In this document: positions 1 through 64,000 of the stretch, one piece after another | How the letters are laid out: each line of letters starts with the position of its first letter | How positions within the stretch are numbered: the stretch's first letter is position 1 | NCBI GenBank assembly: GCA_038902975.1 | Contig: JBCKMZ010000001.1 | Location: 14,592 to 78,591 of the forward strand | Direction of reading: 5' to 3' | Origin: Polaromonas sp. | GTDB taxonomy: Bacteria > Pseudomonadota > Gammaproteobacteria > Burkholderiales > Burkholderiaceae_C | Length of the DNA: 64,000 nucleotides | Program-made: the position numbers and the translations under genes | Notes under the pieces: generated by a model | What the model was told of the DNA's origin: nothing | Seen by the model: only the letters and a program-made list of their open reading frames with translations | Database searches by the model: none

Positions 1-11
1 TAGAAGTGCCC
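1..11. repeat. Right terminus of another copy of the ~142-bp palindromic element (cut by window edge)
   Basis: tagaagtgccc is identical to the end of the copy at 56006-56148 and abuts the purF stop codon. Confidence 0.6.
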
Positions 12-1529
12 TCAAGCCTCTTGTGGATTCGGCAAAGCTAGTCGCGACACGTCCAGCTCGCCTTCTTCACTGCTGTCGCCACGTTGCTGGTTCATTTTGG
101 CAATCGTGGCTGCCGTGATGTCGCCGGTGATGTAAATACCATCAAAACACGACGCATCAAAACCGTCGAGCTTGGGGTTGAGCGAACCAATGGCGCGCTT
201 CATGTCTTCAACGTCCTGATAAATAAGCGCGTCGCAGCCAATCACCTGACGAATTTCTTCAATCGTGCGGCCATGCGCCACCAGCTCTTCGGGGGTCGGC
301 ATGTCTATGCCGTACACATTGGGAAAGCGCACCGGCGGCGCGGCGCTGGCAAAATAAACTTTTTTGGCACCGGCATCGCGCGCCATCTGCACAATCTCGC
401 AGCTGGTGGTGCCGCGCACGATGGAGTCATCCACCAGCAACACGTTGCGGCCCTTGAATTCGCTGGCAATCACATTGAGCTTTTGGCGCACGGATTTTTT
501 GCGCACGCCCTGCCCCGGCATGATGAAGGTACGGCCCACGTAGCGGTTTTTGACAAAGCCTTCGCGGTAGGGAATACCCAGCAGATGCGCCAGCTGCGTC
601 GCGCTAGGGCGGCTTGATTCAGGGATCGGAATGATCACGTCAATCTCATTGGGCGGCACGGTCGATACAACGCGCTTGGCCAGTGTCTCACCCAGATTCA
701 AACGCGCCTGGTAGACCGAAATGCCATCGAGCACCGAGTCAGGCCGTGCCAGGTACACAAACTCAAAAATGCATGGATTTAATTTGGCGTTGGCCGCGCA
801 CTGCTCGGCGTGTACCTTACCGTCCAGATCGACAAACACCGCTTCGCCCGGTGCAATGTCACGCTCAAACTGCTGCGACGTCCCTTCGAGTGCAACCGAC
901 TCACTGGCGAGCATCACGGTTTTTCCGAACTCGTTTTCGCCATGGCCCATGCACAATGGCCGGATACCGAAGGGGTCACGAAACGCCAGCAAACCATGGC
1001 CTGCAATCAGCGCCACCACGGCGTAAGAGCCCTTGATGCGTTTGTGTACGCCGCGCACTGCGGCAAACACGGCACCTGGCGTGAGCGGCAAACCGCGCGT
1101 GGTTTTTTCAAGCTCGTGCGCCAGCACATTGAGCAGCACTTCGGAGTCACTATCAGTATTGATGTGTCGATGATCGGTCATGAACAGCTCGGTTTTCAGT
1201 TCAGCCGCATTCGTCAGATTGCCGTTGTGCGACAGCACCAGGCCAAACGGCGCGTTGACGTAAAACGGCTGGGCCTCGTCGTCACTGAAGGCATTGCCCG
1301 CCGTCGGGTAACGCACCTGGCCCAGACCGACATTGCCCGGCAGTGCGAGCATGTTGCGGGTACGAAAAACATCGCGCACCATGCCCTTGGCCTTGTGCAT
1401 GTAAAACTTACGCCCAAGCTGCGTGACGATGCCCGCCGCATCCTGGCCGCGATGCTGCAAGAGCAGCAAGCCGTCATAGATCAACTGGTTGACCGGGGCC
1501 TGGCTGACAACGCCGACTATTCCACACAT
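12..1529 (-). CDS. purF: Amidophosphoribosyltransferase
   Basis: MCGIVG Ntn N-terminus, QHRGQDAAG, PRT motif VLLVDDSIVRGTT; folC-dedD-cvpA-purF order. Confidence 0.98.
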   Translation of the reverse strand: MCGIVGVVSQAPVNQLIYDGLLLLQHRGQDAAGIVTQLGRKFYMHKAKGMVRDVFRTRNMLALPGNVGLGQVRYPTAGNAFSDDEAQPFYVNAPFGLVLSHNGNLTNAAELKTELFMTDHRHINTDSDSEVLLNVLAHELEKTTRGLPLTPGAVFAAVRGVHKRIKGSYAVVALIAGHGLLAFRDPFGIRPLCMGHGENEFGKTVMLASESVALEGTSQQFERDIAPGEAVFVDLDGKVHAEQCAANAKLNPCIFEFVYLARPDSVLDGISVYQARLNLGETLAKRVVSTVPPNEIDVIIPIPESSRPSATQLAHLLGIPYREGFVKNRYVGRTFIMPGQGVRKKSVRQKLNVIASEFKGRNVLLVDDSIVRGTTSCEIVQMARDAGAKKVYFASAAPPVRFPNVYGIDMPTPEELVAHGRTIEEIRQVIGCDALIYQDVEDMKRAIGSLNPKLDGFDASCFDGIYITGDITAATIAKMNQQRGDSSEEGELDVSRLALPNPQEA

Positions 1530-1545
1530 AAATTGATATCCATGA

Positions 1546-2031
1546 TTAGTTCAAATACTTTGCAAACTGTTCGGGTAGCACCGGCTTCAAGCCTTTAAGC
1601 GTGGCCGCTAGTGCCAGCGCACCTTTTGACTCCTGCCACCAGGCGCTTTGTTTGAGCGCCGTCATGTCCATCACCACCGCTGCTGCCAGCAACAGAATCA
1701 CACCGCGCACCAGGCCAAATGCGGCTCCGAGCGTGCGGTCAATGGGCCGCAGGCCAATCGCTTGAATCAGCTTTTTAAGCATGAAAGCCAGCAGGCCTGC
1801 TGTAAATACTGATGCAATAAAAACCAACACAAAACCCGCCGCATAACGCACCGGTTCGCTCACCTCCTGCATCGGCAACAGACTGGCTAGCTGCGGCGCA
1901 AAAACCTGCGCGATGTAAAAAGAAGCCGCCCAGCCCAGCACCGACAACACCTCATACACCAACCCACGCCACGCACCCAGCAGCATAGACAACACCAGCA
2001 CCGCCAGCAAAATCCAGTCAACAGCGGCCAC
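1546..2031 (-). CDS. cvpA: CvpA family membrane protein
   Basis: DWILLAVL...GAWRGLVYE, DRTLGAAFGLVRG; directly upstream of purF. Confidence 0.93.
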   Translation of the reverse strand: MAAVDWILLAVLVLSMLLGAWRGLVYEVLSVLGWAASFYIAQVFAPQLASLLPMQEVSEPVRYAAGFVLVFIASVFTAGLLAFMLKKLIQAIGLRPIDRTLGAAFGLVRGVILLLAAAVVMDMTALKQSAWWQESKGALALAATLKGLKPVLPEQFAKYLN

Positions 2032-2044
2032 GTACTCTGCCTTA

Positions 2045-2186
2045 GGGCACTTCTAGAAATTCAGATTTTCGGGATGAAGTGCAAGGCGCACGGAGCACAG
2101 CAACCGGAATGTACTTGTGTACATGAGGATTGCGAGCACCGCGCAACGCAGCAATTCGCCTGAAAAATGAATTTATAGACGTGCCC
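2045..2186. repeat. 142-bp palindromic MITE/RPE1-like element, copy 1
   Basis: Terminal inverted repeats gggcacttctagaaattca...tgaatttatagacgtgccc; diverged reverse complement of the copies at 32323 and 56006. Confidence 0.85.
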
Positions 2187-2187
2187 A

Positions 2188-2988
2188 TTACAAGGTCAGG
2201 ATGGAAACCGGCAGATCAAGCGTCTTAATCTTGCTGGCAGCCGTGTCGGCCTCGGCCTTGGTAGCGAATGGGCCAACGCGAACCCGTATGCGCTTGCCGT
2301 CTTTGGTCTCGGCCACCTGGGTGTAGGTTTTAAAGCCCGCTTTTTCAAGCTTCAGGCGCACCTCTCTAGCTTTGTCTGCATCGGCAAACGCGCCCACCTG
2401 CACCACGATACGGCCTTCGACTGCGGCAGATGCGGGCGCTGCGGCGTTTGCAGCCGCCTGCCCGTCCAACAAAGCCTTGGCGCGCGCGCCATCGTCAAGT
2501 GGTGCTGTGGGTTTCGCTGCTGCTTTGGTTTCAGGTTTAGGCTCTGGCAAAACAGGGGCCACGGGTGCTAGCACCTTTTTATCCGTGAGGATTTCTTCTT
2601 TCGATGACAAACTGGAAGCTGCGGCAACTTTTTCGGACGGCGGTGCAAACGCTGGCACCGGCAATGCGGCAGCAACAGGCGGCGCAGCAACAGGCGCTGA
2701 AGCAGCCCCAACCGGGCCAGCAGACACATTGGCCTCGGATTTTGCTGGCATCACCAGCGGTTTGACGCTGTTTTTAGCAGGAATTTCAATCGGAATATCA
2801 ATGGCTATGGGCCGGGGCTGCGTATCAAACAGCAGGGGGAAACCCACCACGCCGACCAGCACCAGAACAGACGCACCTATCAGCCGATGTTTGGCTCGCT
2901 TGCGAATCACATCCACACTGTCAGGCGATGCGCTGGAAGCGTTGTTGGCAGCTAGAGTGCCGGACCGGCGAAAGTTGAAAAGCGGCAT
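2188..2988 (-). CDS. dedD: SPOR-domain cell division protein (DedD-like)
   Basis: RAKHRLIGA plus TM helix, Pro/Ala linker, C-terminal SPOR (VQVGAF...RVRVGPF); between folC and cvpA. Confidence 0.88.
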   Translation of the reverse strand: MPLFNFRRSGTLAANNASSASPDSVDVIRKRAKHRLIGASVLVLVGVVGFPLLFDTQPRPIAIDIPIEIPAKNSVKPLVMPAKSEANVSAGPVGAASAPVAAPPVAAALPVPAFAPPSEKVAAASSLSSKEEILTDKKVLAPVAPVLPEPKPETKAAAKPTAPLDDGARAKALLDGQAAANAAAPASAAVEGRIVVQVGAFADADKAREVRLKLEKAGFKTYTQVAETKDGKRIRVRVGPFATKAEADTAASKIKTLDLPVSILTL

Positions 2989-3041
2989 GGTTGTGATGAG
3001 CTCTTTTAGCGTTGCGGCGGCGGGTGGATGGCGATCTGGCC

Positions 3042-4379
3042 TCAGTTCGCTGGACTTGAAGGTAAATGCGGGGCCTGAAGACGCGGTATGCCGACCTTCA
3101 AAATACCGCCCACTGTGTAGAACGAACCGAACACCACGATTCTATCAGCGGGGTCTGCCCGCTCTATCGCGGCTTGCAGGGCCAACTCGGGGCTTGAATA
3201 AGCCTGGGCCGTGACATCTTTACGGCTATTGATGACCTCCCATTTACCCTTAAGCGCCTCGCCAGTGGCAGCACGCGGCGTGGGTAAATCGGTGAAATAC
3301 CAACTGTCGATCAGCGGTGTAATCCGCGCCAGCATGGACGCTACGTCTTTGTCGGCCATGGCACCAAACACCGCGTGAGTAGTAGGGAAAAAACCCATCG
3401 CGTCGAGGTTTTCTGTCAGCGCGGCGACTGAATGCGGGTTGTGCGCGACATCCAGCACCAGCATCGGCTGGCCGGGAATGATTTGAAAACGCCCCGGCAG
3501 CTCGACCCTAGACAAGCCCACGCGCACCGCCTGCGCCGTCACAGGCAACAAATCACGCACCGCTGTCAACGCCGCCAACACACCTGATGCGTTCATCAAT
3601 TGATTGGCACCACGCAGCGCCGGGTAGGCAAGGCCGGCATACCGTCTGCCCCGGCCTGCCCATGCCCACTGCTGCTTGTCGCCCGAAAAATTAAAGTCCT
3701 TGCCAAGGCGCCACAAATCGGCCCCTATGCTTGCAGCGTGGTCAATGATGCTTTGCGGCGGCATCGGGTCGCTCACCACCACGGGTTTGCCGGCGCGCAT
3801 GATGCCGGCTTTTTCAAACCCGATCAACTCACGCGTGTTGCCCAGATACTCCATGTGGTCAAGGTCAATGCTGGTGATGACAGCGCAATCGGCATCCAGA
3901 ATGTTCACCGCATCCAGCCGCCCGCCCAGACCGACCTCAAGAATCACCACATCAAGTTTTGCGCCCGCCAGCAGCTTCAAAATGGCCAGCGTGGTGAACT
4001 CAAAATAGGTCAACGAAATCTCTTGCCCAGCAAGCCGCGCAGTCTCAACCGCTGCAAAGCCATCGAGAAACCCGGCAGCAGTGACCACATCACCGCGCAC
4101 CCGGCAGCGCTCCTCAAAATGCACCAGATGCGGCGAGGTGTAAAGGCCAGTGCGGTAACCCGCCTCGAGCAAAATCGCCTCCAGCATGGCGCAAGTAGAG
4201 CCCTTGCCGTTGGTACCGGCCACCGTAATCACCGGGCAATCAAAGTGAAGCCCGATGCGCTCAGCCACCGCCTTGACGCGGTGCAGCCCCATGTCAATGC
4301 CCACAGGGTGCAGCCGCTCGCAATGCGCCAGGCAGTCATTAAGGGTGTCAAGTTTGGCTGGAGATTGCAGATTTTTCAT
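3042..4379 (-). CDS. folC: Folylpolyglutamate/dihydrofolate synthase
   Basis: VAGTNGKGST, EVGLGGRLDAVN, LDVAHNP; start taken at ATG 4379. Confidence 0.97.
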   Translation of the reverse strand: MKNLQSPAKLDTLNDCLAHCERLHPVGIDMGLHRVKAVAERIGLHFDCPVITVAGTNGKGSTCAMLEAILLEAGYRTGLYTSPHLVHFEERCRVRGDVVTAAGFLDGFAAVETARLAGQEISLTYFEFTTLAILKLLAGAKLDVVILEVGLGGRLDAVNILDADCAVITSIDLDHMEYLGNTRELIGFEKAGIMRAGKPVVVSDPMPPQSIIDHAASIGADLWRLGKDFNFSGDKQQWAWAGRGRRYAGLAYPALRGANQLMNASGVLAALTAVRDLLPVTAQAVRVGLSRVELPGRFQIIPGQPMLVLDVAHNPHSVAALTENLDAMGFFPTTHAVFGAMADKDVASMLARITPLIDSWYFTDLPTPRAATGEALKGKWEVINSRKDVTAQAYSSPELALQAAIERADPADRIVVFGSFYTVGGILKVGIPRLQAPHLPSSPAN

Positions 4380-4498
4380 ACTGCCGCTATTGTCGTCGCA
4401 GGCGTTGGATTCTATTTCAGGTCTCAATCCGTTTTGAGCATCTGAAATGTCGATTTTTTAGGTGCTTTTAGGGCTGAGTGCAGTGCAGAGTGCAGTGC

Positions 4499-4558
4499 TT
4501 GACACCCCCTCCCGCCAGGAATAGCCTCCCTGAGTCCGCAGTGCGTTCTCAGGGAGGC
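4499..4558 (+). promoter_or_regulatory. Putative sigma70 promoter with an overlapping 11-bp perfect inverted repeat
   Basis: TTGACA (4499-4504), 17-nt spacer, TAGCCT (4522-4527); gcctccctgag (4524-4534) pairs with ctcagggaggc (4548-4558). Confidence 0.55.
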
Positions 4559-4599
4559 CCCTGGGGAGGATGCCGTGTACATAAGAAGGAGAAATTACC

Positions 4600-5613
4600 A
4601 TGAAAAGAGGAAAGAAAGCCTTATTGGCTTGGTCTGGCGTGGCATTGGCGGCAGCGTTGACGGCTTGTGGTGGTGGTGGCGGAGGGGCACCGTCCGCTCC
4701 GGTTGCCACATCGGCAGCTTTAACCGTCTCCAATCAAACCGTGGTGGCGCAAGATACCATGGCAGTGGTATTTTTCCCGCTGTCGAGTAGTGAATTTCTG
4801 ACGGGCGCGCAAACGACTGACGAGAGCGTTGTGTTCAAGATTGCACGCGGGTATCTAAGCAAACTGCCGACCTACCTGGCGGATGCCAAGGCCAAGCCCA
4901 CCTTGACCGGTGCGGTAACGAGTGAAACCTATCCCTGCAGTGGCGGCGGCTCGGTTACTGGGATATTCAATGATTTGGACAATAACAATGTTCCTTCATC
5001 CGGCGATAGTCTCATCCTAACTATGAGCAATTGTTCCGAGGCAGAAGGCGTCATCAACGGCTCGCTGGGAATCGTAGTCAATAGCCACGTCGGCACCTTT
5101 GGCACGCTCCCTTACGGGCTGAATGCCACTTTGACATTTGGAAATTTCACAGTGGCAAGCGCCCAGATCAGCGCCAATATCAATGGCGACTTGACGCTGG
5201 CAGTAAATGTTACCGGCGCCAATGCCTCGACTGAATCGTATTCAACGCCGTCCTTGACCCTTGCCGGCAACTATGCGGGCGAGACGCGTAGCCGCAACTT
5301 GACCAATTACAGTGCGACCGTTGTGCGCGCGCCTAATGCCACATACGGTTACCTGACCAGTATTTCCAGCAGTGGAACTTTAACCAGTAGCGCTTTGTCG
5401 TCCCAGTCGATTTCGTTTGCCACCTCGTCACCGTTTGTTAGCCGCGGCTCCGACTATTATCCGGCGACCGGTATCTTGGTGGTGTCTGGGGCGAACAACT
5501 CCAAACTGAAGTTGACCGCCTTGTCCAACACCCAAGTCCGTCAAGAATTGGACGCGAATGGTGATGGTATCTACGAAAGCAGCACCGTGGTTAATTGGAA
5601 CTCGTTGATTTGA
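4600..5613 (+). CDS. Ser/Thr/Gly-rich lipoprotein of unknown function
   Basis: RBS AAGGAG; lipobox LTA-C followed by GGGGGG; beta-strand-like S/T/N-rich body. Confidence 0.85.
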   Translation: MKRGKKALLAWSGVALAAALTACGGGGGGAPSAPVATSAALTVSNQTVVAQDTMAVVFFPLSSSEFLTGAQTTDESVVFKIARGYLSKLPTYLADAKAKPTLTGAVTSETYPCSGGGSVTGIFNDLDNNNVPSSGDSLILTMSNCSEAEGVINGSLGIVVNSHVGTFGTLPYGLNATLTFGNFTVASAQISANINGDLTLAVNVTGANASTESYSTPSLTLAGNYAGETRSRNLTNYSATVVRAPNATYGYLTSISSSGTLTSSALSSQSISFATSSPFVSRGSDYYPATGILVVSGANNSKLKLTALSNTQVRQELDANGDGIYESSTVVNWNSLI

Positions 5614-6443
5614 TGCCAATTCAGCCGCGCTGTTGCCGCAGATCGAATAGGGCGAGGCTGTTGGGTCTGTTGGTGGCGGCACTTCCGGTGGCCGCCACCG
5701 CAGATTGTGTGGATCGAGCAGTCTCGTGGCAAGTGGCCCACGTCAGTAACACGAGTCAGTGGGCTGAGCTTGATGTTTTGGGACGCAAGCTTGTTCGTGA
5801 GACGGGTACGCTGCCAGGGATGGAGTTTTCAGTCCGAGTGCGATGTGGTGACTGGAATTTGCAGGCACAGCTATCTCAGTTGGATGGCTCACGCTTTTAT
5901 GATGGGCAAACTTCTACCGGTGTGCCGGTCACTTCCCGGTCTGCGCTGCGGCAACTGCACGGGAATTTGCAGGCGACTTTGAACGTTGCCGAAGCCTGGC
6001 AGTTGGGAACCCGGTTGTCGAGCTACACACTTTGGCGTGAAATTGCTTCGGCTGGAGGTGCCTCAGGCTACCCAGAGCGCTATGACTGGACGATGCTGTC
6101 TGTAGGTGCGCAATGGAAGACTGGCTTAGGCCCTGGCCAATTACGATTGGCGGCCTGGTCGGGTATGAAATTGCGCTCAAGTATGTTGCTCAGTTTGCCG
6201 GGGCGCGATCAGACCGTCATGCAGCTTGGCAGGATGAATCAGCATGAGCTGGAGGCAGGGTGGCGTACCCAGTTGGGGTCAGGCTGGTATTTGCAGGGAG
6301 ACGTTCGCTACCGTAGCACGGACATGGGGCAGGGGGCGGATGCGATTATCAGACGGAGCGGTGTGCCTGTCGGTGTGGCGCATCAACCCCGAACGACGAT
6401 GGTGGATATCCCCGTCTCAATTGGCATTGGGTACGAGTTTTGA
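5613..6443 (+). CDS. Probable outer-membrane beta-barrel protein
   Basis: TGATG coupling to the lipoprotein, signal-peptide-like N-terminus, alternating strands, C-terminal IGIGYEF beta-signal. Confidence 0.7.
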   Translation: MPIQPRCCRRSNRARLLGLLVAALPVAATADCVDRAVSWQVAHVSNTSQWAELDVLGRKLVRETGTLPGMEFSVRVRCGDWNLQAQLSQLDGSRFYDGQTSTGVPVTSRSALRQLHGNLQATLNVAEAWQLGTRLSSYTLWREIASAGGASGYPERYDWTMLSVGAQWKTGLGPGQLRLAAWSGMKLRSSMLLSLPGRDQTVMQLGRMNQHELEAGWRTQLGSGWYLQGDVRYRSTDMGQGADAIIRRSGVPVGVAHQPRTTMVDIPVSIGIGYEF

Positions 6444-6557
6444 TCGCCACGATGGGCGCGAACGTGGTGGTTCTGGAGTGGCGGGTTGGAACTTAGGCAT
6501 CAAGTAAAAATAACAATCAATACGAGCGTGATCAGCTACTGAATTTATAGCAATTAC

Positions 6558-8276
6558 CTATGGCTTAGCGGTGTCTGCGTTCTCAGCCTCCTGCAACGCT
6601 CGCCACATTACCTTGCCCGAGCCGCTCTTGGGCAGCACATCCACAAACTCCACCACACGCGGGTATTTGTAGGCGGCCATGTTGTCTTTGCACCAGCTGA
6701 TGATGTCGTCTGCCGTGGTGTTTTTACAATCCGTCCGCAGCACGACCATTGCCTTGACGGTCTCGCCCCGGTACGCATCGCGGGTTGAAATAATGCAGGC
6801 CTCCTGAATCGCCGGGTGCTTGAACATCAGCGCCTCTACCTCGGCCGGCCAGACCTTGAAGCCGGACGCGTTGATCATGCGTTTGAGCCTGTCGGTGATG
6901 AAGAAGTAGCCGTCTTCATCGACACGGCCCAAATCGCCAGAGCGAAAAAACTGTTTGCCATCCAACTCCAAAAAGGCCTTTGCTGTGGCTTCGGGATTTT
7001 TCCAGTAACCAGAAAAGTTTTGCGGCCCGCACATGATGATTTCGCCCTGCTCGCCTTGCGGCATTTCCTCCAGGGTCAACGGATCGATCACGCGCGACTC
7101 GACGTTGAGAAAGGGCACGCCCAGGCACTGCTGCTTGGTGGCATCGGGCGGGTTGCTGTGCGAGGGTGCAGCGGTTTCCGTCAGGCCATAACCTTCGGCA
7201 AAACGCAGGCCGTACTGCTCCCATAGCCGCTGTGCGACGGACTGCGGCATGGCCGCGCCGCCGCCGCCGATGTACACTAGGCTGCTCAAGTCAAAATTGG
7301 CAAAGTTGGGGCTGGCCAGCAAGTCGATCACCATGGTCGGGATGTTGGCCCAGTGCGTCACGCGCCAATGTGAGATGAGGTGCCCGGCAAGCTCCCTGTC
7401 CCAGCGCGGCATGATGACCAGCGTTGCACCGCCATACATGGCCGCATGCATCACCGACACCATGCCGGTGATGTGGAACATGGGCACCACCGACAGCACC
7501 ACGTTTTCAAAAGTGCTGCCAGCCCACAGGCAACCGGCCACCGCGTTGTGCATGATGCTGGCATGGGTGTGGATGCAGCCCTTCGGCAGGCCGGTGGTGC
7601 CGCTGGTGTAAGGCAGTATGGCGATGTCTTGCGGCTCGGCGGTATGCAGCGGCAGGTGTTTGATGTCGCCTTGCAGCGCGTCAAGCCAGTCCATCACCAC
7701 GCCACTTTTTAACCTAGGGAGTGGGTGGCGCGTACACAGCCAATCGCCCCACGCCTCGGGCAACGCGCCACTGGCTTGACTGGCGGCTACATCAAAGGCA
7801 TCGTTGTAATGCACCGCAATCAGCGTTGAAAGTCTCTGTGCTTGGTCCAACTGCGCATCGGCTTTGGCAAGCTCTGCGGCCAAGTCGGCTGCCGCAATGG
7901 CGACATTGGTGTCGGGGTCAAGAATGTAATGCTTGAGTTCTTCAGCCCGGTTCATGGGGTTAACCGGCACCACCACCGCGTTGGCCCGCAAAATCGCAAA
8001 ATGCGCAATCACCCACTGCGGCGAGTTCTGCATGTAGAGCACCACGCGGTCACCTCTTTTAACGCCCGCTTTGGCCAGCGTCGCAGCCAGGCGTTCGGCC
8101 TGCTGCATCACCTCACGGTAAGTCAGCACCGCATCAAAAAACACCAGCGCGGGTTTATCCGGAAAGCGCAGTGCATTGACGACCAGGTTGTGCCACAGCG
8201 ATGTGGCCGGGGCCGTGATGCGGTGCGGCAGGCGGTTAGGCCAGAACTTGAAGTGCTCGGTATGGGAGGGGGTCAT
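6558..8276 (-). CDS. Long-chain fatty acid-CoA ligase
   Basis: YTSGTTGLPKG, EGYGLTE, RSGDLG, LPKSGSGK; start taken at ATG 8276. Confidence 0.93.
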   Translation of the reverse strand: MTPSHTEHFKFWPNRLPHRITAPATSLWHNLVVNALRFPDKPALVFFDAVLTYREVMQQAERLAATLAKAGVKRGDRVVLYMQNSPQWVIAHFAILRANAVVVPVNPMNRAEELKHYILDPDTNVAIAAADLAAELAKADAQLDQAQRLSTLIAVHYNDAFDVAASQASGALPEAWGDWLCTRHPLPRLKSGVVMDWLDALQGDIKHLPLHTAEPQDIAILPYTSGTTGLPKGCIHTHASIMHNAVAGCLWAGSTFENVVLSVVPMFHITGMVSVMHAAMYGGATLVIMPRWDRELAGHLISHWRVTHWANIPTMVIDLLASPNFANFDLSSLVYIGGGGAAMPQSVAQRLWEQYGLRFAEGYGLTETAAPSHSNPPDATKQQCLGVPFLNVESRVIDPLTLEEMPQGEQGEIIMCGPQNFSGYWKNPEATAKAFLELDGKQFFRSGDLGRVDEDGYFFITDRLKRMINASGFKVWPAEVEALMFKHPAIQEACIISTRDAYRGETVKAMVVLRTDCKNTTADDIISWCKDNMAAYKYPRVVEFVDVLPKSGSGKVMWRALQEAENADTAKP

Positions 8277-8287
8277 GACTAACGTGA

Positions 8288-9601
8288 CTAGCGTAAATTG
8301 CCGGTATGCCCCAGTGAATAGCGCCCCGGCTGTGGCCATACCGTCAGGCCGTGCGGTTCGCGCCCGACCTTGACCTTGTCAACAGCGCCACTGTCGGTGT
8401 TGAAGCGATATACCTCGTTATCGAAGCGCCCACCAAGCCACAGGTACTTGCCGTCTGCGCTGACGTTGCCCATATCCGGGCTGCCACCGCCCGGAACAGG
8501 CCAGGTTTTGGTCACGCCGCGAGTGGCAAAGTCAATCACCGACACGCTGCCTTTGCCGCCTGGTGTGCCACGGATTTTGTTGCTACCGCGATTCGCCACA
8601 TACAGGCTTTTACCGTCGCGGCTGGGGTACAAACCGTGGGCACCGACACCAGTGGCAATAAAACCAATCTGCTTGAACGATTCACCATCGACCAGATGCA
8701 CGCCATCGGCCATCATGTCGGCGACAAAAAACAGTTTGCCGTCGGGCGATATGCGCACGTCCTGCGGCATACCCGGCGTGGTGCAAATGTCAGCACCGGG
8801 CTTGCTCGGGTCTGGCACATACCTGGGTTTTTTGCCGGGTGTGGCAATCAGCAGCAGCGCATCAGGCCGGTCAAAATATTGACTCAGCTTGATGGTGTCC
8901 ATCACCTTACGGTTCACTAGGTCGATCTTGGTGATGGAGCCGTTGAACTCGCAGGTAAATAGGGCGAACCTGCCGTCGATTGAAAAATCGGTATGGTTGA
9001 TGCCTGCGCACTTGGGTGTCGGAATCGTAAACTTCATCGCCATGGTGACCGGGTCACGAAAGTCCAGGCGCTTGTGGGCCTCTGCCACCACGATGGCGTA
9101 CTGGCCATCGGGCGACCAGTACAGGTTGTAGGGGTCGTCTACCGGTATCGACTTGCCGGGTTTGCCGGTTTTGGGATCAATCGGGGTCAAGCTGCCGTCG
9201 GTACGGCCTTCTGCATTGTTGGTGACCCACAGGGTGCGCAAGTCCCAGCTTGGCACGATGTGCTGCGGGTGAATTCCGACCTTGAAGGTGTCAATCACTC
9301 TCAAGGTGTTGGGATCTATCACAGACACCGTGTTGGCACCCCGATTGGGTACATAGACCCGCTCCAGCGCGCCCGCAACAGCCGGGCTCATGCGGCCTGC
9401 CGCAATCTCGCTGTACAGATTATTCGGGTCCACCGCAGCAGGCATACCCGCCGCCATATCCACCGCTGCACTGCTTGCGGTCAGCGGCTTAGCTTCGGAT
9501 TTAATGGCTGGTTTTGCAGCAGTCTGTGCCAGCGTCAGCGACACGGCAGCAGCGCAGGTCAGGGCAGCCAGCACGGCCATGATTGAATAATTTTTACGCA
9601 T
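8288..9601 (-). CDS. YncE/YVTN-family beta-propeller periplasmic protein
   Basis: Signal peptide; repeats YVPNRGANTVSVID and LYVANRGSN...VSVID. Confidence 0.85.
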   Translation of the reverse strand: MRKNYSIMAVLAALTCAAAVSLTLAQTAAKPAIKSEAKPLTASSAAVDMAAGMPAAVDPNNLYSEIAAGRMSPAVAGALERVYVPNRGANTVSVIDPNTLRVIDTFKVGIHPQHIVPSWDLRTLWVTNNAEGRTDGSLTPIDPKTGKPGKSIPVDDPYNLYWSPDGQYAIVVAEAHKRLDFRDPVTMAMKFTIPTPKCAGINHTDFSIDGRFALFTCEFNGSITKIDLVNRKVMDTIKLSQYFDRPDALLLIATPGKKPRYVPDPSKPGADICTTPGMPQDVRISPDGKLFFVADMMADGVHLVDGESFKQIGFIATGVGAHGLYPSRDGKSLYVANRGSNKIRGTPGGKGSVSVIDFATRGVTKTWPVPGGGSPDMGNVSADGKYLWLGGRFDNEVYRFNTDSGAVDKVKVGREPHGLTVWPQPGRYSLGHTGNLR

Positions 9602-9786
9602 TGATTAATTTCTGAACTTTTGACTTTTTGACTGATGGATGACTCAAGGCTTGAACGCCCGCACTGAAGGCACGCGGGTCACCCAGCGTACCACCACGGC
9701 AGCCAGCGGGCGGGGGTTCAACATACGGACTCCGACATAATTCAGGGTTTCCAATCATCTCATCGGTATCAGTTACTCGTAAAAAA

Positions 9787-10434
9787 ATGTCAGCCCATTG
9801 CCACGACCCTCACGCCAGCCCCGGCGCAAGCGACCCACGCTACCGCAAAATTTTATGGATTGCGCTGGTTCTGAACGCTGCCATGTTTTTTGTCGAACTG
9901 GGTGCGGGTTTTAAATCGGGCTCGGTGTCGCTGCTGGCCGATGCAATTGACTTTTTTGGCGATGCTGCCAACTACGCGGTGACCCTGGCGGTATTGTCCA
10001 GCAGCCTGGCTTGGCGCGCATGGGCAGCGGTGCTCAAGGGTTTGAGCATGTTTGGTTTCGGCTTGTTCGTGCTGGGACGGGTAAGTTGGAGCGCGATGCA
10101 AGGGGTGATGCCTGAACCAGCCACCATGGGGGCGATTGGCTTGCTGGCACTGATTGTCAATGTATTAGTTGCGGCGCTGCTGTACGCCTACCGCGAAGGC
10201 GATGCCAATATGCGCAGCGTGTGGCTGTGCTCACGCAACGATGCGATTGGCAACATTGCCGTCATGCTGGCCGCATTGGCCGTGCTGGGCACGCACACCG
10301 CCTGGCCCGATTTGGCCGTGGCGCTGGTCATGGGACTACTGGCGATCAGCGGCGGCTGGTCGGTGCTCATGCATGCGCGACGCGAGATACGCAGTCTGGC
10401 GAATGCCCCGCGACTGCGTGTGGCAAAAGATTAG
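9787..10434 (+). CDS. CDF-family cation (Cd/Zn/Co) transporter, short type
   Basis: SLLADAIDFFGDAANY, DANMRSVWLCSRNDAIGN. Confidence 0.9.
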   Translation: MSAHCHDPHASPGASDPRYRKILWIALVLNAAMFFVELGAGFKSGSVSLLADAIDFFGDAANYAVTLAVLSSSLAWRAWAAVLKGLSMFGFGLFVLGRVSWSAMQGVMPEPATMGAIGLLALIVNVLVAALLYAYREGDANMRSVWLCSRNDAIGNIAVMLAALAVLGTHTAWPDLAVALVMGLLAISGGWSVLMHARREIRSLANAPRLRVAKD

Positions 10435-10474
10435 CGATAATTGAACTTTTACAAACTCGCCGTATCATTACCTT

Positions 10475-10828
10475 ATGCGTTTTTTAGTTCTTGTCCTCAT
10501 GATTGCCCTGCTGCCCTTGCGCGGTTGGGCCAGTGAGGTGATGGCGACTGAAATGGCTTTTGAAGTGCCAAAAGCGTTGCTTGAAGCAAAAAACACTAAG
10601 GCAGCAGCCATGCCTGACTGCGAAGGCCATGCCAAAGCTGATGAAGCAACGCAAACAGATTCACACGGTGACTTATGCTACGCCGGCCAGGCTTGTCACA
10701 CGGTGGCGCTGCCAACTGCGGCAGTCAGTTTGAATTTCACTTTTTCACCTCACACCCGACCGCGCCCTGCGGCTGCTCACTTTGCCAGTGCCACCTCCGC
10801 ACTCGGCCAAAAACCACCGATCTCCTGA
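10475..10828 (+). CDS. Small exported Cys/His protein, DUF2946/CutF-like candidate leader
   Basis: Hydrophobic N-terminus LMIALLPLRGWA, Cys/His cluster HGDLCYAGQACH, C-terminal KPPIS. Confidence 0.6.
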   Translation: MRFLVLVLMIALLPLRGWASEVMATEMAFEVPKALLEAKNTKAAAMPDCEGHAKADEATQTDSHGDLCYAGQACHTVALPTAAVSLNFTFSPHTRPRPAAAHFASATSALGQKPPIS

Positions 10829-10876
10829 CTTCCAGGCCCAAACTGGGCCTGTACTTGCGCTAGCACGGGCTTGACT

Positions 10877-10979
10877 GGGGTTATTGGGGTCAGACGCCAA
10901 TTTCATTGCGATGTAGAGCATCGCTCCAGAAGGGCGTGCCAAAGGCACGATGAATTTGGACTCTGACCCCAAAAACCCC
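10877..10979. repeat. REP doublet (REPIN-like), ggggtcagac family
   Basis: ggggttattggggtcagacgccaatttcat ... atgaatttggactctgaccccaaaaacccc inverted pair. Confidence 0.8.
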
Positions 10980-11021
10980 ACGATTGTCGCAATCACCCCG
11001 CTTGTTTATCAGGAGATTATT

Positions 11022-11348
11022 TTGAATATCCGTCATTTTTCTAAGCTACCCCGCTGGCTTTCACTGCTTGCGATCTCGCTGTGGGTCACAACTGCGCATG
11101 CGCAGATGAACCCGGTAGCGCCCACTATCATGGAAAAAGCTCAGGTGACAAAGGTCACTCCCTCGGGCTTTCAGTCGGCTTTTGAGGGCTACAAGCCCTA
11201 CACAGACGAAAAAACCGGCAATTGGGTAAACGCCAACGATAGGGTTGGCAAGATTGGCGGCTGGCGCGTTTACGCCAAAGAGGCGAGAGAGCCCGAGCCG
11301 GCCAAGGGTATGCCGGGGTCACACATGGGTCAGGGAGGCAAACCATGA
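11022..11348 (+). CDS. Small periplasmic protein typical of copper-tolerance operons
   Basis: AGGAG plus TTG start; SAFEGYKPY...WVNANDRVGKIGGWRVYAKEA; overlaps the TolC start. Confidence 0.75.
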   Translation: MNIRHFSKLPRWLSLLAISLWVTTAHAQMNPVAPTIMEKAQVTKVTPSGFQSAFEGYKPYTDEKTGNWVNANDRVGKIGGWRVYAKEAREPEPAKGMPGSHMGQGGKP

Positions 11349-12781
11349 AGCGCTTAAACCAGATGCCGCGCGTCAAGCTGATCGCCGCTGCGGTCTCATT
11401 GGTGATTTTGACGGGATGCGCGAGCGTCAATTTTGACCAGTCCATCGCCAAAACCAACCAGGATGCAGCCGATTTCACGGCGGGTCGGCTGACGCTGGCG
11501 CAAACCCATGCGCAGCGGGAAGCGCGCGAACGTACTGCTGCGGAGTTGCTCAAGCAGCCGCTCGGCCAGAGTGATGCGGTGCAACTTGCCTTGATCAACA
11601 GCCCTGCGTTGCAGGCCATGCTGGCAGACAACTGGGCCAATGCGGCCAACGCAGCGCAGTCAGGCCGAATAGCCAATCCCATTTTTACATTCGAGCGCCT
11701 GCGTACCGGCGCTGAGCTCGAATTGGGGCGCTTGCTCTCCTTTGGCTTGCTGGACCTGCTGACGCTGCCTCAGCGCAACGCCATCGCGCAGCGGCGCATC
11801 GCGCAAAGTCAGTTGCGCCTGAGCCTAGACGTCATCGACCAGGTGACCCAGGTGCGACAGACTTGGGTCAAGGCGGTGGCGGCACAACAAAGCCTGAGCT
11901 ATGCCAGGCAGGTCGTTGACAGCGCGCAAGCCAGTGCCGAATTGGCGCGTCGCCTGCAGGCCGTTGGCAACTTCAACAAGCTGGCCCGTGCACGCCAGCA
12001 GATGTTCTACGCCGATGCCGCGACGCAACTGGCGGGCACACAGCACACGGCAACATCGACCCGCGAGGAACTGACTCGCTTGCTCGGCCTGACAGACGCG
12101 CAGGCCGAGCAGCTCAAACTGGCCGAGCGATTGCCCGATCTGCCAAAAGCGCCGCGCGACCCGGCCGAGGTCAGCAGACAAGCCAGCGCCTCACGGCTGG
12201 ATATCCGTATGGCCCAATCAGCCTTTGAGGCTGCCGCCAAGGCGCAGGGCTTGAACTTCGTGACCAGCTTTACGGACATCGAGCTGGGCATGATCCGCAA
12301 TACGGTATTTGACAACGAGCACGGCAGCAAGACGACCGGCCGCGGCTTTGAGATCAGCCTGCGTTTGCCGATTTTCGATTGGGGCGGTCCCCAGCGCGAC
12401 GCGATGAACGCGCAGACCCTGGCAGCGGCGAATCGGCTGGAAGCGGCGGTACGCGCTGCAGGCTCCAGCTTGCGCGAGGGCTATTCCGCCTACCGCACGG
12501 CCTACGACATCACCCGGCACTACCGTGATGAAGTGATACCACTGCGCAAGACCATCTCGGAAGAGAATGTTCTTCGCTACAACGGTATGTTGATTGGCGT
12601 CTTCGAGCTGCTAGCCGATTCGCGCGCTGAGGTCGGCACGGTGATGGCGGCCATTTCTGCCGAGCAACAGTTCTGGCTGGCTGACGCGGCACTGCAGGCA
12701 TCGGTGATGGGCAAGCCGATCATGGCGTCCCCAGAAACCATGCCGGCCGGCGGACCGGCCGGCGGCGCTGCGCCTCATTAA
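11345..12781 (+). CDS. TolC-family outer-membrane lipoprotein
   Basis: Lipobox LTG-C; LRLPIFDWG, YNGMLIGVFELLAD. Confidence 0.92.
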   Translation: MKRLNQMPRVKLIAAAVSLVILTGCASVNFDQSIAKTNQDAADFTAGRLTLAQTHAQREARERTAAELLKQPLGQSDAVQLALINSPALQAMLADNWANAANAAQSGRIANPIFTFERLRTGAELELGRLLSFGLLDLLTLPQRNAIAQRRIAQSQLRLSLDVIDQVTQVRQTWVKAVAAQQSLSYARQVVDSAQASAELARRLQAVGNFNKLARARQQMFYADAATQLAGTQHTATSTREELTRLLGLTDAQAEQLKLAERLPDLPKAPRDPAEVSRQASASRLDIRMAQSAFEAAAKAQGLNFVTSFTDIELGMIRNTVFDNEHGSKTTGRGFEISLRLPIFDWGGPQRDAMNAQTLAAANRLEAAVRAAGSSLREGYSAYRTAYDITRHYRDEVIPLRKTISEENVLRYNGMLIGVFELLADSRAEVGTVMAAISAEQQFWLADAALQASVMGKPIMASPETMPAGGPAGGAAPH

Positions 12782-12809
12782 GAGAGTTGAAAACTTCAAA
12801 CATACCTGT

Positions 12810-12898
12810 TTCGTCATTGCGAGCGCAGCGCGGCAATCCATTCCCCGCTGGCTCGCCACCATGGATTGCCGCGTCGCTTCGCTCCTCGCAATGACGAA
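12810..12898. repeat. 89-bp palindromic repeat (gtcattgcgag...ctcgcaatgac family)
   Basis: ttcgtcattgcgag / ctcgcaatgacgaa and gcggcaatcca / tggattgccgc arms. Confidence 0.8.
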
Positions 12899-12936
12899 TA
12901 CCCTCTATTTTAAAAATTCACCCAAGAGAAATTCCT

Positions 12937-14358
12937 ATGAATTCAAGAAGACAGTTTTTTAAAGCCGCCGGTCTTGCCGGAGGCGCCGTAGCAGTCGCTG
13001 CAGTCAGCCGCGTTGCCATGGCGGCCTTGCCTGAACCGGTTTTTCAAACCAGTCCCAACACCATGCCGCCTTTGGTACCGACCAGCGGGCGCCCCTACAA
13101 CCCGGTCGTCACCCTGAACGGCTGGACGCTGCCCTGGCGCATGAACAAGGGCGTGAAAGAATTTCACCTGGTGGCCGAACCAGTGGTGCGCGAAATGGCG
13201 CCCGGTTTCAAGGCCCACCTGTGGGGTTACAACGGCCAGTCACCGGGCCCGACGATCGAGGTGGTGGAGGGCGACCGCGTACGTATCTTCGTCACCAACA
13301 AGCTCGGTGAGCTGACCAGCGTCCATTGGCACGGCCAGCGCCTACCCAACGGCATGGACGGCGTGACCGGCCTCAACCAACCCGGCATCCCGCCGGGCAG
13401 GACCTTCGTTTACGAGTTTGAGGCGCGCCGGCCCGGCACCTTCATGTACCACTCGCACGCCGACGAGATGGTGCAGATGGCGATGGGCATGCATGGCTTC
13501 TGGATCACGCATCCCAAGGGTAAGCACCCGCTGATCGACGAAGTGGACCGTGACTTCGTCTTCCTGCTCAACGCCTTCGACATCGATCCCGGCAGCTACA
13601 CGCCCAAGGTCATGACGATGGTGGACTTCAACATCTGGAGCTGGAACAGTCGCGTCTTCCCCGGTATCGACTCGCTCAATGTGCGCCACATGGACAAGGT
13701 GCGCATCCGCATCGGCAACCTGACCATGACAAACCACCCGATCCACCTGCACGGCCACGAATTTCTGGTTACCGGCACCGACGGAGGCCCCACGCCGAAG
13801 AGCGCGCGCAGGTACGAGGTCACCGAGGACATCGCGGTAGGCCAGATGCGCCAGCTCGATTTCCTGGCCGACGAGGAAGGCGACTGGGCTTTCCACTGCC
13901 ACAAGAGCCACCACACGATGAACCCGATGGGGCATGACGTGCCGACCATGATCGGCGTAGATCACAGTGGCCTAGCCAAGCAGATCACCAAACTGATCCC
14001 CGACTACATGGTCATGGGCGAGCGCGGCATGAAGGACATGACCGAGATGGAGATGCCGATCCCGGACAACACCGTACCCATGATGACTGGACTAGGTCCC
14101 TTTGGCTCGGTCGGCATGGGCGGTATGTTCAGCGTGGTCAAGGTGCGCAAAGACCAGAAGCCCGGCGACTACAAGGACCCGGGCTGGTTCAAACACCCGC
14201 CGGGAACCGTTGCCTATGAGTGGACCGGTGCGTTGGCTGAGCCTGCACGCAGTCAGTCTGGTGGCGGGCACCTGATGCCTTCCGAAAACATGCCGTCAAA
14301 AAACATCGAAGTTCAGGCGCGCAAACCAAAGGCCAAACCCGGCCATTCCAGTCATTAA
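12937..14358 (+). CDS. Tat-exported multicopper oxidase
   Basis: SRRQFFK Tat motif; HWHG, MYHSH, HPIHLHGH, HCHKSHH; Met-rich tail. Confidence 0.95.
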   Translation: MNSRRQFFKAAGLAGGAVAVAAVSRVAMAALPEPVFQTSPNTMPPLVPTSGRPYNPVVTLNGWTLPWRMNKGVKEFHLVAEPVVREMAPGFKAHLWGYNGQSPGPTIEVVEGDRVRIFVTNKLGELTSVHWHGQRLPNGMDGVTGLNQPGIPPGRTFVYEFEARRPGTFMYHSHADEMVQMAMGMHGFWITHPKGKHPLIDEVDRDFVFLLNAFDIDPGSYTPKVMTMVDFNIWSWNSRVFPGIDSLNVRHMDKVRIRIGNLTMTNHPIHLHGHEFLVTGTDGGPTPKSARRYEVTEDIAVGQMRQLDFLADEEGDWAFHCHKSHHTMNPMGHDVPTMIGVDHSGLAKQITKLIPDYMVMGERGMKDMTEMEMPIPDNTVPMMTGLGPFGSVGMGGMFSVVKVRKDQKPGDYKDPGWFKHPPGTVAYEWTGALAEPARSQSGGGHLMPSENMPSKNIEVQARKPKAKPGHSSH

Positions 14359-14395
14359 GTTTCAGTTTCAGTTTTTAACCCCCAAGGAGTATTTT

Positions 14396-14932
14396 TTGAA
14401 AGTCAGATTCATTTCCACCATCGCCGCCCTCGCCATCAGCGCACTGGCCCTATCAGCACTGTCAAGCGCCGCGTGGGCCGGCCCTGGCCACACAGACAAA
14501 CACGGCGATTCGGCTATCGGCAAACCCGGCGTGGCGGCCAAGGTCACGCGCACAATCCATGTGGACATGACAGACGATATGCGCTTCCACTCTTCGAAAA
14601 TCCCCGTCAAGCAGGGCGAAACCATCCGCTTCGTCGTGAAAAACTCAGGCAAACTCAAGCACGAGTTTGTGCTGGGCCTGGAGAAGGAACTGAAGGCGCA
14701 TTACGAAGAGATGAAAAAACATCCTGAGATGGAGCATGACGAACCCAATATGGTCAGTGTCGCACCCGGCAAAACCGGCGAGGTGATCTGGCATTTCACC
14801 AAGGCCCGCAAGGTGGACTTCGCCTGCCTGCATCCGGGCCACTACACTGCTGGCATGAAGGGCCAGATAAATGTGGCAAGCAACAAGATTCTTCTAGCCA
14901 AGGGAGATGGCCGTGCCCAACAACAGCTTTGA
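14396..14932 (+). CDS. Cupredoxin (CopI-like)
   Basis: HEFVLG and ACLHPGHYTAGM type-1 Cu ligands; His/Met-rich loop. Confidence 0.9.
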   Translation: MKVRFISTIAALAISALALSALSSAAWAGPGHTDKHGDSAIGKPGVAAKVTRTIHVDMTDDMRFHSSKIPVKQGETIRFVVKNSGKLKHEFVLGLEKELKAHYEEMKKHPEMEHDEPNMVSVAPGKTGEVIWHFTKARKVDFACLHPGHYTAGMKGQINVASNKILLAKGDGRAQQQL

Positions 14933-15410
14933 CGCTTTTTCGCGTCGGTCAGCGCTGCGGCTGGCGCTGCTCGGGGCTACGCTTCTCAGTCAACCTTTGC
15001 GCGCGCTCGCGCGGGCAGCTAAGCAAACTCAAATCACGGTCTGGAAAGACCCCAACTGTGGCTGCTGCAAGGACTGGATAACCCACCTGGAGGCCAACGG
15101 CTTTGAGGTCAAGGTCAACGACAGCGGCAACGCGGCGGCCAGGAAGCGGTTGGGTGTGCCGGAAAAGCTCGGCTCCTGCCACACCGCGCTGGTCGGCGGC
15201 TATGCCATCGAAGGCCATGTGCCGGCCCGCGAAATCCACCGTCTGCTGAAGGAGCGCCCGTCCGCCATTGGCCTGACCGTGCCCGGCATGCCGGTCGGCA
15301 CGCCGGGCATGGACGGAGCGGTCTATGGTGGGCGCAAGGACCCGTATGACGTGCTGCTCATCAACCGTGACGGCAGCACGCGTGTTTATCAAAGTTACAA
15401 CCGCACCTGA
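14907..15410 (+). CDS. DUF411 / CopG-like metal-binding protein
   Basis: PNCGCC, SCHTA, EGHVP, PGMPVGTPGM. Confidence 0.92.
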   Translation: MAVPNNSFDAFSRRSALRLALLGATLLSQPLRALARAAKQTQITVWKDPNCGCCKDWITHLEANGFEVKVNDSGNAAARKRLGVPEKLGSCHTALVGGYAIEGHVPAREIHRLLKERPSAIGLTVPGMPVGTPGMDGAVYGGRKDPYDVLLINRDGSTRVYQSYNRT

Positions 15411-15430
15411 GTGCATTCAAAGGATTACCC

Positions 15431-15718
15431 ATGAAACGTTTCACCACCCTGATAGCAACCCTCCTGACCTCGGCCGCTTTCGCGCAGGCCGCCCTGCCCC
15501 TCACCGAAGGCGAGGTCCGCAAAGTAAATAAGGAAGACGGCAAGATCACCCTCAAACACGGCGAGATCAAGAACCTCGACATGCCGCCCATGAGCATGGT
15601 GTTTCAGGTTAAAGACCCGGCCCTGCTGGATAAAGTCAAGGCCGGTGACAAGGTGAACTTCACCGCGGACAAGATCAACGGCGCGTTTACGGTTCTTTCC
15701 ATCGAGCCGAAAAAGTAA
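15431..15718 (+). CDS. CusF-like periplasmic copper chaperone
   Basis: ITLKHGEIKNLDMPPMSMVF. Confidence 0.9.
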   Translation: MKRFTTLIATLLTSAAFAQAALPLTEGEVRKVNKEDGKITLKHGEIKNLDMPPMSMVFQVKDPALLDKVKAGDKVNFTADKINGAFTVLSIEPKK

Positions 15719-15834
15719 CTTCTCTTTGCGAACGGCTGACACGACTGAACTTTCCCGAATAAACTCGTTCTATACATTTATACTGCCGTTATGTCAGCCC
15801 ACTCAATGTTCACCATCCCAACCTGTTCTGCAGC

Positions 15835-16242
15835 ATGACCTGGAATCGTCGTAAGCGCTTTGCCATGGTGCTGTTCGCACTGGTGAATTTGCTGTTCATG
15901 CAGTTGGCGGTGGCCGCCTATGCCTGTCCGGGCGGCCTGTTCCAGCCAGGGGGCGATCAAGCTGCCGCGATGACGCAGCAGGCAGGCGTGTCTTGCGCCG
16001 AATCCCTGGCGCTCACGATGGACGATGAGCAGCCCAGCCTGTGCGCTGCCCATTGCAAGACCGACCAGCAGACCGCGGACAAGTACGAGCTTCCGGTTTT
16101 CGCTTCGCTGGCTGTGACGGCACGCGCCTTGCCGCCGCCTCGCCTGACCTCGGCCTCTTCGGACCCGCCTGTTCAGACGTCGCTTCTGGCGCGCACCACC
16201 GTGAAATCGGTGGCTGTGCGCCACTGCTGTTTCCGCCTTTAA
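15835..16242 (+). CDS. Small Cys/His-containing exported protein upstream of cusCBA
   Basis: LFMQLAVAAYACP signal, LCAAHC motif, C-terminal HCCFRL. Confidence 0.7.
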   Translation: MTWNRRKRFAMVLFALVNLLFMQLAVAAYACPGGLFQPGGDQAAAMTQQAGVSCAESLALTMDDEQPSLCAAHCKTDQQTADKYELPVFASLAVTARALPPPRLTSASSDPPVQTSLLARTTVKSVAVRHCCFRL

Positions 16243-16323
16243 GTCCTCCAGCTTCCTGTTTTCCGCTTGAGCACCTGCTCACCTGCTGTGCCCGGGCGGT
16301 TTTTCATGTTGTCTGGAGGTCTC

Positions 16324-17652
16324 ATGTTTTCTTTCTCTCTTGTCTGTCGGGCTTGCCTGATTCGGGGCCTGGCGCTTTCTGCGTTGCTGATCCACATCGC
16401 GATGCCGCTGTACGCCGCAGAGCCCTTACCCGAGCCCTTGTCTTTACAGGAAGCGCAGCGACTAGCTGCCGCGCGTTCCCGGCAACTGCTAGCCCAGGAT
16501 GCAGTCACCAGGGCAGCGCGCGACATGGCGGTGGCGGCCGGCCAACTGCCCGACCCGGTGCTCAAGATCGGCATCGACAACCTACCCGTCACGGGTCCCG
16601 ACCGGCTGAGCCTGACGCGCGATTTCATGACCCAGGGCCGTATTGGCGTGATGCAGGAAATCACCCGCTCCGACAAGCTGCGGCTGCGTGCCGAGCGCTT
16701 TGAGCGCAGCGCACAAAAATCATTAGCCGAAAAGAACGTCACCGTCGCTGCCATTGGGCGCGACACTGCCCTGGCCTGGCTTGACCTGTATTACGCCCAA
16801 GCGATGGCGGCTGTCGTTGCCGAGCAAGGTAGTCAAGCCAGGCTCGAGGCGGAAGCGGCCGAAGGTGCCTATCGCGCGGGCCGCGGCAACCAGGCAGACA
16901 TCTTTGCCGCGCGCAGCGCCCTGGTCAGTTTTGAGAACCTCACCAGTGAAGTCCGGCGCCGCGTGTTGAACGCCAAGACCATGCTCGCGCGTTGGATTGG
17001 CAGTGCTGCAGACCTGCCGCTGGCCGGAAAACCTGCCACCGAGGTGATTCGTCTGGACCCAGCGACGCTGGAGACGCAGCTAACGCATGATCCGCAAATC
17101 GCTGTCGCGACTAGACAGATAGAAATTGCTGAAAGCGAAGCCAAGCTTGCACAAGCGAACAAAAAATCCGACTGGACTGTAGAAGTCGCCTACCAGCAAC
17201 GCGGCTCGGCCTACTCCAACTTGGTTTCAGTCGGCGTAACGATTCCATTCCAATGGGATCCGAAAAACCGGCAGGACCGGGAATTGTCAGCCACGCTGGC
17301 ACTGCTCGAGCAAGCCAAAGCCGAGCGCGATGAAATGCTGCGCGACCGTATTGCGCAGATACGCACGATGATCAACGAATGGGAAAACAATCGCGAACGC
17401 TCGGCACGCTTTGAAGGCGAACTAATCCCGCTTGCCAGCAAGCGCACGCTGGCAGCCATTACCGCCTACCGCGGCGGCAAGGCGACGCTGACCGAGGTAT
17501 TGGCGGGGCGTCGAAACGAGATCGACGTGCGCATCCAGGCATTGCAACTGCAAACCGACACAGCCCGGCTCTGGGCGCAACTCAACTTTCTTTTCCCGAC
17601 CGATGGCGTTGCAGCGCACACGATTATGAATACCAACAAGGACACGAAATGA
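16324..17652 (+). CDS. Heavy-metal RND outer-membrane factor (CusC-like)
   Basis: GGAGG RBS before ATG 16324; AGQLPDPVL, AYRAGRG; precedes cusB. Confidence 0.9.
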   Translation: MFSFSLVCRACLIRGLALSALLIHIAMPLYAAEPLPEPLSLQEAQRLAAARSRQLLAQDAVTRAARDMAVAAGQLPDPVLKIGIDNLPVTGPDRLSLTRDFMTQGRIGVMQEITRSDKLRLRAERFERSAQKSLAEKNVTVAAIGRDTALAWLDLYYAQAMAAVVAEQGSQARLEAEAAEGAYRAGRGNQADIFAARSALVSFENLTSEVRRRVLNAKTMLARWIGSAADLPLAGKPATEVIRLDPATLETQLTHDPQIAVATRQIEIAESEAKLAQANKKSDWTVEVAYQQRGSAYSNLVSVGVTIPFQWDPKNRQDRELSATLALLEQAKAERDEMLRDRIAQIRTMINEWENNRERSARFEGELIPLASKRTLAAITAYRGGKATLTEVLAGRRNEIDVRIQALQLQTDTARLWAQLNFLFPTDGVAAHTIMNTNKDTK

Positions 17653-19241
17653 AACCTAACAAACTCATCCTGGCGCTGGCCGCGGCCGGACTTGTAGGCG
17701 CACTCGGCTACGGAATCTATTTGCTGGGTATGGACCAAGGCATGAAAATGGCCGCCACTATGCCAGCGGCGACAGATAAATCAGCCGGCGGCGGCGCTCA
17801 GGATGCCGGAAGCTCCGACAAAAAGGTTTTGTACTGGCACGATCCAATGGTGCCAGGCCAGAAGTTCGACAAGCCCGGCAAATCTCCCTTTATGGACATG
17901 CAACTTGTTCCCGTCTATGCGGGGGATGCGGGAGACGAAGGCAAGGTCAGCATCAGCCCCCGCGTCCAACAAAACCTGGGCATCCGCACGGCCGAAGTCA
18001 CCAAAGGAACACTGGATGCGGCCGTGACCGCCGTCGGTAGCATCGCCTATAACGACCGCGACATGGTGCTGGTGCAGGCCCGCAGCAACGGATTTGTCGA
18101 AAAGCTGTATGCGCGTGCTGTGCTCGACCCGGTAAAGAAGGGCCAGCCATTGGCAGAGCTGTATGTGCCCGAATGGATCGCAGCGCAAGAAGAATACCTG
18201 TCCGTCAAACGCATGGGCAATGAACCTGGCATGGATACCCTGCTCGACGGCGCACGCCAGCGCATGCGCCTGGTTGGCATGGAAGACGAGCATATCCGTC
18301 AGGTGACGTCCAGCGGCAAGGTGCAGCCGCGCCTGACCATTACTGCCCCGATTGGCGGCGTCATAGCCGAACTGGCGGTGCGCGAAGGCATGACGGTGAT
18401 GTCCGGCGCTCCGCTATTTCGCATCAACGCTACCAGCACGGTCTGGGTCAATGCCGAAGTCCCGGAAAATCTGTCGGCACAGGTGCGTCCCGGCAACAGG
18501 GTGGAAGCGCGTACGCCTTCGCTGCTAGGTGCCGTATTCAAAGGCAAAGTCAGCGCCTTGCTGCCTGAAGTGAACGCCTCTACCCGCACATTGAAAGCAC
18601 GTATCGAGCTGGTCAACCCGAAAGGCAAATTGGTGCCGGGCATGTTTGCCACGATCGATTTTTCACCGGCTGCCCGCCAGGAGGTGCTGCTGGTGCCCAC
18701 TGAAGCAGTGATCCAGACCGGCAAGCGAAGCGTCGTGATGGTCGCCGAGGGCGAAGGCAAGTTTGCAGCGGTCGACGTCGAAACCGGCACCGAGAGCAAT
18801 GGCAAGACCGAGATCCGCAAAGGCTTGACAGCCGGGCAAAAGGTTGTCGTATCCGGCCAGTTCCTGATCGATTCGGAAGCCAGTCTGAAAGGCACCATTA
18901 CCCGTATGGCAGATATGCCGGTCGCCGAAGGAGCCAAAGGCAACAAGACTGACAAACCTACGGCCGCTCAAGCGCACCGTGGCGAAGGCAAAGTCGAAAA
19001 AATCGACAAGGCCGAGATCACGCTTTCGCATGGCCCGATTCCGGGCTTGCAATGGGGACCGATGACGATGGGCTTTAAGCTGCCAGCCGGCGGCTTACCC
19101 AAGAATGTCGCAGTCGGCGATACCGTTGTATTCGAGGTTCGTGGGCTCAAGGACGGCATGTTCGAGATCGCCAGCATCTCCCGCACCGCCGCTGCCCCAA
19201 AGCCCGAAATGAAATCGAATAAAGCCGGAGCCGCGAAATGA
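17649..19241 (+). CDS. cusB: RND periplasmic adaptor with N-terminal metal-binding and C-terminal CusF-like domains
   Basis: YWHDPM...[13 protein letters not shown]; [10 protein letters not shown]; [16 protein letters not shown]. Confidence 0.93.
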
Positions 19242-22200
19242 TTGCCAAACTGATCCGCTGGTCCATCGTCAATCGTTTTTTGGTTTTGCTGGCGACGCTG
19301 ATGCTCACCGCTTGGGGCCTCTGGTCGATGTCAAAAACACCGTTTGACGCCATCCCCGACCTATCTGATGTGCAAGTCATCATCCGCACCAGCTACCCGG
19401 GGCAGGCGCCGCAGATTGTCGAGAACCAGGTGACTTATCCGCTGACAACCACCATGCTGTCGGTGCCGGGCGCCAAAACCGTACGCGGCTATTCGTTCTT
19501 CGGCGATTCGTTCGTCTATATCTTGTTTGAGGATGGCACTGATCCGTATTGGGCGCGTTCTCGCGTGCTCGAATACCTGAACCAGGTCCAGTCGCGCCTG
19601 CCGCCGCAAGCAAAAACCGCGCTCGGACCGGATGCGACAGGTGTCGGCTGGGTCTATCAATATGCATTGGTTGACCGCAGCGGCAAGATGGACTTATCGC
19701 AGTTACGCGCGCTGCAAGACTGGTTTTTAAAGTACGAGCTTAAAACAGTCGTGAATGTCTCCGAAGTCGCCAGCATCGGCGGCATGGTGCGCCAGTATCA
19801 AATCGTGCTCGACCCGGACAAGATGCGGGCATACAACATCCCGCACGGCAAGATAATCGAAGCGGTCCAGAAAGCCAACCAGGAAACCGGCGGCTCGGTG
19901 CTGGAACTGGGCGAAGCCGAGTACATGGTGCGTGTCTCAGGTTATCTAAAAACGCTCGATGACTTCCGCAAGATTCCACTGATGACAACCGATGCCGGCG
20001 TGTCGGTACGCCTGGGGGATGTGGCACGCATCCAGGTGGGCCCGGAAATGCGGCGCGGCATCGCCGACTTGAACGGTGAAGGCGAAGTCGCCGGTGGCGT
20101 CGTTATCATGCGCTTCGGCAAGAACGCGCTGGAGACGATTGATGCGGTCAAGGCCAAGCTGGAGCAACTCAAACCTGGGCTGCCTCCGGGAGTGGAAATT
20201 ATCCCGGTCTATGACCGCTCGCACCTGATCCAACGCGCGGTAAGAAACCTCGGAGAAAAGCTGGTCGAGGAATTCATTGTCGTGGCGATCGTTTGTGCCA
20301 TCTTCCTGTTTCACCTGCGCTCGGCGTTAGTCGCCATCGTCACGCTGCCAATTGGCATCCTGCTGGCCTTTATCGTCATGTATTACCAGGGAGTCAACGC
20401 CAATATTCTGTCACTCGGCGGCATTGCGATTGCCGTGGGTGCGATGGTCGATGCGGCGGTGGTCATGATAGAGAATGCGCACAAACACATCGAGGCTTGG
20501 AATCATGCGAATCCCGGCAAGGAGTTAAAAGGAGAAGCCCATTGGCATGTCATTGGTGATGCCGCCGCCGAAGTCGGCCCCGCCCTGTTCTTCGCGCTGC
20601 TCATCATTGTCCTATCATTCATCCCCGTGTTCACGCTGGAAGCGCAGGAAGGACGTTTGTTCTCGCCGTTGGCCTTCACCAAAACCTATGCGATGGCAGC
20701 GGCAGCCGGACTGGCCGTCACGCTGATCCCGGTATTGATGGGCTATCTGATACGCGGACGCATACCCGCTGAGCAAAAAAATCCGCTCAACCGCTTTCTG
20801 ATTGCACTGTACCGGCCAATGCTCGAAGGCGTTTTGCGCTTTCCAAAGATGACGCTCGTCGCAGCAGCGGTGGTCGCGGTTGTGACCATCTGGCCGATGT
20901 CGCGTCTCGGTGGTGAATTCATGCCGCCGCTCGACGAAGGCGATTTGCTCTATATGCCATCGGCGCTGCCGGGCCTGTCTGCCGGCAAGGTGTCGGAATT
21001 ATTGCAACAGACCGACCGTCTGATCAAGACTGTGCCCGAAGTTCAAAGCGTATTTGGCAAGGCTGGACGGGCTGAGTCTGCGACAGATCCGGCGCCGCTG
21101 GAAATGTTTGAGACGACCATCCAGTTCAAGCCCAAGGACCAATGGCGCGCTGGCATGACAACCGAGAAGCTGGTCGAAGAACTTGACCGCATCGTCAAGG
21201 TTCCGGGCTTGTCGAACATCTGGGTGCCACCGATTCGCAACCGCATCGACATGTTGTCAACCGGCATCAAGAGCCCGGTGGGTGTCAAGGTTGCAGGGGC
21301 AAGTCTGCAGGAAATCGACCGTATTACAGGCGACATCGAACGCGTCGTTAAAAAGGTGCCCGGCGTGTCGTCGGCCCTGGCCGAACGGTTGACCGGAGGA
21401 CGGTATATTGACATCAATATCGACCGGAATGCCGCTGCCCGTTACGGACTGAACATCGCCGACGTGCAAAGCATCGTCTCGGCAGGCATTGGTGGCGACA
21501 ACATCGGGGAAACGGTCGAAGGCCTGCAACGCTTCCCGATCAATGTGCGCTATCCCCGGGAAGTGCGGGATTCAGTCGAAAAACTGCGCCAGCTATCGGT
21601 TCTGACTGACCGCGGTGCGCAGATTCGCCTGGGTGACGTCGCCAATATTCGCATCAATGACGGCCCGCCGATGTTAAGAAGCGAGAACGCACGCCTGTCG
21701 GGATGGGTGTATGTGGATATTCGTGACCGGGACCTGAGCTCCGCGGTGCGCGACATGCAGCAGGCTGTTGCGAGGGAAGTCAAACTGCCGGCGGGCTACT
21801 CGGTAGCGTGGTCCGGGCAATTCGAATACCTGGAGCGCGCCACCGCGAAATTGAAGATGGTGGTGCCGGCAACGCTGCTCATCATTTTTGTGCTTCTTTA
21901 TATAACCTTCAAGCGCTTTGACGAAGCGGCGCTGATCATGGCAACACTGCCGTTTGCACTGGTAGGCGCCATCTGGTTGCTGTGGGCCCTGGGCCACAAC
22001 CTGTCAGTGGCCAGCGGCGTCGGCTTCATTGCCTTGGCCGGCGTCTCAGCCGAGTTTGGCGTCATCATGCTGGTGTACCTGAAGCACGCGTGGGAAAAGC
22101 GCCTGGCCGACGGTAAAGGCTCCGAGGCCGATCTGCTCGACGCGATCCGCGAAGGCGCGGTGCTGCGCGTGCGGCCCAAGGCCATGACGGTAGCGGTGAT

Positions 22201-22432
22201 CATCGCCGGTCTCCTACCCATCATGTACGGCACCGGCACCGGCTCCGAAGTCATGCAACGGATTGCCGCGCCGATGGTCGGCGGCATGATCACTGCGCCT
22301 CTGTTGTCAATGTTTGTGGTGCCAGCTGTCTATCTGCTTCTGCGCCGACGCCAGGCGCGCAAGGCACTGGCTGCATCTCTGCAGAGTGATCAAGCTCGGC
22401 ACTCTGCTAATGATTCGCCCGTAAATCCGTGA
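19238..22432 (+). CDS. cusA: CusA-family Cu/Ag RND efflux permease
   Basis: [44 protein letters not shown]. Confidence 0.97.
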
Positions 22433-22497
22433 AGTCAATTCGTCGGTTAATTTCTCATCAACGGCAATCGTTTAAGCCTGCAGTTTCAAAGTACGAC

Positions 22498-22986
22498 TCA
22501 GTGCTTATGCTCGGCAGCCTTGCCAGCAACAGCGCCTGGCGCTGCCAAGCCAACCGGCAACACCAAATCCAGCTTGCTCTGAACGCCCTTCGCGTCCTTA
22601 AAGCGCAAGGTCATGGGCATGGTGCTGTCTTTCGCGAGCGGTGCTTTCAAGTCCATCAACATGATGTGATAGCCGCCGGACTTGAGCTGCACGGTTTGGC
22701 CAGCAGGCAAGTCAAGACTGGGTACCGCCCGCATTTTCATGATATCGTTTTCGATCTTCATCTCATGCACTTCGGCCACACCCGCTGCGGGTGACGACAC
22801 ACCAACCAGCCGCGTACCCTCTTTGGCCGTGAGGTTCATAAAAGCGCCTGTACCCTTTTGGCCCTGCACGGTTGCCCGCACCCATGCGCCCTCGACTTTA
22901 ACGGCGGCGGTTTGTGCTGCGACCAACCCCGTAGCGACTATGAAGGCTACAGCTAGGCCAGCTTTTACAAACAGATGTGATGTCAT
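22498..22986 (-). CDS. Copper chaperone PCu(A)C
   Basis: AWVRAT, EVHEM...MKMR, GGYHIMLMDL. Confidence 0.93.
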   Translation of the reverse strand: MTSHLFVKAGLAVAFIVATGLVAAQTAAVKVEGAWVRATVQGQKGTGAFMNLTAKEGTRLVGVSSPAAGVAEVHEMKIENDIMKMRAVPSLDLPAGQTVQLKSGGYHIMLMDLKAPLAKDSTMPMTLRFKDAKGVQSKLDLVLPVGLAAPGAVAGKAAEHKH

Positions 22987-23049
22987 GTTCCGATTCCGTT
23001 GATGGGGTTACGGGGGTGATTATTCCAATTCACATTAAAACCACTATTT

Positions 23050-24360
23050 TTATAGCAAACAAGACCTGAATCCGCAAAAAATGTCGTCTCTATCAGGCTG
23101 GTAGAAATTGCGGTAGCTGGGGCTTTTCATACGGGAGCGGGTTGCAAACGAGCCTCCGCGCAGCACCTTGTGGCTACCAAACCAGGGGGCTGAATAGTCC
23201 GTATACGGGTCTGGTTTGAAACTGCGGTTGCCATCATTGTCGGGGTAGGGGTTGAAAGTGCTGCCCGTCCACTCCCACACATCGCCCCACCTGAAGCCGC
23301 GCCTTGATGCCGTATGCGCCGCGACTTCCCATTCAACTTCAAAGGGCAAACGCCGCCCGGCCCAGCGGCACCAGGCATCGGCTTCATACCAGCTCATGTG
23401 CATGGCCGGTTGCACGCCCTGCATACGCATGGCCTGACCGAAACGGGTCTGCATGACTGCGCCACTGGCTACGCCTATCTGGTCTACGTAGCGCGGGCCT
23501 CTTCTTCCTTCCTCGGCGCTGATCTTTTGCAACCACTGCCAGCCGCTTGGCCGCCACAGCTCGGCGCGGTCATAGCCGCCGTCGTCAACAAACTCGACAA
23601 ACTGCGCCCAGGTCACGGGCTGGGCATCAATTTCAAATTCAGGTACTTGCACGGCGTGCAGCGGGCGCTCGTTGTCAAACGCAAAACCGGCATCCGGTAC
23701 GCTTCCCATTTGCCAGGTGATGGCGGGTATCAGCAGCGGCTCGCGCACGGCCATCGGCTGTAGGGTAAACACCGTTTGCAACGCCTTGCCGAGTGGCAGG
23801 CCCAGCGTCTGGGCGGTGTTCACCAGCGCCTCGCCGTGCATGTCTTCATGGAACAGACACAGGCGGTAAAAGTAAAGCGCGTCGTCGCTGTCGTCGGCTT
23901 TATGCAGCAGGTCCAGCGTGCTTTCCAGGGTGTCGAGCAGGTAAGCGCGAATATGGGCAACGTCGGGCAAGGCTAGGCCCCAGCGGGTGTTGTGGGCCAC
24001 GCGGCTGGAGTCCCACCAGATGTCGGCATTGGGCTCAATCGAGGCCAGCCGCGCGTGGTCGGGTGCGCAGCGGGTGCCCAAAGCGCGCTGCAGGTTGCGG
24101 CCGATCCACCACTCCTGAAACCAGCCCACATGGCCCAGCTCCCATAACGGCGGATTGACGCTAGCGAGTTGCGGAACGACAAAATTTGTAGCCTCAAGCG
24201 CCTCTTGATACTGCGCAAAAAGGTGCAGCGTATGATTGCGCGCATCCATCAGCGCCAGTGACAACTCCTCCTTACCCGCACTGCGCATCAGGGGGGAATC
24301 AATCAAGGCCGCAGAAGGTGCAGCAGATGAATCAGATGACGAAGAAGGATCGGTTGGCAA
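23050..24360 (-). CDS. senA: Selenoneine synthase SenA (EgtB-like DinB plus FGE-sulfatase protein)
   Basis: NPPLWELGHVGWFQE, FHEDMHGE iron ligands, FDNERP, RLPFEVEWE, GDVWEWT, YRNFY; divergent from senB-selD; start codon uncertain. Confidence 0.88.
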   Translation of the reverse strand: MPTDPSSSSDSSAAPSAALIDSPLMRSAGKEELSLALMDARNHTLHLFAQYQEALEATNFVVPQLASVNPPLWELGHVGWFQEWWIGRNLQRALGTRCAPDHARLASIEPNADIWWDSSRVAHNTRWGLALPDVAHIRAYLLDTLESTLDLLHKADDSDDALYFYRLCLFHEDMHGEALVNTAQTLGLPLGKALQTVFTLQPMAVREPLLIPAITWQMGSVPDAGFAFDNERPLHAVQVPEFEIDAQPVTWAQFVEFVDDGGYDRAELWRPSGWQWLQKISAEEGRRGPRYVDQIGVASGAVMQTRFGQAMRMQGVQPAMHMSWYEADAWCRWAGRRLPFEVEWEVAAHTASRRGFRWGDVWEWTGSTFNPYPDNDGNRSFKPDPYTDYSAPWFGSHKVLRGGSFATRSRMKSPSYRNFYQPDRDDIFCGFRSCLL

Positions 24361-24378
24361 AATAATGAAGTTGTCTCA

Positions 24379-25377
24379 ATGAGGGTCGTGCTGGTAAGCC
24401 CAGCGACACAAGAAGCCAACAACGGTAACTGGCATACGGCGCACCGTTGGTCGCAATTTTTGTCGCAAGGCCTGGATCATTGTGACACTGCCATCGTGAC
24501 CCAGTGGCCTAGTGCGCATGGTAAGCCTGCTACGCCTGATGCCGATTCAAAACAAGCAGCTGATCTAATGATTGCCCTGCACGCCAAGCGTTCAGCGGCA
24601 TCGATTGCGGCATGGGCCACCGCCTGCCCCGCCAAGCCGCTGATTCTGGTGCTGACAGGTACCGACCTATACCGGGACATTCAGCACGACCGACTCGCCC
24701 AACAGTCCCTTGCCCTCGCCAGCCATATCGTGGTGCTGCAAGAGGCCGGGTTGGCTGCACTACCAGAAGCGTATCGCGCAAAGACGCATGTGATTTACCA
24801 ATCGGCCCGCAGGCTCAAACCGGCAGTGAAAGCTAGGCATCGGTTTGTGGCGCTGATGGTCGGCCACCTGCGGGATGAAAAAGACCCGCTGACGTTTATG
24901 AAAGCGGCGCGCTGTGTGGCCAGCAGCACGATTCATTTCGAGCAGATCGGCATGGCGCTAGAGCCAGACTTTGGGCAGGTGGCGCTGGAAACTGCCCGGC
25001 TGAATTCAGGCTATCGCTGGCTCGGCGGTTTGCCCAGAGCCGCTACCCGCCAGCGCATCAAGCGTGCCCATGTGCTGGTGAACGGCTCGAAGATGGAGGG
25101 CGGTGCCCACGTCATTCTGGAGGCCGTACAGTCTGGCACGCCGGTGCTGGCATCACGCATTGACGGCAACGTCGGTATGCTGGGCAAACATTATTCGGGT
25201 TACTTTGAACTCGGTCATGCCGCGCAACTGGCAAAACTGGTGCAGCGCTGCGCGTTAGAACCCGATTTTCTGGCCCTGCTGCAAAGCCAATGCGGGCAAC
25301 GTGCCCATTGGTTTGAGCCGGCCCTCGAAAAGCGCCTTGTTTTAAACTTGGTCACCTCCGCATTAGCTACGCATTAA
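24379..25377 (+). CDS. senB: Selenosugar synthase SenB (GT-B glycosyltransferase)
   Basis: NNGNWHTAHRW, ALHAKRS, LVLTGTDLYRDI, GHLRDEKDP, MEGGAHV; immediately upstream of selD. Confidence 0.9.
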   Translation: MRVVLVSPATQEANNGNWHTAHRWSQFLSQGLDHCDTAIVTQWPSAHGKPATPDADSKQAADLMIALHAKRSAASIAAWATACPAKPLILVLTGTDLYRDIQHDRLAQQSLALASHIVVLQEAGLAALPEAYRAKTHVIYQSARRLKPAVKARHRFVALMVGHLRDEKDPLTFMKAARCVASSTIHFEQIGMALEPDFGQVALETARLNSGYRWLGGLPRAATRQRIKRAHVLVNGSKMEGGAHVILEAVQSGTPVLASRIDGNVGMLGKHYSGYFELGHAAQLAKLVQRCALEPDFLALLQSQCGQRAHWFEPALEKRLVLNLVTSALATH

Positions 25378-25405
25378 CCACGCACGAAAATATCTGAAAG
25401 CCCCC

Positions 25406-26470
25406 ATGAACGCACCCGACAAACTCACTACCCTCGCCGTGCCACGGCTCACCAGCCTGTCACACGGCGGCGGCTGTGGCTGCAAAATTGCACCCGGCGT
25501 GCTGAGTGAAATCCTTAAAAATTCCAGCAATCTGCCGATACCCAAAGAGCTACTGGTAGGCATAGAAACCGCTGACGACGCAGCCGTGTATTGGCTGAAC
25601 GAGAACCAGGCGCTGATTGCCACGACCGACTTTTTCATGCCCATCGTCGATGACCCGTATGACTTTGGCCGCATCGCCGCGACCAATGCCATCAGCGACG
25701 TGTATGCCATGGGCGGCACGCCGATCATGGCGTTGGCGCTGGTTGCTATGCCGATCAATGTGCTGCCGCTGGAGACCATAGGCGCTATCTTGCGCGGTGG
25801 GCAAGACGTTTGCCGCGATGCGGGCATCCCAATTGCCGGCGGCCACACGATTGATTCAGTCGAGCCGATTTATGGCTTGGCGGTGCTCGGTCTGGTGCAC
25901 CCGTCGCGGGTCAAGAAAAATTCGGGCGCCCGGGTCGGCGATGTACTGATCCTGGGCAAACCACTGGGTGTCGGTATCCTGTCGGCAGCGCTGAAGAAGG
26001 ATGCGCTCAGCCCCGAGGGCTATGCGCGCATGATCGCCGTGACCACCCAGCTCAACAAACCGGGCATCACGCTGGCGCAGATGGACGGCGTGCATGCGCT
26101 GACCGACATCACCGGCTTCGGCCTGCTCGGCCATGGGCTGGAACTGGCGCGCGGCGCCAAACTGAAAATGCAGTTGCAGATGGACCAGATACCGTTGTTG
26201 CCCGGGGTGCTTGAGTTGGCCGCTCAAGGCATGGTCACCGGCGCATCAGGCCGCAACTGGGCCAGCTACGGCAGCGAAGTCATTCTGCCGGCCGGCATCA
26301 GCCCGGCCCACCAGGCCCTGCTCAGCGACCCACAGACCAGCGGCGGCCTGCTGGTGTCCTGCAGCCCCGACATCGCCGACCAGGTTCTGACTTGCTTTCA
26401 CAGCCAGGGCTTTGGCGACGCGCGCGCCATTGGCCGCATGACAGAAGGCAGCGGCGTGCAGATCATCTAA
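25406..26470 (+). CDS. selD: Selenophosphate synthetase (SenC), Cys-type
   Basis: SHGGGCGCKI, DDAAVY, TTDFFMP, DITGFGLLGH, DPQTSGGLL. Confidence 0.97.
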   Translation: MNAPDKLTTLAVPRLTSLSHGGGCGCKIAPGVLSEILKNSSNLPIPKELLVGIETADDAAVYWLNENQALIATTDFFMPIVDDPYDFGRIAATNAISDVYAMGGTPIMALALVAMPINVLPLETIGAILRGGQDVCRDAGIPIAGGHTIDSVEPIYGLAVLGLVHPSRVKKNSGARVGDVLILGKPLGVGILSAALKKDALSPEGYARMIAVTTQLNKPGITLAQMDGVHALTDITGFGLLGHGLELARGAKLKMQLQMDQIPLLPGVLELAAQGMVTGASGRNWASYGSEVILPAGISPAHQALLSDPQTSGGLLVSCSPDIADQVLTCFHSQGFGDARAIGRMTEGSGVQII

Positions 26471-26686
26471 AATCGACCTGTTCCCGGCGTAACGCACCCG
26501 TTTGGGGTCGCGCCAGTCACGCACAAGCCCGGCTGCTACGGGATAACACCCTCAAAAAGCTGTCAGCTTGCCTTCTATAGTCCTTTATAAAATTTAAACC
26601 GCGTGGACTCGCACCCGACATGCCTCCCTGCTTGGGGGGTTGCCGGATGATTTTCATTGCGTGGACGCTTTTTTCGTGGAGACAAC

Positions 26687-27355
26687 ATGACCTTTCTTCT
26701 TTCCCTGTCGCAGCTGATCGACAGGATCAGCACCTGGATCGGCATCTCGACCATGTGGCTGATTCTGGCCGCCACCCTCATCAGCGCGGGCAACGCCATC
26801 GTGCGCAAGGCTTTTGACATGAGCTCCAACGGCCTGCTGGAAATCCAGTGGTACCTGTTTGCCGCCGTGTTCATGCTGGGGGCTGGTTATGGTTTCCTGA
26901 AAAATACGCATGTCCGCATTGACTTCATTTCATCACGCCTGAGCGACCGCGCCCGCAACTGGATCGACGTGTTCGGCATCGTCGCCGTGCTGCTGCCGTT
27001 TTGCGTGCTGATGATCTCGCTGAGCTGGGGCCCATTCGTGGACGCCTACGCCAACCAGGAAATGTCGCAAAACGCCGGCGGCCTGATGCGCTGGCCGGTG
27101 TACATGCTGGTGCCGCTGGGCTTCTCGCTCTTGGCCCTGCAGGCGGTGTCCGAGCTGATCAAGCGGCTGGCCTTTCTGATGGGCCGTGGGCATGACGCAC
27201 TGTCGGACGAAGATACCAAGTCACTCAAGGTCGAGGCCTTTCAGATGGGCCGCGGGCAAGACGTGCTGTCGGGCGAAGATGCCAAGTCCGATGAACAAAA
27301 GCCCCTTGAAGAACTCGAAATCGTTGCCGCGCGCAAATTGGCTGGAGAAGCATAA
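26687..27355 (+). CDS. dctQ: TRAP transporter small permease
   Basis: LEIQWYLFAAVFMLGAGY, HVRID; four TM helices; ATG 26687 after GGAG. Confidence 0.9.
   Translation: MTFLLSLSQLIDRISTWIGISTMWLILAATLISAGNAIVRKAFDMSSNGLLEIQWYLFAAVFMLGAGYGFLKNTHVRIDFISSRLSDRARNWIDVFGIVAVLLPFCVLMISLSWGPFVDAYANQEMSQNAGGLMRWPVYMLVPLGFSLLALQAVSELIKRLAFLMGRGHDALSDEDTKSLKVEAFQMGRGQDVLSGEDAKSDEQKPLEELEIVAARKLAGEA
27169..27288 (+). repeat. In-frame diverged tandem duplication (period 66 bp) in the dctQ tail
   Basis: AFLMGRGHDALSDEDTKS / AFQMGRGQDVLSGEDAKS. Confidence 0.85.
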
Positions 27356-29170
27356 ATGCAAACCACCTTCCTCGCACTAAATTTTGCGCCCCTGATGTTC
27401 GCCGGGCTGTTGGTCCTGCTGCTGACCGGCTTTCCGGTCGCTTTCGGGCTGGCCGCCACCGGCCTAGCCTTTGGTTTCATCGGCATGGAAGCCGGCATTT
27501 TCCCGGCCGCGCTGTTCGGCGCGCTGCCGTCGCGCATCTTCGGCATCATGCAGAACGACACGCTGCTGGCGATTCCCTTCTTCGTCTTCATGGGCATCAT
27601 TCTGGAGCGCTCCGGGATGGCCGAGGATCTGCTCGAGACGGTGGGCCAGGTTTTTGGTCCACTGCGCGGCGGCCTGGCGATTGCCGTGATCCTGGTGGGC
27701 GCGCTGCTGGCGGCGACCACCGGTGTCGTGGCAGCCGCCGTGATCTCCATGGGCCTGATCTCGCTGCCCATCATGCTGCGCTATGGCTACAGCCAGGTGA
27801 TCGCCACCGGCGTCATCACGGCCTCGGGCACGCTGGCGCAGGCAATTCCGCCGTCGCTGGTGCTGATCGTGCTGGCCGACCAGCTCGGCCGCTCGGTGGG
27901 CGACATGTACGCCGGCGCGCTGCTGCCCGGCCTGCTGCTGGTGGGTCTGTACGTCCTGTTCATCGTGGTAGTAGCAATCGTGCGGCCTGCCATGGTGCCA
28001 GCCCTGCCGCCCGAGGCCCGCATCTACCGCGAGGCCAGTGGCCACTCGGGACACCGTTCGCTGCTGGTGCTGCTGCTACTCTGCGTGGCGGTGGGCTTTG
28101 CCTGGTCGCGCGTGCACAACGACCTGCTGACCGCCTGGCTGCAACGACCACTACCTGCGGCAGGAGATGAGATCTTCATCCTGTCGATGACACTGGCCTC
28201 ACTGCTGGGTCTGAGCTTGGCGATCGTCAACCACGTCACCGGCCTGAAGCTGCTCTCCAAGCTGGCCGAGCAGGTCACCTTCGTGCTGATGCCGCCGCTG
28301 GTTCTCATTTTCCTGGTGCTGGGCACCATTTTCCTGGGCATTGCGACGCCCACCGAGGGCGGCGCCATGGGAGCTTTGGGCGCGCTGATCCTGGCGCTGG
28401 GCAAGAGGCGGCTGAACTTTAGCCTGCTCAAGCAGGCGCTGGACAACACCGCCAAGCTGGCCTCGTTTGTGCTATTCATCTTGATCGGCGCCACGGTCTT
28501 CAGCTTCACCTTCAATGCCGCCGACGGCCCTATCTGGATCGAGCACCTGTTCACCGGCATTCCCGGCGGCGCTTGGGGCTTCCTGATCGTGGTGAACATT
28601 CTGGTGTTCATTCTGGGCATGTTCATCGACTTCTTCGAAATCGCCTTCATCGTGATCCCGCTGCTGGCCCCGGTGGCCGCAAAAATCCTGCCCAGCATTG
28701 TTCCCGGCATGACCGAGGATGACGCCATGATCTGGTTCGGCGTGATGATCGCGATGAATCTGCAGACTTCCTTCCTGACGCCGCCGTTCGGCTTTGCCCT
28801 GTTCTACCTGCGCAGCGTGGCAGCCAAGAAGGACTATAAGGACCGCGTCACCGGCCAGACCATTCCGGCGGTGACAACGACGCAGATCTACAAGGGCTCG
28901 ATCGCTTTCATCATCCTGCAAATCTGCATGATAGCGGCCATCATGCTGTTCCCCAATCTGGTCACCGGCGGCATCGAGAAGACCGAAAAACTCACCGCCG
29001 AGCAGGTGATGGAGCAACTGGCGATGCCCCAGGCAGACGATGAGCCGGCCGCTGACCCCGCGACTGAGCCGGCTTCTGGAGCGGCCTCCGAAGCGTCTGC
29101 TAGCGAGAGCAAAGAAGAAGACCCGATGAAGGCCCTGCTCGAAGCCATGCAGAAGCAAGACAAGAAGTAG
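27356..29170 (+). CDS. dctM: TRAP transporter large permease
   Basis: LLAIPFF, ASGTLAQAIPPS, ATPTEGG, FLTPPFGFALFYL. Confidence 0.95.
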   Translation: MQTTFLALNFAPLMFAGLLVLLLTGFPVAFGLAATGLAFGFIGMEAGIFPAALFGALPSRIFGIMQNDTLLAIPFFVFMGIILERSGMAEDLLETVGQVFGPLRGGLAIAVILVGALLAATTGVVAAAVISMGLISLPIMLRYGYSQVIATGVITASGTLAQAIPPSLVLIVLADQLGRSVGDMYAGALLPGLLLVGLYVLFIVVVAIVRPAMVPALPPEARIYREASGHSGHRSLLVLLLLCVAVGFAWSRVHNDLLTAWLQRPLPAAGDEIFILSMTLASLLGLSLAIVNHVTGLKLLSKLAEQVTFVLMPPLVLIFLVLGTIFLGIATPTEGGAMGALGALILALGKRRLNFSLLKQALDNTAKLASFVLFILIGATVFSFTFNAADGPIWIEHLFTGIPGGAWGFLIVVNILVFILGMFIDFFEIAFIVIPLLAPVAAKILPSIVPGMTEDDAMIWFGVMIAMNLQTSFLTPPFGFALFYLRSVAAKKDYKDRVTGQTIPAVTTTQIYKGSIAFIILQICMIAAIMLFPNLVTGGIEKTEKLTAEQVMEQLAMPQADDEPAADPATEPASGAASEASASESKEEDPMKALLEAMQKQDKK

Positions 29171-29223
29171 CTGGCATCCAGCCACACGTCACCCGCACCG
29201 GGTGGCGCCGTCAACTGACACAT

Positions 29224-29254
29224 AAAAAAAGCCCGTCACATGAACGGGCTTTTT
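29224..29254. terminator. Bidirectional intrinsic terminator
   Basis: aaaaaaagcccgt-cacatga-acgggcttttt between convergent dctM and dctP. Confidence 0.85.
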
Positions 29255-29302
29255 GAGTGCTAAAGAGGCCGCCACCGGCGGCTCCTTTGCAGGGCTTGGA
29301 AA

Positions 29303-30385
29303 TTACAGTTTTTGCGCCTGCATGAACTGGTCGAAACGCATTTCGGTAAAGCGGAACCACAGGTTCTGCTCGCGACGGAACACCGACCAGTCGTCGTAAA
29401 TCTTCTTCCAGTCGGGGTTGCTGGCCGACAGCTCGGCGTACAGCGCCTGTGTTTCCTTGAAAGCCAGTTCCATCACGTCCTTGGGGAAAGGCAAAACCTT
29501 GACCTTGAGCGCCACCAGTTGCTTGAGGGCTTCCGGGTTCTTCGCATCGTACTTGGCCTGCATGTCGGTGTGGACAAAAGCTGCAGCGGCTTCCAGGATG
29601 GCCTTGTTCTCGGGCGAGAGCTTATCGTAAGCGGTCTTGTTGACGTAAGCATCAAGCTGCGGGCCGCCTTCCCACCAGCCGGGGTAGTGGTAGACCGGTG
29701 CCACTTTGTGAAAGCCCAGCTTCAGGTCGTCGTAGGGACCGACCCACTCGGCCGCGTCAATCGTGCCTTTTTCCAGTGCCTGATAAATCTCGCCACCAGG
29801 AATGTTCTGCGCCACCACGCCCATACGGCCGAGCACCTTGCCGGCGAAGCCGCCTGCGCGGAACTTCAGGCCTTTCATGTCCTTGACCGACTTGATTGGC
29901 TTGCGGAACCAGCCGCCCATTTGCACGCCGGTGTTGCCCATGGGGAAGTTGACGATGTTGTACTTGGCATAGAACTCGCGCATCAGCTTGCCGCCGTTGC
30001 CCTGGTACATCCAGGCCGTCTGCTGCCGACTGTTCAGGCCGAAGGGAATGGCACAGCCAAAGGCAAAGGCGTCGTTCACGCCGAAGAAGTAGTACGGCGC
30101 GGTATGCACCATTTCAGTGGTGCCTTTGGAGATGTTGTCGATCATGCCGGCAATCGCCGGCATCAGCTCGCCGGGCCCATGCACGGAAATAATAAACTTG
30201 CCGCCAGACATGTCGCTGACTTTTTTGGCAAAGGTTTCAGCACCGCCAAAAATGGTGTCCAGCACCTTGGGGAAGCTGGAAGCCAGACGCCAGCGAACAA
30301 CCTCCTGCGCATGCACCGCAGGCGCAACGCCGGCTGCCAGGACGCCGGCAATGCCGGCATTTTTAATAAGGGAACGACGATCCAT
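29303..30385 (-). CDS. dctP: TRAP substrate-binding protein (Tat-exported, TakP-like)
   Basis: DRRSLIK, GNTGVQMGGWFRK, AAEWVGPYDD, YPGWWEGG. Confidence 0.93.
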   Translation of the reverse strand: MDRRSLIKNAGIAGVLAAGVAPAVHAQEVVRWRLASSFPKVLDTIFGGAETFAKKVSDMSGGKFIISVHGPGELMPAIAGMIDNISKGTTEMVHTAPYYFFGVNDAFAFGCAIPFGLNSRQQTAWMYQGNGGKLMREFYAKYNIVNFPMGNTGVQMGGWFRKPIKSVKDMKGLKFRAGGFAGKVLGRMGVVAQNIPGGEIYQALEKGTIDAAEWVGPYDDLKLGFHKVAPVYHYPGWWEGGPQLDAYVNKTAYDKLSPENKAILEAAAAFVHTDMQAKYDAKNPEALKQLVALKVKVLPFPKDVMELAFKETQALYAELSASNPDWKKIYDDWSVFRREQNLWFRFTEMRFDQFMQAQKL

Positions 30386-30542
30386 GAGTAACTCCTCGGG
30401 TCTAGATTGAAAGAGACAGTGAACGAGACAGTCGGGAGTCTAGCAGACGCTTAATCCATAAATATAGGGAATTACCCACTCAGGGCTTGACCTCACTGGT
30501 TTTCCAGCGAAAACGCTTCTGGAAGGCCCGATCTTCAGGAGT

Positions 30543-31760
30543 TTAGTGTGCTGCCCACTGGATAGTCGATAAGTCAATACCATCCTTGAACCTTTCCCAG
30601 AGCGGGGAAAGTTCGCGCAGCTTGGCGACGTTCTCTTTGATGGTGCCAACCGCGTAGTCAATTTCTTCTTCGGTCGTCCAGCGGCCAATCGTCATGCGCA
30701 GGCTGCTGTGGGCCAGCTCGTCGCTGCGGCCCAGTGCGCGCAGCACATAGCTGGGCTCCAGGCTGGCGGACGTGCAGGCCGAGCCGCTGGACACCGCCAA
30801 ACCCTTGATACCCATGATGAGCGACTCGCCCTCGACATAGTTAAAGCTCATGTTGAGGTTGTGCGGTACGCGCTTGTCGGCATGGCCGTTCAAAAATACT
30901 TCTTCAACATCTTTCAGGCCATTGAACATGCGTTCATGCAGGGCGCGAATGCGTTTGTTTTCTTCATGCATCTCGGCTTTGGCGATGCGGTAGGCCTCGC
31001 CCATGCCGACGCACTGATGCGTTGGCAGCGTGCCAGAGCGCATACCGCGCTCGTGACCGCCACCGTGCATTTGGGCTTCCAGGCGCACGCGCGGCTTGCG
31101 GCGCACGAACAGCGCGCCAATGCCTTTGGGTCCATAGGTTTTGTGCGCGGTCAGGCTCATCAAATCGACCGGCAAAGTGACCATGTCGATGTCGACCCGG
31201 CCCGTGGCTTGAGCCGCATCAACGTGGAAGATGATGCCTTTTTCACGGCACAGCGCACCAATGGCCGCAATGTCCTGCAGCACACCGATTTCGTTGTTCA
31301 CGAACATGACGCTGACCAAAATCGTGTCAGGTCGAATCGCAACCTTGAGCACTTCGATATCAACCAGTCCGTCCGCCTGAACATCAAGATAGGTGCAATC
31401 AAAACCCTGGCACTCCAGCTCACGGCAGCTGTCGAGCACGGCTTTGTGCTCGGTCTTGACGGTGATGATGTGCTTGCCCTTGGACTTGTAGAAGTGCGCA
31501 GCGCCCTTGAGAGCGAGGTTGTTGGACTCGGTTGCGCCGCTGGTCCAGACGATCTCACGCGGGTCAGCGCCTATCAGGTCGGCAATTTGCTCCCTAGCTT
31601 TTTCAACGGCGGCTTCGGCCTCCCAGCCCCACGCATGGCTGCGCGATGCAGGGTTGCCGAAATGCTCGCGCAACCACGGAATCATGGCATCCACCACGCG
31701 CGGGTCGCACGGGGTGGTGGCGCTGTAGTCCATGTAAATCGGGAAGTGTGGGGTTCCCAT
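30543..31760 (-). CDS. iscS: Cysteine desulfurase
   Basis: [35 protein letters not shown]-terminal WAAH. Confidence 0.97.
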
Positions 31761-32296
31761 CAGGTCTTCAAAAACGCATTACCCAAAGCAAACACCGAGT
31801 TGGGTGCGTTCACGCGCATGGGTTTGGCTATGGGCGATGTGAAAATCGCTTTTTTGATCATGGAGGTTTTCTCGACAACCACACCCTTGGCGAGCTGGTC
31901 ATCGACCAACTTTTGCAGGGTGATGGAGTCCAGAAACTCGACCACGCGGCTGTTCAGTGATGCCCACAGATCGTGCGTCATGCAGCGGCCGCCCTCACCC
32001 GTACAATTTTCCTTCCCTCCGCACTGGGTGGCATCAAGCGGCTCGTCTACCGACACAATGATGTCGGCCACGGTGATGGCAGATGCCTTGCGGCCCAGCG
32101 TGTAACCGCCGCCAGGGCCACGGGTCGACTCAACCAGCTCGTGGCGGCGCAGTTTGCCGAAAAGCTGCTCTAAATATGAGAGCGAAATTTGCTGGCGCTG
32201 GCTAATGGCTGCCAGCGTTACCGGGCCACTGTTTTGGCGCAGGCCCAAGTCAATCATGGCAGTGACCGCAAAGCGGCCTTTGGTTGTGAGGCGCAT
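31760..32296 (-). CDS. iscR: Fe-S cluster regulator
   Basis: [22 protein letters not shown]-x5-C-x6-C-x2-H ligand cluster. Confidence 0.96.
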
Positions 32297-32322
32297 ATCA
32301 ATCTCCTTTTAAGTTGACTTGA

Positions 32323-32464
32323 AGGCACCTCTATAAATTCATTTTTCGGGCGAACTGCGTCGTTGGGCGGTACTCGCAATCCTCACGTACCTGAGTACGT
32401 TCCGGTTGCTGCGTTCCGTCCGCCTAGCATTTCATCCCGAAAATCTGAATTTCTAGAAGCGCCC
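32323..32464. repeat. 142-bp palindromic MITE/RPE1-like element, copy 2, in the iscR leader
   Basis: Near-identical to 56006-56148. Confidence 0.9.
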
Positions 32465-32471
32465 TTTTTAT

Positions 32472-32496
32472 ATTTCCGACTGAATTAGTCAAGTAT
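32472..32496 (-). promoter_or_regulatory. Type 1 IscR operator containing a TTGACT -35-like box
   Basis: Minus strand ATACTTGACTAATTCAGTCGGAAAT vs consensus ATASYYGACTRWWWYAGTCRRSTAT. Confidence 0.8.
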
Positions 32497-32585
32497 AGCA
32501 CTTCTAAGGGTTTACCGCAGGCTACGACGATGGAGAGAAATATAGATGCTTGGTAACTTGTCTTGCGCCCAAGATCTCAATTCCT

Positions 32586-34706
<2,121 letters not shown>

Positions 34707-34788
34707 GGGAACCTCAAATCAGCTTTCAAGCACAGTTAAAATTAGTGCAACTCTCTAGCTTACGTCTTTTTTACTTTTCAGGAGTCCC

Positions 34789-35985
34789 ATGTCTTTATTT
34801 ACTGCCGTCGAAATGGCCCCACGCGACCCCATCCTGGGTCTTAACGAACAGTTCGCCGCCGACAGCAACCCCAACAAGGTCAACCTGGGTGTCGGTGTGT
34901 ACTACGACGGCGACGGCAAGCTGCCCCTGCTCAAATGTGTACAGGCAGCTGAAAAGCAGATGATGGAATCGCCCAAACCACGCGGCTACCTGCCGATCGA
35001 CGGCATTCCGGCCTATGACTCGGCCGTCAAGTCACTGGTCTTTGGTGCTGACAGCGAGCCCGTAAAAAGTGGCCGCATTGCCACTGCTCAAGGCATAGGC
35101 GGCACCGGTGGCCTGAAGATTGGCGCCGACTTTTTGAAGAAGCTGCTGCCCAACGCCAAGGTGCTGCTTTCCGACCCGAGCTGGGAAAACCACCGCGCCC
35201 TGTTCACCCAGGCCGGCTTTTTGGTGACTAGCCACCCCTACTACGACGCAGCCAAAAAAGGCATCAACTTCGACGGCATGTTGACTGCGCTGAACGCCGC
35301 CGCCGAAGGCACCATCGTCGTGCTGCACGCCTGCTGCCACAACCCGACCGGCTACGACATCACCAGCGCGCAGTGGGATCAGGTCATTGCCGTCGTCAAG
35401 GCTAGAGGGCTCACGCCTTTTCTTGACATGGCTTATCAGGGCTTTGGCTATGGCCTCCAGGAAGACGGTGCGGCGGTCGCCAAATTTGTCGCCGCTGGCC
35501 TGTCGTTTTTTGTATCCACCTCGTTCTCGAAAAGCTTCAGCCTGTATGGTGAGCGCGTCGGTGCGCTGTCGGTTCTGTGCCAGAGCAAGGAAGAAGCCGA
35601 CAAGGTGTTGTCGCAGCTCAAACTGGTGATCCGCAGCAACTACAGCAACCCGCAGATTCACGGCGGCACGGTAGTAGCCACGGTGCTCAACACTCCCGCC
35701 CTGCGCGCCCAGTGGGAAGAAGAGCTGACCGAAATGCGCGTTCGTATCAAGGCCATGCGGCAAAAGCTGGTCGATGGTTTGAAGGCGGCCGGCGTGAAGC
35801 AGGACATGAGCTTCATCACCGACCAGATCGGCATGTTCAGCTACTCGGGCCTCTCCAAGGACCAGATGGTGCGCCTGCGCAGCGAGTTCGGCATTTACGG
35901 CACCGACACCGGCCGCATGTGCGTGGCCTCACTGAACAGCAAGAACATCGACTACGTTTGTGCGGCGATTGCCAAAGTGATCTGA
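34789..35985 (+). CDS. Aromatic/aspartate aminotransferase (AspC/TyrB family)
   Basis: NLGVGVY, HACCHNPTG, DMAYQGF, SFSKSFSLYGERVG. Confidence 0.95.
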   Translation: MSLFTAVEMAPRDPILGLNEQFAADSNPNKVNLGVGVYYDGDGKLPLLKCVQAAEKQMMESPKPRGYLPIDGIPAYDSAVKSLVFGADSEPVKSGRIATAQGIGGTGGLKIGADFLKKLLPNAKVLLSDPSWENHRALFTQAGFLVTSHPYYDAAKKGINFDGMLTALNAAAEGTIVVLHACCHNPTGYDITSAQWDQVIAVVKARGLTPFLDMAYQGFGYGLQEDGAAVAKFVAAGLSFFVSTSFSKSFSLYGERVGALSVLCQSKEEADKVLSQLKLVIRSNYSNPQIHGGTVVATVLNTPALRAQWEEELTEMRVRIKAMRQKLVDGLKAAGVKQDMSFITDQIGMFSYSGLSKDQMVRLRSEFGIYGTDTGRMCVASLNSKNIDYVCAAIAKVI

Positions 35986-35991
35986 AACTCA

Positions 35992-36035
35992 AGGGCACCT
36001 CTATAAATTACCGTTCGCCCTGAGCTTGTCGAAGG
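35992..36035. repeat. Truncated or hybrid repeat end at the left border of the cassette island
   Basis: gggcacctctataaatt (terminus of the 142-bp family) joined to ccgttcgccctgagcttgtcgaaggg; no matching right end seen. Confidence 0.55.
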
Positions 36036-36173
36036 GTTTTCTGGCTAAGTGGTTGTTTTTCGCCGGGCGCAATGGCGCTGGGCGGGGTCATAATCTGTCG
36101 TAAAGGTAGGGCGATTGAATCAAATCCCCTTATAGTGCAACTACCGCAACACGACCGCAGCACGGGCGGTTCA

Positions 36174-36257
36174 GTCCAACATGGTTTATCCGCCGCGATT
36201 GATGTCTTCGTCTTGTGCTGGCTTTATGGCGCGGCGGATAAACGCTGATTGTTCGGT
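36174..36257 (+). other. attC-like site
   Basis: GTCCAAC ... 14-bp stem gtttatccgccgcg / cgcggcggataaac ... GTTCGGT; spacer lengths are atypical. Confidence 0.65.
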
Positions 36258-36285
36258 GGCACGGCTCTTTGGGAAAGGAAACCCC

Positions 36286-37281
36286 ATGGACAAGATTCGA
36301 CGATGGCAGTATCTGGTTGCGGGGGGTGCCTTGCTCGTTGCGTCGCTAGCTGCACCGTTCAACGCTGAAGCCCAGCGCACTGAAAGGGTCCATCGAATCG
36401 GATTTGTGTCGCCGGTCTCGCCCGGTCAGAGAAACGAAGCGTTTGTCCAGGGGCTCCGGGAGCTGGGCTATGTCGAGGGGCGCAATGTCCATATCGAAAT
36501 GCGATTCGCGGATGGTCGGCCCGACCGCCTTCCCGGGCTGGTCGAGGAGATGATTCGCCTGCGGGTCGACGTGCTCGTGGTCGGCGCGACGATCGGCGCA
36601 CGCGCCGCCAAGAACGCCACGACAACGATCCCTATCGTGTTCGCGGCCTCGAGCGATCCGGTTGCCGGGGGCATCGTCACCAACCTTGCTCGCCCGGAAG
36701 GCAACATCACCGGTACTTCCCTGGCGCAAAGCGACGACTTTGCCGCAAAATACCTGGAGTTGCTCAAGCAGGCCGCCCCCAACGTATCGCACTTTGCGGT
36801 GCTCTGGAGCTCAGCCAATCCAGCCGCCACGAGGTTCGTGAGGGATCTGCAGGCGGCCGCCAGGATTTTGGCCGTGAGGCTCGATGTGCATCATGCGGCC
36901 GACCCCCCAGAGCTCGACGTGGCACTTGCCGCGATCAGCAGCAGCGGCGCGCGGGGCCTGATCGTGTGTCCATACCCGTTTGCGGTGGTCAATCGAGACA
37001 AACTCGTCCAGTTCGCAGCGATCAGACGGCTGCCCGCTATGTACTTCGACGAGAATTTCCCCATGGCGGGAGGCCTGATGGCGTACGGCCCGAGCAACTC
37101 CGATGCCTACCGACGAGCTGCGACGTACGTCGACAAGATCCTGAAGGGCGCGAAACCCGGCGATCTTCCCGTCGAGCAGCCAACGAGATTCGATCTGATC
37201 GTGAACCTGAAAACTGCGAACGCGCTCGGCCTCAAGATCCCGCAAATGGTCCTGATTCGTGCAGACCGGGTGATCGAGTGA
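36286..37281 (+). CDS. ABC-type substrate-binding protein (cassette 1)
   Basis: GLRELGYVEGRN, NLARPEGNITG, YVDKILKGAKPGDLPVEQPTRF; RBS GAAAGGA. Confidence 0.9.
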   Translation: MDKIRRWQYLVAGGALLVASLAAPFNAEAQRTERVHRIGFVSPVSPGQRNEAFVQGLRELGYVEGRNVHIEMRFADGRPDRLPGLVEEMIRLRVDVLVVGATIGARAAKNATTTIPIVFAASSDPVAGGIVTNLARPEGNITGTSLAQSDDFAAKYLELLKQAAPNVSHFAVLWSSANPAATRFVRDLQAAARILAVRLDVHHAADPPELDVALAAISSSGARGLIVCPYPFAVVNRDKLVQFAAIRRLPAMYFDENFPMAGGLMAYGPSNSDAYRRAATYVDKILKGAKPGDLPVEQPTRFDLIVNLKTANALGLKIPQMVLIRADRVIE

Positions 37282-37340
37282 GCGCGCTTGACTGCTTTCG
37301 GTCTGTCACGACGGTAACGGCAAGGTGCGCGCGCCACCGA

Positions 37341-38545
37341 ATCGGGTAGCCAGAGGCTTCTAACCTCCGGCCCCCACACCACCCACCATGCGGGTCCGCA
37401 GTGGGCGGTTCAACAAGCTGGCTTGCACGACGAAGCTTTCTTTGGCGTGTAGCCCTGGGCCTTGCACCACAGATCCTTCACGCTCAGTAGTCCCTGCGCT
37501 GCCAACCATGTGTTGTTCAGCGCCTGTTGTGTCACCGGGGTTCGCGCCATATGCCAGTAGCTCTTGCTACTCACACCATGCTGGATCGCTGACTTCAGGC
37601 TCACGCCCAAAGCCAACAGGTTCTTGATCTTCGTGCGCGGCCAGCGCCACCTTTTCCAGTAGCACATGCGGATTCGCCTTCTGATCCACTCGTCCAGCTC
37701 GGGAACAGGTCGGTAGTATTGGCTGATGCCAAAGTAGCCCACCCATCCCCTCAGGTACTGCCCCAGTTTGTACAGCCGGTATTCCATGGATACCCCCCAG
37801 CTTCTACCCGTCAGCTCCTTGATCCGGTGCTTGAATTTCGCTTCGGACTTCTCAGTCCAGCGGGTCTTCTTGCCCTTGATCGAGAAACCCAGGAAGCTGC
37901 ATTCGCTCATCGGAGCCACTTTGCTTTTGGCAAGGTTGACCGTGAGTTTGAGGGTGCGCTCCAGATACCGGCACATCTCCCCCGGTCGGGTTCGGTGATG
38001 CGTTCGAGTGGGCCACGTCTGCTCCTTGTGTCTCATTGTTCAGCCCTTCATTGGCCCGACTCCTGGCCAACTACTATGGCGTCTGCTGACTTCTGCCTCG
38101 TCACGACTCACATTTCTGTCAGTCGCGCTGTACCTCTGGATGATGTTGCTGCCGCTTTCTTCGACACGCAGCGGGCAGCTCGCCACGGCGCTTGGGTCTT
38201 GGTATCCCGGTTGAACCGATCCGGGTTTGTCATCATCCAATTGCACCGCACGCGGTGCAGATCTCCCCAGGTAAGGACGCGAACGTTCCATGCGCAAGCG
38301 CCGCATTTACCATGCCCACTGAACCAAAGGGCTTTGTCGTCATGTGCCAACTCGCCCCGCAGGCTTGGCCTTGTATGCGGTTTCTGTTCGTCGCCTCGCA
38401 CTTTTGCACTCGGGCTTCCTCCAGACAAGACCTCGCGGGCCTGCCCTTGCCGTCGGCTAGTGGTTAAGATTGCTCTCTATGAGTCCAATTTGGTTCTCCC
38501 ACAGGGGACTTTCACCCCATAAGTTCGCGCCCATGCTGGGCGCAC
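37341..38545 (-). mobile_element. Group IIC-attC intron, internally deleted (1205 nt)
   Basis: 5' GTGCGCCCAGCATGGGCG after IBS1 TTGT; domain V gaaccgcccactgcggacccgcatggtgggtggtgt; 3' end ctacccgAT followed by T; splits the attC inverse core. Confidence 0.92.
37410..38036 (-). pseudogene. Intron-encoded RT/maturase, only the RT C-terminus and domain X retained
   Basis: LKLTVNLAKSKV..SFLGF, LRGWVGYF, LDEWIRRRIRMCYWKRW; no PQG or YADD motifs. Confidence 0.88.
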
Positions 38546-38600
38546 ACAACGGCGTGCAGAGCGACGCGCCAAGAGCGGCGCGCGCCTGACGCCGGACGTT
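38546..38600 (+). other. attC site of cassette 1, split by the intron and followed by a MITE
   Basis: Reconstructed ACCGA|AC aacg gcgtgcag agcgacgcgcc aagagc ggcgcgcgc ctgacgc cggac GTT. Confidence 0.85.
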
Positions 38601-38757
38601 GAGGCTGTAAAAAACCCCCTCCACAACGATAGAAACATGAAAATGCAGAAATCGACCTCTCAGAACGCGCTGTATTCGACGATCATGACCTCGGCAAGGG
38701 TAAACGCACCCCCAAAATCGGAGCATTTCTCCAGGGGTGGAGTTTTTTTACAGCCTC
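38601..38757. mobile_element. 157-bp MITE or internally deleted IS
   Basis: 14-bp perfect TIR gaggctgtaaaaaa / ttttttacagcctc; flanked by a GTT direct repeat (38598-38600, 38758-38760). Confidence 0.85.
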
Positions 38758-38786
38758 GTTAGACCACATCAACAGAACGATCTCTG

Positions 38787-39167
38787 ATGCCAACCGACAT
38801 TGAAAACCAGGTCACAGTTTCTGAGGAACGCCTACGGCTTGCCATGCTTGCCTCGGACGTTGATGCGCTCGACGAACTGATTTCTTCCGACCTCATGTTC
38901 ACGAATCACTTTGGTCAGGTTCTTGGCAAACATGACGATCTGGTATTGCACCGATCTGGAGTACTCAAATTCCATACACTTGAACCATCGGAGAGGAAAA
39001 TGAAGATCAGTGGGCAAATTGCTGTCGTCTCGGTTCGCATGAAGCTGTCTGGCGTCTACGGTGGTTCGCCGTTTACGGGCGACCTTCGATACACACGCAT
39101 ATGGCGCATTTCGCAGAGCGGTACATTGCAGGTCGTCGCCGGCCATAGCAGCGCAGTGCAGGAGTAG
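38787..39167 (+). CDS. DUF4440 / NTF2-like protein (cassette 2)
   Basis: AMLASDVDALDELISSDLMFTNHFGQ, RYTRIW, VVAGHSS. Confidence 0.85.
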   Translation: MPTDIENQVTVSEERLRLAMLASDVDALDELISSDLMFTNHFGQVLGKHDDLVLHRSGVLKFHTLEPSERKMKISGQIAVVSVRMKLSGVYGGSPFTGDLRYTRIWRISQSGTLQVVAGHSSAVQE

Positions 39168-39201
39168 CGGCCAAGTGTGGTCTAACTCTACGTTGGGCAT
39201 C

Positions 39202-39462
39202 ATGATCGCTAAGTTCAGAAACCTCGGCCAGCACTCGCAAGAGATGCTTGCCACTGCGGGCATCAAGACCGAGAGTCAGCTACGGGCAAAAGGCTCGGCG
39301 GCGGCCTTTGTTGCCGTAAAGCGCGCGGGCTGTACACCGAGCTTGAATCTTCTCTGGGCAATCGAGGGTGCCCTGACAAATCGTGACTGGAAGGAGGTCG
39401 CAAAGAACGATCGTCTTTCCCTGCTCACTCAAGTTGAAATACTGGAAAAGGAACAACCATGA
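39202..39462 (+). CDS. TfoX C-terminal-domain protein (cassette 3)
   Basis: NLGQHSQEMLATAGI, SLNLLWAIEGAL..RDW. Confidence 0.85.
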   Translation: MIAKFRNLGQHSQEMLATAGIKTESQLRAKGSAAAFVAVKRAGCTPSLNLLWAIEGALTNRDWKEVAKNDRLSLLTQVEILEKEQP

Positions 39463-39752
39463 ACAAAGCAATCGAGGTGGTCATCTTCAAGGCCAAGGCC
39501 GATGTCTCGGACAGTCAACTGCAAACCGCTGCCCTGGCGGTCACTCCCATCCTCAAGAAAATGCCGGGCTTTATCAGCCGAGAGTTCGGCGCATCGGAGG
39601 ACGGCCAATACATCGATATTGTCCACTGGAAAGATATTCCGTCGGCGAAGGCTGCGGCTGAAAAGGTCATGGGTATCCCAAAGTGCGGCGAATTCTTTGG
39701 CCTCATAGATCAGAACCAAATGCAGTTCATGCACTATACCAAGGTGGCGTGA
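39459..39752 (+). CDS. ABM-like dimeric alpha-beta barrel protein (cassette 3)
   Basis: IEVVIFK, MPGFISR, YIDIVHW; ATGA overlap. Confidence 0.7.
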   Translation: MNKAIEVVIFKAKADVSDSQLQTAALAVTPILKKMPGFISREFGASEDGQYIDIVHWKDIPSAKAAAEKVMGIPKCGEFFGLIDQNQMQFMHYTKVA

Positions 39753-39785
39753 TGCCCAACGCGAACGTTATACGACAGAGAAGGA

Positions 39786-40157
39786 TTGCCGGTGGCTAAA
39801 GAATATCTAGAGCAATTGTCCGCGCTAGTGGACAAGGCAGCCTCCGGGAAAATTAGGGACGACTTGGAATGCAAACATTTTTTCAGTGGAGCTGCCGTTT
39901 ACGCAAAAGGGAGAATTTGTATGTCGTTAACCCCTGTCGGTTTCGCCATCAAACTGCCCGAGGAGTCGCGCAATATATTGATTAAGGAGCAAGGTGCGAA
40001 ACCGCTTCGATATTTCCCCAAAGGACCTATAAAAAAGGATTACGTCGTCCTACCGAAGACCGTCTTAAACGATATAAAGGGATTGCGTAACTGGCTGAAA
40101 ATCAGCGTTGAATACGTGGTCGCGTTACCACTCCCCGCCAAGGAAAGCCGCAAGTGA
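39786..40157 (+). CDS. TfoX N-terminal-domain-like protein (cassette 4)
   Basis: KHFFSGAAVY, GFAIKLP, KDYVVLP, W..SVEYV. Confidence 0.75.
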   Translation: MPVAKEYLEQLSALVDKAASGKIRDDLECKHFFSGAAVYAKGRICMSLTPVGFAIKLPEESRNILIKEQGAKPLRYFPKGPIKKDYVVLPKTVLNDIKGLRNWLKISVEYVVALPLPAKESRK

Positions 40158-40166
40158 TCGGCTGCC

Positions 40167-40256
40167 GTATAACATGGCGGTGTACTCGGACGCGCGTTAA
40201 GCACCGCGCCTTGGTCTTCTGTCCGTAGTCGCGCGCCGGTAACCTCTACATTATGC
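40167..40256 (+). other. attC site with mutated core (GTT to ATT)
   Basis: GTATAAC atggc ggtgtactcggacgcgcg ... cgcgcgccggtaacc tctac ATTATGC. Confidence 0.75.
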
Positions 40257-40278
40257 GTCACAAATACGCTTCTTCCCC

Positions 40279-40563
40279 ATGCAGCACGAAGTCTTCTCCA
40301 TCGGTCTTGAGTTCTGGTGCTGCGGCAAGCGCTGGCGCTGCACGGACGTAGGAACGCGAGTAATTGTCGCTATCTCGCTCGAGCCGCGAGAGATGGTTCA
40401 GGTCGAAACTGATCCCGTCGACAGATCGAAGCGAATAGAAACTAGGTTCATTTCAAACGATCAGCGAGATTTGAACGGCCCACCGTACGGAATCGCGGAG
40501 AGCGTCTTTGATGAATACGACCTCGAAGACTGCACACTCAAGCCGGAGGACGACGAAGAGTGA
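40279..40563 (+). CDS. Hypothetical protein (cassette 5, downstream attC lost)
   Basis: WRCTDVGTRVIVAI...GPPYGIAESVFDEYD; follows an attC. Confidence 0.7.
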   Translation: MQHEVFSIGLEFWCCGKRWRCTDVGTRVIVAISLEPREMVQVETDPVDRSKRIETRFISNDQRDLNGPPYGIAESVFDEYDLEDCTLKPEDDEE

Positions 40564-40631
40564 ATGCACGCTATGGCACCTGCGGCGGGGACGGGGTCAA
40601 TCAGTTTGTAACGCTTGGCAGCGAATTGCAA

Positions 40632-41486
40632 TTATCCCCACACCACAGACCGCATCGAAATCGACCCCATCTGAAAGCTGGTGTTGAAAAACCGCATCCG
40701 TTCGCCGCTATCAACCGCAGCGGCGGTGTACAGCAGCGGTAGGTAGTGCTCGTGCGTGGGTTGCGCCATCTTGGCGACCTGGCCGAGCTTTAGGAAGTTC
40801 TGCAAGGCATCAAGGTTGCCTTGCTGGATGTAGCCGCCAATCGTCTGGTCAAATTCCAGCGCCCAGTCAAAGGCCTGGTTGCCGGTAGCGCCGCGCTGCA
40901 TCTGGCGCAGGTTGTGGACGATGTTGCCGCTGCCGACAATCAGCACGCCGCGATGCCGCAGGCTTTTAAGTTGTTTTGCCAGTGCGTAGTGGTCTTCAGG
41001 CGGGCGGCTGTAGTCCATGCTGAGTTGCAGGATCGGGATGTCCGCTTTCGGGAACATGGGCTTGAGCACCGACCATGCGCCGTGGTCCAGACCCCATTCA
41101 GTCATGTCCAGACCAAGGGGCCGTGAGCCGCGCTGTTTGACTATCTGGCTGATGACCTGCGCCGCTGCCGCATCGCCGGGTGCCGGGTATTGCTCGTCAA
41201 ACAGCTCCTGCGGGAAGCCGCTAAAGTCGTGGATGGTTTTCGGCTGGTCCATGCCCGTGAGCCACCAGCCTTCGGTCAGCCAGTGCGCCGAGATGCACAG
41301 TATCAGTTGCGGCATCGGCATTTTGGAGCCAAACTCAGCGCCCAAGACCTGCCAGCTACGGCGGTATTCGTTGTCGCCAATCGCATTCATGGGGCTGCCA
41401 TGGCCGAGGAACAGCACGGGCAGTCTTTCAGATTTTTTAAGCGCGGCAATGCTCTCGATGGAGCGACAAGCATTGATATCAAGCAT
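40632..41486 (-). CDS. ygiD: 4,5-DOPA dioxygenase extradiol (LigB family)
   Basis: FLGHGSPMN, ISAHW, GLDHGAW, GSGNIVHNL, EHYLPL. Confidence 0.93.
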   Translation of the reverse strand: MLDINACRSIESIAALKKSERLPVLFLGHGSPMNAIGDNEYRRSWQVLGAEFGSKMPMPQLILCISAHWLTEGWWLTGMDQPKTIHDFSGFPQELFDEQYPAPGDAAAAQVISQIVKQRGSRPLGLDMTEWGLDHGAWSVLKPMFPKADIPILQLSMDYSRPPEDHYALAKQLKSLRHRGVLIVGSGNIVHNLRQMQRGATGNQAFDWALEFDQTIGGYIQQGNLDALQNFLKLGQVAKMAQPTHEHYLPLLYTAAAVDSGERMRFFNTSFQMGSISMRSVVWG

Positions 41487-41609
41487 AAGCTGATTTTCCT
41501 TGGGTGGGCTGAGGGCTAGGCGGCGGTGTTTGCCGCGCCTGTTATATTGCACTGCACCATTTAATTTTATATTGTCATCGCCAACCAACCACTCAAAGGT
41601 TTTTTACCC

Positions 41610-42929
41610 ATGCTTTATCAATTCTATGAAACCCAGCGCAGGCTGATGGAGCCGTTTGTTGATTTTGCGCAGGCGGCTTCAAAAATTTATAGCAATCCAC
41701 TATCGCCCGTGGGACAAAACCCGTTTGCCCAGCGCATGGCAGCCGCCTACAGCCTGATTTACCGCCTCGGCAAGGATTACGAAAAACCAGCCTTTGGCAT
41801 ACAGACGATTGATGTTGACGGCACCAGCATCGCCATCCATGAGCGGGTTGAAATCGACAAGCCGTTTTGCGAGCTGCGCCGCTTCAAGCGCTTCTCCGAC
41901 GATACCAACACCCTGGCCAAGCTCAAGGGCCAGCCTGCGGTGCTGATCGTCGCGCCACTCTCGGGCCACTACGCCACGCTGCTGCGCGACACCGTTAAAA
42001 CGATGCTGAAAGAGCATAAGGTCTACACCACCGACTGGAAAAACGCACGTACCGTGCCCTTGTCTGATGGCGCGTTTCACCTCGACGACTACGTCAACTA
42101 TGTGCAGGAGTTCATTCGCCACCTGCAGGGCAAGTACGGCAACTGCCACGTCATCAGCGTCTGCCAGCCGACGGTGCCGGTGCTGGCCGCCATTTCGCTG
42201 ATGGCCTCACGCGGCGAGACCACCCCGCTGTCGATGGTCATGATGGGTGGCCCGATTGATGCACGCAAGTCGCCCACCGCCGTCAACAACCTGGCCACTA
42301 CCAAGCCCTATGAGTGGTTTGAAAACAATGTAATCTTCCCCGTACCGAGCAACTTTGCAGGCGCAGGCCGCCGCGTCTACCCCGGCTTTTTGCAGCACAC
42401 CGGCTTTGTGGCCATGAACCCGGACCGCCACGCCAGCAGCCACTTTGACTACTTCAAAGACCTGATCAAAGGCGACGATGCCAGCGTCGAAGCGCACCGC
42501 AAGTTTTACGACGAGTACAACGCCGTGCTCGACATGGATGCCGACTACTACCTGGAAACCATCAAGACCGTGTTCCAGGAGTTCAAGCTCGTCAATGGCA
42601 CCTGGGACGTGAAGTCGGTGGACGGCCAGCTTGAACGCGTGCGGCCCCAGGACATCACGACCACGGCTCACTTCACGATCGAAGGCGAACTCGACGACAT
42701 CTCCGGCTCCGGCCAGACCGAAGCCGCCCACGGCCTTTGCTACAACGTACCCAAGGCGCGCCAGAAGCATCTGGAAGTCAAAGGCGCAGGCCATTACGGC
42801 ATCTTCAGCGGCAGGCGCTGGCGCGACATGGTCTACCCGGCGGTCAAGGCCTTTATTCTTGACCACAACAAGGCTGGAGCAAGGCCGACGACCAGGCGCG
42901 CAGCGGCCAAAGCAACGCGCAGCAAATAA
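41610..42929 (+). CDS. phaZ: Intracellular polyhydroxyalkanoate depolymerase
   Basis: [35 protein letters not shown]. Confidence 0.95.
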
Positions 42930-42933
42930 TGTG

Positions 42934-43626
42934 ATGCCTGCCCCACCGCTGGCCAACACCCCGCTGGCCAGCCGCATACTCGCCGCATTGCCGCAAACGC
43001 AATGCACACGTTGCGGCTACCCGGACTGCGCAGCTTATGCAGATGCCATCGTCACAGGCGCAGCCAGCATCAACCAGTGCCCGCCCGGCGGCGCCGAAGG
43101 CATTGAGCGCCTAGCAGCCATCACAGGCCTTGCCTTGCCAAACGCCCTGAACCCGGCCAAAGGCACAGAAGGCCCACGCTCGGTCGCCATCATTGACGAG
43201 GAATGGTGCATAGGCTGCACCCTGTGCCTGGATGCCTGCCCGACCGACGCGATTGTCGGCAGCAACAAGCTCATGCACACCGTGATCGAGCCGTATTGCA
43301 CCGGTTGCGAACTTTGTCTTCCAGTCTGCCCGGTGGATTGCATCCAGTTGGAAAACGTCAGTAGTGTGGCCACCGGCTGGGATGCCTGGTCAGCGGCGCA
43401 AGCTGACACAGCCCGAACCCGCTATGAATTTCATGGCTTTAGAGGCCTACGGGACAAGGATGAGAACGATAAAAGACTGGAAGAAAAGGCCGTCACCAAA
43501 CTGGCGGACCTGGCCGAACATTCACTGCACACCGATCCGGCCGTGCTGGACAAGAAACGCACCGTGATCGAAGCGGCCCTGGCGCGCGCGCGCGCCAAGC
43601 GGCTGCCCGGCAGCGGCACGTCCTGA
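42934..43626 (+). CDS. rsxB: RnfB/RsxB-like ferredoxin
   Basis: [38 protein letters not shown]. Confidence 0.88.
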
Positions 43627-43643
43627 ACCAGGGCCTGGCGACT

Positions 43644-44117
43644 TCACGCCATTCCGGCGAACGCCGCGACCACTTCAGGCGGTGCCTGCACCATCTCAAT
43701 CAGCACGCCCTCACCGGCAATCGGAAACTCATCATTCGCCTTCGGGTGCATGAAGCAGATGTCAAAACCCGCTGCGCCCTTGCGAATGCCACCTGGCGCA
43801 AAACGCACGCCCTGCGCCGTCAACCATTCCACGGCTTTGGGCAAATCGTCAATCCACAAGCCGACATGATTGAGCGGCGTGGTGTGAACGGCGGGCTTCT
43901 TTTCAATGTCTAGCGGCTGCATCAAGTCCACCTCGACCTTGAACGGCCCACTGCCGATAGCACAGATGTCTTCATCGACGTTCTCGCGTTCGCTGACGAA
44001 ATTGCCAGTCACTTCAAGACCCAGCATGTCTACCCACAGGGTGCGCAGGCGGTCTTTGCTAGTGGCACCTATGGCGATTTGCTGGATGCCCAACACCTTG
44101 AACGGACGGCGGCTCAT
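43644..44117 (-). CDS. VOC-family protein, probable methylmalonyl-CoA epimerase
   Basis: [28 protein letters not shown]; last gene of the mutase/PCC operon. Confidence 0.8.
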
Positions 44118-46174
44118 ACAAACTCCACAATCGGCTGATCCACGCTGAGTGATTCGCCTTTGTTGGCCAGCACCTTGCCAACGACACCGTCGACAATAGC
44201 GAATAAAACGTTTTCCATCTTCATCGCTTCAATCACCGCCACACGCTCACCAGCCTGCACTTTCTGGCCGACCTGAACCGACACTTCGGCCAGCAGACCA
44301 GGCATGGGCGAGAGCACAAAACGGCTCATGTCGGGCGGCGCTTTAAACGGCATCAGCGCGTGCAGCGCGGCTGCGCGCGGCGACAACACCAGCGCATCAA
44401 GCCGGGTGCCGTTATGCGCAATGCGGATAGCCAGCGGATTCTTCACGGAACCATGTCCAACACCGCGCTCGACCTGCGCTGTAAACGGTTTGCCGTTCAC
44501 TGTACCGCGTATGCGCGCACCACCCAAGTGCCAGTTGCTACAAATTTCGTAGCTGCTCACGCCCACATCTATTGCGCTGGAGCCTGTTTTTGCCTCGTAA
44601 TCACGTACCGTCACGGCCTGGTGGGTATTTTTTCCGCCTGGCCCAAGGCCTATCACCACAAACTCCTCACCCACTTCAACGCCATGCCCTGGCAGTTGCC
44701 CGCTGATGCCCGCCGCACGGCCCAACTGGCGGCGGTTGACGTAAGCCGCCAGCGCCACCAGAAAGTCCGGGTCATCGTGCGCAACGTCTTCTGCGCGAAA
44801 GCCCTGGCTATAGTTCTCGGCAATAAAGCCGGTGTTGAAGTCACCCGCCACAAACTTCGGGTGCGCCAGCAAGGCCGACTGGAACGGGATATTGCTGGAG
44901 ATGCCGCGAATCACGAAACCATTAAGCGCCTCGCGCATTTTTGCAATCGCGTCCAGCCTGTCCTTGCCATGCACGATGAGCTTGGCAATCATCGAGTCGT
45001 AAAACATCGGTATCTCGCCGCCGTCCTGCACGCCGGTATCGACACGCACGCCGTAGAGGTGTGCGGTGTCGGCGGCAAACATGGTTTCTTTTGGCGGCTG
45101 AAAGCGTACCAGTCGGCCTGTGGAAGGCAAAAAATTGCGAAACGGATCTTCAGCATTGATGCGGCACTCGATAGCCCAGCCATCGCGCTTGACCTGGCTT
45201 TGAGTCAAAGGCAGCTTCTCACCCGCCGCCACACGAATCATCAGCTCAACCAGGTCCAGCCCGGTGATGCATTCCGTCACCGGGTGCTCGACCTGCAGGC
45301 GGGTGTTCATTTCCAGAAAGTAAAAGCTCTGGTCTTTGCCGACCACAAACTCGACCGTGCCGGCGCTCTGGTAGTTGACGGCCTTGGCCAGCAGCACCGC
45401 CTGCTCGCCCATGGCCTTGCGCGTGGCCTCGCTGATAAAGGGTGATGGCGCTTCTTCAATCACCTTCTGGTGGCGGCGCTGGATCGAGCATTCGCGTTCG
45501 TTGAGATAAATCACATTGCCCTGGCTGTCCCCAATCAGCTGAATCTCGATGTGGCGTGGCTCTTGAATAAATTTTTCAATGAAGACGCGGTCATCGCCAA
45601 AGCTGCTCTGCGCTTCGTTGCGGCAGGACGTGAAACCTTCAAGCGCCTCTTTGTCATTGAAGGCCACGCGCAAGCCCTTGCCACCACCGCCAGCGCTGGC
45701 TTTAATCATCACCGGATAGCCAATGCCTTTTGCAATTTCAACGGCGCGCTCAGGCGTTTCAATCGCGTCGTTCACGCCTGGAATGCAGTTGACTCCGGCA
45801 GCACCCGCCAGTTTTTTCGATCCAATCTTGTCGCCCATGGTGGCAATTGAATCATGCTTGGGGCCAATGAAAATAATGCCCTCTTCTTCAACCCGCTTGG
45901 CGAAACTCGCGTTCTCGCTGAGGAAACCATAACCTGGATGCACAGCTTCTGCGCCAGTCTGCTTGCACGCTGCAATGATTTTTTCGGCCTGCAAATAGCT
46001 GTCACGACTCGGTGCCGGGCCGATGTTGATGGCCTCATCGGCCAGCTCGACATGGCGCGCATCCTTGTCGGCGTCGGAATACACCGCGACGGTTTTGATG
46101 CCCATCTTGCGGGCGGTAAGGATGACGCGGCAGGCGATTTCACCCCGATTTGCAATCAGAATCTTATTAAACAT
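44114..46174 (-). CDS. pccA: Propionyl-CoA carboxylase alpha subunit
   Basis: [40 protein letters not shown] biotin site. Confidence 0.95.
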
Positions 46175-46295
46175 GGCCAGTCTCCATCGGGTTGAAATCG
46201 CCTGCATGCGCTTCGCGCACCATGCAATTTAGCTTCGCTGCTGCGCCGCTTTGCGACTGGTCACCTCGGTTGGCGATTAGTATTTTGGTAAACAT
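46167..46295 (-). CDS. 42-aa leader ORF duplicating the PccA N-terminus
   Basis: AGGAGAG RBS; [42 protein letters not shown]; the end overlaps the pccA ATG. Confidence 0.55.
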   Translation of the reverse strand: MFTKILIANRGDQSQSGAAAKLNCMVREAHAGDFNPMETGHV

Positions 46296-46393
46296 AGTGC
46301 TCTCCTAACGTTATTTGGTCAGCGAATGTTGGAATTCGTTGTGGTACTGAGCCTGTCATGTTGACGGTGCTCCAAGGTTTTCTTCTGGGCCCG

Positions 46394-46643
46394 CAACAGG
46401 CTGGGGGTATCTGTCTCCGCTCATGTCCCCCGTCGAAAGGCTCCCGCCTTTGGACTCCTCCTTTACTTCGCTACGACAGACACCTCCAACCTGATGCTGC
46501 GAAGTGCTGACCTTGTATTTCGCATTGGAATACCAAGTGGCCGGGATCGGGCTGCCTGGGTGTTCTGCGCAGGTAAAGGAGGAGGCCGCAGGCCGGGGGA
46601 CACGGAGCAGAGCACCCGGGCAGCCCGATCCAGCGCGATATAA
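46394..46643. repeat. Double-hairpin repeat block, copy 1
   Basis: Hairpin A (ggctgggggtatctgt...acagacacctccaacc) and hairpin B (gatcgggctgcctgggtg...cacccgggcagcccgatc); highly similar to 47186-47436. Confidence 0.9.
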
Positions 46644-47066
46644 CGTAAAAGTAAGGGGCTGCGCGCTTTTGCGGAGTCCCGCTTGAGCGCCGTTAGGCAT
46701 AACCTTTACTCGCTTGGTCTTTAATGTGGCATTCATGACAAACCAACCGCACGTTGTTTTCGACGTAACCGAGATAGGCCTCGGTACGGTCAAGCTCGGA
46801 ACCCTTTTGAGGCATGGGATGATTGCAAAGCGCGCAATTGCCGCTTTGCTTGGCCCACATGAGGGCTTTAAGTTTGTTTCTTACTGCCGGTGTGCTGCGC
46901 TCAATATAAACCAGTTCTTTGGCAAGCTTTCTCCGAAGCGCCCACATTAGGCGGGCATCGCCACCTGATAATGAGTGAAGCTCTGTTTTGACACGCTCAA
47001 AGAGCGGAGCAAACAGTTGTTCACGTTGCTCTTTGGTTAATTGTGGATTGCCCATGTGCTGCCCAA
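46644..47066 (-). mobile_element. Single integron gene cassette inserted outside an integron
   Basis: Starts G/TTGGGC, ends with attC GCCTAAC...ttttacG/TTATAT (46638-46698); absent from the duplicate copy of the flank. Confidence 0.82.
46693..47055 (-). CDS. HNH/His-Me-finger-like Zn-binding protein, 120 aa (cassette gene)
   Basis: CALC ... ELDR...GYVENNVRLVCHECH; stop TAA lies inside the attC inverse core. Confidence 0.7.
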   Translation of the reverse strand: MGNPQLTKEQREQLFAPLFERVKTELHSLSGGDARLMWALRRKLAKELVYIERSTPAVRNKLKALMWAKQSGNCALCNHPMPQKGSELDRTEAYLGYVENNVRLVCHECHIKDQASKGYA

Positions 47067-47089
47067 CTTCATATAAAGCCCCAATGGGA

Positions 47090-47192
47090 GTTACAACGGT
47101 ATATTCCCATGCTTGCGCCACGGGTTCTCAAGTTTCTTGTCCTTGAGCATGACCAGCGAACGGCAGATGCGCTTGCGGGTTTCGTGCAGCAA
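47090..47192 (-). pseudogene. Duplicated 3' end of pccB (last ~33 codons)
   Basis: Encodes [31 protein letters not shown], same as the PccB tail at 47460-47562. Confidence 0.92.
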
Positions 47193-47436
47193 GCTGGGCG
47201 TATCTGTCTCCGCTCATGTCCCCCGTCCAAAGGCTCCCACCTTTGGACTCCTCCTTGACTTCGCTGCAACAGATACCCCCAGCCTGCTGCTGCGAAGTGC
47301 TGACCTTGTATTTCGCATTGGAATACCAAGTGGCCGGGATCGGGCTGCCTGGGTGTTCTGCGCAGGTAAAGGAGGAGGCCGCAGGCCGGGGGACACGAAG
47401 CAAAGCACCCGGGCAGCCCGATCCAGCGCGATACAA
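47186..47436. repeat. Double-hairpin repeat block, copy 2
   Basis: Same layout as 46394-46643. Confidence 0.9.
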
Positions 47437-47459
47437 CTTCATATGGAGCCCAATGGAAG

Positions 47460-48992
47460 TCACAACGGAATATTCCCGTGCTTACGCCATGGGTTCTCAA
47501 GTTTCTTGTCCTTGAGCATCACCAGCGAGCGGCAGATGCGCTTGCGGGTTTCGTGCGGCAAGATCACGTCATCAATATAACCACGTGCGCTGGCCACAAA
47601 CGGATTGGCAAAGCGGGCTTTGTATTCGGCTTCGCGTGCAGCTAACTTCACTGGATCACCCTTGTCTTCGCGGAAGATGATTTCAACTGCACCCTTGGCA
47701 CCCATCACGGCAATCTCGGCATTCGGCCAGGCGAAGTTGACATCGCCGCGCAAATGTTTGGATGACATCACGTCATACGCGCCGCCATAGGCCTTGCGCG
47801 TGATGACGGTAATTTTTGGTACCGTGCACTCGGCATACGCATACAGCAACTTCGCACCATGCTTGATGATGCCGCCGTATTCTTGTGATGTACCGGGCAT
47901 GAAGCCGGGCACATCGACAAACGTGATGACGGGGATATTGAAGGCATCGCAAAAGCGCACAAAGCGCGCCGCCTTAATGGCGCTTTTGATGTCGAGGCAA
48001 CCGGCCAGCACCAGCGGCTGGTTGGCGACAATGCCCACGCTCTGGCCTTCCATGCGGGCAAAACCGATGATGATGTTCTTCGCGTACTCCGGCTGAATTT
48101 CAAAAAAATCACCGTCATCAACCGTTTTGGCAATCAGTTCCTTCATGTCGTAAGGCTTGTTGGCGTTCTCTGGTACCAGCGTGTCCAGACTCAAGTCCAT
48201 GCGATTGGCCGGGTCGGCACTCGGGCGCACCGGGGCTTTCTCGCGGTTATTCAGCGGCAGGTAGTTATAAAGGCGGCGCAGCATCAAGAGCGCTTCAACA
48301 TCGTTCTCGAAAGCCAAGTCTGCCACGCCGCTTTTGGTGGTGTGCGTAATCGCTCCCCCCAGTTCTTCGGCGCTGACTTCTTCATGCGTCACGGTTTTAA
48401 CAACTTCAGGGCCGGTCACAAACATATAGCTTGAGTCTTTGACCATGAAGATGAAGTCAGTCATGGCGGGTGAATACACCGCACCACCCGCGCACGGCCC
48501 CATGATCATGCTGATCTGCGGAATCACGCCGCTGGCCATCACATTGCGCTGGAACACATCGGCATAACCGCCCAGTGATGCCACGCCTTCCTGGATGCGC
48601 GCGCCGCCGGAATCGTTCAGGCCAATCACTGGCGCACCGACTTTCATGGCCTGGTCCATCACCTTGCAAATTTTCTCGGCATGGGCTTCACTCAATGCAC
48701 CGCCGAACACGGTGAAGTCCTGGCTGTAGACAAACACCAATCGGCCGTTGATCATGCCGTAGCCGGTGACTACGCCGTCGCCGGGGATTTTTTGTGTCTC
48801 CATGCCGAAGTCGGTGCAGCGGTGTTCAACGAACATGTCCCACTCTTCAAACGTGCCTTCGTCCAGCAGTACCTCCAGCCGCTCACGCGCGGTGAGCTTG
48901 CCCTTGCCGTGCTGCACATCAATGCGTTTTTGCCCACCGCCCAAACGCGCTGCGCTTCGCTTTTTTTCCAACTGTTGAAGAATATCTTGCAT
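47460..48992 (-). CDS. pccB: Propionyl-CoA carboxylase beta subunit
   Basis: [42 protein letters not shown]. Confidence 0.96.
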
Positions 48993-49040
48993 GGTTTACT
49001 TCTCTGGCTTATTTCAATATGCTATCTAATTAATAGCTGG

Positions 49041-50111
<1,071 letters not shown>

Positions 50112-50145
50112 CGCTGTCCTGAATTCTGATTTCACCCCGGTTTCC

Positions 50146-52296
<2,151 letters not shown>

Positions 52297-52299
52297 ACG

Positions 52300-52444
52300 T
52301 TCGAGTTTACTCAAAAGCGGGCGCATTGAAGAGTCGCTGACCGAGCACAAGGCCATCATGCAGGCGCTGTCAAGTCGCAACGCCAAAGCCGCCATGCAGC
52401 GTATGCGCGAGCATTTCAGGAACGGACTGGAAGCGGCGGCTTAA
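52300..52444 (+). pseudogene. 3' remnant of a GntR (FCD-domain) regulator
   Basis: [47 protein letters not shown]; EH..I..AL...M..H pattern; no start or HTH. Confidence 0.75.
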
Positions 52445-53351
52445 CGGAACGCCCGGACGCGTTGGTCACCAGAAACACGCCAGGCAGAATCAGAAGTGCC
52501 CCCATCGCATGGTGCCAGCCAAGCGGCTCGTCAAGCACGCCCCAGGCAACCACAGCAGCATACATCGGGCCAAGGTACAAGGCCACGGCCACCCGGCTGG
52601 CACCAAGAATTTTTTGTGCCCAGCCGTAAATCCAGTAAGCGCCCAGTCCGGGTATCAGCGCAGCCAGCAGCACCAAACCGAATGCGGATCCGCTCCACCG
52701 CGGCGCATCGGGTTGCAACGCCTCCCAGAGCGCAAACGGCAGCAGAACCAGCACGCCGCCCACGCAAATCGCCGCAAGCCGCGCTGTCGCGCTCAGGGGA
52801 CTGGGCCACTTTTTTTGCAGCAAGGCGTAAGCCGCCCAAGCCACGGCTGCAGCCACGATCCAGGCATCCCCCGCCACAAATTGAACCTCCGTCAGCGCCA
52901 TCCAGTGGCCTTTGACAATGACATGCATCACACCAACCAGTGCCAACACCAGCCCCAGACCCTGGCGCACGCCAAAACGCTCGCCCAGCCAAAACACGGC
53001 ACCCAGGCCGATCAGCACGGGGGATGCGGAGTAAATCAGGGAGATGTTCATAGCACCGGTGGAGCGCGCACCCTGGTAAACCCAGGCGCCACAAATCAGC
53101 ATGCCCAGCGTGCCCAAAACCAGGTATTGCCACCAGTCCTGGGCCAGATTTGCACGCTCACGCCAGAGCTCGGAGCGCGCCATCGCCAACAACACGATCG
53201 CTGCGAGCGCCCAGCGCCCCAGAGCCAGCAGGTAAGGATCAATCACGCCGGGCGCCTTTCGCGCCACGATGTAGTTGACCGTCCACAAGGCCGGCACCAG
53301 CCAGAGCAGGCCTAATGCCAGGCGCGCAGACCGCTGCCCCGAGTCAGGCAT
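52416..53351 (-). CDS. DMT/EamA family transporter
   Basis: About 10 TM helices, two EamA repeats (GERFG, LDEPLG). Confidence 0.9.
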
Positions 53352-54387
53352 GCACCGCTTCGTCGAACTGCACATCGTGACGGATGCCCTCGTGAGCCTT
53401 CTGCATCACACCATGCGGCGACTCATCGCGCAGGCGATGGTCGCTCCACACCTGGCGCCAGCGGCGGCTGCCTACCATGCCGTGGCGCAGGCCCAGCATG
53501 TGCCTGGCAATGGCGCTCCATGGCGTGCCGTGCATTGCAAACTGCACCGCCATGTAGTCGCACATTTGCGCTTCAATGCTTTCACGGGTTACGCTGGGGG
53601 CCGTCTGGGCGGTAGCGCCAAAAAACGCTGCGTCCCAATCGGCCATGACCCACGGGTTGTGATACGCCTCACGCCCGACCATCACACCATCGACGTGCTG
53701 TAGTTCGTCCGCAATCTGGCTGGCTGTGGTGATGCCGCCATTGATGACGATGGTTAGCTCGGGAAAGTCGCGCTTGAGTTGATGCACCATCTGATAACGC
53801 AAGGGTGGTACTTCGCGGTTTTCTTTCGGGCTTAGGCCTTTGAGCCAGGCATTGCGCGCGTGGATGATGAAGGTGTTGCAACCGGCTTGGCTTACCGTAC
53901 CAATAAAGTCACGCACGAATTCATAGCTCTCGCTTTTGTCGATGCCGATGCGATGCTTGACGGTGACGGGCACAGTCACCACATCTGCCATCGCCTTGAC
54001 ACAGTCGGCCACCAGTTGTGGCTCGGCCATCAGGCAGGCGCCAAACGATCCGCGCTGCACGCGCTCACTAGGGCAGCCGCAGTTGAGGTTGATCTCGTTG
54101 TAGCCCCACTGCTCGCCGAGTTTGGCGCATTGCGCCAGGTCGTTGGGCTCGCTGCCGCCGAGTTGCAGCGCTACCGGGTGCTCTTCTGCGTTAAAACGCA
54201 GGTGGCGCTCCACGTCGCCATGCACCAGCGCGCCAGTCGTCACCATCTCGGTGTAGAGCAGCGCGTGGCGACTGAGCAGCCTGTGAAAGTAGCGGCAATG
54301 CCTGTCGGTCCAGTTCATCATAGGGGCCACGGACAAGCGCCATGGGCTTGCAGCATGCGAGGGCAACGCTGCGGTGGGGTCTACCAT
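53344..54387 (-). CDS. dusA: tRNA-dihydrouridine synthase A
   Basis: SVAPMMNWTDRHCR, NLNCGCPSERVQ, IHARNAWLKGLSPKENR. Confidence 0.96.
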   Translation of the reverse strand: MVDPTAALPSHAASPWRLSVAPMMNWTDRHCRYFHRLLSRHALLYTEMVTTGALVHGDVERHLRFNAEEHPVALQLGGSEPNDLAQCAKLGEQWGYNEINLNCGCPSERVQRGSFGACLMAEPQLVADCVKAMADVVTVPVTVKHRIGIDKSESYEFVRDFIGTVSQAGCNTFIIHARNAWLKGLSPKENREVPPLRYQMVHQLKRDFPELTIVINGGITTASQIADELQHVDGVMVGREAYHNPWVMADWDAAFFGATAQTAPSVTRESIEAQMCDYMAVQFAMHGTPWSAIARHMLGLRHGMVGSRRWRQVWSDHRLRDESPHGVMQKAHEGIRHDVQFDEAVHA

Positions 54388-54409
54388 TGAGACCTGACCC
54401 CAAATTTCC

Positions 54410-54410
<1 letters not shown>
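54388..54410. repeat. REP half-site (ggggtcagac family)
   Basis: tgagacctgaccccaaatttcct. Confidence 0.55.
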
Positions 54411-54896
<486 letters not shown>

Positions 54897-54984
54897 ACGC
54901 AAAAGTATAGACCATAGCCATCCTTGCAAACAAGGACTCAACTGAGTCGGGTCATAGATGCAAGCATCTAACACGACGAGTGTG

Positions 54985-56004
54985 CTATTGAGTGTCTGAC
55001 CCCTCTAATTCTAGAAAGGAAAAACGTTGGCTGCCCGTGATGCCACACCCTAAACCCGACAGCCGCACTTTGGCCTCGTTGTATTCACGCCTGAGCTGCT
55101 CGATAAACGCTGCGACGCTTTGCACCTTGGTCACTGCGCCAATGCCCTGACCGCAACCCCAGATGTCTTTCCAGGCTTTGGTTTTGTCAGCGCCAAAGTT
55201 CATGGCGCTGGCGTCGCTGGTGGGCAGGTTGTCGGGGTCCAGGCCCGCTGAACGAATCGACGGCGCGAGGTAGTTGCCGTGTACGCCTGTAAATAAGTTG
55301 CTGTAGACAATGGCGTCGGAATTGCTGTCAACAATAGCCTGCTTGTAGTCGTTTGCAGCGCGTGCTTCATCAGTGGCGATAAAGGCCGAACCAATATAGG
55401 CAAAGTCCGCGCCCATGGCTTGTGCGGCCAGTACCGCAGCGCCGGTGGCGATGGCACCCGACAGCGCAATCGGGCCGTCAAACCACTGGCGGATTTCCTG
55501 GATCAATGCGAACGGGCTTTTCACACCCGCGTGGCCACCTGCTCCAGCCGCCACGGCTATCAGGCCATCAGCGCCTTTTTCAATCGCCTTGCGGGCATGT
55601 TTGATGTTGATGATGTCGTGCAACACCACGCCGCCATAGCTGTGCGCTGCAGCGTTGATGTCTTCACGTGCGCCCAGGCTGGTGATGATGATGGGCACCT
55701 TGTACTTGACGCACAGGGCCATGTCGTGCTCCAGCCTGTCGTTGGACTTGTGGACGATCTGGTTGATGGCAAAGGGGGCGGCGGGCTTGTCGGGGTTGGC
55801 TTTGTTGTAGGCAGCCAGCGTTTCGGTGATCTCGATCAGCCACTCTTCAAGCTGCGCGGCAGGCCGGGAATTGAGAGCTGGCATGGCACCCACCACACCT
55901 GCGATGCACTGTGCAATGACCAGCTTGGGGTTGCTGATGATGAAGAGCGGCGCGCCAATGATGGGCAGTGGCAAGTTGTGGAGTGGCGGGGGGAGCTTGG
56001 ACAT
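54985..56004 (-). CDS. Nitronate monooxygenase / FabK-like flavin oxidoreductase
   Basis: APLFIIS, GAGGHAG, YIGSAFIAT, DIWGCGQG; tail runs into a REP half-site. Confidence 0.9.
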   Translation of the reverse strand: MSKLPPPLHNLPLPIIGAPLFIISNPKLVIAQCIAGVVGAMPALNSRPAAQLEEWLIEITETLAAYNKANPDKPAAPFAINQIVHKSNDRLEHDMALCVKYKVPIIITSLGAREDINAAAHSYGGVVLHDIINIKHARKAIEKGADGLIAVAAGAGGHAGVKSPFALIQEIRQWFDGPIALSGAIATGAAVLAAQAMGADFAYIGSAFIATDEARAANDYKQAIVDSNSDAIVYSNLFTGVHGNYLAPSIRSAGLDPDNLPTSDASAMNFGADKTKAWKDIWGCGQGIGAVTKVQSVAAFIEQLRREYNEAKVRLSGLGCGITGSQRFSFLELEGSDTQ

Positions 56005-56005
56005 A

Positions 56006-56148
56006 AGGCACTTCTATAAATTCATTTTTCGGGCGAATTGCGTCGTTGGGCGGTACTCGCAATCCTCACGTACCTGAAGTACGTTCCGGTTGCTGCGTTC
56101 CGTCCGCCTTGCACTTCATCCCGAAAATCTGAATTTCTAGAAGTGCCC
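56006..56148. repeat. 143-bp palindromic MITE/RPE1-like element, copy 3
   Basis: TIRs aggcacttctataaattca / tgaatttctagaagtgccc; ends 1 bp from the ATG at 56004. Confidence 0.9.
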
Positions 56149-56171
56149 ATAAGTTGCTTGCAGAGGGTTAT

Positions 56172-57986
56172 TTAAAACGCCTCCAGTGCCAGCGCTGTTA
56201 CGCAGTCAGCACCTTCGACAATGCTGTCGCGCATGCCCGGCGCTTTGGTCAGCAGGTGGTCGGCGTAAAAACGTGCGGTGATAATTTTGGCTTGCATGAA
56301 AGCGCTATCAACACCCTGCGCCAACTGCTCTTGCGCAACCAGTAGCGAGCGGCCCATCTGCCAGCCAGCAAGCACATTGCCAGCCAGCATCAGGTAGGGC
56401 ACGCTGCCCGCGAACACGGCGTTCGGGCTGGCTTTGGCGGACCCGTCAGGGGCCTTGCCAAGCCCGCCGACCACAAAGTCAACCACATCGACAAACGCCT
56501 CACGCGCAGCCTTCAGGCGCCTGGCCATCGCCACCGCATCAGGGCTGCCCTGCCGGGTCAATTCGTTTTCGGTGGCCTCGATCTGCTTGGCAATCGCCTT
56601 GGCCGTCTGGCCACCATCGCGCGAAGTTTTGCGGCCGATCAAGTCATTCGCCTGGATCGCAGTGGTGCCTTCGTAAATCGTCAGGATTTTCGCGTCGCGG
56701 TAGTACTGCGCCGCACCGGTTTCTTCGATAAAACCCATGCCGCCATGCACCTGCACGCCGAGCGATGTGACTTCAAGACTCATCTCGGTGCTGTAGCCCT
56801 TGACCAGCGGCACCATGAATTCGTAAAACGCCAGGTTCTGTTTGCGCACGTCCGCATCAGGGTGGTGGTGCGACGCATCGTAGGCCGCAGCAGCAACCGA
56901 GGCCATGGCGCGGCAGCCTTCGATGTAGGCGCGCATGGTCATCAACATGCGCTTGACATCGGGGTGATGAATGATGGGCGCACTGGCCTTGATGGAACCA
57001 TCAACCGGGCGGCTCTGCACGCGGTCTTTTGCAAACGTCACAGCCTTTTGGTAGGCGCGCTCGGCAATCGCTACGCCCTGCACTCCAACCGCGTACCGGG
57101 CTGCAGTCATCATGATGAACATGTACTCCAAGCCACGGTTTTCTTCGCCAACGATGTAACCCACAGCACCGCCGTTGTCGCCGTATTGCAGCACTGCTGT
57201 TGGTGATGCCTTGATGCCCATCTTGTGCTCGATGCTGACGCAATGCACGTCGTTGCGTGCGCCCAGCGAACCATCTTTGCCGACCATGAACTTCGGCACC
57301 ACAAACAGGCTGATGCCCTTCACGCCTTCGGGCGCACCGCTCACGCGCGCCAGCACCATATGCACAATGTTTTCGGCCATGTCGTGCTCACCGTAGGTGA
57401 TGAAAATCTTGGTGCCGAAAACCTTGTAGCTGCCGTCGGATTGCGGCTCGGCCCTGGAGCGGACTGCCGCCAGGTCAGAGCCGGCCTGTGGCTCGGTCAA
57501 ATTCATGGTGCCTGTCCACTGGCCGCTGACCAGCTTCTCCAGATAGACCGCCTTGAGCTCGTCCGAGCCGGCGGTCAGCAGTGCTTCAATCGCGCCATCA
57601 CTGAGCAGCGGGCACAGCGCAAAACTCAGGTTGGCCGAATTGAACATTTCGCCGCACGCCGCACCAATGGTTTTGGGCAGGCCCTGACCGCCATAGTCAA
57701 GCGGATGTTGCAGGCCCTGCCAGCCACCTTCAGCGTATTGCCTGAAGGCCTCCTTAAAGCCGGGCGTGGTGGTGACCACACCGTCCTTGAAGCTTGAAGG
57801 GTTCTTGTCGCCTTCCCAATTTAACGGTGACAGTACGCCCTCATTGAACTTGGCGCACTCTTCCAGCACCGCCTGGGTAGTTTCAAAACCGGCATCTTCA
57901 AAGTCCGGGATTTTTGCGATCTGCTCGATGTTGGCCAGGTACTTGATGTCAAACAGCATGTCCTTGAGGGGGGCTTTATAAGTCAT
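56172..57986 (-). CDS. Acyl-CoA dehydrogenase (~600-aa type)
   Basis: GTMNLTEPQAGSDL, EHKMGIKASPT, QVHGGMGFIEE, IYEGTT. Confidence 0.95.
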   Translation of the reverse strand: MTYKAPLKDMLFDIKYLANIEQIAKIPDFEDAGFETTQAVLEECAKFNEGVLSPLNWEGDKNPSSFKDGVVTTTPGFKEAFRQYAEGGWQGLQHPLDYGGQGLPKTIGAACGEMFNSANLSFALCPLLSDGAIEALLTAGSDELKAVYLEKLVSGQWTGTMNLTEPQAGSDLAAVRSRAEPQSDGSYKVFGTKIFITYGEHDMAENIVHMVLARVSGAPEGVKGISLFVVPKFMVGKDGSLGARNDVHCVSIEHKMGIKASPTAVLQYGDNGGAVGYIVGEENRGLEYMFIMMTAARYAVGVQGVAIAERAYQKAVTFAKDRVQSRPVDGSIKASAPIIHHPDVKRMLMTMRAYIEGCRAMASVAAAAYDASHHHPDADVRKQNLAFYEFMVPLVKGYSTEMSLEVTSLGVQVHGGMGFIEETGAAQYYRDAKILTIYEGTTAIQANDLIGRKTSRDGGQTAKAIAKQIEATENELTRQGSPDAVAMARRLKAAREAFVDVVDFVVGGLGKAPDGSAKASPNAVFAGSVPYLMLAGNVLAGWQMGRSLLVAQEQLAQGVDSAFMQAKIITARFYADHLLTKAPGMRDSIVEGADCVTALALEAF

Positions 57987-57994
57987 GGACACCT

Positions 57995-58927
57995 CTACAA
58001 CGCAGCAACCAGTTCAGGCACCGCCGTGAACAAATCGGCCACCAGGCCGTAATCAGCCACCGAGAAAATCGGGGCTTCTTCATCCTTGTTGATAGCCACA
58101 ATGACCTTGCTGTCCTTCATGCCGGCCAGGTGCTGGATGGCACCCGAAATACCGACAGCGATATAGAGCTGAGGCGCGACGATCTTGCCGGTCTGGCCGA
58201 CTTGCCAGTCGTTGGGCGCATAGCCCGCATCAACTGCAGCGCGTGACGCACCCAGTGCCGCGCCGAGCTTGTCGGCCAGTGGTGTCAGCACGGCGTTGAA
58301 CTTTTCGGCAGAACCGAATGCGCGGCCACCCGATACGATGATCTTGGCGGCCGTCAGTTCGGGTCTGTCGTTCTTGGCAATTTCTGAACCCACAAAAGTT
58401 GATTTGCCGCTGTCAGCAACGCCTGCAAGTGTCTCAATCGCAGCCGCGCCACCGCTAGCCGCCGCAGCATCAAAGCCGGTCGTGCGAACCGTGATGACTT
58501 TGGTGGCATCGAGGCTTTGCACCGTCAAGATGGCACTGCCGGCATAGATCGGGCGCTCAAAGGTGTCAGCCGAATCGACCTTGGTCACGTCAGAAATCTG
58601 GCCCACATCCAGCAGCGCAGCAACGCGCGGGGCGATGTTTTTACCCGATGCAGTAGACGGAAACAGGATGTGCGAATAGCTAGATGCAATGACCAGCACC
58701 TGGGCGGCCATGTTCTCGGCCAGGCCGTGGGCGAAATGATCGCCTTCGACGTGGATGACTTTGGCAACGCCGGCAATTTGCGCGGCGGCTTTGGCTGCGC
58801 CTTCTGCGCCCTTGCCTGCTACCAGGACATGAACCTCACCACCACACTGGATGGCTGCGGTGACGGTGTTCAGTGTTGCGGGCTTGATGCTGGCGTTGTT
58901 GTGTTCTGCGATTACGAGTGAGGTCAT
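57995..58927 (-). CDS. etfA: Electron transfer flavoprotein alpha
   Basis: [29 protein letters not shown]. Confidence 0.97.
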
Positions 58928-58938
58928 GTCATCAGTCC

Positions 58939-59688
58939 TTAAATTACCTTGGCTTCGTTGCGGAGCTTGTCAACCAACGCGGCAACGTCGGCGACCTTGA
59001 TACCGGCGCTGCGCTTGGGCGGCTCGCTGACCTTGAGCGTCTTGATGCGCGGCTTGACATCAACACCGAGGTCTTCAGGCTTGAAGTTGTCCATCTGCTT
59101 TTTCTTGGCCTTCATGATGTTGGGCAGCGTGACGTAGCGCGGCTCATTAAGGCGCAGGTCAGTCGTGATGATGGCTGGCAGGCTGAGCGACAGTATCTCA
59201 AGACCGCCATCAACCTCGCGGGTGACCTTGACTTTGTCACCTTCCACTTCGACTTTCGATGCAAACGTAGCCTGTGGCCAGCCCAGCAGTGCGGCCAGCA
59301 TTTGGCCGGTCTGGTTGCAGTCATCATCAATCGCCTGCTTGCCGAGGATGACGAGCTGGGGCTGCTCTTTTTCGACCAGTGCCTTGAGCAGCTTGGCAAC
59401 GGCCAGTGGTTGCAGCTCTTCTTCGGTTTCAACCAGAATGGCGCGGTCAGCACCAATGGCCATGGCGGTGCGCAGGGTTTCCTGGCACTTGAGCACGCCG
59501 CAACTAACAGCGATGACTTCGACCGCAACGCCCTTTTCTTTCAGGCGCATGGCTTCTTCAATCGCGATCTCGTCAAACGGGTTCATGCTCATTTTGACGT
59601 TGGCGATATCGACACCGGTGCCATCGGATTTGACGCGGACTTTGACGTTGAAGTCGACTACACGTTTAACAGGGACCAAGACCTTCAT
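58939..59688 (-). CDS. etfB: Electron transfer flavoprotein beta
   Basis: [24 protein letters not shown]. Confidence 0.97.
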
Positions 59689-59781
59689 TGCGCGGCTCCA
59701 GAGTTTATTGATTGAGGGTTTGGGGAGTCAGCCGCCAATAACCCCATGTAAAGGTAAACCCTGCATTCTATGCTGGGGCCA

Positions 59782-61134
59782 TCAGGATTTTGCAGCGGCT
59801 GCCGCATGCACCACCCGCTGCGGAAACGGAATCTCCACCCGATTCGCCCGCAGTGCTTTCAAGATGTTGAGATTGATGCACGAGCGCAGGTTTTGCTGGC
59901 CGTTTTCAGGGTCTGTCATCCAGTAATTGAGGGTGAATTCAAGCCCGTCAGCGCCGAAATTGGTCAGATGGGCACTCGGCACCGGCTCACGCTCCACACG
60001 GTCTTGTGCCAGGGCGGCATCGCTCAGCAGGCGCATCACCAGCTCAACATCGCTGTCGTAGCCCACCGAGACCACCGTGGTCTGCAGCACTTGCGAATCG
60101 GACAGCGACAGGTTTTCAATCCGGTTGCTGATGAACATCTCGTTGGGCACGATGGACTCGCGCCCCGACAGCGCGCGCACCACGGTGTAGCGCGCATTGA
60201 TGTCAGTGATGCGGCCCTCAAAGTTGTCTATGCGGATGTTGTCGCCTATGCGCACGCTGCGCTCGGCCAGCATGACAAAGCCGCTGACATAACTGGCAGC
60301 GAGTTTTTGCAGGCCAAAGCCGACACCCACACCAATCGCACCACCCAGTACCGACAGCGCCGTCATATCAATGCCGACCGAGGACAACGCCAGCAGCAGG
60401 CCGACAAACATCAACACCGCACGCACCGCATTGCTCACCGCCTTGCGCAGCGACAGCTCGCTGCCGGTGGCCGAACGCAGCAGCCGCGACTCAATGGATG
60501 ATGCAATCCACAGCGTGATCAAAAGCACCACGCCAGCCGTCAGCGCGCCTTCCAGTAGGGTGCGCAGCGACAGGCTCGAATGCCCGACTTTCCACTTGAT
60601 GCCATCCAATTCCTCCAGCAGGACGGGCAGCAAACCACTGACCCAGAGCACCATGGCCAGCCAGGCAAGCCATGAGAACGTTCGCTCCAGCGCCCGCACC
60701 CACGGTGCATTTTTAAATGCGGTCTGCAGCACCTTGACACTGAGGCGAATCAGCGCCAGAGCCAGCAACGCCGGCAGCGCCACCTTGTAAATGGCCAGTG
60801 GCAGCACTTGTGCCAACCAGCCTTTGCTCAAATAGGCCAACAGCAGCAACAGTAGCGGAAACAGCACGCCATCAACGATGCGCTTGCCAAACAGGATGGA
60901 CAAGTCGCCCGCTTCGTGCCCCTGCCTCTCATGCCCCTGCATCACGCGCTGGAGCAGGCGAGTCAGCACCCAGGCCAGCAGCCCGCAGCCAATCAATGCT
61001 GCCAGCTCGGTCAATGATGCTGGCTGAAGCAGCGCGGCAAGCCATTCGTCCAGGGTATCAACCCTGGACGGCACACGCGAGCTGGAGCCGAACGGGAAGC
61101 TTGACATATGGGTGAAATAACCAGTTGCGTTCAT
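59782..61134 (-). CDS. MscS-family mechanosensitive channel
   Basis: GAIGVGVGFGLQ, IVPNEMF, IPFPQR; start uncertain. Confidence 0.9.
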   Translation of the reverse strand: MNATGYFTHMSSFPFGSSSRVPSRVDTLDEWLAALLQPASLTELAALIGCGLLAWVLTRLLQRVMQGHERQGHEAGDLSILFGKRIVDGVLFPLLLLLLAYLSKGWLAQVLPLAIYKVALPALLALALIRLSVKVLQTAFKNAPWVRALERTFSWLAWLAMVLWVSGLLPVLLEELDGIKWKVGHSSLSLRTLLEGALTAGVVLLITLWIASSIESRLLRSATGSELSLRKAVSNAVRAVLMFVGLLLALSSVGIDMTALSVLGGAIGVGVGFGLQKLAASYVSGFVMLAERSVRIGDNIRIDNFEGRITDINARYTVVRALSGRESIVPNEMFISNRIENLSLSDSQVLQTTVVSVGYDSDVELVMRLLSDAALAQDRVEREPVPSAHLTNFGADGLEFTLNYWMTDPENGQQNLRSCINLNILKALRANRVEIPFPQRVVHAAAAAKS

Positions 61135-61149
61135 GTCGTGAAACTTTTT

Positions 61150-61249
61150 AGGAAATGGGGGTCAGACACCAATTTCGCTGCGGCGTGTCGCGCCGACCCT
61201 GCGGGCGAACTGAAGGCTCGGCGAATTTGGGCTCTGAGCCCCAATTCCT
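61150..61249. repeat. REP doublet (REPIN-like), ggggtcagac family
   Basis: aggaaatgggggtcagacaccaatttcgc ... gcgaatttgggctctgagccccaattcct. Confidence 0.8.
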
Positions 61250-61412
61250 CCCGAAAAAATTCAAATGTAGGTCAAATAAAAACTCCAAGCACTTTTAAAT
61301 CAGCTTAACACGGCCATCTATGATTGGCGAGTTCGACAGAGTCAGTTAAAGTGGCAGCGTCAGTCAAAACAGAAATTAGCCGAGTTCAAGCACCGATCCG
61401 ACCCGGAAAAAC

Positions 61413-63065
61413 ATGCCACATCCGCCACATCCCAAAACTCATCAACCGCGAATTGTTCTGATCGCGGGAACCATTCTGATGGTCGTTACCCTGCTGGTGG
61501 GCGTAACCGTCTTTGTGGTCATGCAGCGTCAAGCAGAGTTGCATGTACCCGTGTGGGACCAGCTGCGCTATCTGATTCCGCTTCTGGCTGGCGGGCTTGT
61601 CATCGCGCTGCTGTTGCTGCGTTGGCTGCTCGCCCCGCTGGTGCTCAAGCTGGTGCGCTCGGAAGCGGAAGCGGCGCAGCGCACCACTGCGCTGACCGAG
61701 GAGATCACCGCCCGCAAGCAGGCAGAAGACCGACTGAATTACCTTGCGAAGAATGACGCTCTGACCGGGCTGCCCAACCGCGTGCTGTTCAAAGAGCGTC
61801 TCGAACAGGCCATGCTAAAGGCCAAAGAGGCCAAAGGTCACGAAGGAATGGTGGCGGTGGTGTTTCTGGACCTGGTCCGTTTCAAGAACGTCAACGACAC
61901 GCTCGGGCACGATGCTGGCGACCAGATGCTCAAAGAGGTGGGCCAGCGCCTGCTGGGGACTGTGCCTAGCGGCGACACCGTAGCGCGGCTGTCGGGCGAC
62001 GAGTTCACGATCGTGCTGACCGACATAGCGGACGAGGGCGATGCGGCGCGCGTGGCGCAGAAGATTCTCCACGCCTTCGAGCCGCCGTTTCACATCGCCG
62101 GACGCGAGTTGGTCATGGGCGCAAGCCTTGGCATCGCGATATTCCCGCTTCACACGGGCGACGCGAACAAGCTGCTGAGCTACGCCGATCTCGCCATGTA
62201 CAGCGCCAAGGCGGCAGGCGGCAACCGCTATCAGTTCTATGCCGCGGAGATGACCACCCAGGCTGTGAACGCGTTGGCGCTGGAAAACGATCTGCGCCAG
62301 GGCCTTGAACGCGGTGAGTTCTTCCTGAACTACCAGCCGATTGTCGACGCTGGCGGCAACATTGTGGGCGCCGAAGCCCTGCTGCGCTGGCAGCACGGTC
62401 GGCGCGGGCTGATTTCGCCGGCGAGATTTATTTCGCTGGCCGAGACCACCGGTCTGATCCTGCCGATCGGCGAGTGGGTGCTGCGCCAGGCCTGTATCCA
62501 GGCGACGGCCTGGTGCAAGCCGAATGGCGCGTTGTTGCGTATGACGGTGAATGTTTCGCCACGCCAGTTCAAGCATGGCGACCTGGCGAAGACCCTAGCG
62601 ACGATCCTGGCAGAGACCGGGCTCGCCCCGACTGCCCTCGATCTCGAGATCACCGAGGGCGTCCTGATGCAGGGGGAAACGTTGGCACAGGAATTGTTTT
62701 ATCAGCTCAGCGAACTCGGCATCTCCTTTGCGATTGACGACTTCGGCACCGGCTTCTCGAACTTTTCTTATTTAAAGCGTTTCCCGATTAACAGTCTGAA
62801 GATCGATCAGGCTTTCATTCGAGACCTCATCACCGATCCGAACGATGCTGCGATTGTGAAGGCCATCATCAGCATGGCGCAGAGTCTGGGCATCAAGACC
62901 ATCGCCGAAGGGGTGGAAACCCTGGAGCAGAAGGAGTTTCTGCTGGCGTACGGCTGCGACCTCATGCAAGGCTATTATTTCAGCCGCCCGCTCTTGCCGG
63001 AGGCGTTTACGGCGCTGCTCGATGCCAGTAAACCCCTGCTCGGTAACGATTCAGGCGGTTCCTGA
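61413..63065 (+). CDS. Membrane-anchored GGDEF-EAL protein
   Basis: DALTGLPNR, SGDEF, EALLRW, DDFGTGFS, QGYYFSRP; two TM helices with a very short linker. Confidence 0.95.
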   Translation: MPHPPHPKTHQPRIVLIAGTILMVVTLLVGVTVFVVMQRQAELHVPVWDQLRYLIPLLAGGLVIALLLLRWLLAPLVLKLVRSEAEAAQRTTALTEEITARKQAEDRLNYLAKNDALTGLPNRVLFKERLEQAMLKAKEAKGHEGMVAVVFLDLVRFKNVNDTLGHDAGDQMLKEVGQRLLGTVPSGDTVARLSGDEFTIVLTDIADEGDAARVAQKILHAFEPPFHIAGRELVMGASLGIAIFPLHTGDANKLLSYADLAMYSAKAAGGNRYQFYAAEMTTQAVNALALENDLRQGLERGEFFLNYQPIVDAGGNIVGAEALLRWQHGRRGLISPARFISLAETTGLILPIGEWVLRQACIQATAWCKPNGALLRMTVNVSPRQFKHGDLAKTLATILAETGLAPTALDLEITEGVLMQGETLAQELFYQLSELGISFAIDDFGTGFSNFSYLKRFPINSLKIDQAFIRDLITDPNDAAIVKAIISMAQSLGIKTIAEGVETLEQKEFLLAYGCDLMQGYYFSRPLLPEAFTALLDASKPLLGNDSGGS

Positions 63066-64000
63066 TGGCCTGGAGTTATTGGGGTCAGACACCGGAAGTT
63101 ATTGGGGTCAGACACCAATTTTGCAATGTCAGGTTTGCGCTGGTGTTCATGGTATTCACGCTCATTCTCGCGTCACCCGGCACTGCAAAACCGGTTAAAA
63201 AAACTGTAGCTACAAAGCCCACGTCAGCCCAGGGCCCACTTTACGCCACGCGGGTAGAAGCCATGCAATTTGCAGACGACGTGGCAGCAAGGCGCGATCT
63301 TGATCCGGCATGGGTGCGCGATGCGATTGGCCAGGCACGTTACAACGCAACCGTTGCACGGCTCATGCAACCAGCAGAAAAATCCTTTATTAAAAACTGG
63401 CGCGTGTACCGCAGCCGCTTCATTGACCCAATCCGCATTGCAGCAGGTGTGAAGTTCTGGCGTGACAACCAAAGCACGCTTGAACGCGCAGAAAAAGCAT
63501 ACGGCGTACCGCCAGAAATCATCGTCGGCATCATAGGCGTTGAAACGATTTATGGCCGAGACACCGGCAACTTTCGCGTCATGGATGCCATCACCACGCT
63601 CGCCTTTGACTTCCCCTCCAAGCACCCGCACGCCAAAGAGCGCAGCGAGTTTTTCAAGGGTGAAATCGAGCAGTTTCTGACCCTGCAAAGCCGCCGGGGC
63701 GCTGATCCGTTTACAGCCAAAGGCAGCTACGCCGGTGCCATGGGCATGCCCCAGTTCATGCCATCCAGCCGGGCCAAATACGCGATTGATTTTGATGGTG
63801 ATGGCAAAGTCGATTTATGGGGCAGTCCGGGAGATGTGATCGGCTCCGTCGCCAACTACTTCAAAGCCTTCAACTGGCAACCCGGTATGCCCACCCATTA
63901 CCCGGTGAGCTTTGACAACAGCCGCCTGGACATGAACGCCTTGACGGCACCAGACATCTTGCCCACGTTTAGCGTTGCGAGTTTTACCGCGAAAGGCGCA
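63065..64000 (+). CDS. mltB: Lytic murein transglycosylase B (runs off the window; start 63065 or 63149)
   Basis: Hand translation: YGVPPEIIVGIIGVETIYGR, GSYAGAMGMPQFMPSS, DFDGDG. Confidence 0.92.
   Translation, partial: MAWSYWGQTPEVIGVRHQFCNVRFALVFMVFTLILASPGTAKPVKKTVATKPTSAQGPLYATRVEAMQFADDVAARRDLDPAWVRDAIGQARYNATVARLMQPAEKSFIKNWRVYRSRFIDPIRIAAGVKFWRDNQSTLERAEKAYGVPPEIIVGIIGVETIYGRDTGNFRVMDAITTLAFDFPSKHPHAKERSEFFKGEIEQFLTLQSRRGADPFTAKGSYAGAMGMPQFMPSSRAKYAIDFDGDGKVDLWGSPGDVIGSVANYFKAFNWQPGMPTHYPVSFDNSRLDMNALTAPDILPTFSVASFTAKGA
63074..63116. repeat. Tandem REP half-sites
   Basis: agttattggggtcagacacc twice, period 23. Confidence 0.85.

Follow-up and report, generated by a model that had tools for sequence, protein, structure and literature searches.

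The question raised by positions 23050-26470 of the window, a 64,000-nucleotide stretch of DNA from a Polaromonas bacterium, is whether three neighbouring genes for an EgtB-like protein, a glycosyltransferase and a selenophosphate synthetase together direct the synthesis of selenoneine, a selenium-containing analogue of ergothioneine, which is an antioxidant. Our analysis indicates that they very probably do. Judged from sequence, the region is a sen (selenoneine) biosynthetic cluster, an assignment that rests on the protein families, on active-site residues and a gene order that are conserved, and on an egtD found in the genome. The three open reading frames, their strands and their domain content are as described in an earlier, sequence-only reading of this DNA. 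The first, senA (23050..24360, minus strand), encodes 436 amino acids when read from TTG 24360, with DinB_2 and FGE-sulfatase domains, and is the predicted selenoneine synthase, a non-haem iron selenoxide synthase. The divergent senB (24379..25377, plus strand) encodes a 332-residue protein with a glycosyltransferase group 1 domain and GT-B fold, the predicted selenosugar synthase or Se-glycosyltransferase, and selD (senC; 25406..26470, plus strand) encodes a 354-residue selenide, water dikinase of the Cys type with AIRS and AIRS_C domains. The linkage of senB is that of a sen locus on both sides, with selD starting 28 bp downstream of its end and the egtB-like senA diverging from it at 18 bp; given the 28-bp gap, senB and selD are probably a single operon.

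Comparison with curated equivalog models upholds the identification of the trio as a selenoneine cluster. The SenA protein scores 503.3 bits against the curated NCBI model NF041186 (cut-off 420) and SenB 417.9 bits against TIGR04348 (cut-off 300; next family 109 bits), while the SenA protein stays below the cut-offs of both the EgtB model TIGR03440 (251.6 bits, cut-off 360) and the OvoA N-terminal model (72.6 bits, cut-off 400). Grouping with canonical EgtB, which the sequence-only reading had named as fatal to its proposal, is thus not what the 23050 protein shows. For SenB, the solved structures matched are 8k5u, 8jjq and 8fbx (E 1e-82), and tblastn gives approximately 49-53% identity to Variovorax SenB. 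In the V. paradoxus enzyme Lys158 is catalytic, Asn20, His58, Thr83 and Arg155 contact phosphate or selenophosphate, and further residues contact the UDP-sugar (PMC11237966). The catalytic lysine is conserved here as K168 and the phosphate/selenophosphate contacts as N17, H68, T93 and R165; G16, T20, G94, Q141, L218, T223, E240, H244 and V245 are also conserved. One UDP-ribose contact, Vp His211, is replaced by R220.

The third protein is a clear selenophosphate synthetase, scoring 537.1 bits against NF002098 (cut-off 299) and 431.5 bits against TIGR00476. Its best structural match is E. coli SelD (3u0o, E 2e-96), with C24 and K27 aligned to Cys17 and Lys20, so that the N-terminal Cys/Sec-x-x-Lys catalytic motif is present; the earlier description of the enzyme as Cys-type is borne out by cysteine rather than selenocysteine at the catalytic position of the motif H-G-G-G-C24-G-C26-K27. 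Whether this enzyme belongs to selenoneine synthesis alone is a separate matter, and we think it rather probable that there is no dedicated SenC, and that the gene is the cell's housekeeping selD sitting in the sen operon and also serving SelU. The protein is of the canonical PRK00943/E. coli type and shares 70-91% identity with SelD proteins encoded beside senB in Polaromonas, Rhodoferax and Massilia. It is the sole SelD match in this assembly, and each of the five genomes checked (G000, the present assembly, with G001, G006, G023 and G077) holds one SelD, a copy that adjoins senB in G006 and G023. Among the sampled Polaromonas genomes, almost all of which are 90% complete or better, selU is found in 79 of 80 and selA in only 5. 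Against this, no SelU scored above cut-off in the present metagenome-assembled genome (MAG), which is 67% complete. At that completeness SelA and SelB likewise gave no match above cut-off, and tRNA-Sec was absent among the 27 tRNAs found. With a single canonical SelD in five genomes and selU in nearly all near-complete genomes of the genus, selenophosphate made here probably goes to selenouridine as well as to selenoneine, and the window SelD is most likely the cell's sole selenophosphate synthetase, also feeding tRNA 2-selenouridine synthesis. A housekeeping SelD refines the selenoneine assignment and does not exclude it.

A further question is where senA begins. The longest-ORF starts, TTG 24360 for senA and ATG 24379 for senB, leave a spacer of 18 bp (24361..24378; read directly from the sequence), and the 24 senA codons upstream of Met25 (24289..24360, minus strand) encode a variable stretch rich in Ser, Pro and Ala followed by a conserved I-D-S-P-L. 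The earlier reading had noted the spacing and offered either a mis-called start or promoters that overlap coding sequence. Translation from ATG 24288 (Met25) would restore a normal divergent promoter region of 90 bp; genes also start more commonly with ATG, residues 2-18 form a variable stretch of low complexity, and alignments to the SenA HMM and the V. paradoxus structure begin only at residues 24-27. We nonetheless consider this shorter form unlikely. The five I-D-S-P-L codons that precede Met25 show synonymous differences only in 15 Polaromonas loci, the single indel within the senA 5' stretch among the closest relatives is of 9 nt and in frame, and TTG or GTG followed by [A/P][S/T]D recurs as the start of the senA ORF. 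Moreover, ATG 24288 lacks a preceding Shine-Dalgarno-like purine run (the sequence is TCCCCCCTG), and the crystallised V. paradoxus SenA has 18 residues ahead of the aligned region. Close spacing is likewise seen elsewhere: in alignment the spacer is almost unchanged in three of the four closest relatives (L008 has a 6-nt insertion), other Polaromonas loci range from approximately +22 bp to a 17-bp overlap, and the senA and senB ORFs of Variovorax locus L034 are separated by only 2 bp. Since five codons upstream of Met25 change only synonymously and abutting starts are also found in relatives and in Variovorax loci, we regard the 18 bp between the two start codons as probably real. The spacing itself is thus confirmed, a mis-called start is disfavoured and promoters inside coding sequence are favoured. 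With the senA start 18 bp from that of senB, each promoter must sit within the first codons of the other gene, and the DNA at 24289..24360 must also contain the senB promoter. Consensus scans of the divergent junction detected no sigma-70-like promoter; a terminator scan gave nothing usable there, after senA or after selD, and no riboswitch or other known RNA was found at the junctions in Rfam at E <= 0.1. Abutting starts would give the senA and senB-selD transcripts antisense-overlapping 5' ends, which could couple their expression.

The residues of SenA speak to its substrates. Its best solved-structure match is V. paradoxus SenA (8k5i/8ryz, E 1e-107), and tblastn places it at approximately 42-44% identity to Variovorax SenA. 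Alignment shows the iron triad conserved as H77, H171 and H175 (Vp H71, H167 and H171) and the catalytic tyrosine as Y386 (Vp Y363), with a 6-residue insertion, D374-R379, directly before it. A composite motif, xNEH--HRHxHYYN(F/Y)(F/Y)R, has been described that separates SenA from EgtB-I, EgtB-II, OvsA and OvoA (PMC11030361). The window protein carries it as N69 E74 H77 / H123 R126 H171. H175 Y386 Y389 N418 F419 Y420 R424, the positions being mapped by hand through alignment to 8ryz and the choice of residues for its two tyrosines being inferred. These features suggest that SenA couples a selenosugar to hercynine. It is very improbable that the cluster makes some other selenometabolite, either ovoselenol (5-selenohistidine, by an OvsA-like route) or a selenosugar end product, with a SenA substrate other than hercynine. 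OvsA is indeed the next-best structural relative (8ux5, E 7e-54) and also uses a selenosugar made by SenB and SelD, and some relatives, such as G077, keep senA and selD with senB missing, which shows the module to be evolutionarily plastic; the positions of the histidine-binding M/Q/A triplet of OvsA are, however, occupied by Y389, N418 and F419, hercynine-binding as in SenA, neither a methyltransferase domain nor a neighbour resembling ovsM is seen, and egtD is present in the genome. Least credible of all, and largely refuted already by the HMM and motif tests, is an EgtB type I/II sulfoxide synthase that makes ergothioneine from Cys or gamma-Glu-Cys beside an unrelated glycosyltransferase and SelD, since despite the shared DinB_2 and FGE-sulfatase architecture, the EgtB signature domain TIGR04373 and the finding of no other EgtB in the assembly to supply that function, the protein passes the SenA and fails the EgtB model, the thiol-binding Arg87/Asp416 pair of EgtB-I type is replaced by His123/Tyr420 and the EgtB-I Ser/Asp positions by Asn69/Glu74, the senB-selD linkage is conserved across many genera, and most Polaromonas genomes hold a separate canonical EgtB of approximately 550 bits beside the SenA-type protein.

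The selenoneine assignment calls for a source of hercynine. As the earlier reading had observed, egtD lies outside the window; it was found in the same assembly, at G000:C46:14205-15089, where the gene is cut by the contig end and its product scores 344.5 bits against TIGR03438 (cut-off 290.9). The genome therefore encodes the hercynine supply needed for a complete pathway, and of the genes sought genome-wide to check that reading it was egtD that was recovered. This EgtD shares 69.5% identity with the EgtB-locus type, against 52% with the senB-linked type, so that contig C46 is unlikely to run on into a second, egtD-linked sen cluster. Canonical EgtB was sought and not found in the 67%-complete MAG, in G043, or in the near-complete, SenA-carrying G001 and G048, and synteny of the egtD locus with an EgtB-bearing relative stops at an integrase fragment. 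Some members of the genus appear to keep EgtD without EgtB. From these absences and the synteny break we put forward, tentatively and as a doubtful reading, that a Polaromonas sub-lineage lost canonical EgtB and kept EgtD, so that hercynine would serve only SenA and selenoneine would be made without ergothioneine. If true, this would be an autonomous selenium-only branch and not a drain on the ergothioneine pathway.

The genes that flank the cluster were considered as further components and set aside. The TRAP transporter (26657-30385) was rejected as a transporter for the pathway: its binding protein is closely related to the alpha-keto-acid binder TakP/SmoM (2hzk, E 2e-118) and to 7ug8, and the linkage of TRAP genes to sen is confined to Polaromonas. 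On the other side, a partnership of senA with cusCBA (16267-22432) and PCu(A)C (22498-22986) is unsupported, as the closest relatives have other genes on their left flank; in L009, for example, senA is flanked by an MmeI-type restriction-modification enzyme. Beyond this genome or genus, neither the copper-efflux genes nor the keto-acid-type TRAP genes accompany the cluster as conserved partners.

Together with the biochemistry of V. paradoxus, from which the reactions, the sugar and the spontaneous final step are carried over, these data suggest a model for the cluster. SelD (SenC) would convert selenide and ATP to selenophosphate; SenB would transfer a sugar from a UDP-sugar to selenophosphate and then cleave the Se-P bond to give a 1-seleno-beta-sugar; and SenA, as an iron- and O2-dependent selenoxide synthase, would join the selenosugar to hercynine at C2, the hercynine coming from the EgtD of contig C46. 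The resulting selenoxide may then shed its sugar non-enzymatically and be reduced to selenoneine. Discovery of the sen pathway and its in vitro reconstitution with V. paradoxus proteins date from 2022, the final step being spontaneous (Kayrouz et al. 2022, preprint 10.1101/2022.04.13.486033). V. paradoxus SenB prefers UDP-GlcNAc; because SenA here has a 6-residue insertion and SenB an Arg in place of the ribose-contacting His211, the sugar preference of the Polaromonas enzymes could differ.

Members of Polaromonas are typically found in ice and in cold, oligotrophic waters. Of the 81 genomes of the genus sampled, 63 carry SenB. The ability to make selenoneine appears to be near-core in the genus, and our literature search found no paper naming both selenoneine and Polaromonas. 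The order senA<- ->senB-selD recurs in dozens of Burkholderiales loci from many genera. A second architecture serves the same pathway within Polaromonas itself (for example G001:C98), in which egtD, unlike in the window, is co-localised, in the order egtD-senB-(oxidoreductase-SelD fusion), and senA lies elsewhere, still adjoining TRAP genes. The genus therefore has two alternative cluster architectures, and in the window's type the operon holds the cell's sole SelD.

The cluster adds little that is new: the pathway is published, its enzymes have crystal structures, SenA and SenB are named automatically by NCBI models, and the discoverers counted >800 clusters and later approximately 1,500 SenA sequences. 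The three-gene set is an unremarkable example of the bacterial selenoneine pathway described before, a known and common system. It comprises the same three families as the sen cluster of Variovorax paradoxus DSM 30034 (8k5i, 8ryz, 8k5u, 8jjq, 8fbx), with which it shares the SenA iron triad, catalytic Tyr and selenosugar/hercynine motif, the catalytic Lys of SenB, and an egtD outside the cluster; the SenA insertion and SenB R220 set it apart. Variovorax loci such as L034 display the same divergent senA<- ->senB arrangement with abutting starts. In the Variovorax loci compared here, L034 among them, SenC is a Pyr_redox_2-SelD fusion of approximately 790 aa, whose SelD part is approximately 34% identical to the stand-alone 354-aa SelD of the window. 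With the EgtB/EgtD systems of ergothioneine synthesis (Mycobacterium type I and type II EgtB), SenA has in common the EgtB fold, the iron triad and hercynine from EgtD; its donor is a selenosugar instead of Cys or gamma-Glu-Cys, other residues occupy the thiol-binding positions, and EgtA, EgtC and EgtE are not needed. The ovoselenol pathway (OvsA, 8ux5/8u41), found mostly in aquatic gammaproteobacteria, shares with it SelD, a SenB-made selenosugar and a SenA-related NHISS enzyme, and diverges in that OvsA selenylates C5 of histidine and has M/Q/A in place of the Y389/N418/F419 of the SenA described here (PMC11030361).

Our analysis indicates that the three genes at 23050-26470 are a genuine selenoneine cluster, as the sequence-only reading had proposed. 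An ORF scan agrees on senA (23050-24360, reverse strand; 436 aa from a TTG start; Pfam DinB_2 and FGE-sulfatase), senB (24379-25377, forward strand; 332 aa; Pfam glycosyltransferase group 1) and selD (25406-26470, forward strand; 354 aa; Pfam AIRS and AIRS_C). Proteins were named with NCBI curated equivalog models and their cut-offs. The senA product passes the SenA model (503.3 bits, cut-off 420) and falls below the cut-off of the EgtB model (251.6 bits against 360), with 72.6 bits to the OvoA N-terminal model; the other two products pass the SenB model TIGR04348 (417.9 bits, cut-off 300) and the SelD model NF002098 (537.1 bits, cut-off 299). The nearest solved structures concur: they are Variovorax paradoxus SenA (8k5i and 8ryz, E 1e-107), with OvsA (7e-54) and EgtB (1e-43) ranking below it; V. 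paradoxus SenB (8k5u, 8jjq and 8fbx, E 1e-82); and Escherichia coli SelD (3u0o, E 2e-96).

Active-site residues were transferred through the printed structure alignments, with the numbering verified by script. In SenA these map the iron triad to H77, H171 and H175, the catalytic tyrosine to Tyr386, the hercynine contacts to Y389, N418 and F419, and the selenosugar-side residues to N69, E74, H123, R126, Y420 and R424, matching the residues described for V. paradoxus SenA (PMC11237966). The protein carries the composite motif by which the discoverers separate SenA from EgtB-I, EgtB-II, OvsA and OvoA (PMC11030361), and the thiol-binding pair of EgtB, Arg87/Asp416, is replaced by His/Tyr, as stated for all SenA proteins. 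SenB retains the proposed catalytic lysine (K168) and nearly all contacts to the UDP-sugar and selenophosphate. Cys24 and Lys27 of SelD align with E. coli Cys17 and Lys20, so that the enzyme is of the Cys type, as first read, and not a selenoprotein.

The cluster is common in Polaromonas. SenB scores above cut-off in 63 of 81 genomes, EgtD likewise in 63 and canonical EgtB in 51; the sample comprises 80 Polaromonas genomes, one of which (G031, unpublished) contributes to these counts and to no specific claim. A second set of 80 genomes, almost all of them with a completeness of 90% or more, has SelU in 79 members and SelA in just 5. SelD gives a single match in each of the five genomes examined, and in the two with the window's cluster type (G006 and G023) this is the copy adjoining senB; the cluster SelD is therefore almost certainly the general selenophosphate synthetase of the cell. 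The pathway had been described as a dedicated route to C-Se bonds, separate from selenouridine; this holds for the SenA and SenB steps, while the SelD step is probably common to selenoneine and selenouridine synthesis, given the single SelD in these five genomes.

The window comes from contig C1 of a 1.84-Mb MAG (130 contigs, 67% complete), and the closest public loci are from Polaromonas (SenB identity 92-93%). The hercynine methyltransferase gene egtD, correctly noted as missing from the window, is on contig C46 of the same MAG (344.5 bits, cut-off 290.9), cut by the contig end. Canonical EgtB, SelA, SelU and SelB are not above cut-off in the MAG and tRNA-Sec is not among its 27 detected tRNAs, absences that are not proven since one third of the genome is missing. 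A 674-aa open frame at G000:C7:37289-37942 in this MAG has a strong FGE-sulfatase domain (164.6 bits) and does not belong to the EgtB or SenA type. The MAG EgtD is 69.5% identical to the G006 type located about 11 kb from EgtB, and C46 is syntenic with the G006 EgtB-EgtD region as far as an integrase fragment (C46:4008-4574), past which come urease genes and no EgtB. The fragment, at the breakpoint of synteny with the relatives' EgtB-EgtD region, is a 188-aa ORF whose sole domain is the SAM-like N-terminal one known from phage or integron-type integrases (locus L093). Full-length canonical EgtB was not found in the closest sampled relatives, G043 (SenA identity 94%, 71% complete) and G066 (90%, 95% complete; an unassigned NHISS-like fragment lies at a contig start), and G001 (98% complete) and G048 (93%) have SenA and EgtD with no EgtB found. 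A selenoneine-only, EgtB-less lifestyle is thus possible for the lineage of this 67%-complete MAG.

The TTG start of senA at 24360 abuts the senB ATG at 24379, and the 18-bp spacing had been taken to mean either a mis-called start or promoters overlapping coding sequence. Were SenA to begin at Met25 (ATG 24288), near which the SenA HMM and structural alignments start, a comfortable 90-bp intergenic region would result; yet the five codons ahead of Met25 encode I-D-S-P-L in all 15 Polaromonas loci and differ only synonymously (ATT/ATC, GAT/GAC, TCC/TCA/TCG, CCC/CCA/CCG, CTG/TTG/CTC), a hallmark of translated sequence. The codon immediately 5' of these is TTG, CTG, ATG or CAG depending on the locus and so cannot be the general start. 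Farther upstream, every locus has a TTG or GTG codon preceding [A/P][S/T]D, at positions from about 22 bp short of the senB start to a 17-bp overlap with it. Across the closest relatives this N-terminal stretch has a single indel, of 9 nt and so in frame; in a Variovorax locus (L034) 2 bp separate the two ORFs; and in crystallised V. paradoxus SenA 18 residues precede the aligned core. On these grounds TTG 24360 is likely the senA start, and the abutting divergent starts are probably genuine. Both promoters would then lie inside the first codons of the partner gene and the 5' ends of the two transcripts would overlap, an architecture that we infer from the start positions. A consensus scan of the junction found no sigma-70-like site, and Rfam no known RNA.

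The neighbours of the cluster are not conserved partners. A PCu(A)C copper chaperone gene (22498-22986) follows senA on the same strand after a 63-bp gap with no evident terminator, and beyond it lies cusCBA (16267-22432), whose products are an outer-membrane factor (16267-17652), a CusB-like adaptor that ends in a CusF-like tail (17649-19241) and CusA (19238-22432); this copper/silver efflux set spans 16267-22986. In the closest Polaromonas relatives this arrangement is not kept, and the DNA beside senA is unrelated; it includes a restriction-modification gene of MmeI type as well as short dispersed repeats. In the closest relative (L009, 3796-4238) these repeats are elements of 60-120 nt, which recur in the window's genome on numerous contigs (C24, C39, C40, C68 and others) and may be attC-like or MITE-like. 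To the right of selD are TRAP transporter genes (26657-30385; dctQ, probably starting at ATG 26688 after GGAG, an unusually long dctM of 604 aa, and dctP, which is convergent), followed by iscS and iscR. The TRAP genes adjoin sen genes throughout Polaromonas, persisting where senB-selD (G001) or senB alone (G077) is lost; among the 80 related loci mapped, none from another genus shows this linkage. The transporter was rejected as a functional partner on this limited linkage and on the close relationship of the dctP product to TakP (2hzk, E 2e-118), a binder of alpha-keto acids; we read the linkage as inherited gene order.

The divergent arrangement recurs in most Burkholderiales loci mapped (Polaromonas, Variovorax, Massilia, some Rhodoferax and Limnobacter), and many Rhodoferax and Limnobacter loci have senB-selD without senA alongside. 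Six Rhodoferax pairs (L025, L026, L028, L031, L033 and L035) have no senA within 6 kb upstream; it is either elsewhere in those genomes or absent. Some Polaromonas, such as G001, have a second type, in which egtD-senB precedes a 766-aa Pyr_redox_2-SelD fusion (L086, G001:C98:38000-48000). Their senA has kept its ancestral position beside the TRAP genes; in G001 it is on another contig (L089, C91), divergent from dctQ, where the window's type has senB-selD. The complete genome G077 (L088, C1:3354000-3364000) keeps senA (69% identical), canonical selD and the TRAP genes. The approximately 1.85 kb separating its selD from senA contains no recognisable senB, and nothing in the genome reaches the SenB cut-off.

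Compared with the V. paradoxus enzymes, the window SenA has a six-residue insertion (D374-R379) shortly before the catalytic tyrosine, and SenB has Arg220 in place of the ribose contact His211. In Variovorax loci the SelD part, about 34% identical to the window SelD and 1.2 kb past senB, forms the C-terminal half of a roughly 790-aa fusion protein that also has a Pyr_redox_2 domain, whereas the window encodes a stand-alone PRK00943-type SelD, a form likewise counted as SenC by the discoverers. The cluster is an ordinary, already known member of a published and structurally characterised pathway for which curated annotation models exist.

What the first reader, a model, noticed from the sequence alone, without database searches (positions are those of the whole stretch)
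46638..47450. Integron cassette at a non-integron site, with the empty site preserved next door
Seen on the minus strand: the empty copy reads atatgaaG^TTGTATcgcgctggatcggg (about 47444-47417). The other copy reads atatgaaG^TTGGGCagcacATG...[120-aa HNH-like ORF]...GCCTAAC-attC-ttttacG^TTATATcgcgctggatcggg. The 423-bp insert breaks exactly between G and TT with no target duplication. Established: this is the IntI crossover point, and IntI can use secondary GWT (attG-type) sites. Inference: a natural before/after record of cassette capture inside a housekeeping operon, oriented for expression from the pcc transcript. The target lies a few bp from a long repeat hairpin, so this repeat family may serve as a cassette landing pad.
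Basis: partly seen in the sequence, partly recalled or inferred. Interest (0 to 1): 0.8.

Follow-up and report, generated by a model that had tools for sequence, protein, structure and literature searches.

The report
Lone integron cassette between pccB and pccA
A 423-bp integron gene cassette has been inserted at an ordinary G|TT site between two propionyl-CoA carboxylase genes, and an uninterrupted copy of the same site lies 370 bp upstream; this is a clean natural example of a route of cassette spread that is already described (attG sites, SALINs).

Summary
On the minus strand, a 423-bp insert (46644-47066) interrupts copy 2 of a 370-bp tandem duplication made of the pccB 3' end, a spacer and a 252-nt structured element. 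Copy 1 keeps the uninterrupted site GAAG|TTGTAT.

The insert is a genuine integron cassette:
- It has one 120-aa ORF whose stop codon lies in the inverse core GCCTAAC.
- Its 61-nt attC scores 59 bits (E 1e-15) against a covariance model built without it.
- The same attC family lies beside a full-length intI in a congener.
- An 87% identical ORF sits inside a five-attC array elsewhere.

The target is neither attI nor attC, and no intI was found on this contig. This is therefore a SALIN/attG-type insertion, as in Loot et al.

Two points need correcting. All 7 differences in the duplicated pccB tail are silent, so the two copies are alleles from two lineages joined by recombination, not a literal before/after in one lineage. 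The "landing pad" idea has no support, because the element occurs only at this locus in this genome.

None of 150 congeners carries the ORF, and another species has the identical empty site, so empty is ancestral. I could not check the reads. This is a new member of a known kind, of moderate interest.

The parts
47460..48992 (-). pccB (propionyl-CoA carboxylase beta, carboxyltransferase), intact, 510 aa
   Evidence: Pfam Carboxyl_trans, E 2.5e-205, full length
47186..47562 (-). Copy 1 of the duplicated unit: last 32 codons of pccB, a 22-nt spacer and element R1 (252 nt). The uninterrupted target is GAAG|TTGTAT, with GTT at 47435-47437
   Evidence: The same GAAGTTGTATCGCGC follows pccB in species G014
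47178..47193 (-). Duplication junction: the end of R1 joins a point inside the pccB tail (break at 47186|47185) across an 8-nt imperfect microhomology, CTTGCYGC
   Evidence: The two repeat families overlap by 8 nt (47186-47193). Sequence. The end of R is compared with relatives
47067..47185 (-). Orphan copy of the pccB tail (32 codons including the stop, 47091-47185) plus the spacer, ending at the crossover G (47067)
   Evidence: 92% identical to copy 1. All 7 differences are silent: six third-position changes and TGA to TAA
46644..47066 (-). Integron gene cassette, 423 bp. It starts TTGGGC-agcac-ATG and ends ...ttttacG
   Evidence: Homologous cassettes share the 5' boundary G|TTAGGC-N10-ATG
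46693..47055 (-). Cassette ORF, 120 aa (P0001). It has a helical N-terminal half and a C-terminal zinc-binding HNH/Endo VII-like fold, with Arg where the catalytic His should be
   Evidence: 130 homologues at E<=0.001. No Pfam hit over threshold. AlphaFold pLDDT 94. Foldseek top hits are HNH domains. D89-R90 is invariant in 35 sequences
46638..46698 (-). attC site, 61 nt. The inverse core GCCTAAC (46692-46698) overlaps the ORF stop codon. It has L boxes with one bulged base and a central stem. The core G|TT has its G at 46644
   Evidence: 59.4 bits, E 1.2e-15, against model R2, which was built without this site. Across 23 sites 98.3% of cells are paired and 11 of 14 pairs covary
46393..46643 (-). 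Element R2, the continuation of copy 2 after the cassette. It has a 25-bp stem (46544-46568 with 46607-46631) plus a second module
   Evidence: 94% identical to R1. The element is conserved downstream of pccB in the genus, with compensatory changes
44114..46174 (-). pccA (biotin carboxylase / BCCP subunit). The real start is ATG 46174, and a 42-codon leader ORF precedes it (46167-46295)
   Evidence: Pfam. Translations and alignment

Best explanation
A promoterless integron gene cassette, made of one 120-aa ORF and a 61-nt attC, was inserted by an integron integrase. The folded attC recombined with an ordinary double-stranded G|TT site (an attG-type secondary site) 22 nt after the pccB stop codon, in the sense orientation of the scpA-meaB-pccB-pccA operon. 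This made a single attC lacking an integrase (a SALIN).

The insertion happened in a lineage whose pccB differs silently from the resident gene. That occupied allele then came to lie in tandem with the empty resident allele through one illegitimate join at an 8-nt microhomology (end of R1 to a point inside the pccB tail). The likely setting is recombination with incoming DNA from a related strain.

Shown:
- the cassette's identity
- its boundaries
- the non-att nature of the target
- that the empty state is ancestral
- that all differences in the pccB tail are silent

Inferred:
- catalysis by IntI
- the order of events and the way the tandem arose
- co-transcription with pcc
For: 1. attC. Five near-identical 61-63-nt sites in this genome have the layout RYYYAAC, spacer, L box with one bulged base, central stem with compensatory changes, then GTT. 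A model built from 23 sites without this one scores it at 59.4 bits, E 1.2e-15, the best hit in the window. The model structure is 98.3% paired against 77% in shuffles and 41-47% in slid controls, and 11 of 14 pairs change on both sides.

2. Link to real integrons. 14 of the 61 genomes searched in this genus have an intI above the TIGR02249 cut-off. In G009:C63 two sites of this attC family lie 1.3 and 3.8 kb from such an intI, on the opposite strand. The window's own genome holds a truncated intI with a family attC beside it.

3. The ORF is a cassette gene. An 87% homologue lies between attC 1 and attC 2 of a five-attC array (L063). Others lie in arrays L060/L064, L065, L067, L125 and L127. 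They share the 5' boundary G|TTAGGC-N10-ATG and have the inverse core overlapping the stop codon.

4. The target is not an att site. The flanks of the insert are homologous to copy 1 right up to the G|TT. The only attC-model hits within the duplicated region (46393-47562) or in the pccB and pccA sequence beside it are noise-level, all below 9 bits and E of 0.9 or more, while the cassette's own attC scores 79.5 bits.

5. Empty is ancestral. Species G014 has the same GAAGTTGTATCGCGC after pccB. The ORF was not found in 150 congeners.

6. Two lineages. All 7 differences in the 32 codons are silent. If copy 2 had drifted freely since an in-place duplication, the probability is about 6e-4 to 8e-3.

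7. The mechanism is established. IntI inserts cassettes at 5'-GWT-3' genomic sites, which recombine as double strands, and 3400 SALINs were counted in RefSeq (bioRxiv 10.1101/2022.09.11.507474).
Against: - No complete intI was found in this genome, which is 67% complete. Only a truncated one is present, so the insertion cannot be tied to a resident enzyme.
- The curated IntegronFinder attC model was not on hand. My models come from this attC family only.
- The attC bottom strand folds no better than shuffled sequence by energy alone (z -0.5 to -0.8).
- GTT at both ends also fits a 3-bp target duplication.
- The hotspot motif CRGM at +6 to +9 reported for IntI1 is not present at this site. That motif was defined for a different integrase.
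Confidence: 0.75

Rival explanations
1. The cassette insertion is real in one strain, but the tandem arrangement of empty and occupied copies is an assembly chimera. Two co-occurring strains about 93% identical at this locus were stitched together in the metagenome-assembled genome.
For: - The genome is a 130-contig, 67% complete metagenome-assembled genome.
- The two copies look like two functional alleles, with silent differences only.
- Other local repeats of 93-94% identity exist in the genome.
- Reads could not be examined.
Against: - The join is an 8-nt imperfect microhomology, far shorter than any assembly k-mer, so neither allele alone supplies a path from the end of R1 to the middle of the pccB tail.
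- Estimated contamination is 0.17%, so a second strain is not assembled at large.
- The comparable dnaG duplication on contig C5 has frameshifts in one copy, so it is a real, older pseudogene.
Confidence: 0.12
2. This is a literal before/after in one lineage. A 370-bp tandem duplication arose in place, and the cassette was then captured in copy 2.
For: - The tandem layout and the microhomology junction fit an ordinary in-place duplication.
- The insertion site is identical in both copies apart from one base.
Against: - All 7 differences in the orphan pccB tail are silent, although that copy is not translated in the pccB frame here. The probability is about 6e-4 to 8e-3.
- The spacer differs by about 20% while R differs by 6%, which is the pattern of two alleles evolving under constraint.
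- A 6-8% diverged tandem repeat would have had a long time to collapse by recombination. This last point is inference.
Confidence: 0.08
3. The cassette was ancestral at this site and was excised precisely from copy 1 (attC x attG excision), so the 'empty' site is a scar-free after-state.
For: [quoted passage not shown]
Against: - A different species, G014, has the identical empty sequence.
- None of 150 congeners has the ORF.
Confidence: 0.03
4. The insert is not integron-mediated. It is instead a free-standing HNH homing-endonuclease gene, or a small transposable element with a 3-bp GTT target duplication.
For: - The fold is HNH-like.
- GTT stands at both ends.
- Solitary copies of the ORF lie just after queF and yjbQ in other genomes without a recognisable attC.
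Against: - The 3' end is a high-scoring member of an attC family that lies beside intI and inside cassette arrays.
- There are no terminal inverted repeats.
- The general-base His of HNH nucleases is Arg in all 35 aligned members.
- The same ORF is found with different attC types, as is usual for cassettes.
Confidence: 0.02

Closest known systems
SALINs and attG insertion of integron cassettes (Loot et al., 'A new route for integron cassette dissemination among bacterial genomes', bioRxiv 10.1101/2022.09.11.507474)
   Same: - A single cassette with one attC, with no integrase or attI beside it.
- Insertion at a 5'-GWT-3' site (here GTT), with the break after G.
- The target looks like neither attI nor attC.
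- The cassette lies in sense orientation downstream of a host gene, where it could be expressed.
   Different: - This case is natural and lies in an environmental betaproteobacterial-type genome, with the empty allele present on the same contig.
- The IntI1 hotspot motif CRGM at +6 to +9 is not seen.
- A small cluster of attC sites lacking an integrase (CALIN) lies 6.4 kb away.
aadB cassette at a secondary site in RSF1010 / pIE723 (Recchia and Hall 1995; cited from my own knowledge and in the Discussion of the paper above)
   Same: A complete cassette is inserted precisely at a non-att secondary site downstream of a host promoter, and the empty form of the site is known.
   Different: That case is a resistance cassette on a plasmid. 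This one is a cassette of unknown function in a chromosomal metabolic operon, with the empty and occupied forms in tandem.
Chromosomal integron attC families such as the Vibrio cholerae repeats (from my own knowledge)
   Same: The sites form a homogeneous family within a genome, with the layout RYYYAAC, TCAAG-GGGAC ... GCCCCTTA, GTT, one bulged base in the L box and a variable central stem.
   Different: These sites are short (57-90 nt). In this genome they are mostly scattered as singles or pairs over at least 11 contigs rather than in one long array. The assembly is fragmented, so longer arrays may have been broken up.
HNH / T4 endonuclease VII His-Me finger nucleases
   Same: - A C-terminal beta-beta-alpha fold with a CxxC...(C/H)xxC zinc site and the conserved Asn.
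- Foldseek's best hits are Cap5 HNH, T4 Endo VII, Gme HNH and Cas9 HNH.
   Different: - No Pfam HNH hit over threshold.
- The catalytic His is Arg (ELDR) in every one of 35 members.
- The helical N-terminal half has no match.

Membership tests
Integron gene cassette | attC site with the layout R'' (RYYYAAC), L'', L', R' (GTTRRRY) and a conserved folded structure with a bulged base | tested here: met
   GCCTAAC...G|TT. Scores 59.4 bits, E 1.2e-15, with the leave-one-out model R2. The family structure is 98.3% paired and 11 of 14 pairs covary. The alignment was fitted to the model, which favours the structure.
Integron gene cassette | Detection by the curated IntegronFinder attC covariance model | not testable with these tools
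Rfam gave no hit, as expected for a DNA site.
Integron gene cassette | Cassette boundaries at G|TT of the core site, with one promoterless ORF in the same sense that ends at or in the attC | tested here: met
   The cassette starts G|TTGGGC-agcac-ATG. The stop codon TAA lies inside GCCTAAC. It ends ttttacG|TT. Homologues share the same boundaries.
Integron gene cassette | The same gene and the same attC family occur in real arrays and next to an integron integrase | tested here: met
   The five-attC array L063 holds an 87% homologue. In G009:C63 an intI over the TIGR02249 cut-off has two family attC sites 1.3 and 3.8 kb away on the other strand.
SALIN / attG insertion | A single attC with no intI, attI or second attC nearby | tested here: met
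   The nearest other attC hits are at 40167-40256 and 38544-38604 on the opposite strand, 6.4 kb away. No intI hit was found on this contig.
SALIN / attG insertion | The target is a 5'-GWT-3' site without attI or attC features, and the crossover follows G | tested here: met
   The empty allele reads GAAG|TTGTAT. The only attC-model hits in copy 1 or the adjoining pccB sequence are below 9 bits, E 0.9 or more. The break position within GTT is inferred from the model.
SALIN / attG insertion | Insertion catalysed by an integron integrase | not testable with these tools
   This needs a recombination assay. Only a truncated intI is present in this 67% complete genome.
HNH endonuclease (PF01844) / Endonuclease VII (PF02945) | Profile match over the curated threshold | tested here: not met
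   No family at E<=0.01. Among 35 members, 2 match HNH (best E 0.029) and 4 match Endonuclease_7 (best E 0.015), all below threshold.
HNH endonuclease (PF01844) / Endonuclease VII (PF02945) | beta-beta-alpha-metal fold with a zinc-binding Cys/His pair of pairs | tested here: met
   The model has pLDDT 94. Foldseek's best hits are HNH domains, about 60 residues at rmsd 2.3-3, probability about 1, but E only 0.04. C74, C77 and C109 are invariant, and position 106 is C or H.
HNH endonuclease (PF01844) / Endonuclease VII (PF02945) | Catalytic general-base His in the first motif (DH/HH) | tested here: not met
   The motif is ELDR. D89 and R90 are invariant in 35 sequences.

The most novel reading that the evidence does not exclude
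The tandem of an empty and an occupied allele records a second step of spread that does not need an integrase. A cassette is first fixed at an attG site in one lineage. It then moves to a related lineage together with its chromosomal flanks, by one homologous and one microhomology-mediated join. This leaves both alleles side by side in a core metabolic operon. If that is general, lone cassettes could spread among strains that have lost intI, as this genome seems to have done.
Probability: 0.4. Interest if true: 0.5.

Novelty: new member of a known kind. Interest (0 to 1): 0.42.

Why it matters
Insertion of integron cassettes outside integrons was shown in the laboratory, and inferred from thousands of lone attC sites in genomes. 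Natural cases where both the occupied site and its exact empty form can be read base for base are few. This locus gives one in an environmental bacterium, inside a housekeeping operon, with the crossover where the model predicts it.

It also shows that the occupied allele has moved between lineages with its flanks. That bears on how lone cassettes persist and spread where the integrase is decayed. The cassette gene itself belongs to a widespread 120-aa family of unknown function that recurs in arrays across phyla. That family also occurs as solitary inserts just after housekeeping genes, which makes it a reasonable candidate for functional study.

Tried and rejected
- Rfam on 45500-48500 at E<=1 gave only a noise hit (mir-1295) on the pccA leader hairpin. 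Nothing was found for R or for the attC.
- An exact-match scan of metagenome contigs for the left junction (22 nt) found nothing.
- A protein-guided scan of metagenome contigs gave 10 homologous loci. The roughly 90 nt I read upstream of each ORF showed cassette boundaries or unrelated sequence, not the pccB tail and spacer. I did not search those loci for pccB.
- An exact-sequence look-up of P0001 found no record. The gene caller may have used the upstream GTG start.
- Single-strand folding energy of the attC is not better than shuffles. It was rejected as a test because short attC sites are weak folders.
- The hairpin of R was considered as an attC-like or attI-like mimic. GTTGTAT lies 5' of the stem on the cassette strand, and no complementary ATACAAC follows the stem, so the layout does not fit an attC.
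- IntI-mediated 'outside' excision was considered as the source of the tandem junction. The junction has no GWT.
- The pccA-like start upstream of pccA (46295) was first taken for part of a foreign insert. It was rejected because the same arrangement is conserved in G006 and at a paralogous carboxylase gene in several congeners.

Full report
**Layout.** Read on the minus strand, the region runs in this order:
- pccB (47460-48992; Carboxyl_trans, E 2.5e-205)
- a 22-nt spacer
- a 252-nt element, R1 (47186-47437)
- an orphan copy of the last 32 codons of pccB with its own stop and spacer (47067-47185)
- a 423-bp insert (46644-47066)
- a second copy of the element, R2 (46393-46643)
- about 100 nt, then a 42-codon leader ORF
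- pccA (real start ATG 46174)

The repeat finder gives R2/R1 as 252 nt at 94% with spacing 793, and the two pccB tails as 114 nt at 92% with spacing 369. The structure is therefore a 370-bp tandem duplication whose second copy carries one 423-bp insert. The insert has GTT at both ends, so the break within G-T-T cannot be read from the sequence alone.

**The insert is an integron cassette.**
- Its last 61 nt (46638-46698) have four near-identical relatives on other contigs of the same genome. These share the layout RYYYAAC, spacer, TCAAGCGGGAC, central stem, GCCCCTTA, spacer, GTT. The central stem shows compensatory changes.
- A first covariance model found 13 such sites in this genome, and sites in 18 of the 60 congeners searched.
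- I then built a second model from 23 sites that excluded the pcc site. It scores the pcc site at 59.4 bits, E 1.2e-15, the best hit in the 64-kb window.
- On those 23 sites the structure is 98.3% paired, against 77% in shuffles and 41-47% when partners are slid. Eleven of 14 pairs change on both sides. The alignment was fitted to the model, which favours the structure.
- Folding energy alone is unremarkable.

**Link to real integrons.**
- Fourteen of the 61 genomes searched in this genus carry an intI above the curated TIGR02249 cut-off.
- In G009:C63 two sites of this attC family lie 1.3 and 3.8 kb from such a gene, on the opposite strand, which is the normal integron layout.
- The window's own genome has a truncated intI on contig C46: about 125 N-terminal residues are good, after which the sequence diverges. 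HigB/HigA-like and glyoxalase-like ORFs lie beside it, together with a family attC.
- In all, 17 attC hits lie on at least 11 contigs, mostly as singles or pairs.
- Two weaker hits lie in the window itself at 38544-38604 and 40167-40256, beside a group II intron. [quoted passage not shown]

**The ORF (P0001, 120 aa).**
- It has 130 homologues at E<=0.001, nearly all exactly 120 aa and many on short contigs.
- An 87% identical copy lies between the first two of five attC sites in a Nitrosomonadales contig (L063).
- Other copies lie in arrays in a Rhodocyclaceae genome (L060/L064) and in L065, L067, L125 and L127.
- These cassettes begin G|TTAGGC, then about 10 nt, then ATG. Their stop codon lies inside the inverse core, as here. 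Different copies carry different attC types.
- More distant members occur in Verrucomicrobiota, Acidobacteriota and other phyla.
- Some copies stand alone just after housekeeping genes, without a recognisable attC: after queF in L061 and after yjbQ in L062.
- One copy lies beside conjugative-transfer genes.
- Pfam gives nothing over threshold.
- A confident model (pLDDT 94) has three N-terminal helices and a C-terminal beta-beta-alpha unit. Its best structural matches are HNH domains (Cap5, T4 Endo VII, Gme HNH, Cas9), at probability about 1 but E only 0.04.
- The zinc ligands and the Asn are conserved, but the general-base His is Arg in all 35 aligned members. I therefore call it HNH-like in fold and doubt that it is a nuclease.

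**The target.**
- The flanks of the insert match copy 1 up to the G|TT. No attC remnant lies upstream.
- The attC models give only noise-level hits in copy 1 and in the pccB and pccA sequence beside the duplication (below 9 bits, E 0.9 or more).
- No intI hit lies on this contig.
- Species G014 has the same GAAGTTGTATCGCGC after its pccB, and the ORF was not found in 150 congeners. The empty state is therefore ancestral and the ORF was acquired.
- This matches the published attG route. IntI inserts cassettes at 5'-GWT-3' genomic sites, which recombine as double strands. Lone attC sites (SALINs) are common in genomes (bioRxiv 10.1101/2022.09.11.507474).

**The two copies are not a before/after in one lineage.** In the 32 duplicated pccB codons there are 7 differences, all silent: six third-position changes and TGA to TAA. 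The orphan copy is not read in the pccB frame here. If it had drifted freely since an in-place duplication, seven silent changes out of seven would have a probability of about 6e-4 to 8e-3. The spacer differs by about 20% and R by 6%. That fits two alleles evolving separately, with R under constraint.

The join between the copies (47186|47185) lies in an 8-nt imperfect microhomology, CTTGCYGC. This is typical of an illegitimate join and much shorter than any assembly k-mer. My best reading is that the occupied allele of a related lineage recombined with the resident chromosome, through one microhomology join and one homologous exchange downstream. This step is inference.

**The landing-pad idea.** R has only these two copies in this genome, so none of the other 16 attC hits lies near it. 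Congeners with extra copies of the R hairpin (G016, G022) gave no attC hit. R is conserved downstream of pccB in the genus, with compensatory changes in its 25-bp stem. The crossover lies 12 nt from that stem. The layout does not resemble an attC.

**Expression.** The cassette points the same way as pccB and pccA. The simple scans found no promoter-like site in 46000-47700 and no terminator-like site on the cassette strand. Co-transcription is plausible but untested. No Shine-Dalgarno sequence is evident before the ATG, here or in the homologous cassettes.

**Verdict.** The phenomenon is already described, so this is a new natural member of a known kind. The tandem of two alleles and the silent-only divergence are the unusual part.

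Noticed in passing
window 46130-46295 (minus strand): A 42-codon leader ORF precedes pccA. Its first 11 codons copy the pccA start ([11 protein letters not shown]). About 85 nt follow, holding an inverted copy (46186-46205) of pccA codons 8-14 (46130-46149), which form a 20-nt stem. The leader stop overlaps the pccA start (cATGTTTAA). The same arrangement, 83-84% identical, precedes pccA in G006 and a paralogous biotin carboxylase gene in G014, G008, G022 and G009, with a matching blastn hit in G016. No Rfam family matches it.
   Followed up: partly
window 46393-46644 and 47186-47437; relatives L005-L018: The 252-nt element after pccB is conserved in the genus, with compensatory changes in a 25-bp stem. 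A second module pairs with the loop of the first (CTCCTCCTTT with AAGGAGGAG). Parts of it recur at other loci in some congeners, for example G016. It has no Rfam hit. It could be a structured RNA or a MITE/REP-like repeat.
   Followed up: partly
window 38043-38604 and 40167-40256: A group II intron lies on the minus strand (RF02001 at 125 bits, RF01998 at 71 bits). It sits directly beside an attC hit on the plus strand (38544-38604), and a further attC hit lies at 40167-40256. [quoted passage not shown]
   Followed up: partly
G000 contig C46:4008-5457 (locus L024 1309-2758): A truncated integron integrase lies next to ureC. Its N-terminal part, about 125 aa, is intact (TIGR02249 positions 1-109, 119 bits). 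It is followed divergently by HigB/HigA-like and glyoxalase-like ORFs and a family attC. This is a decayed integron platform.
   Followed up: partly
G000 contig C5:3851-5359 and C28:3373-4713: Two further local direct repeats of 93-94% identity each flank a toxin-antitoxin-like gene pair. On C5 the repeat is the first 228 nt of dnaG plus 26 nt of leader, and the upstream copy carries frameshifts. On C28 a 186-nt non-coding repeat flanks a ParE-like pair. The attC model gave no hit on either contig. These may be more cases of inserted modules bracketed by diverged copies of the target.
   Followed up: partly
L061 5001-5363; L062 5001-5363: Homologues of the cassette ORF stand alone 13-22 nt after queF (Gallionellaceae genome) and after yjbQ, in the same orientation as the host gene, with decayed or missing attC sites. 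This cassette seems to be retained repeatedly as a lone insert behind housekeeping genes.
   Followed up: partly
L119-L124: An 85% identical homologue lies a few kb from TraG/TrwB-type coupling protein and AAA_25 genes, that is, on a conjugative element, in several independent assemblies.
   Followed up: no
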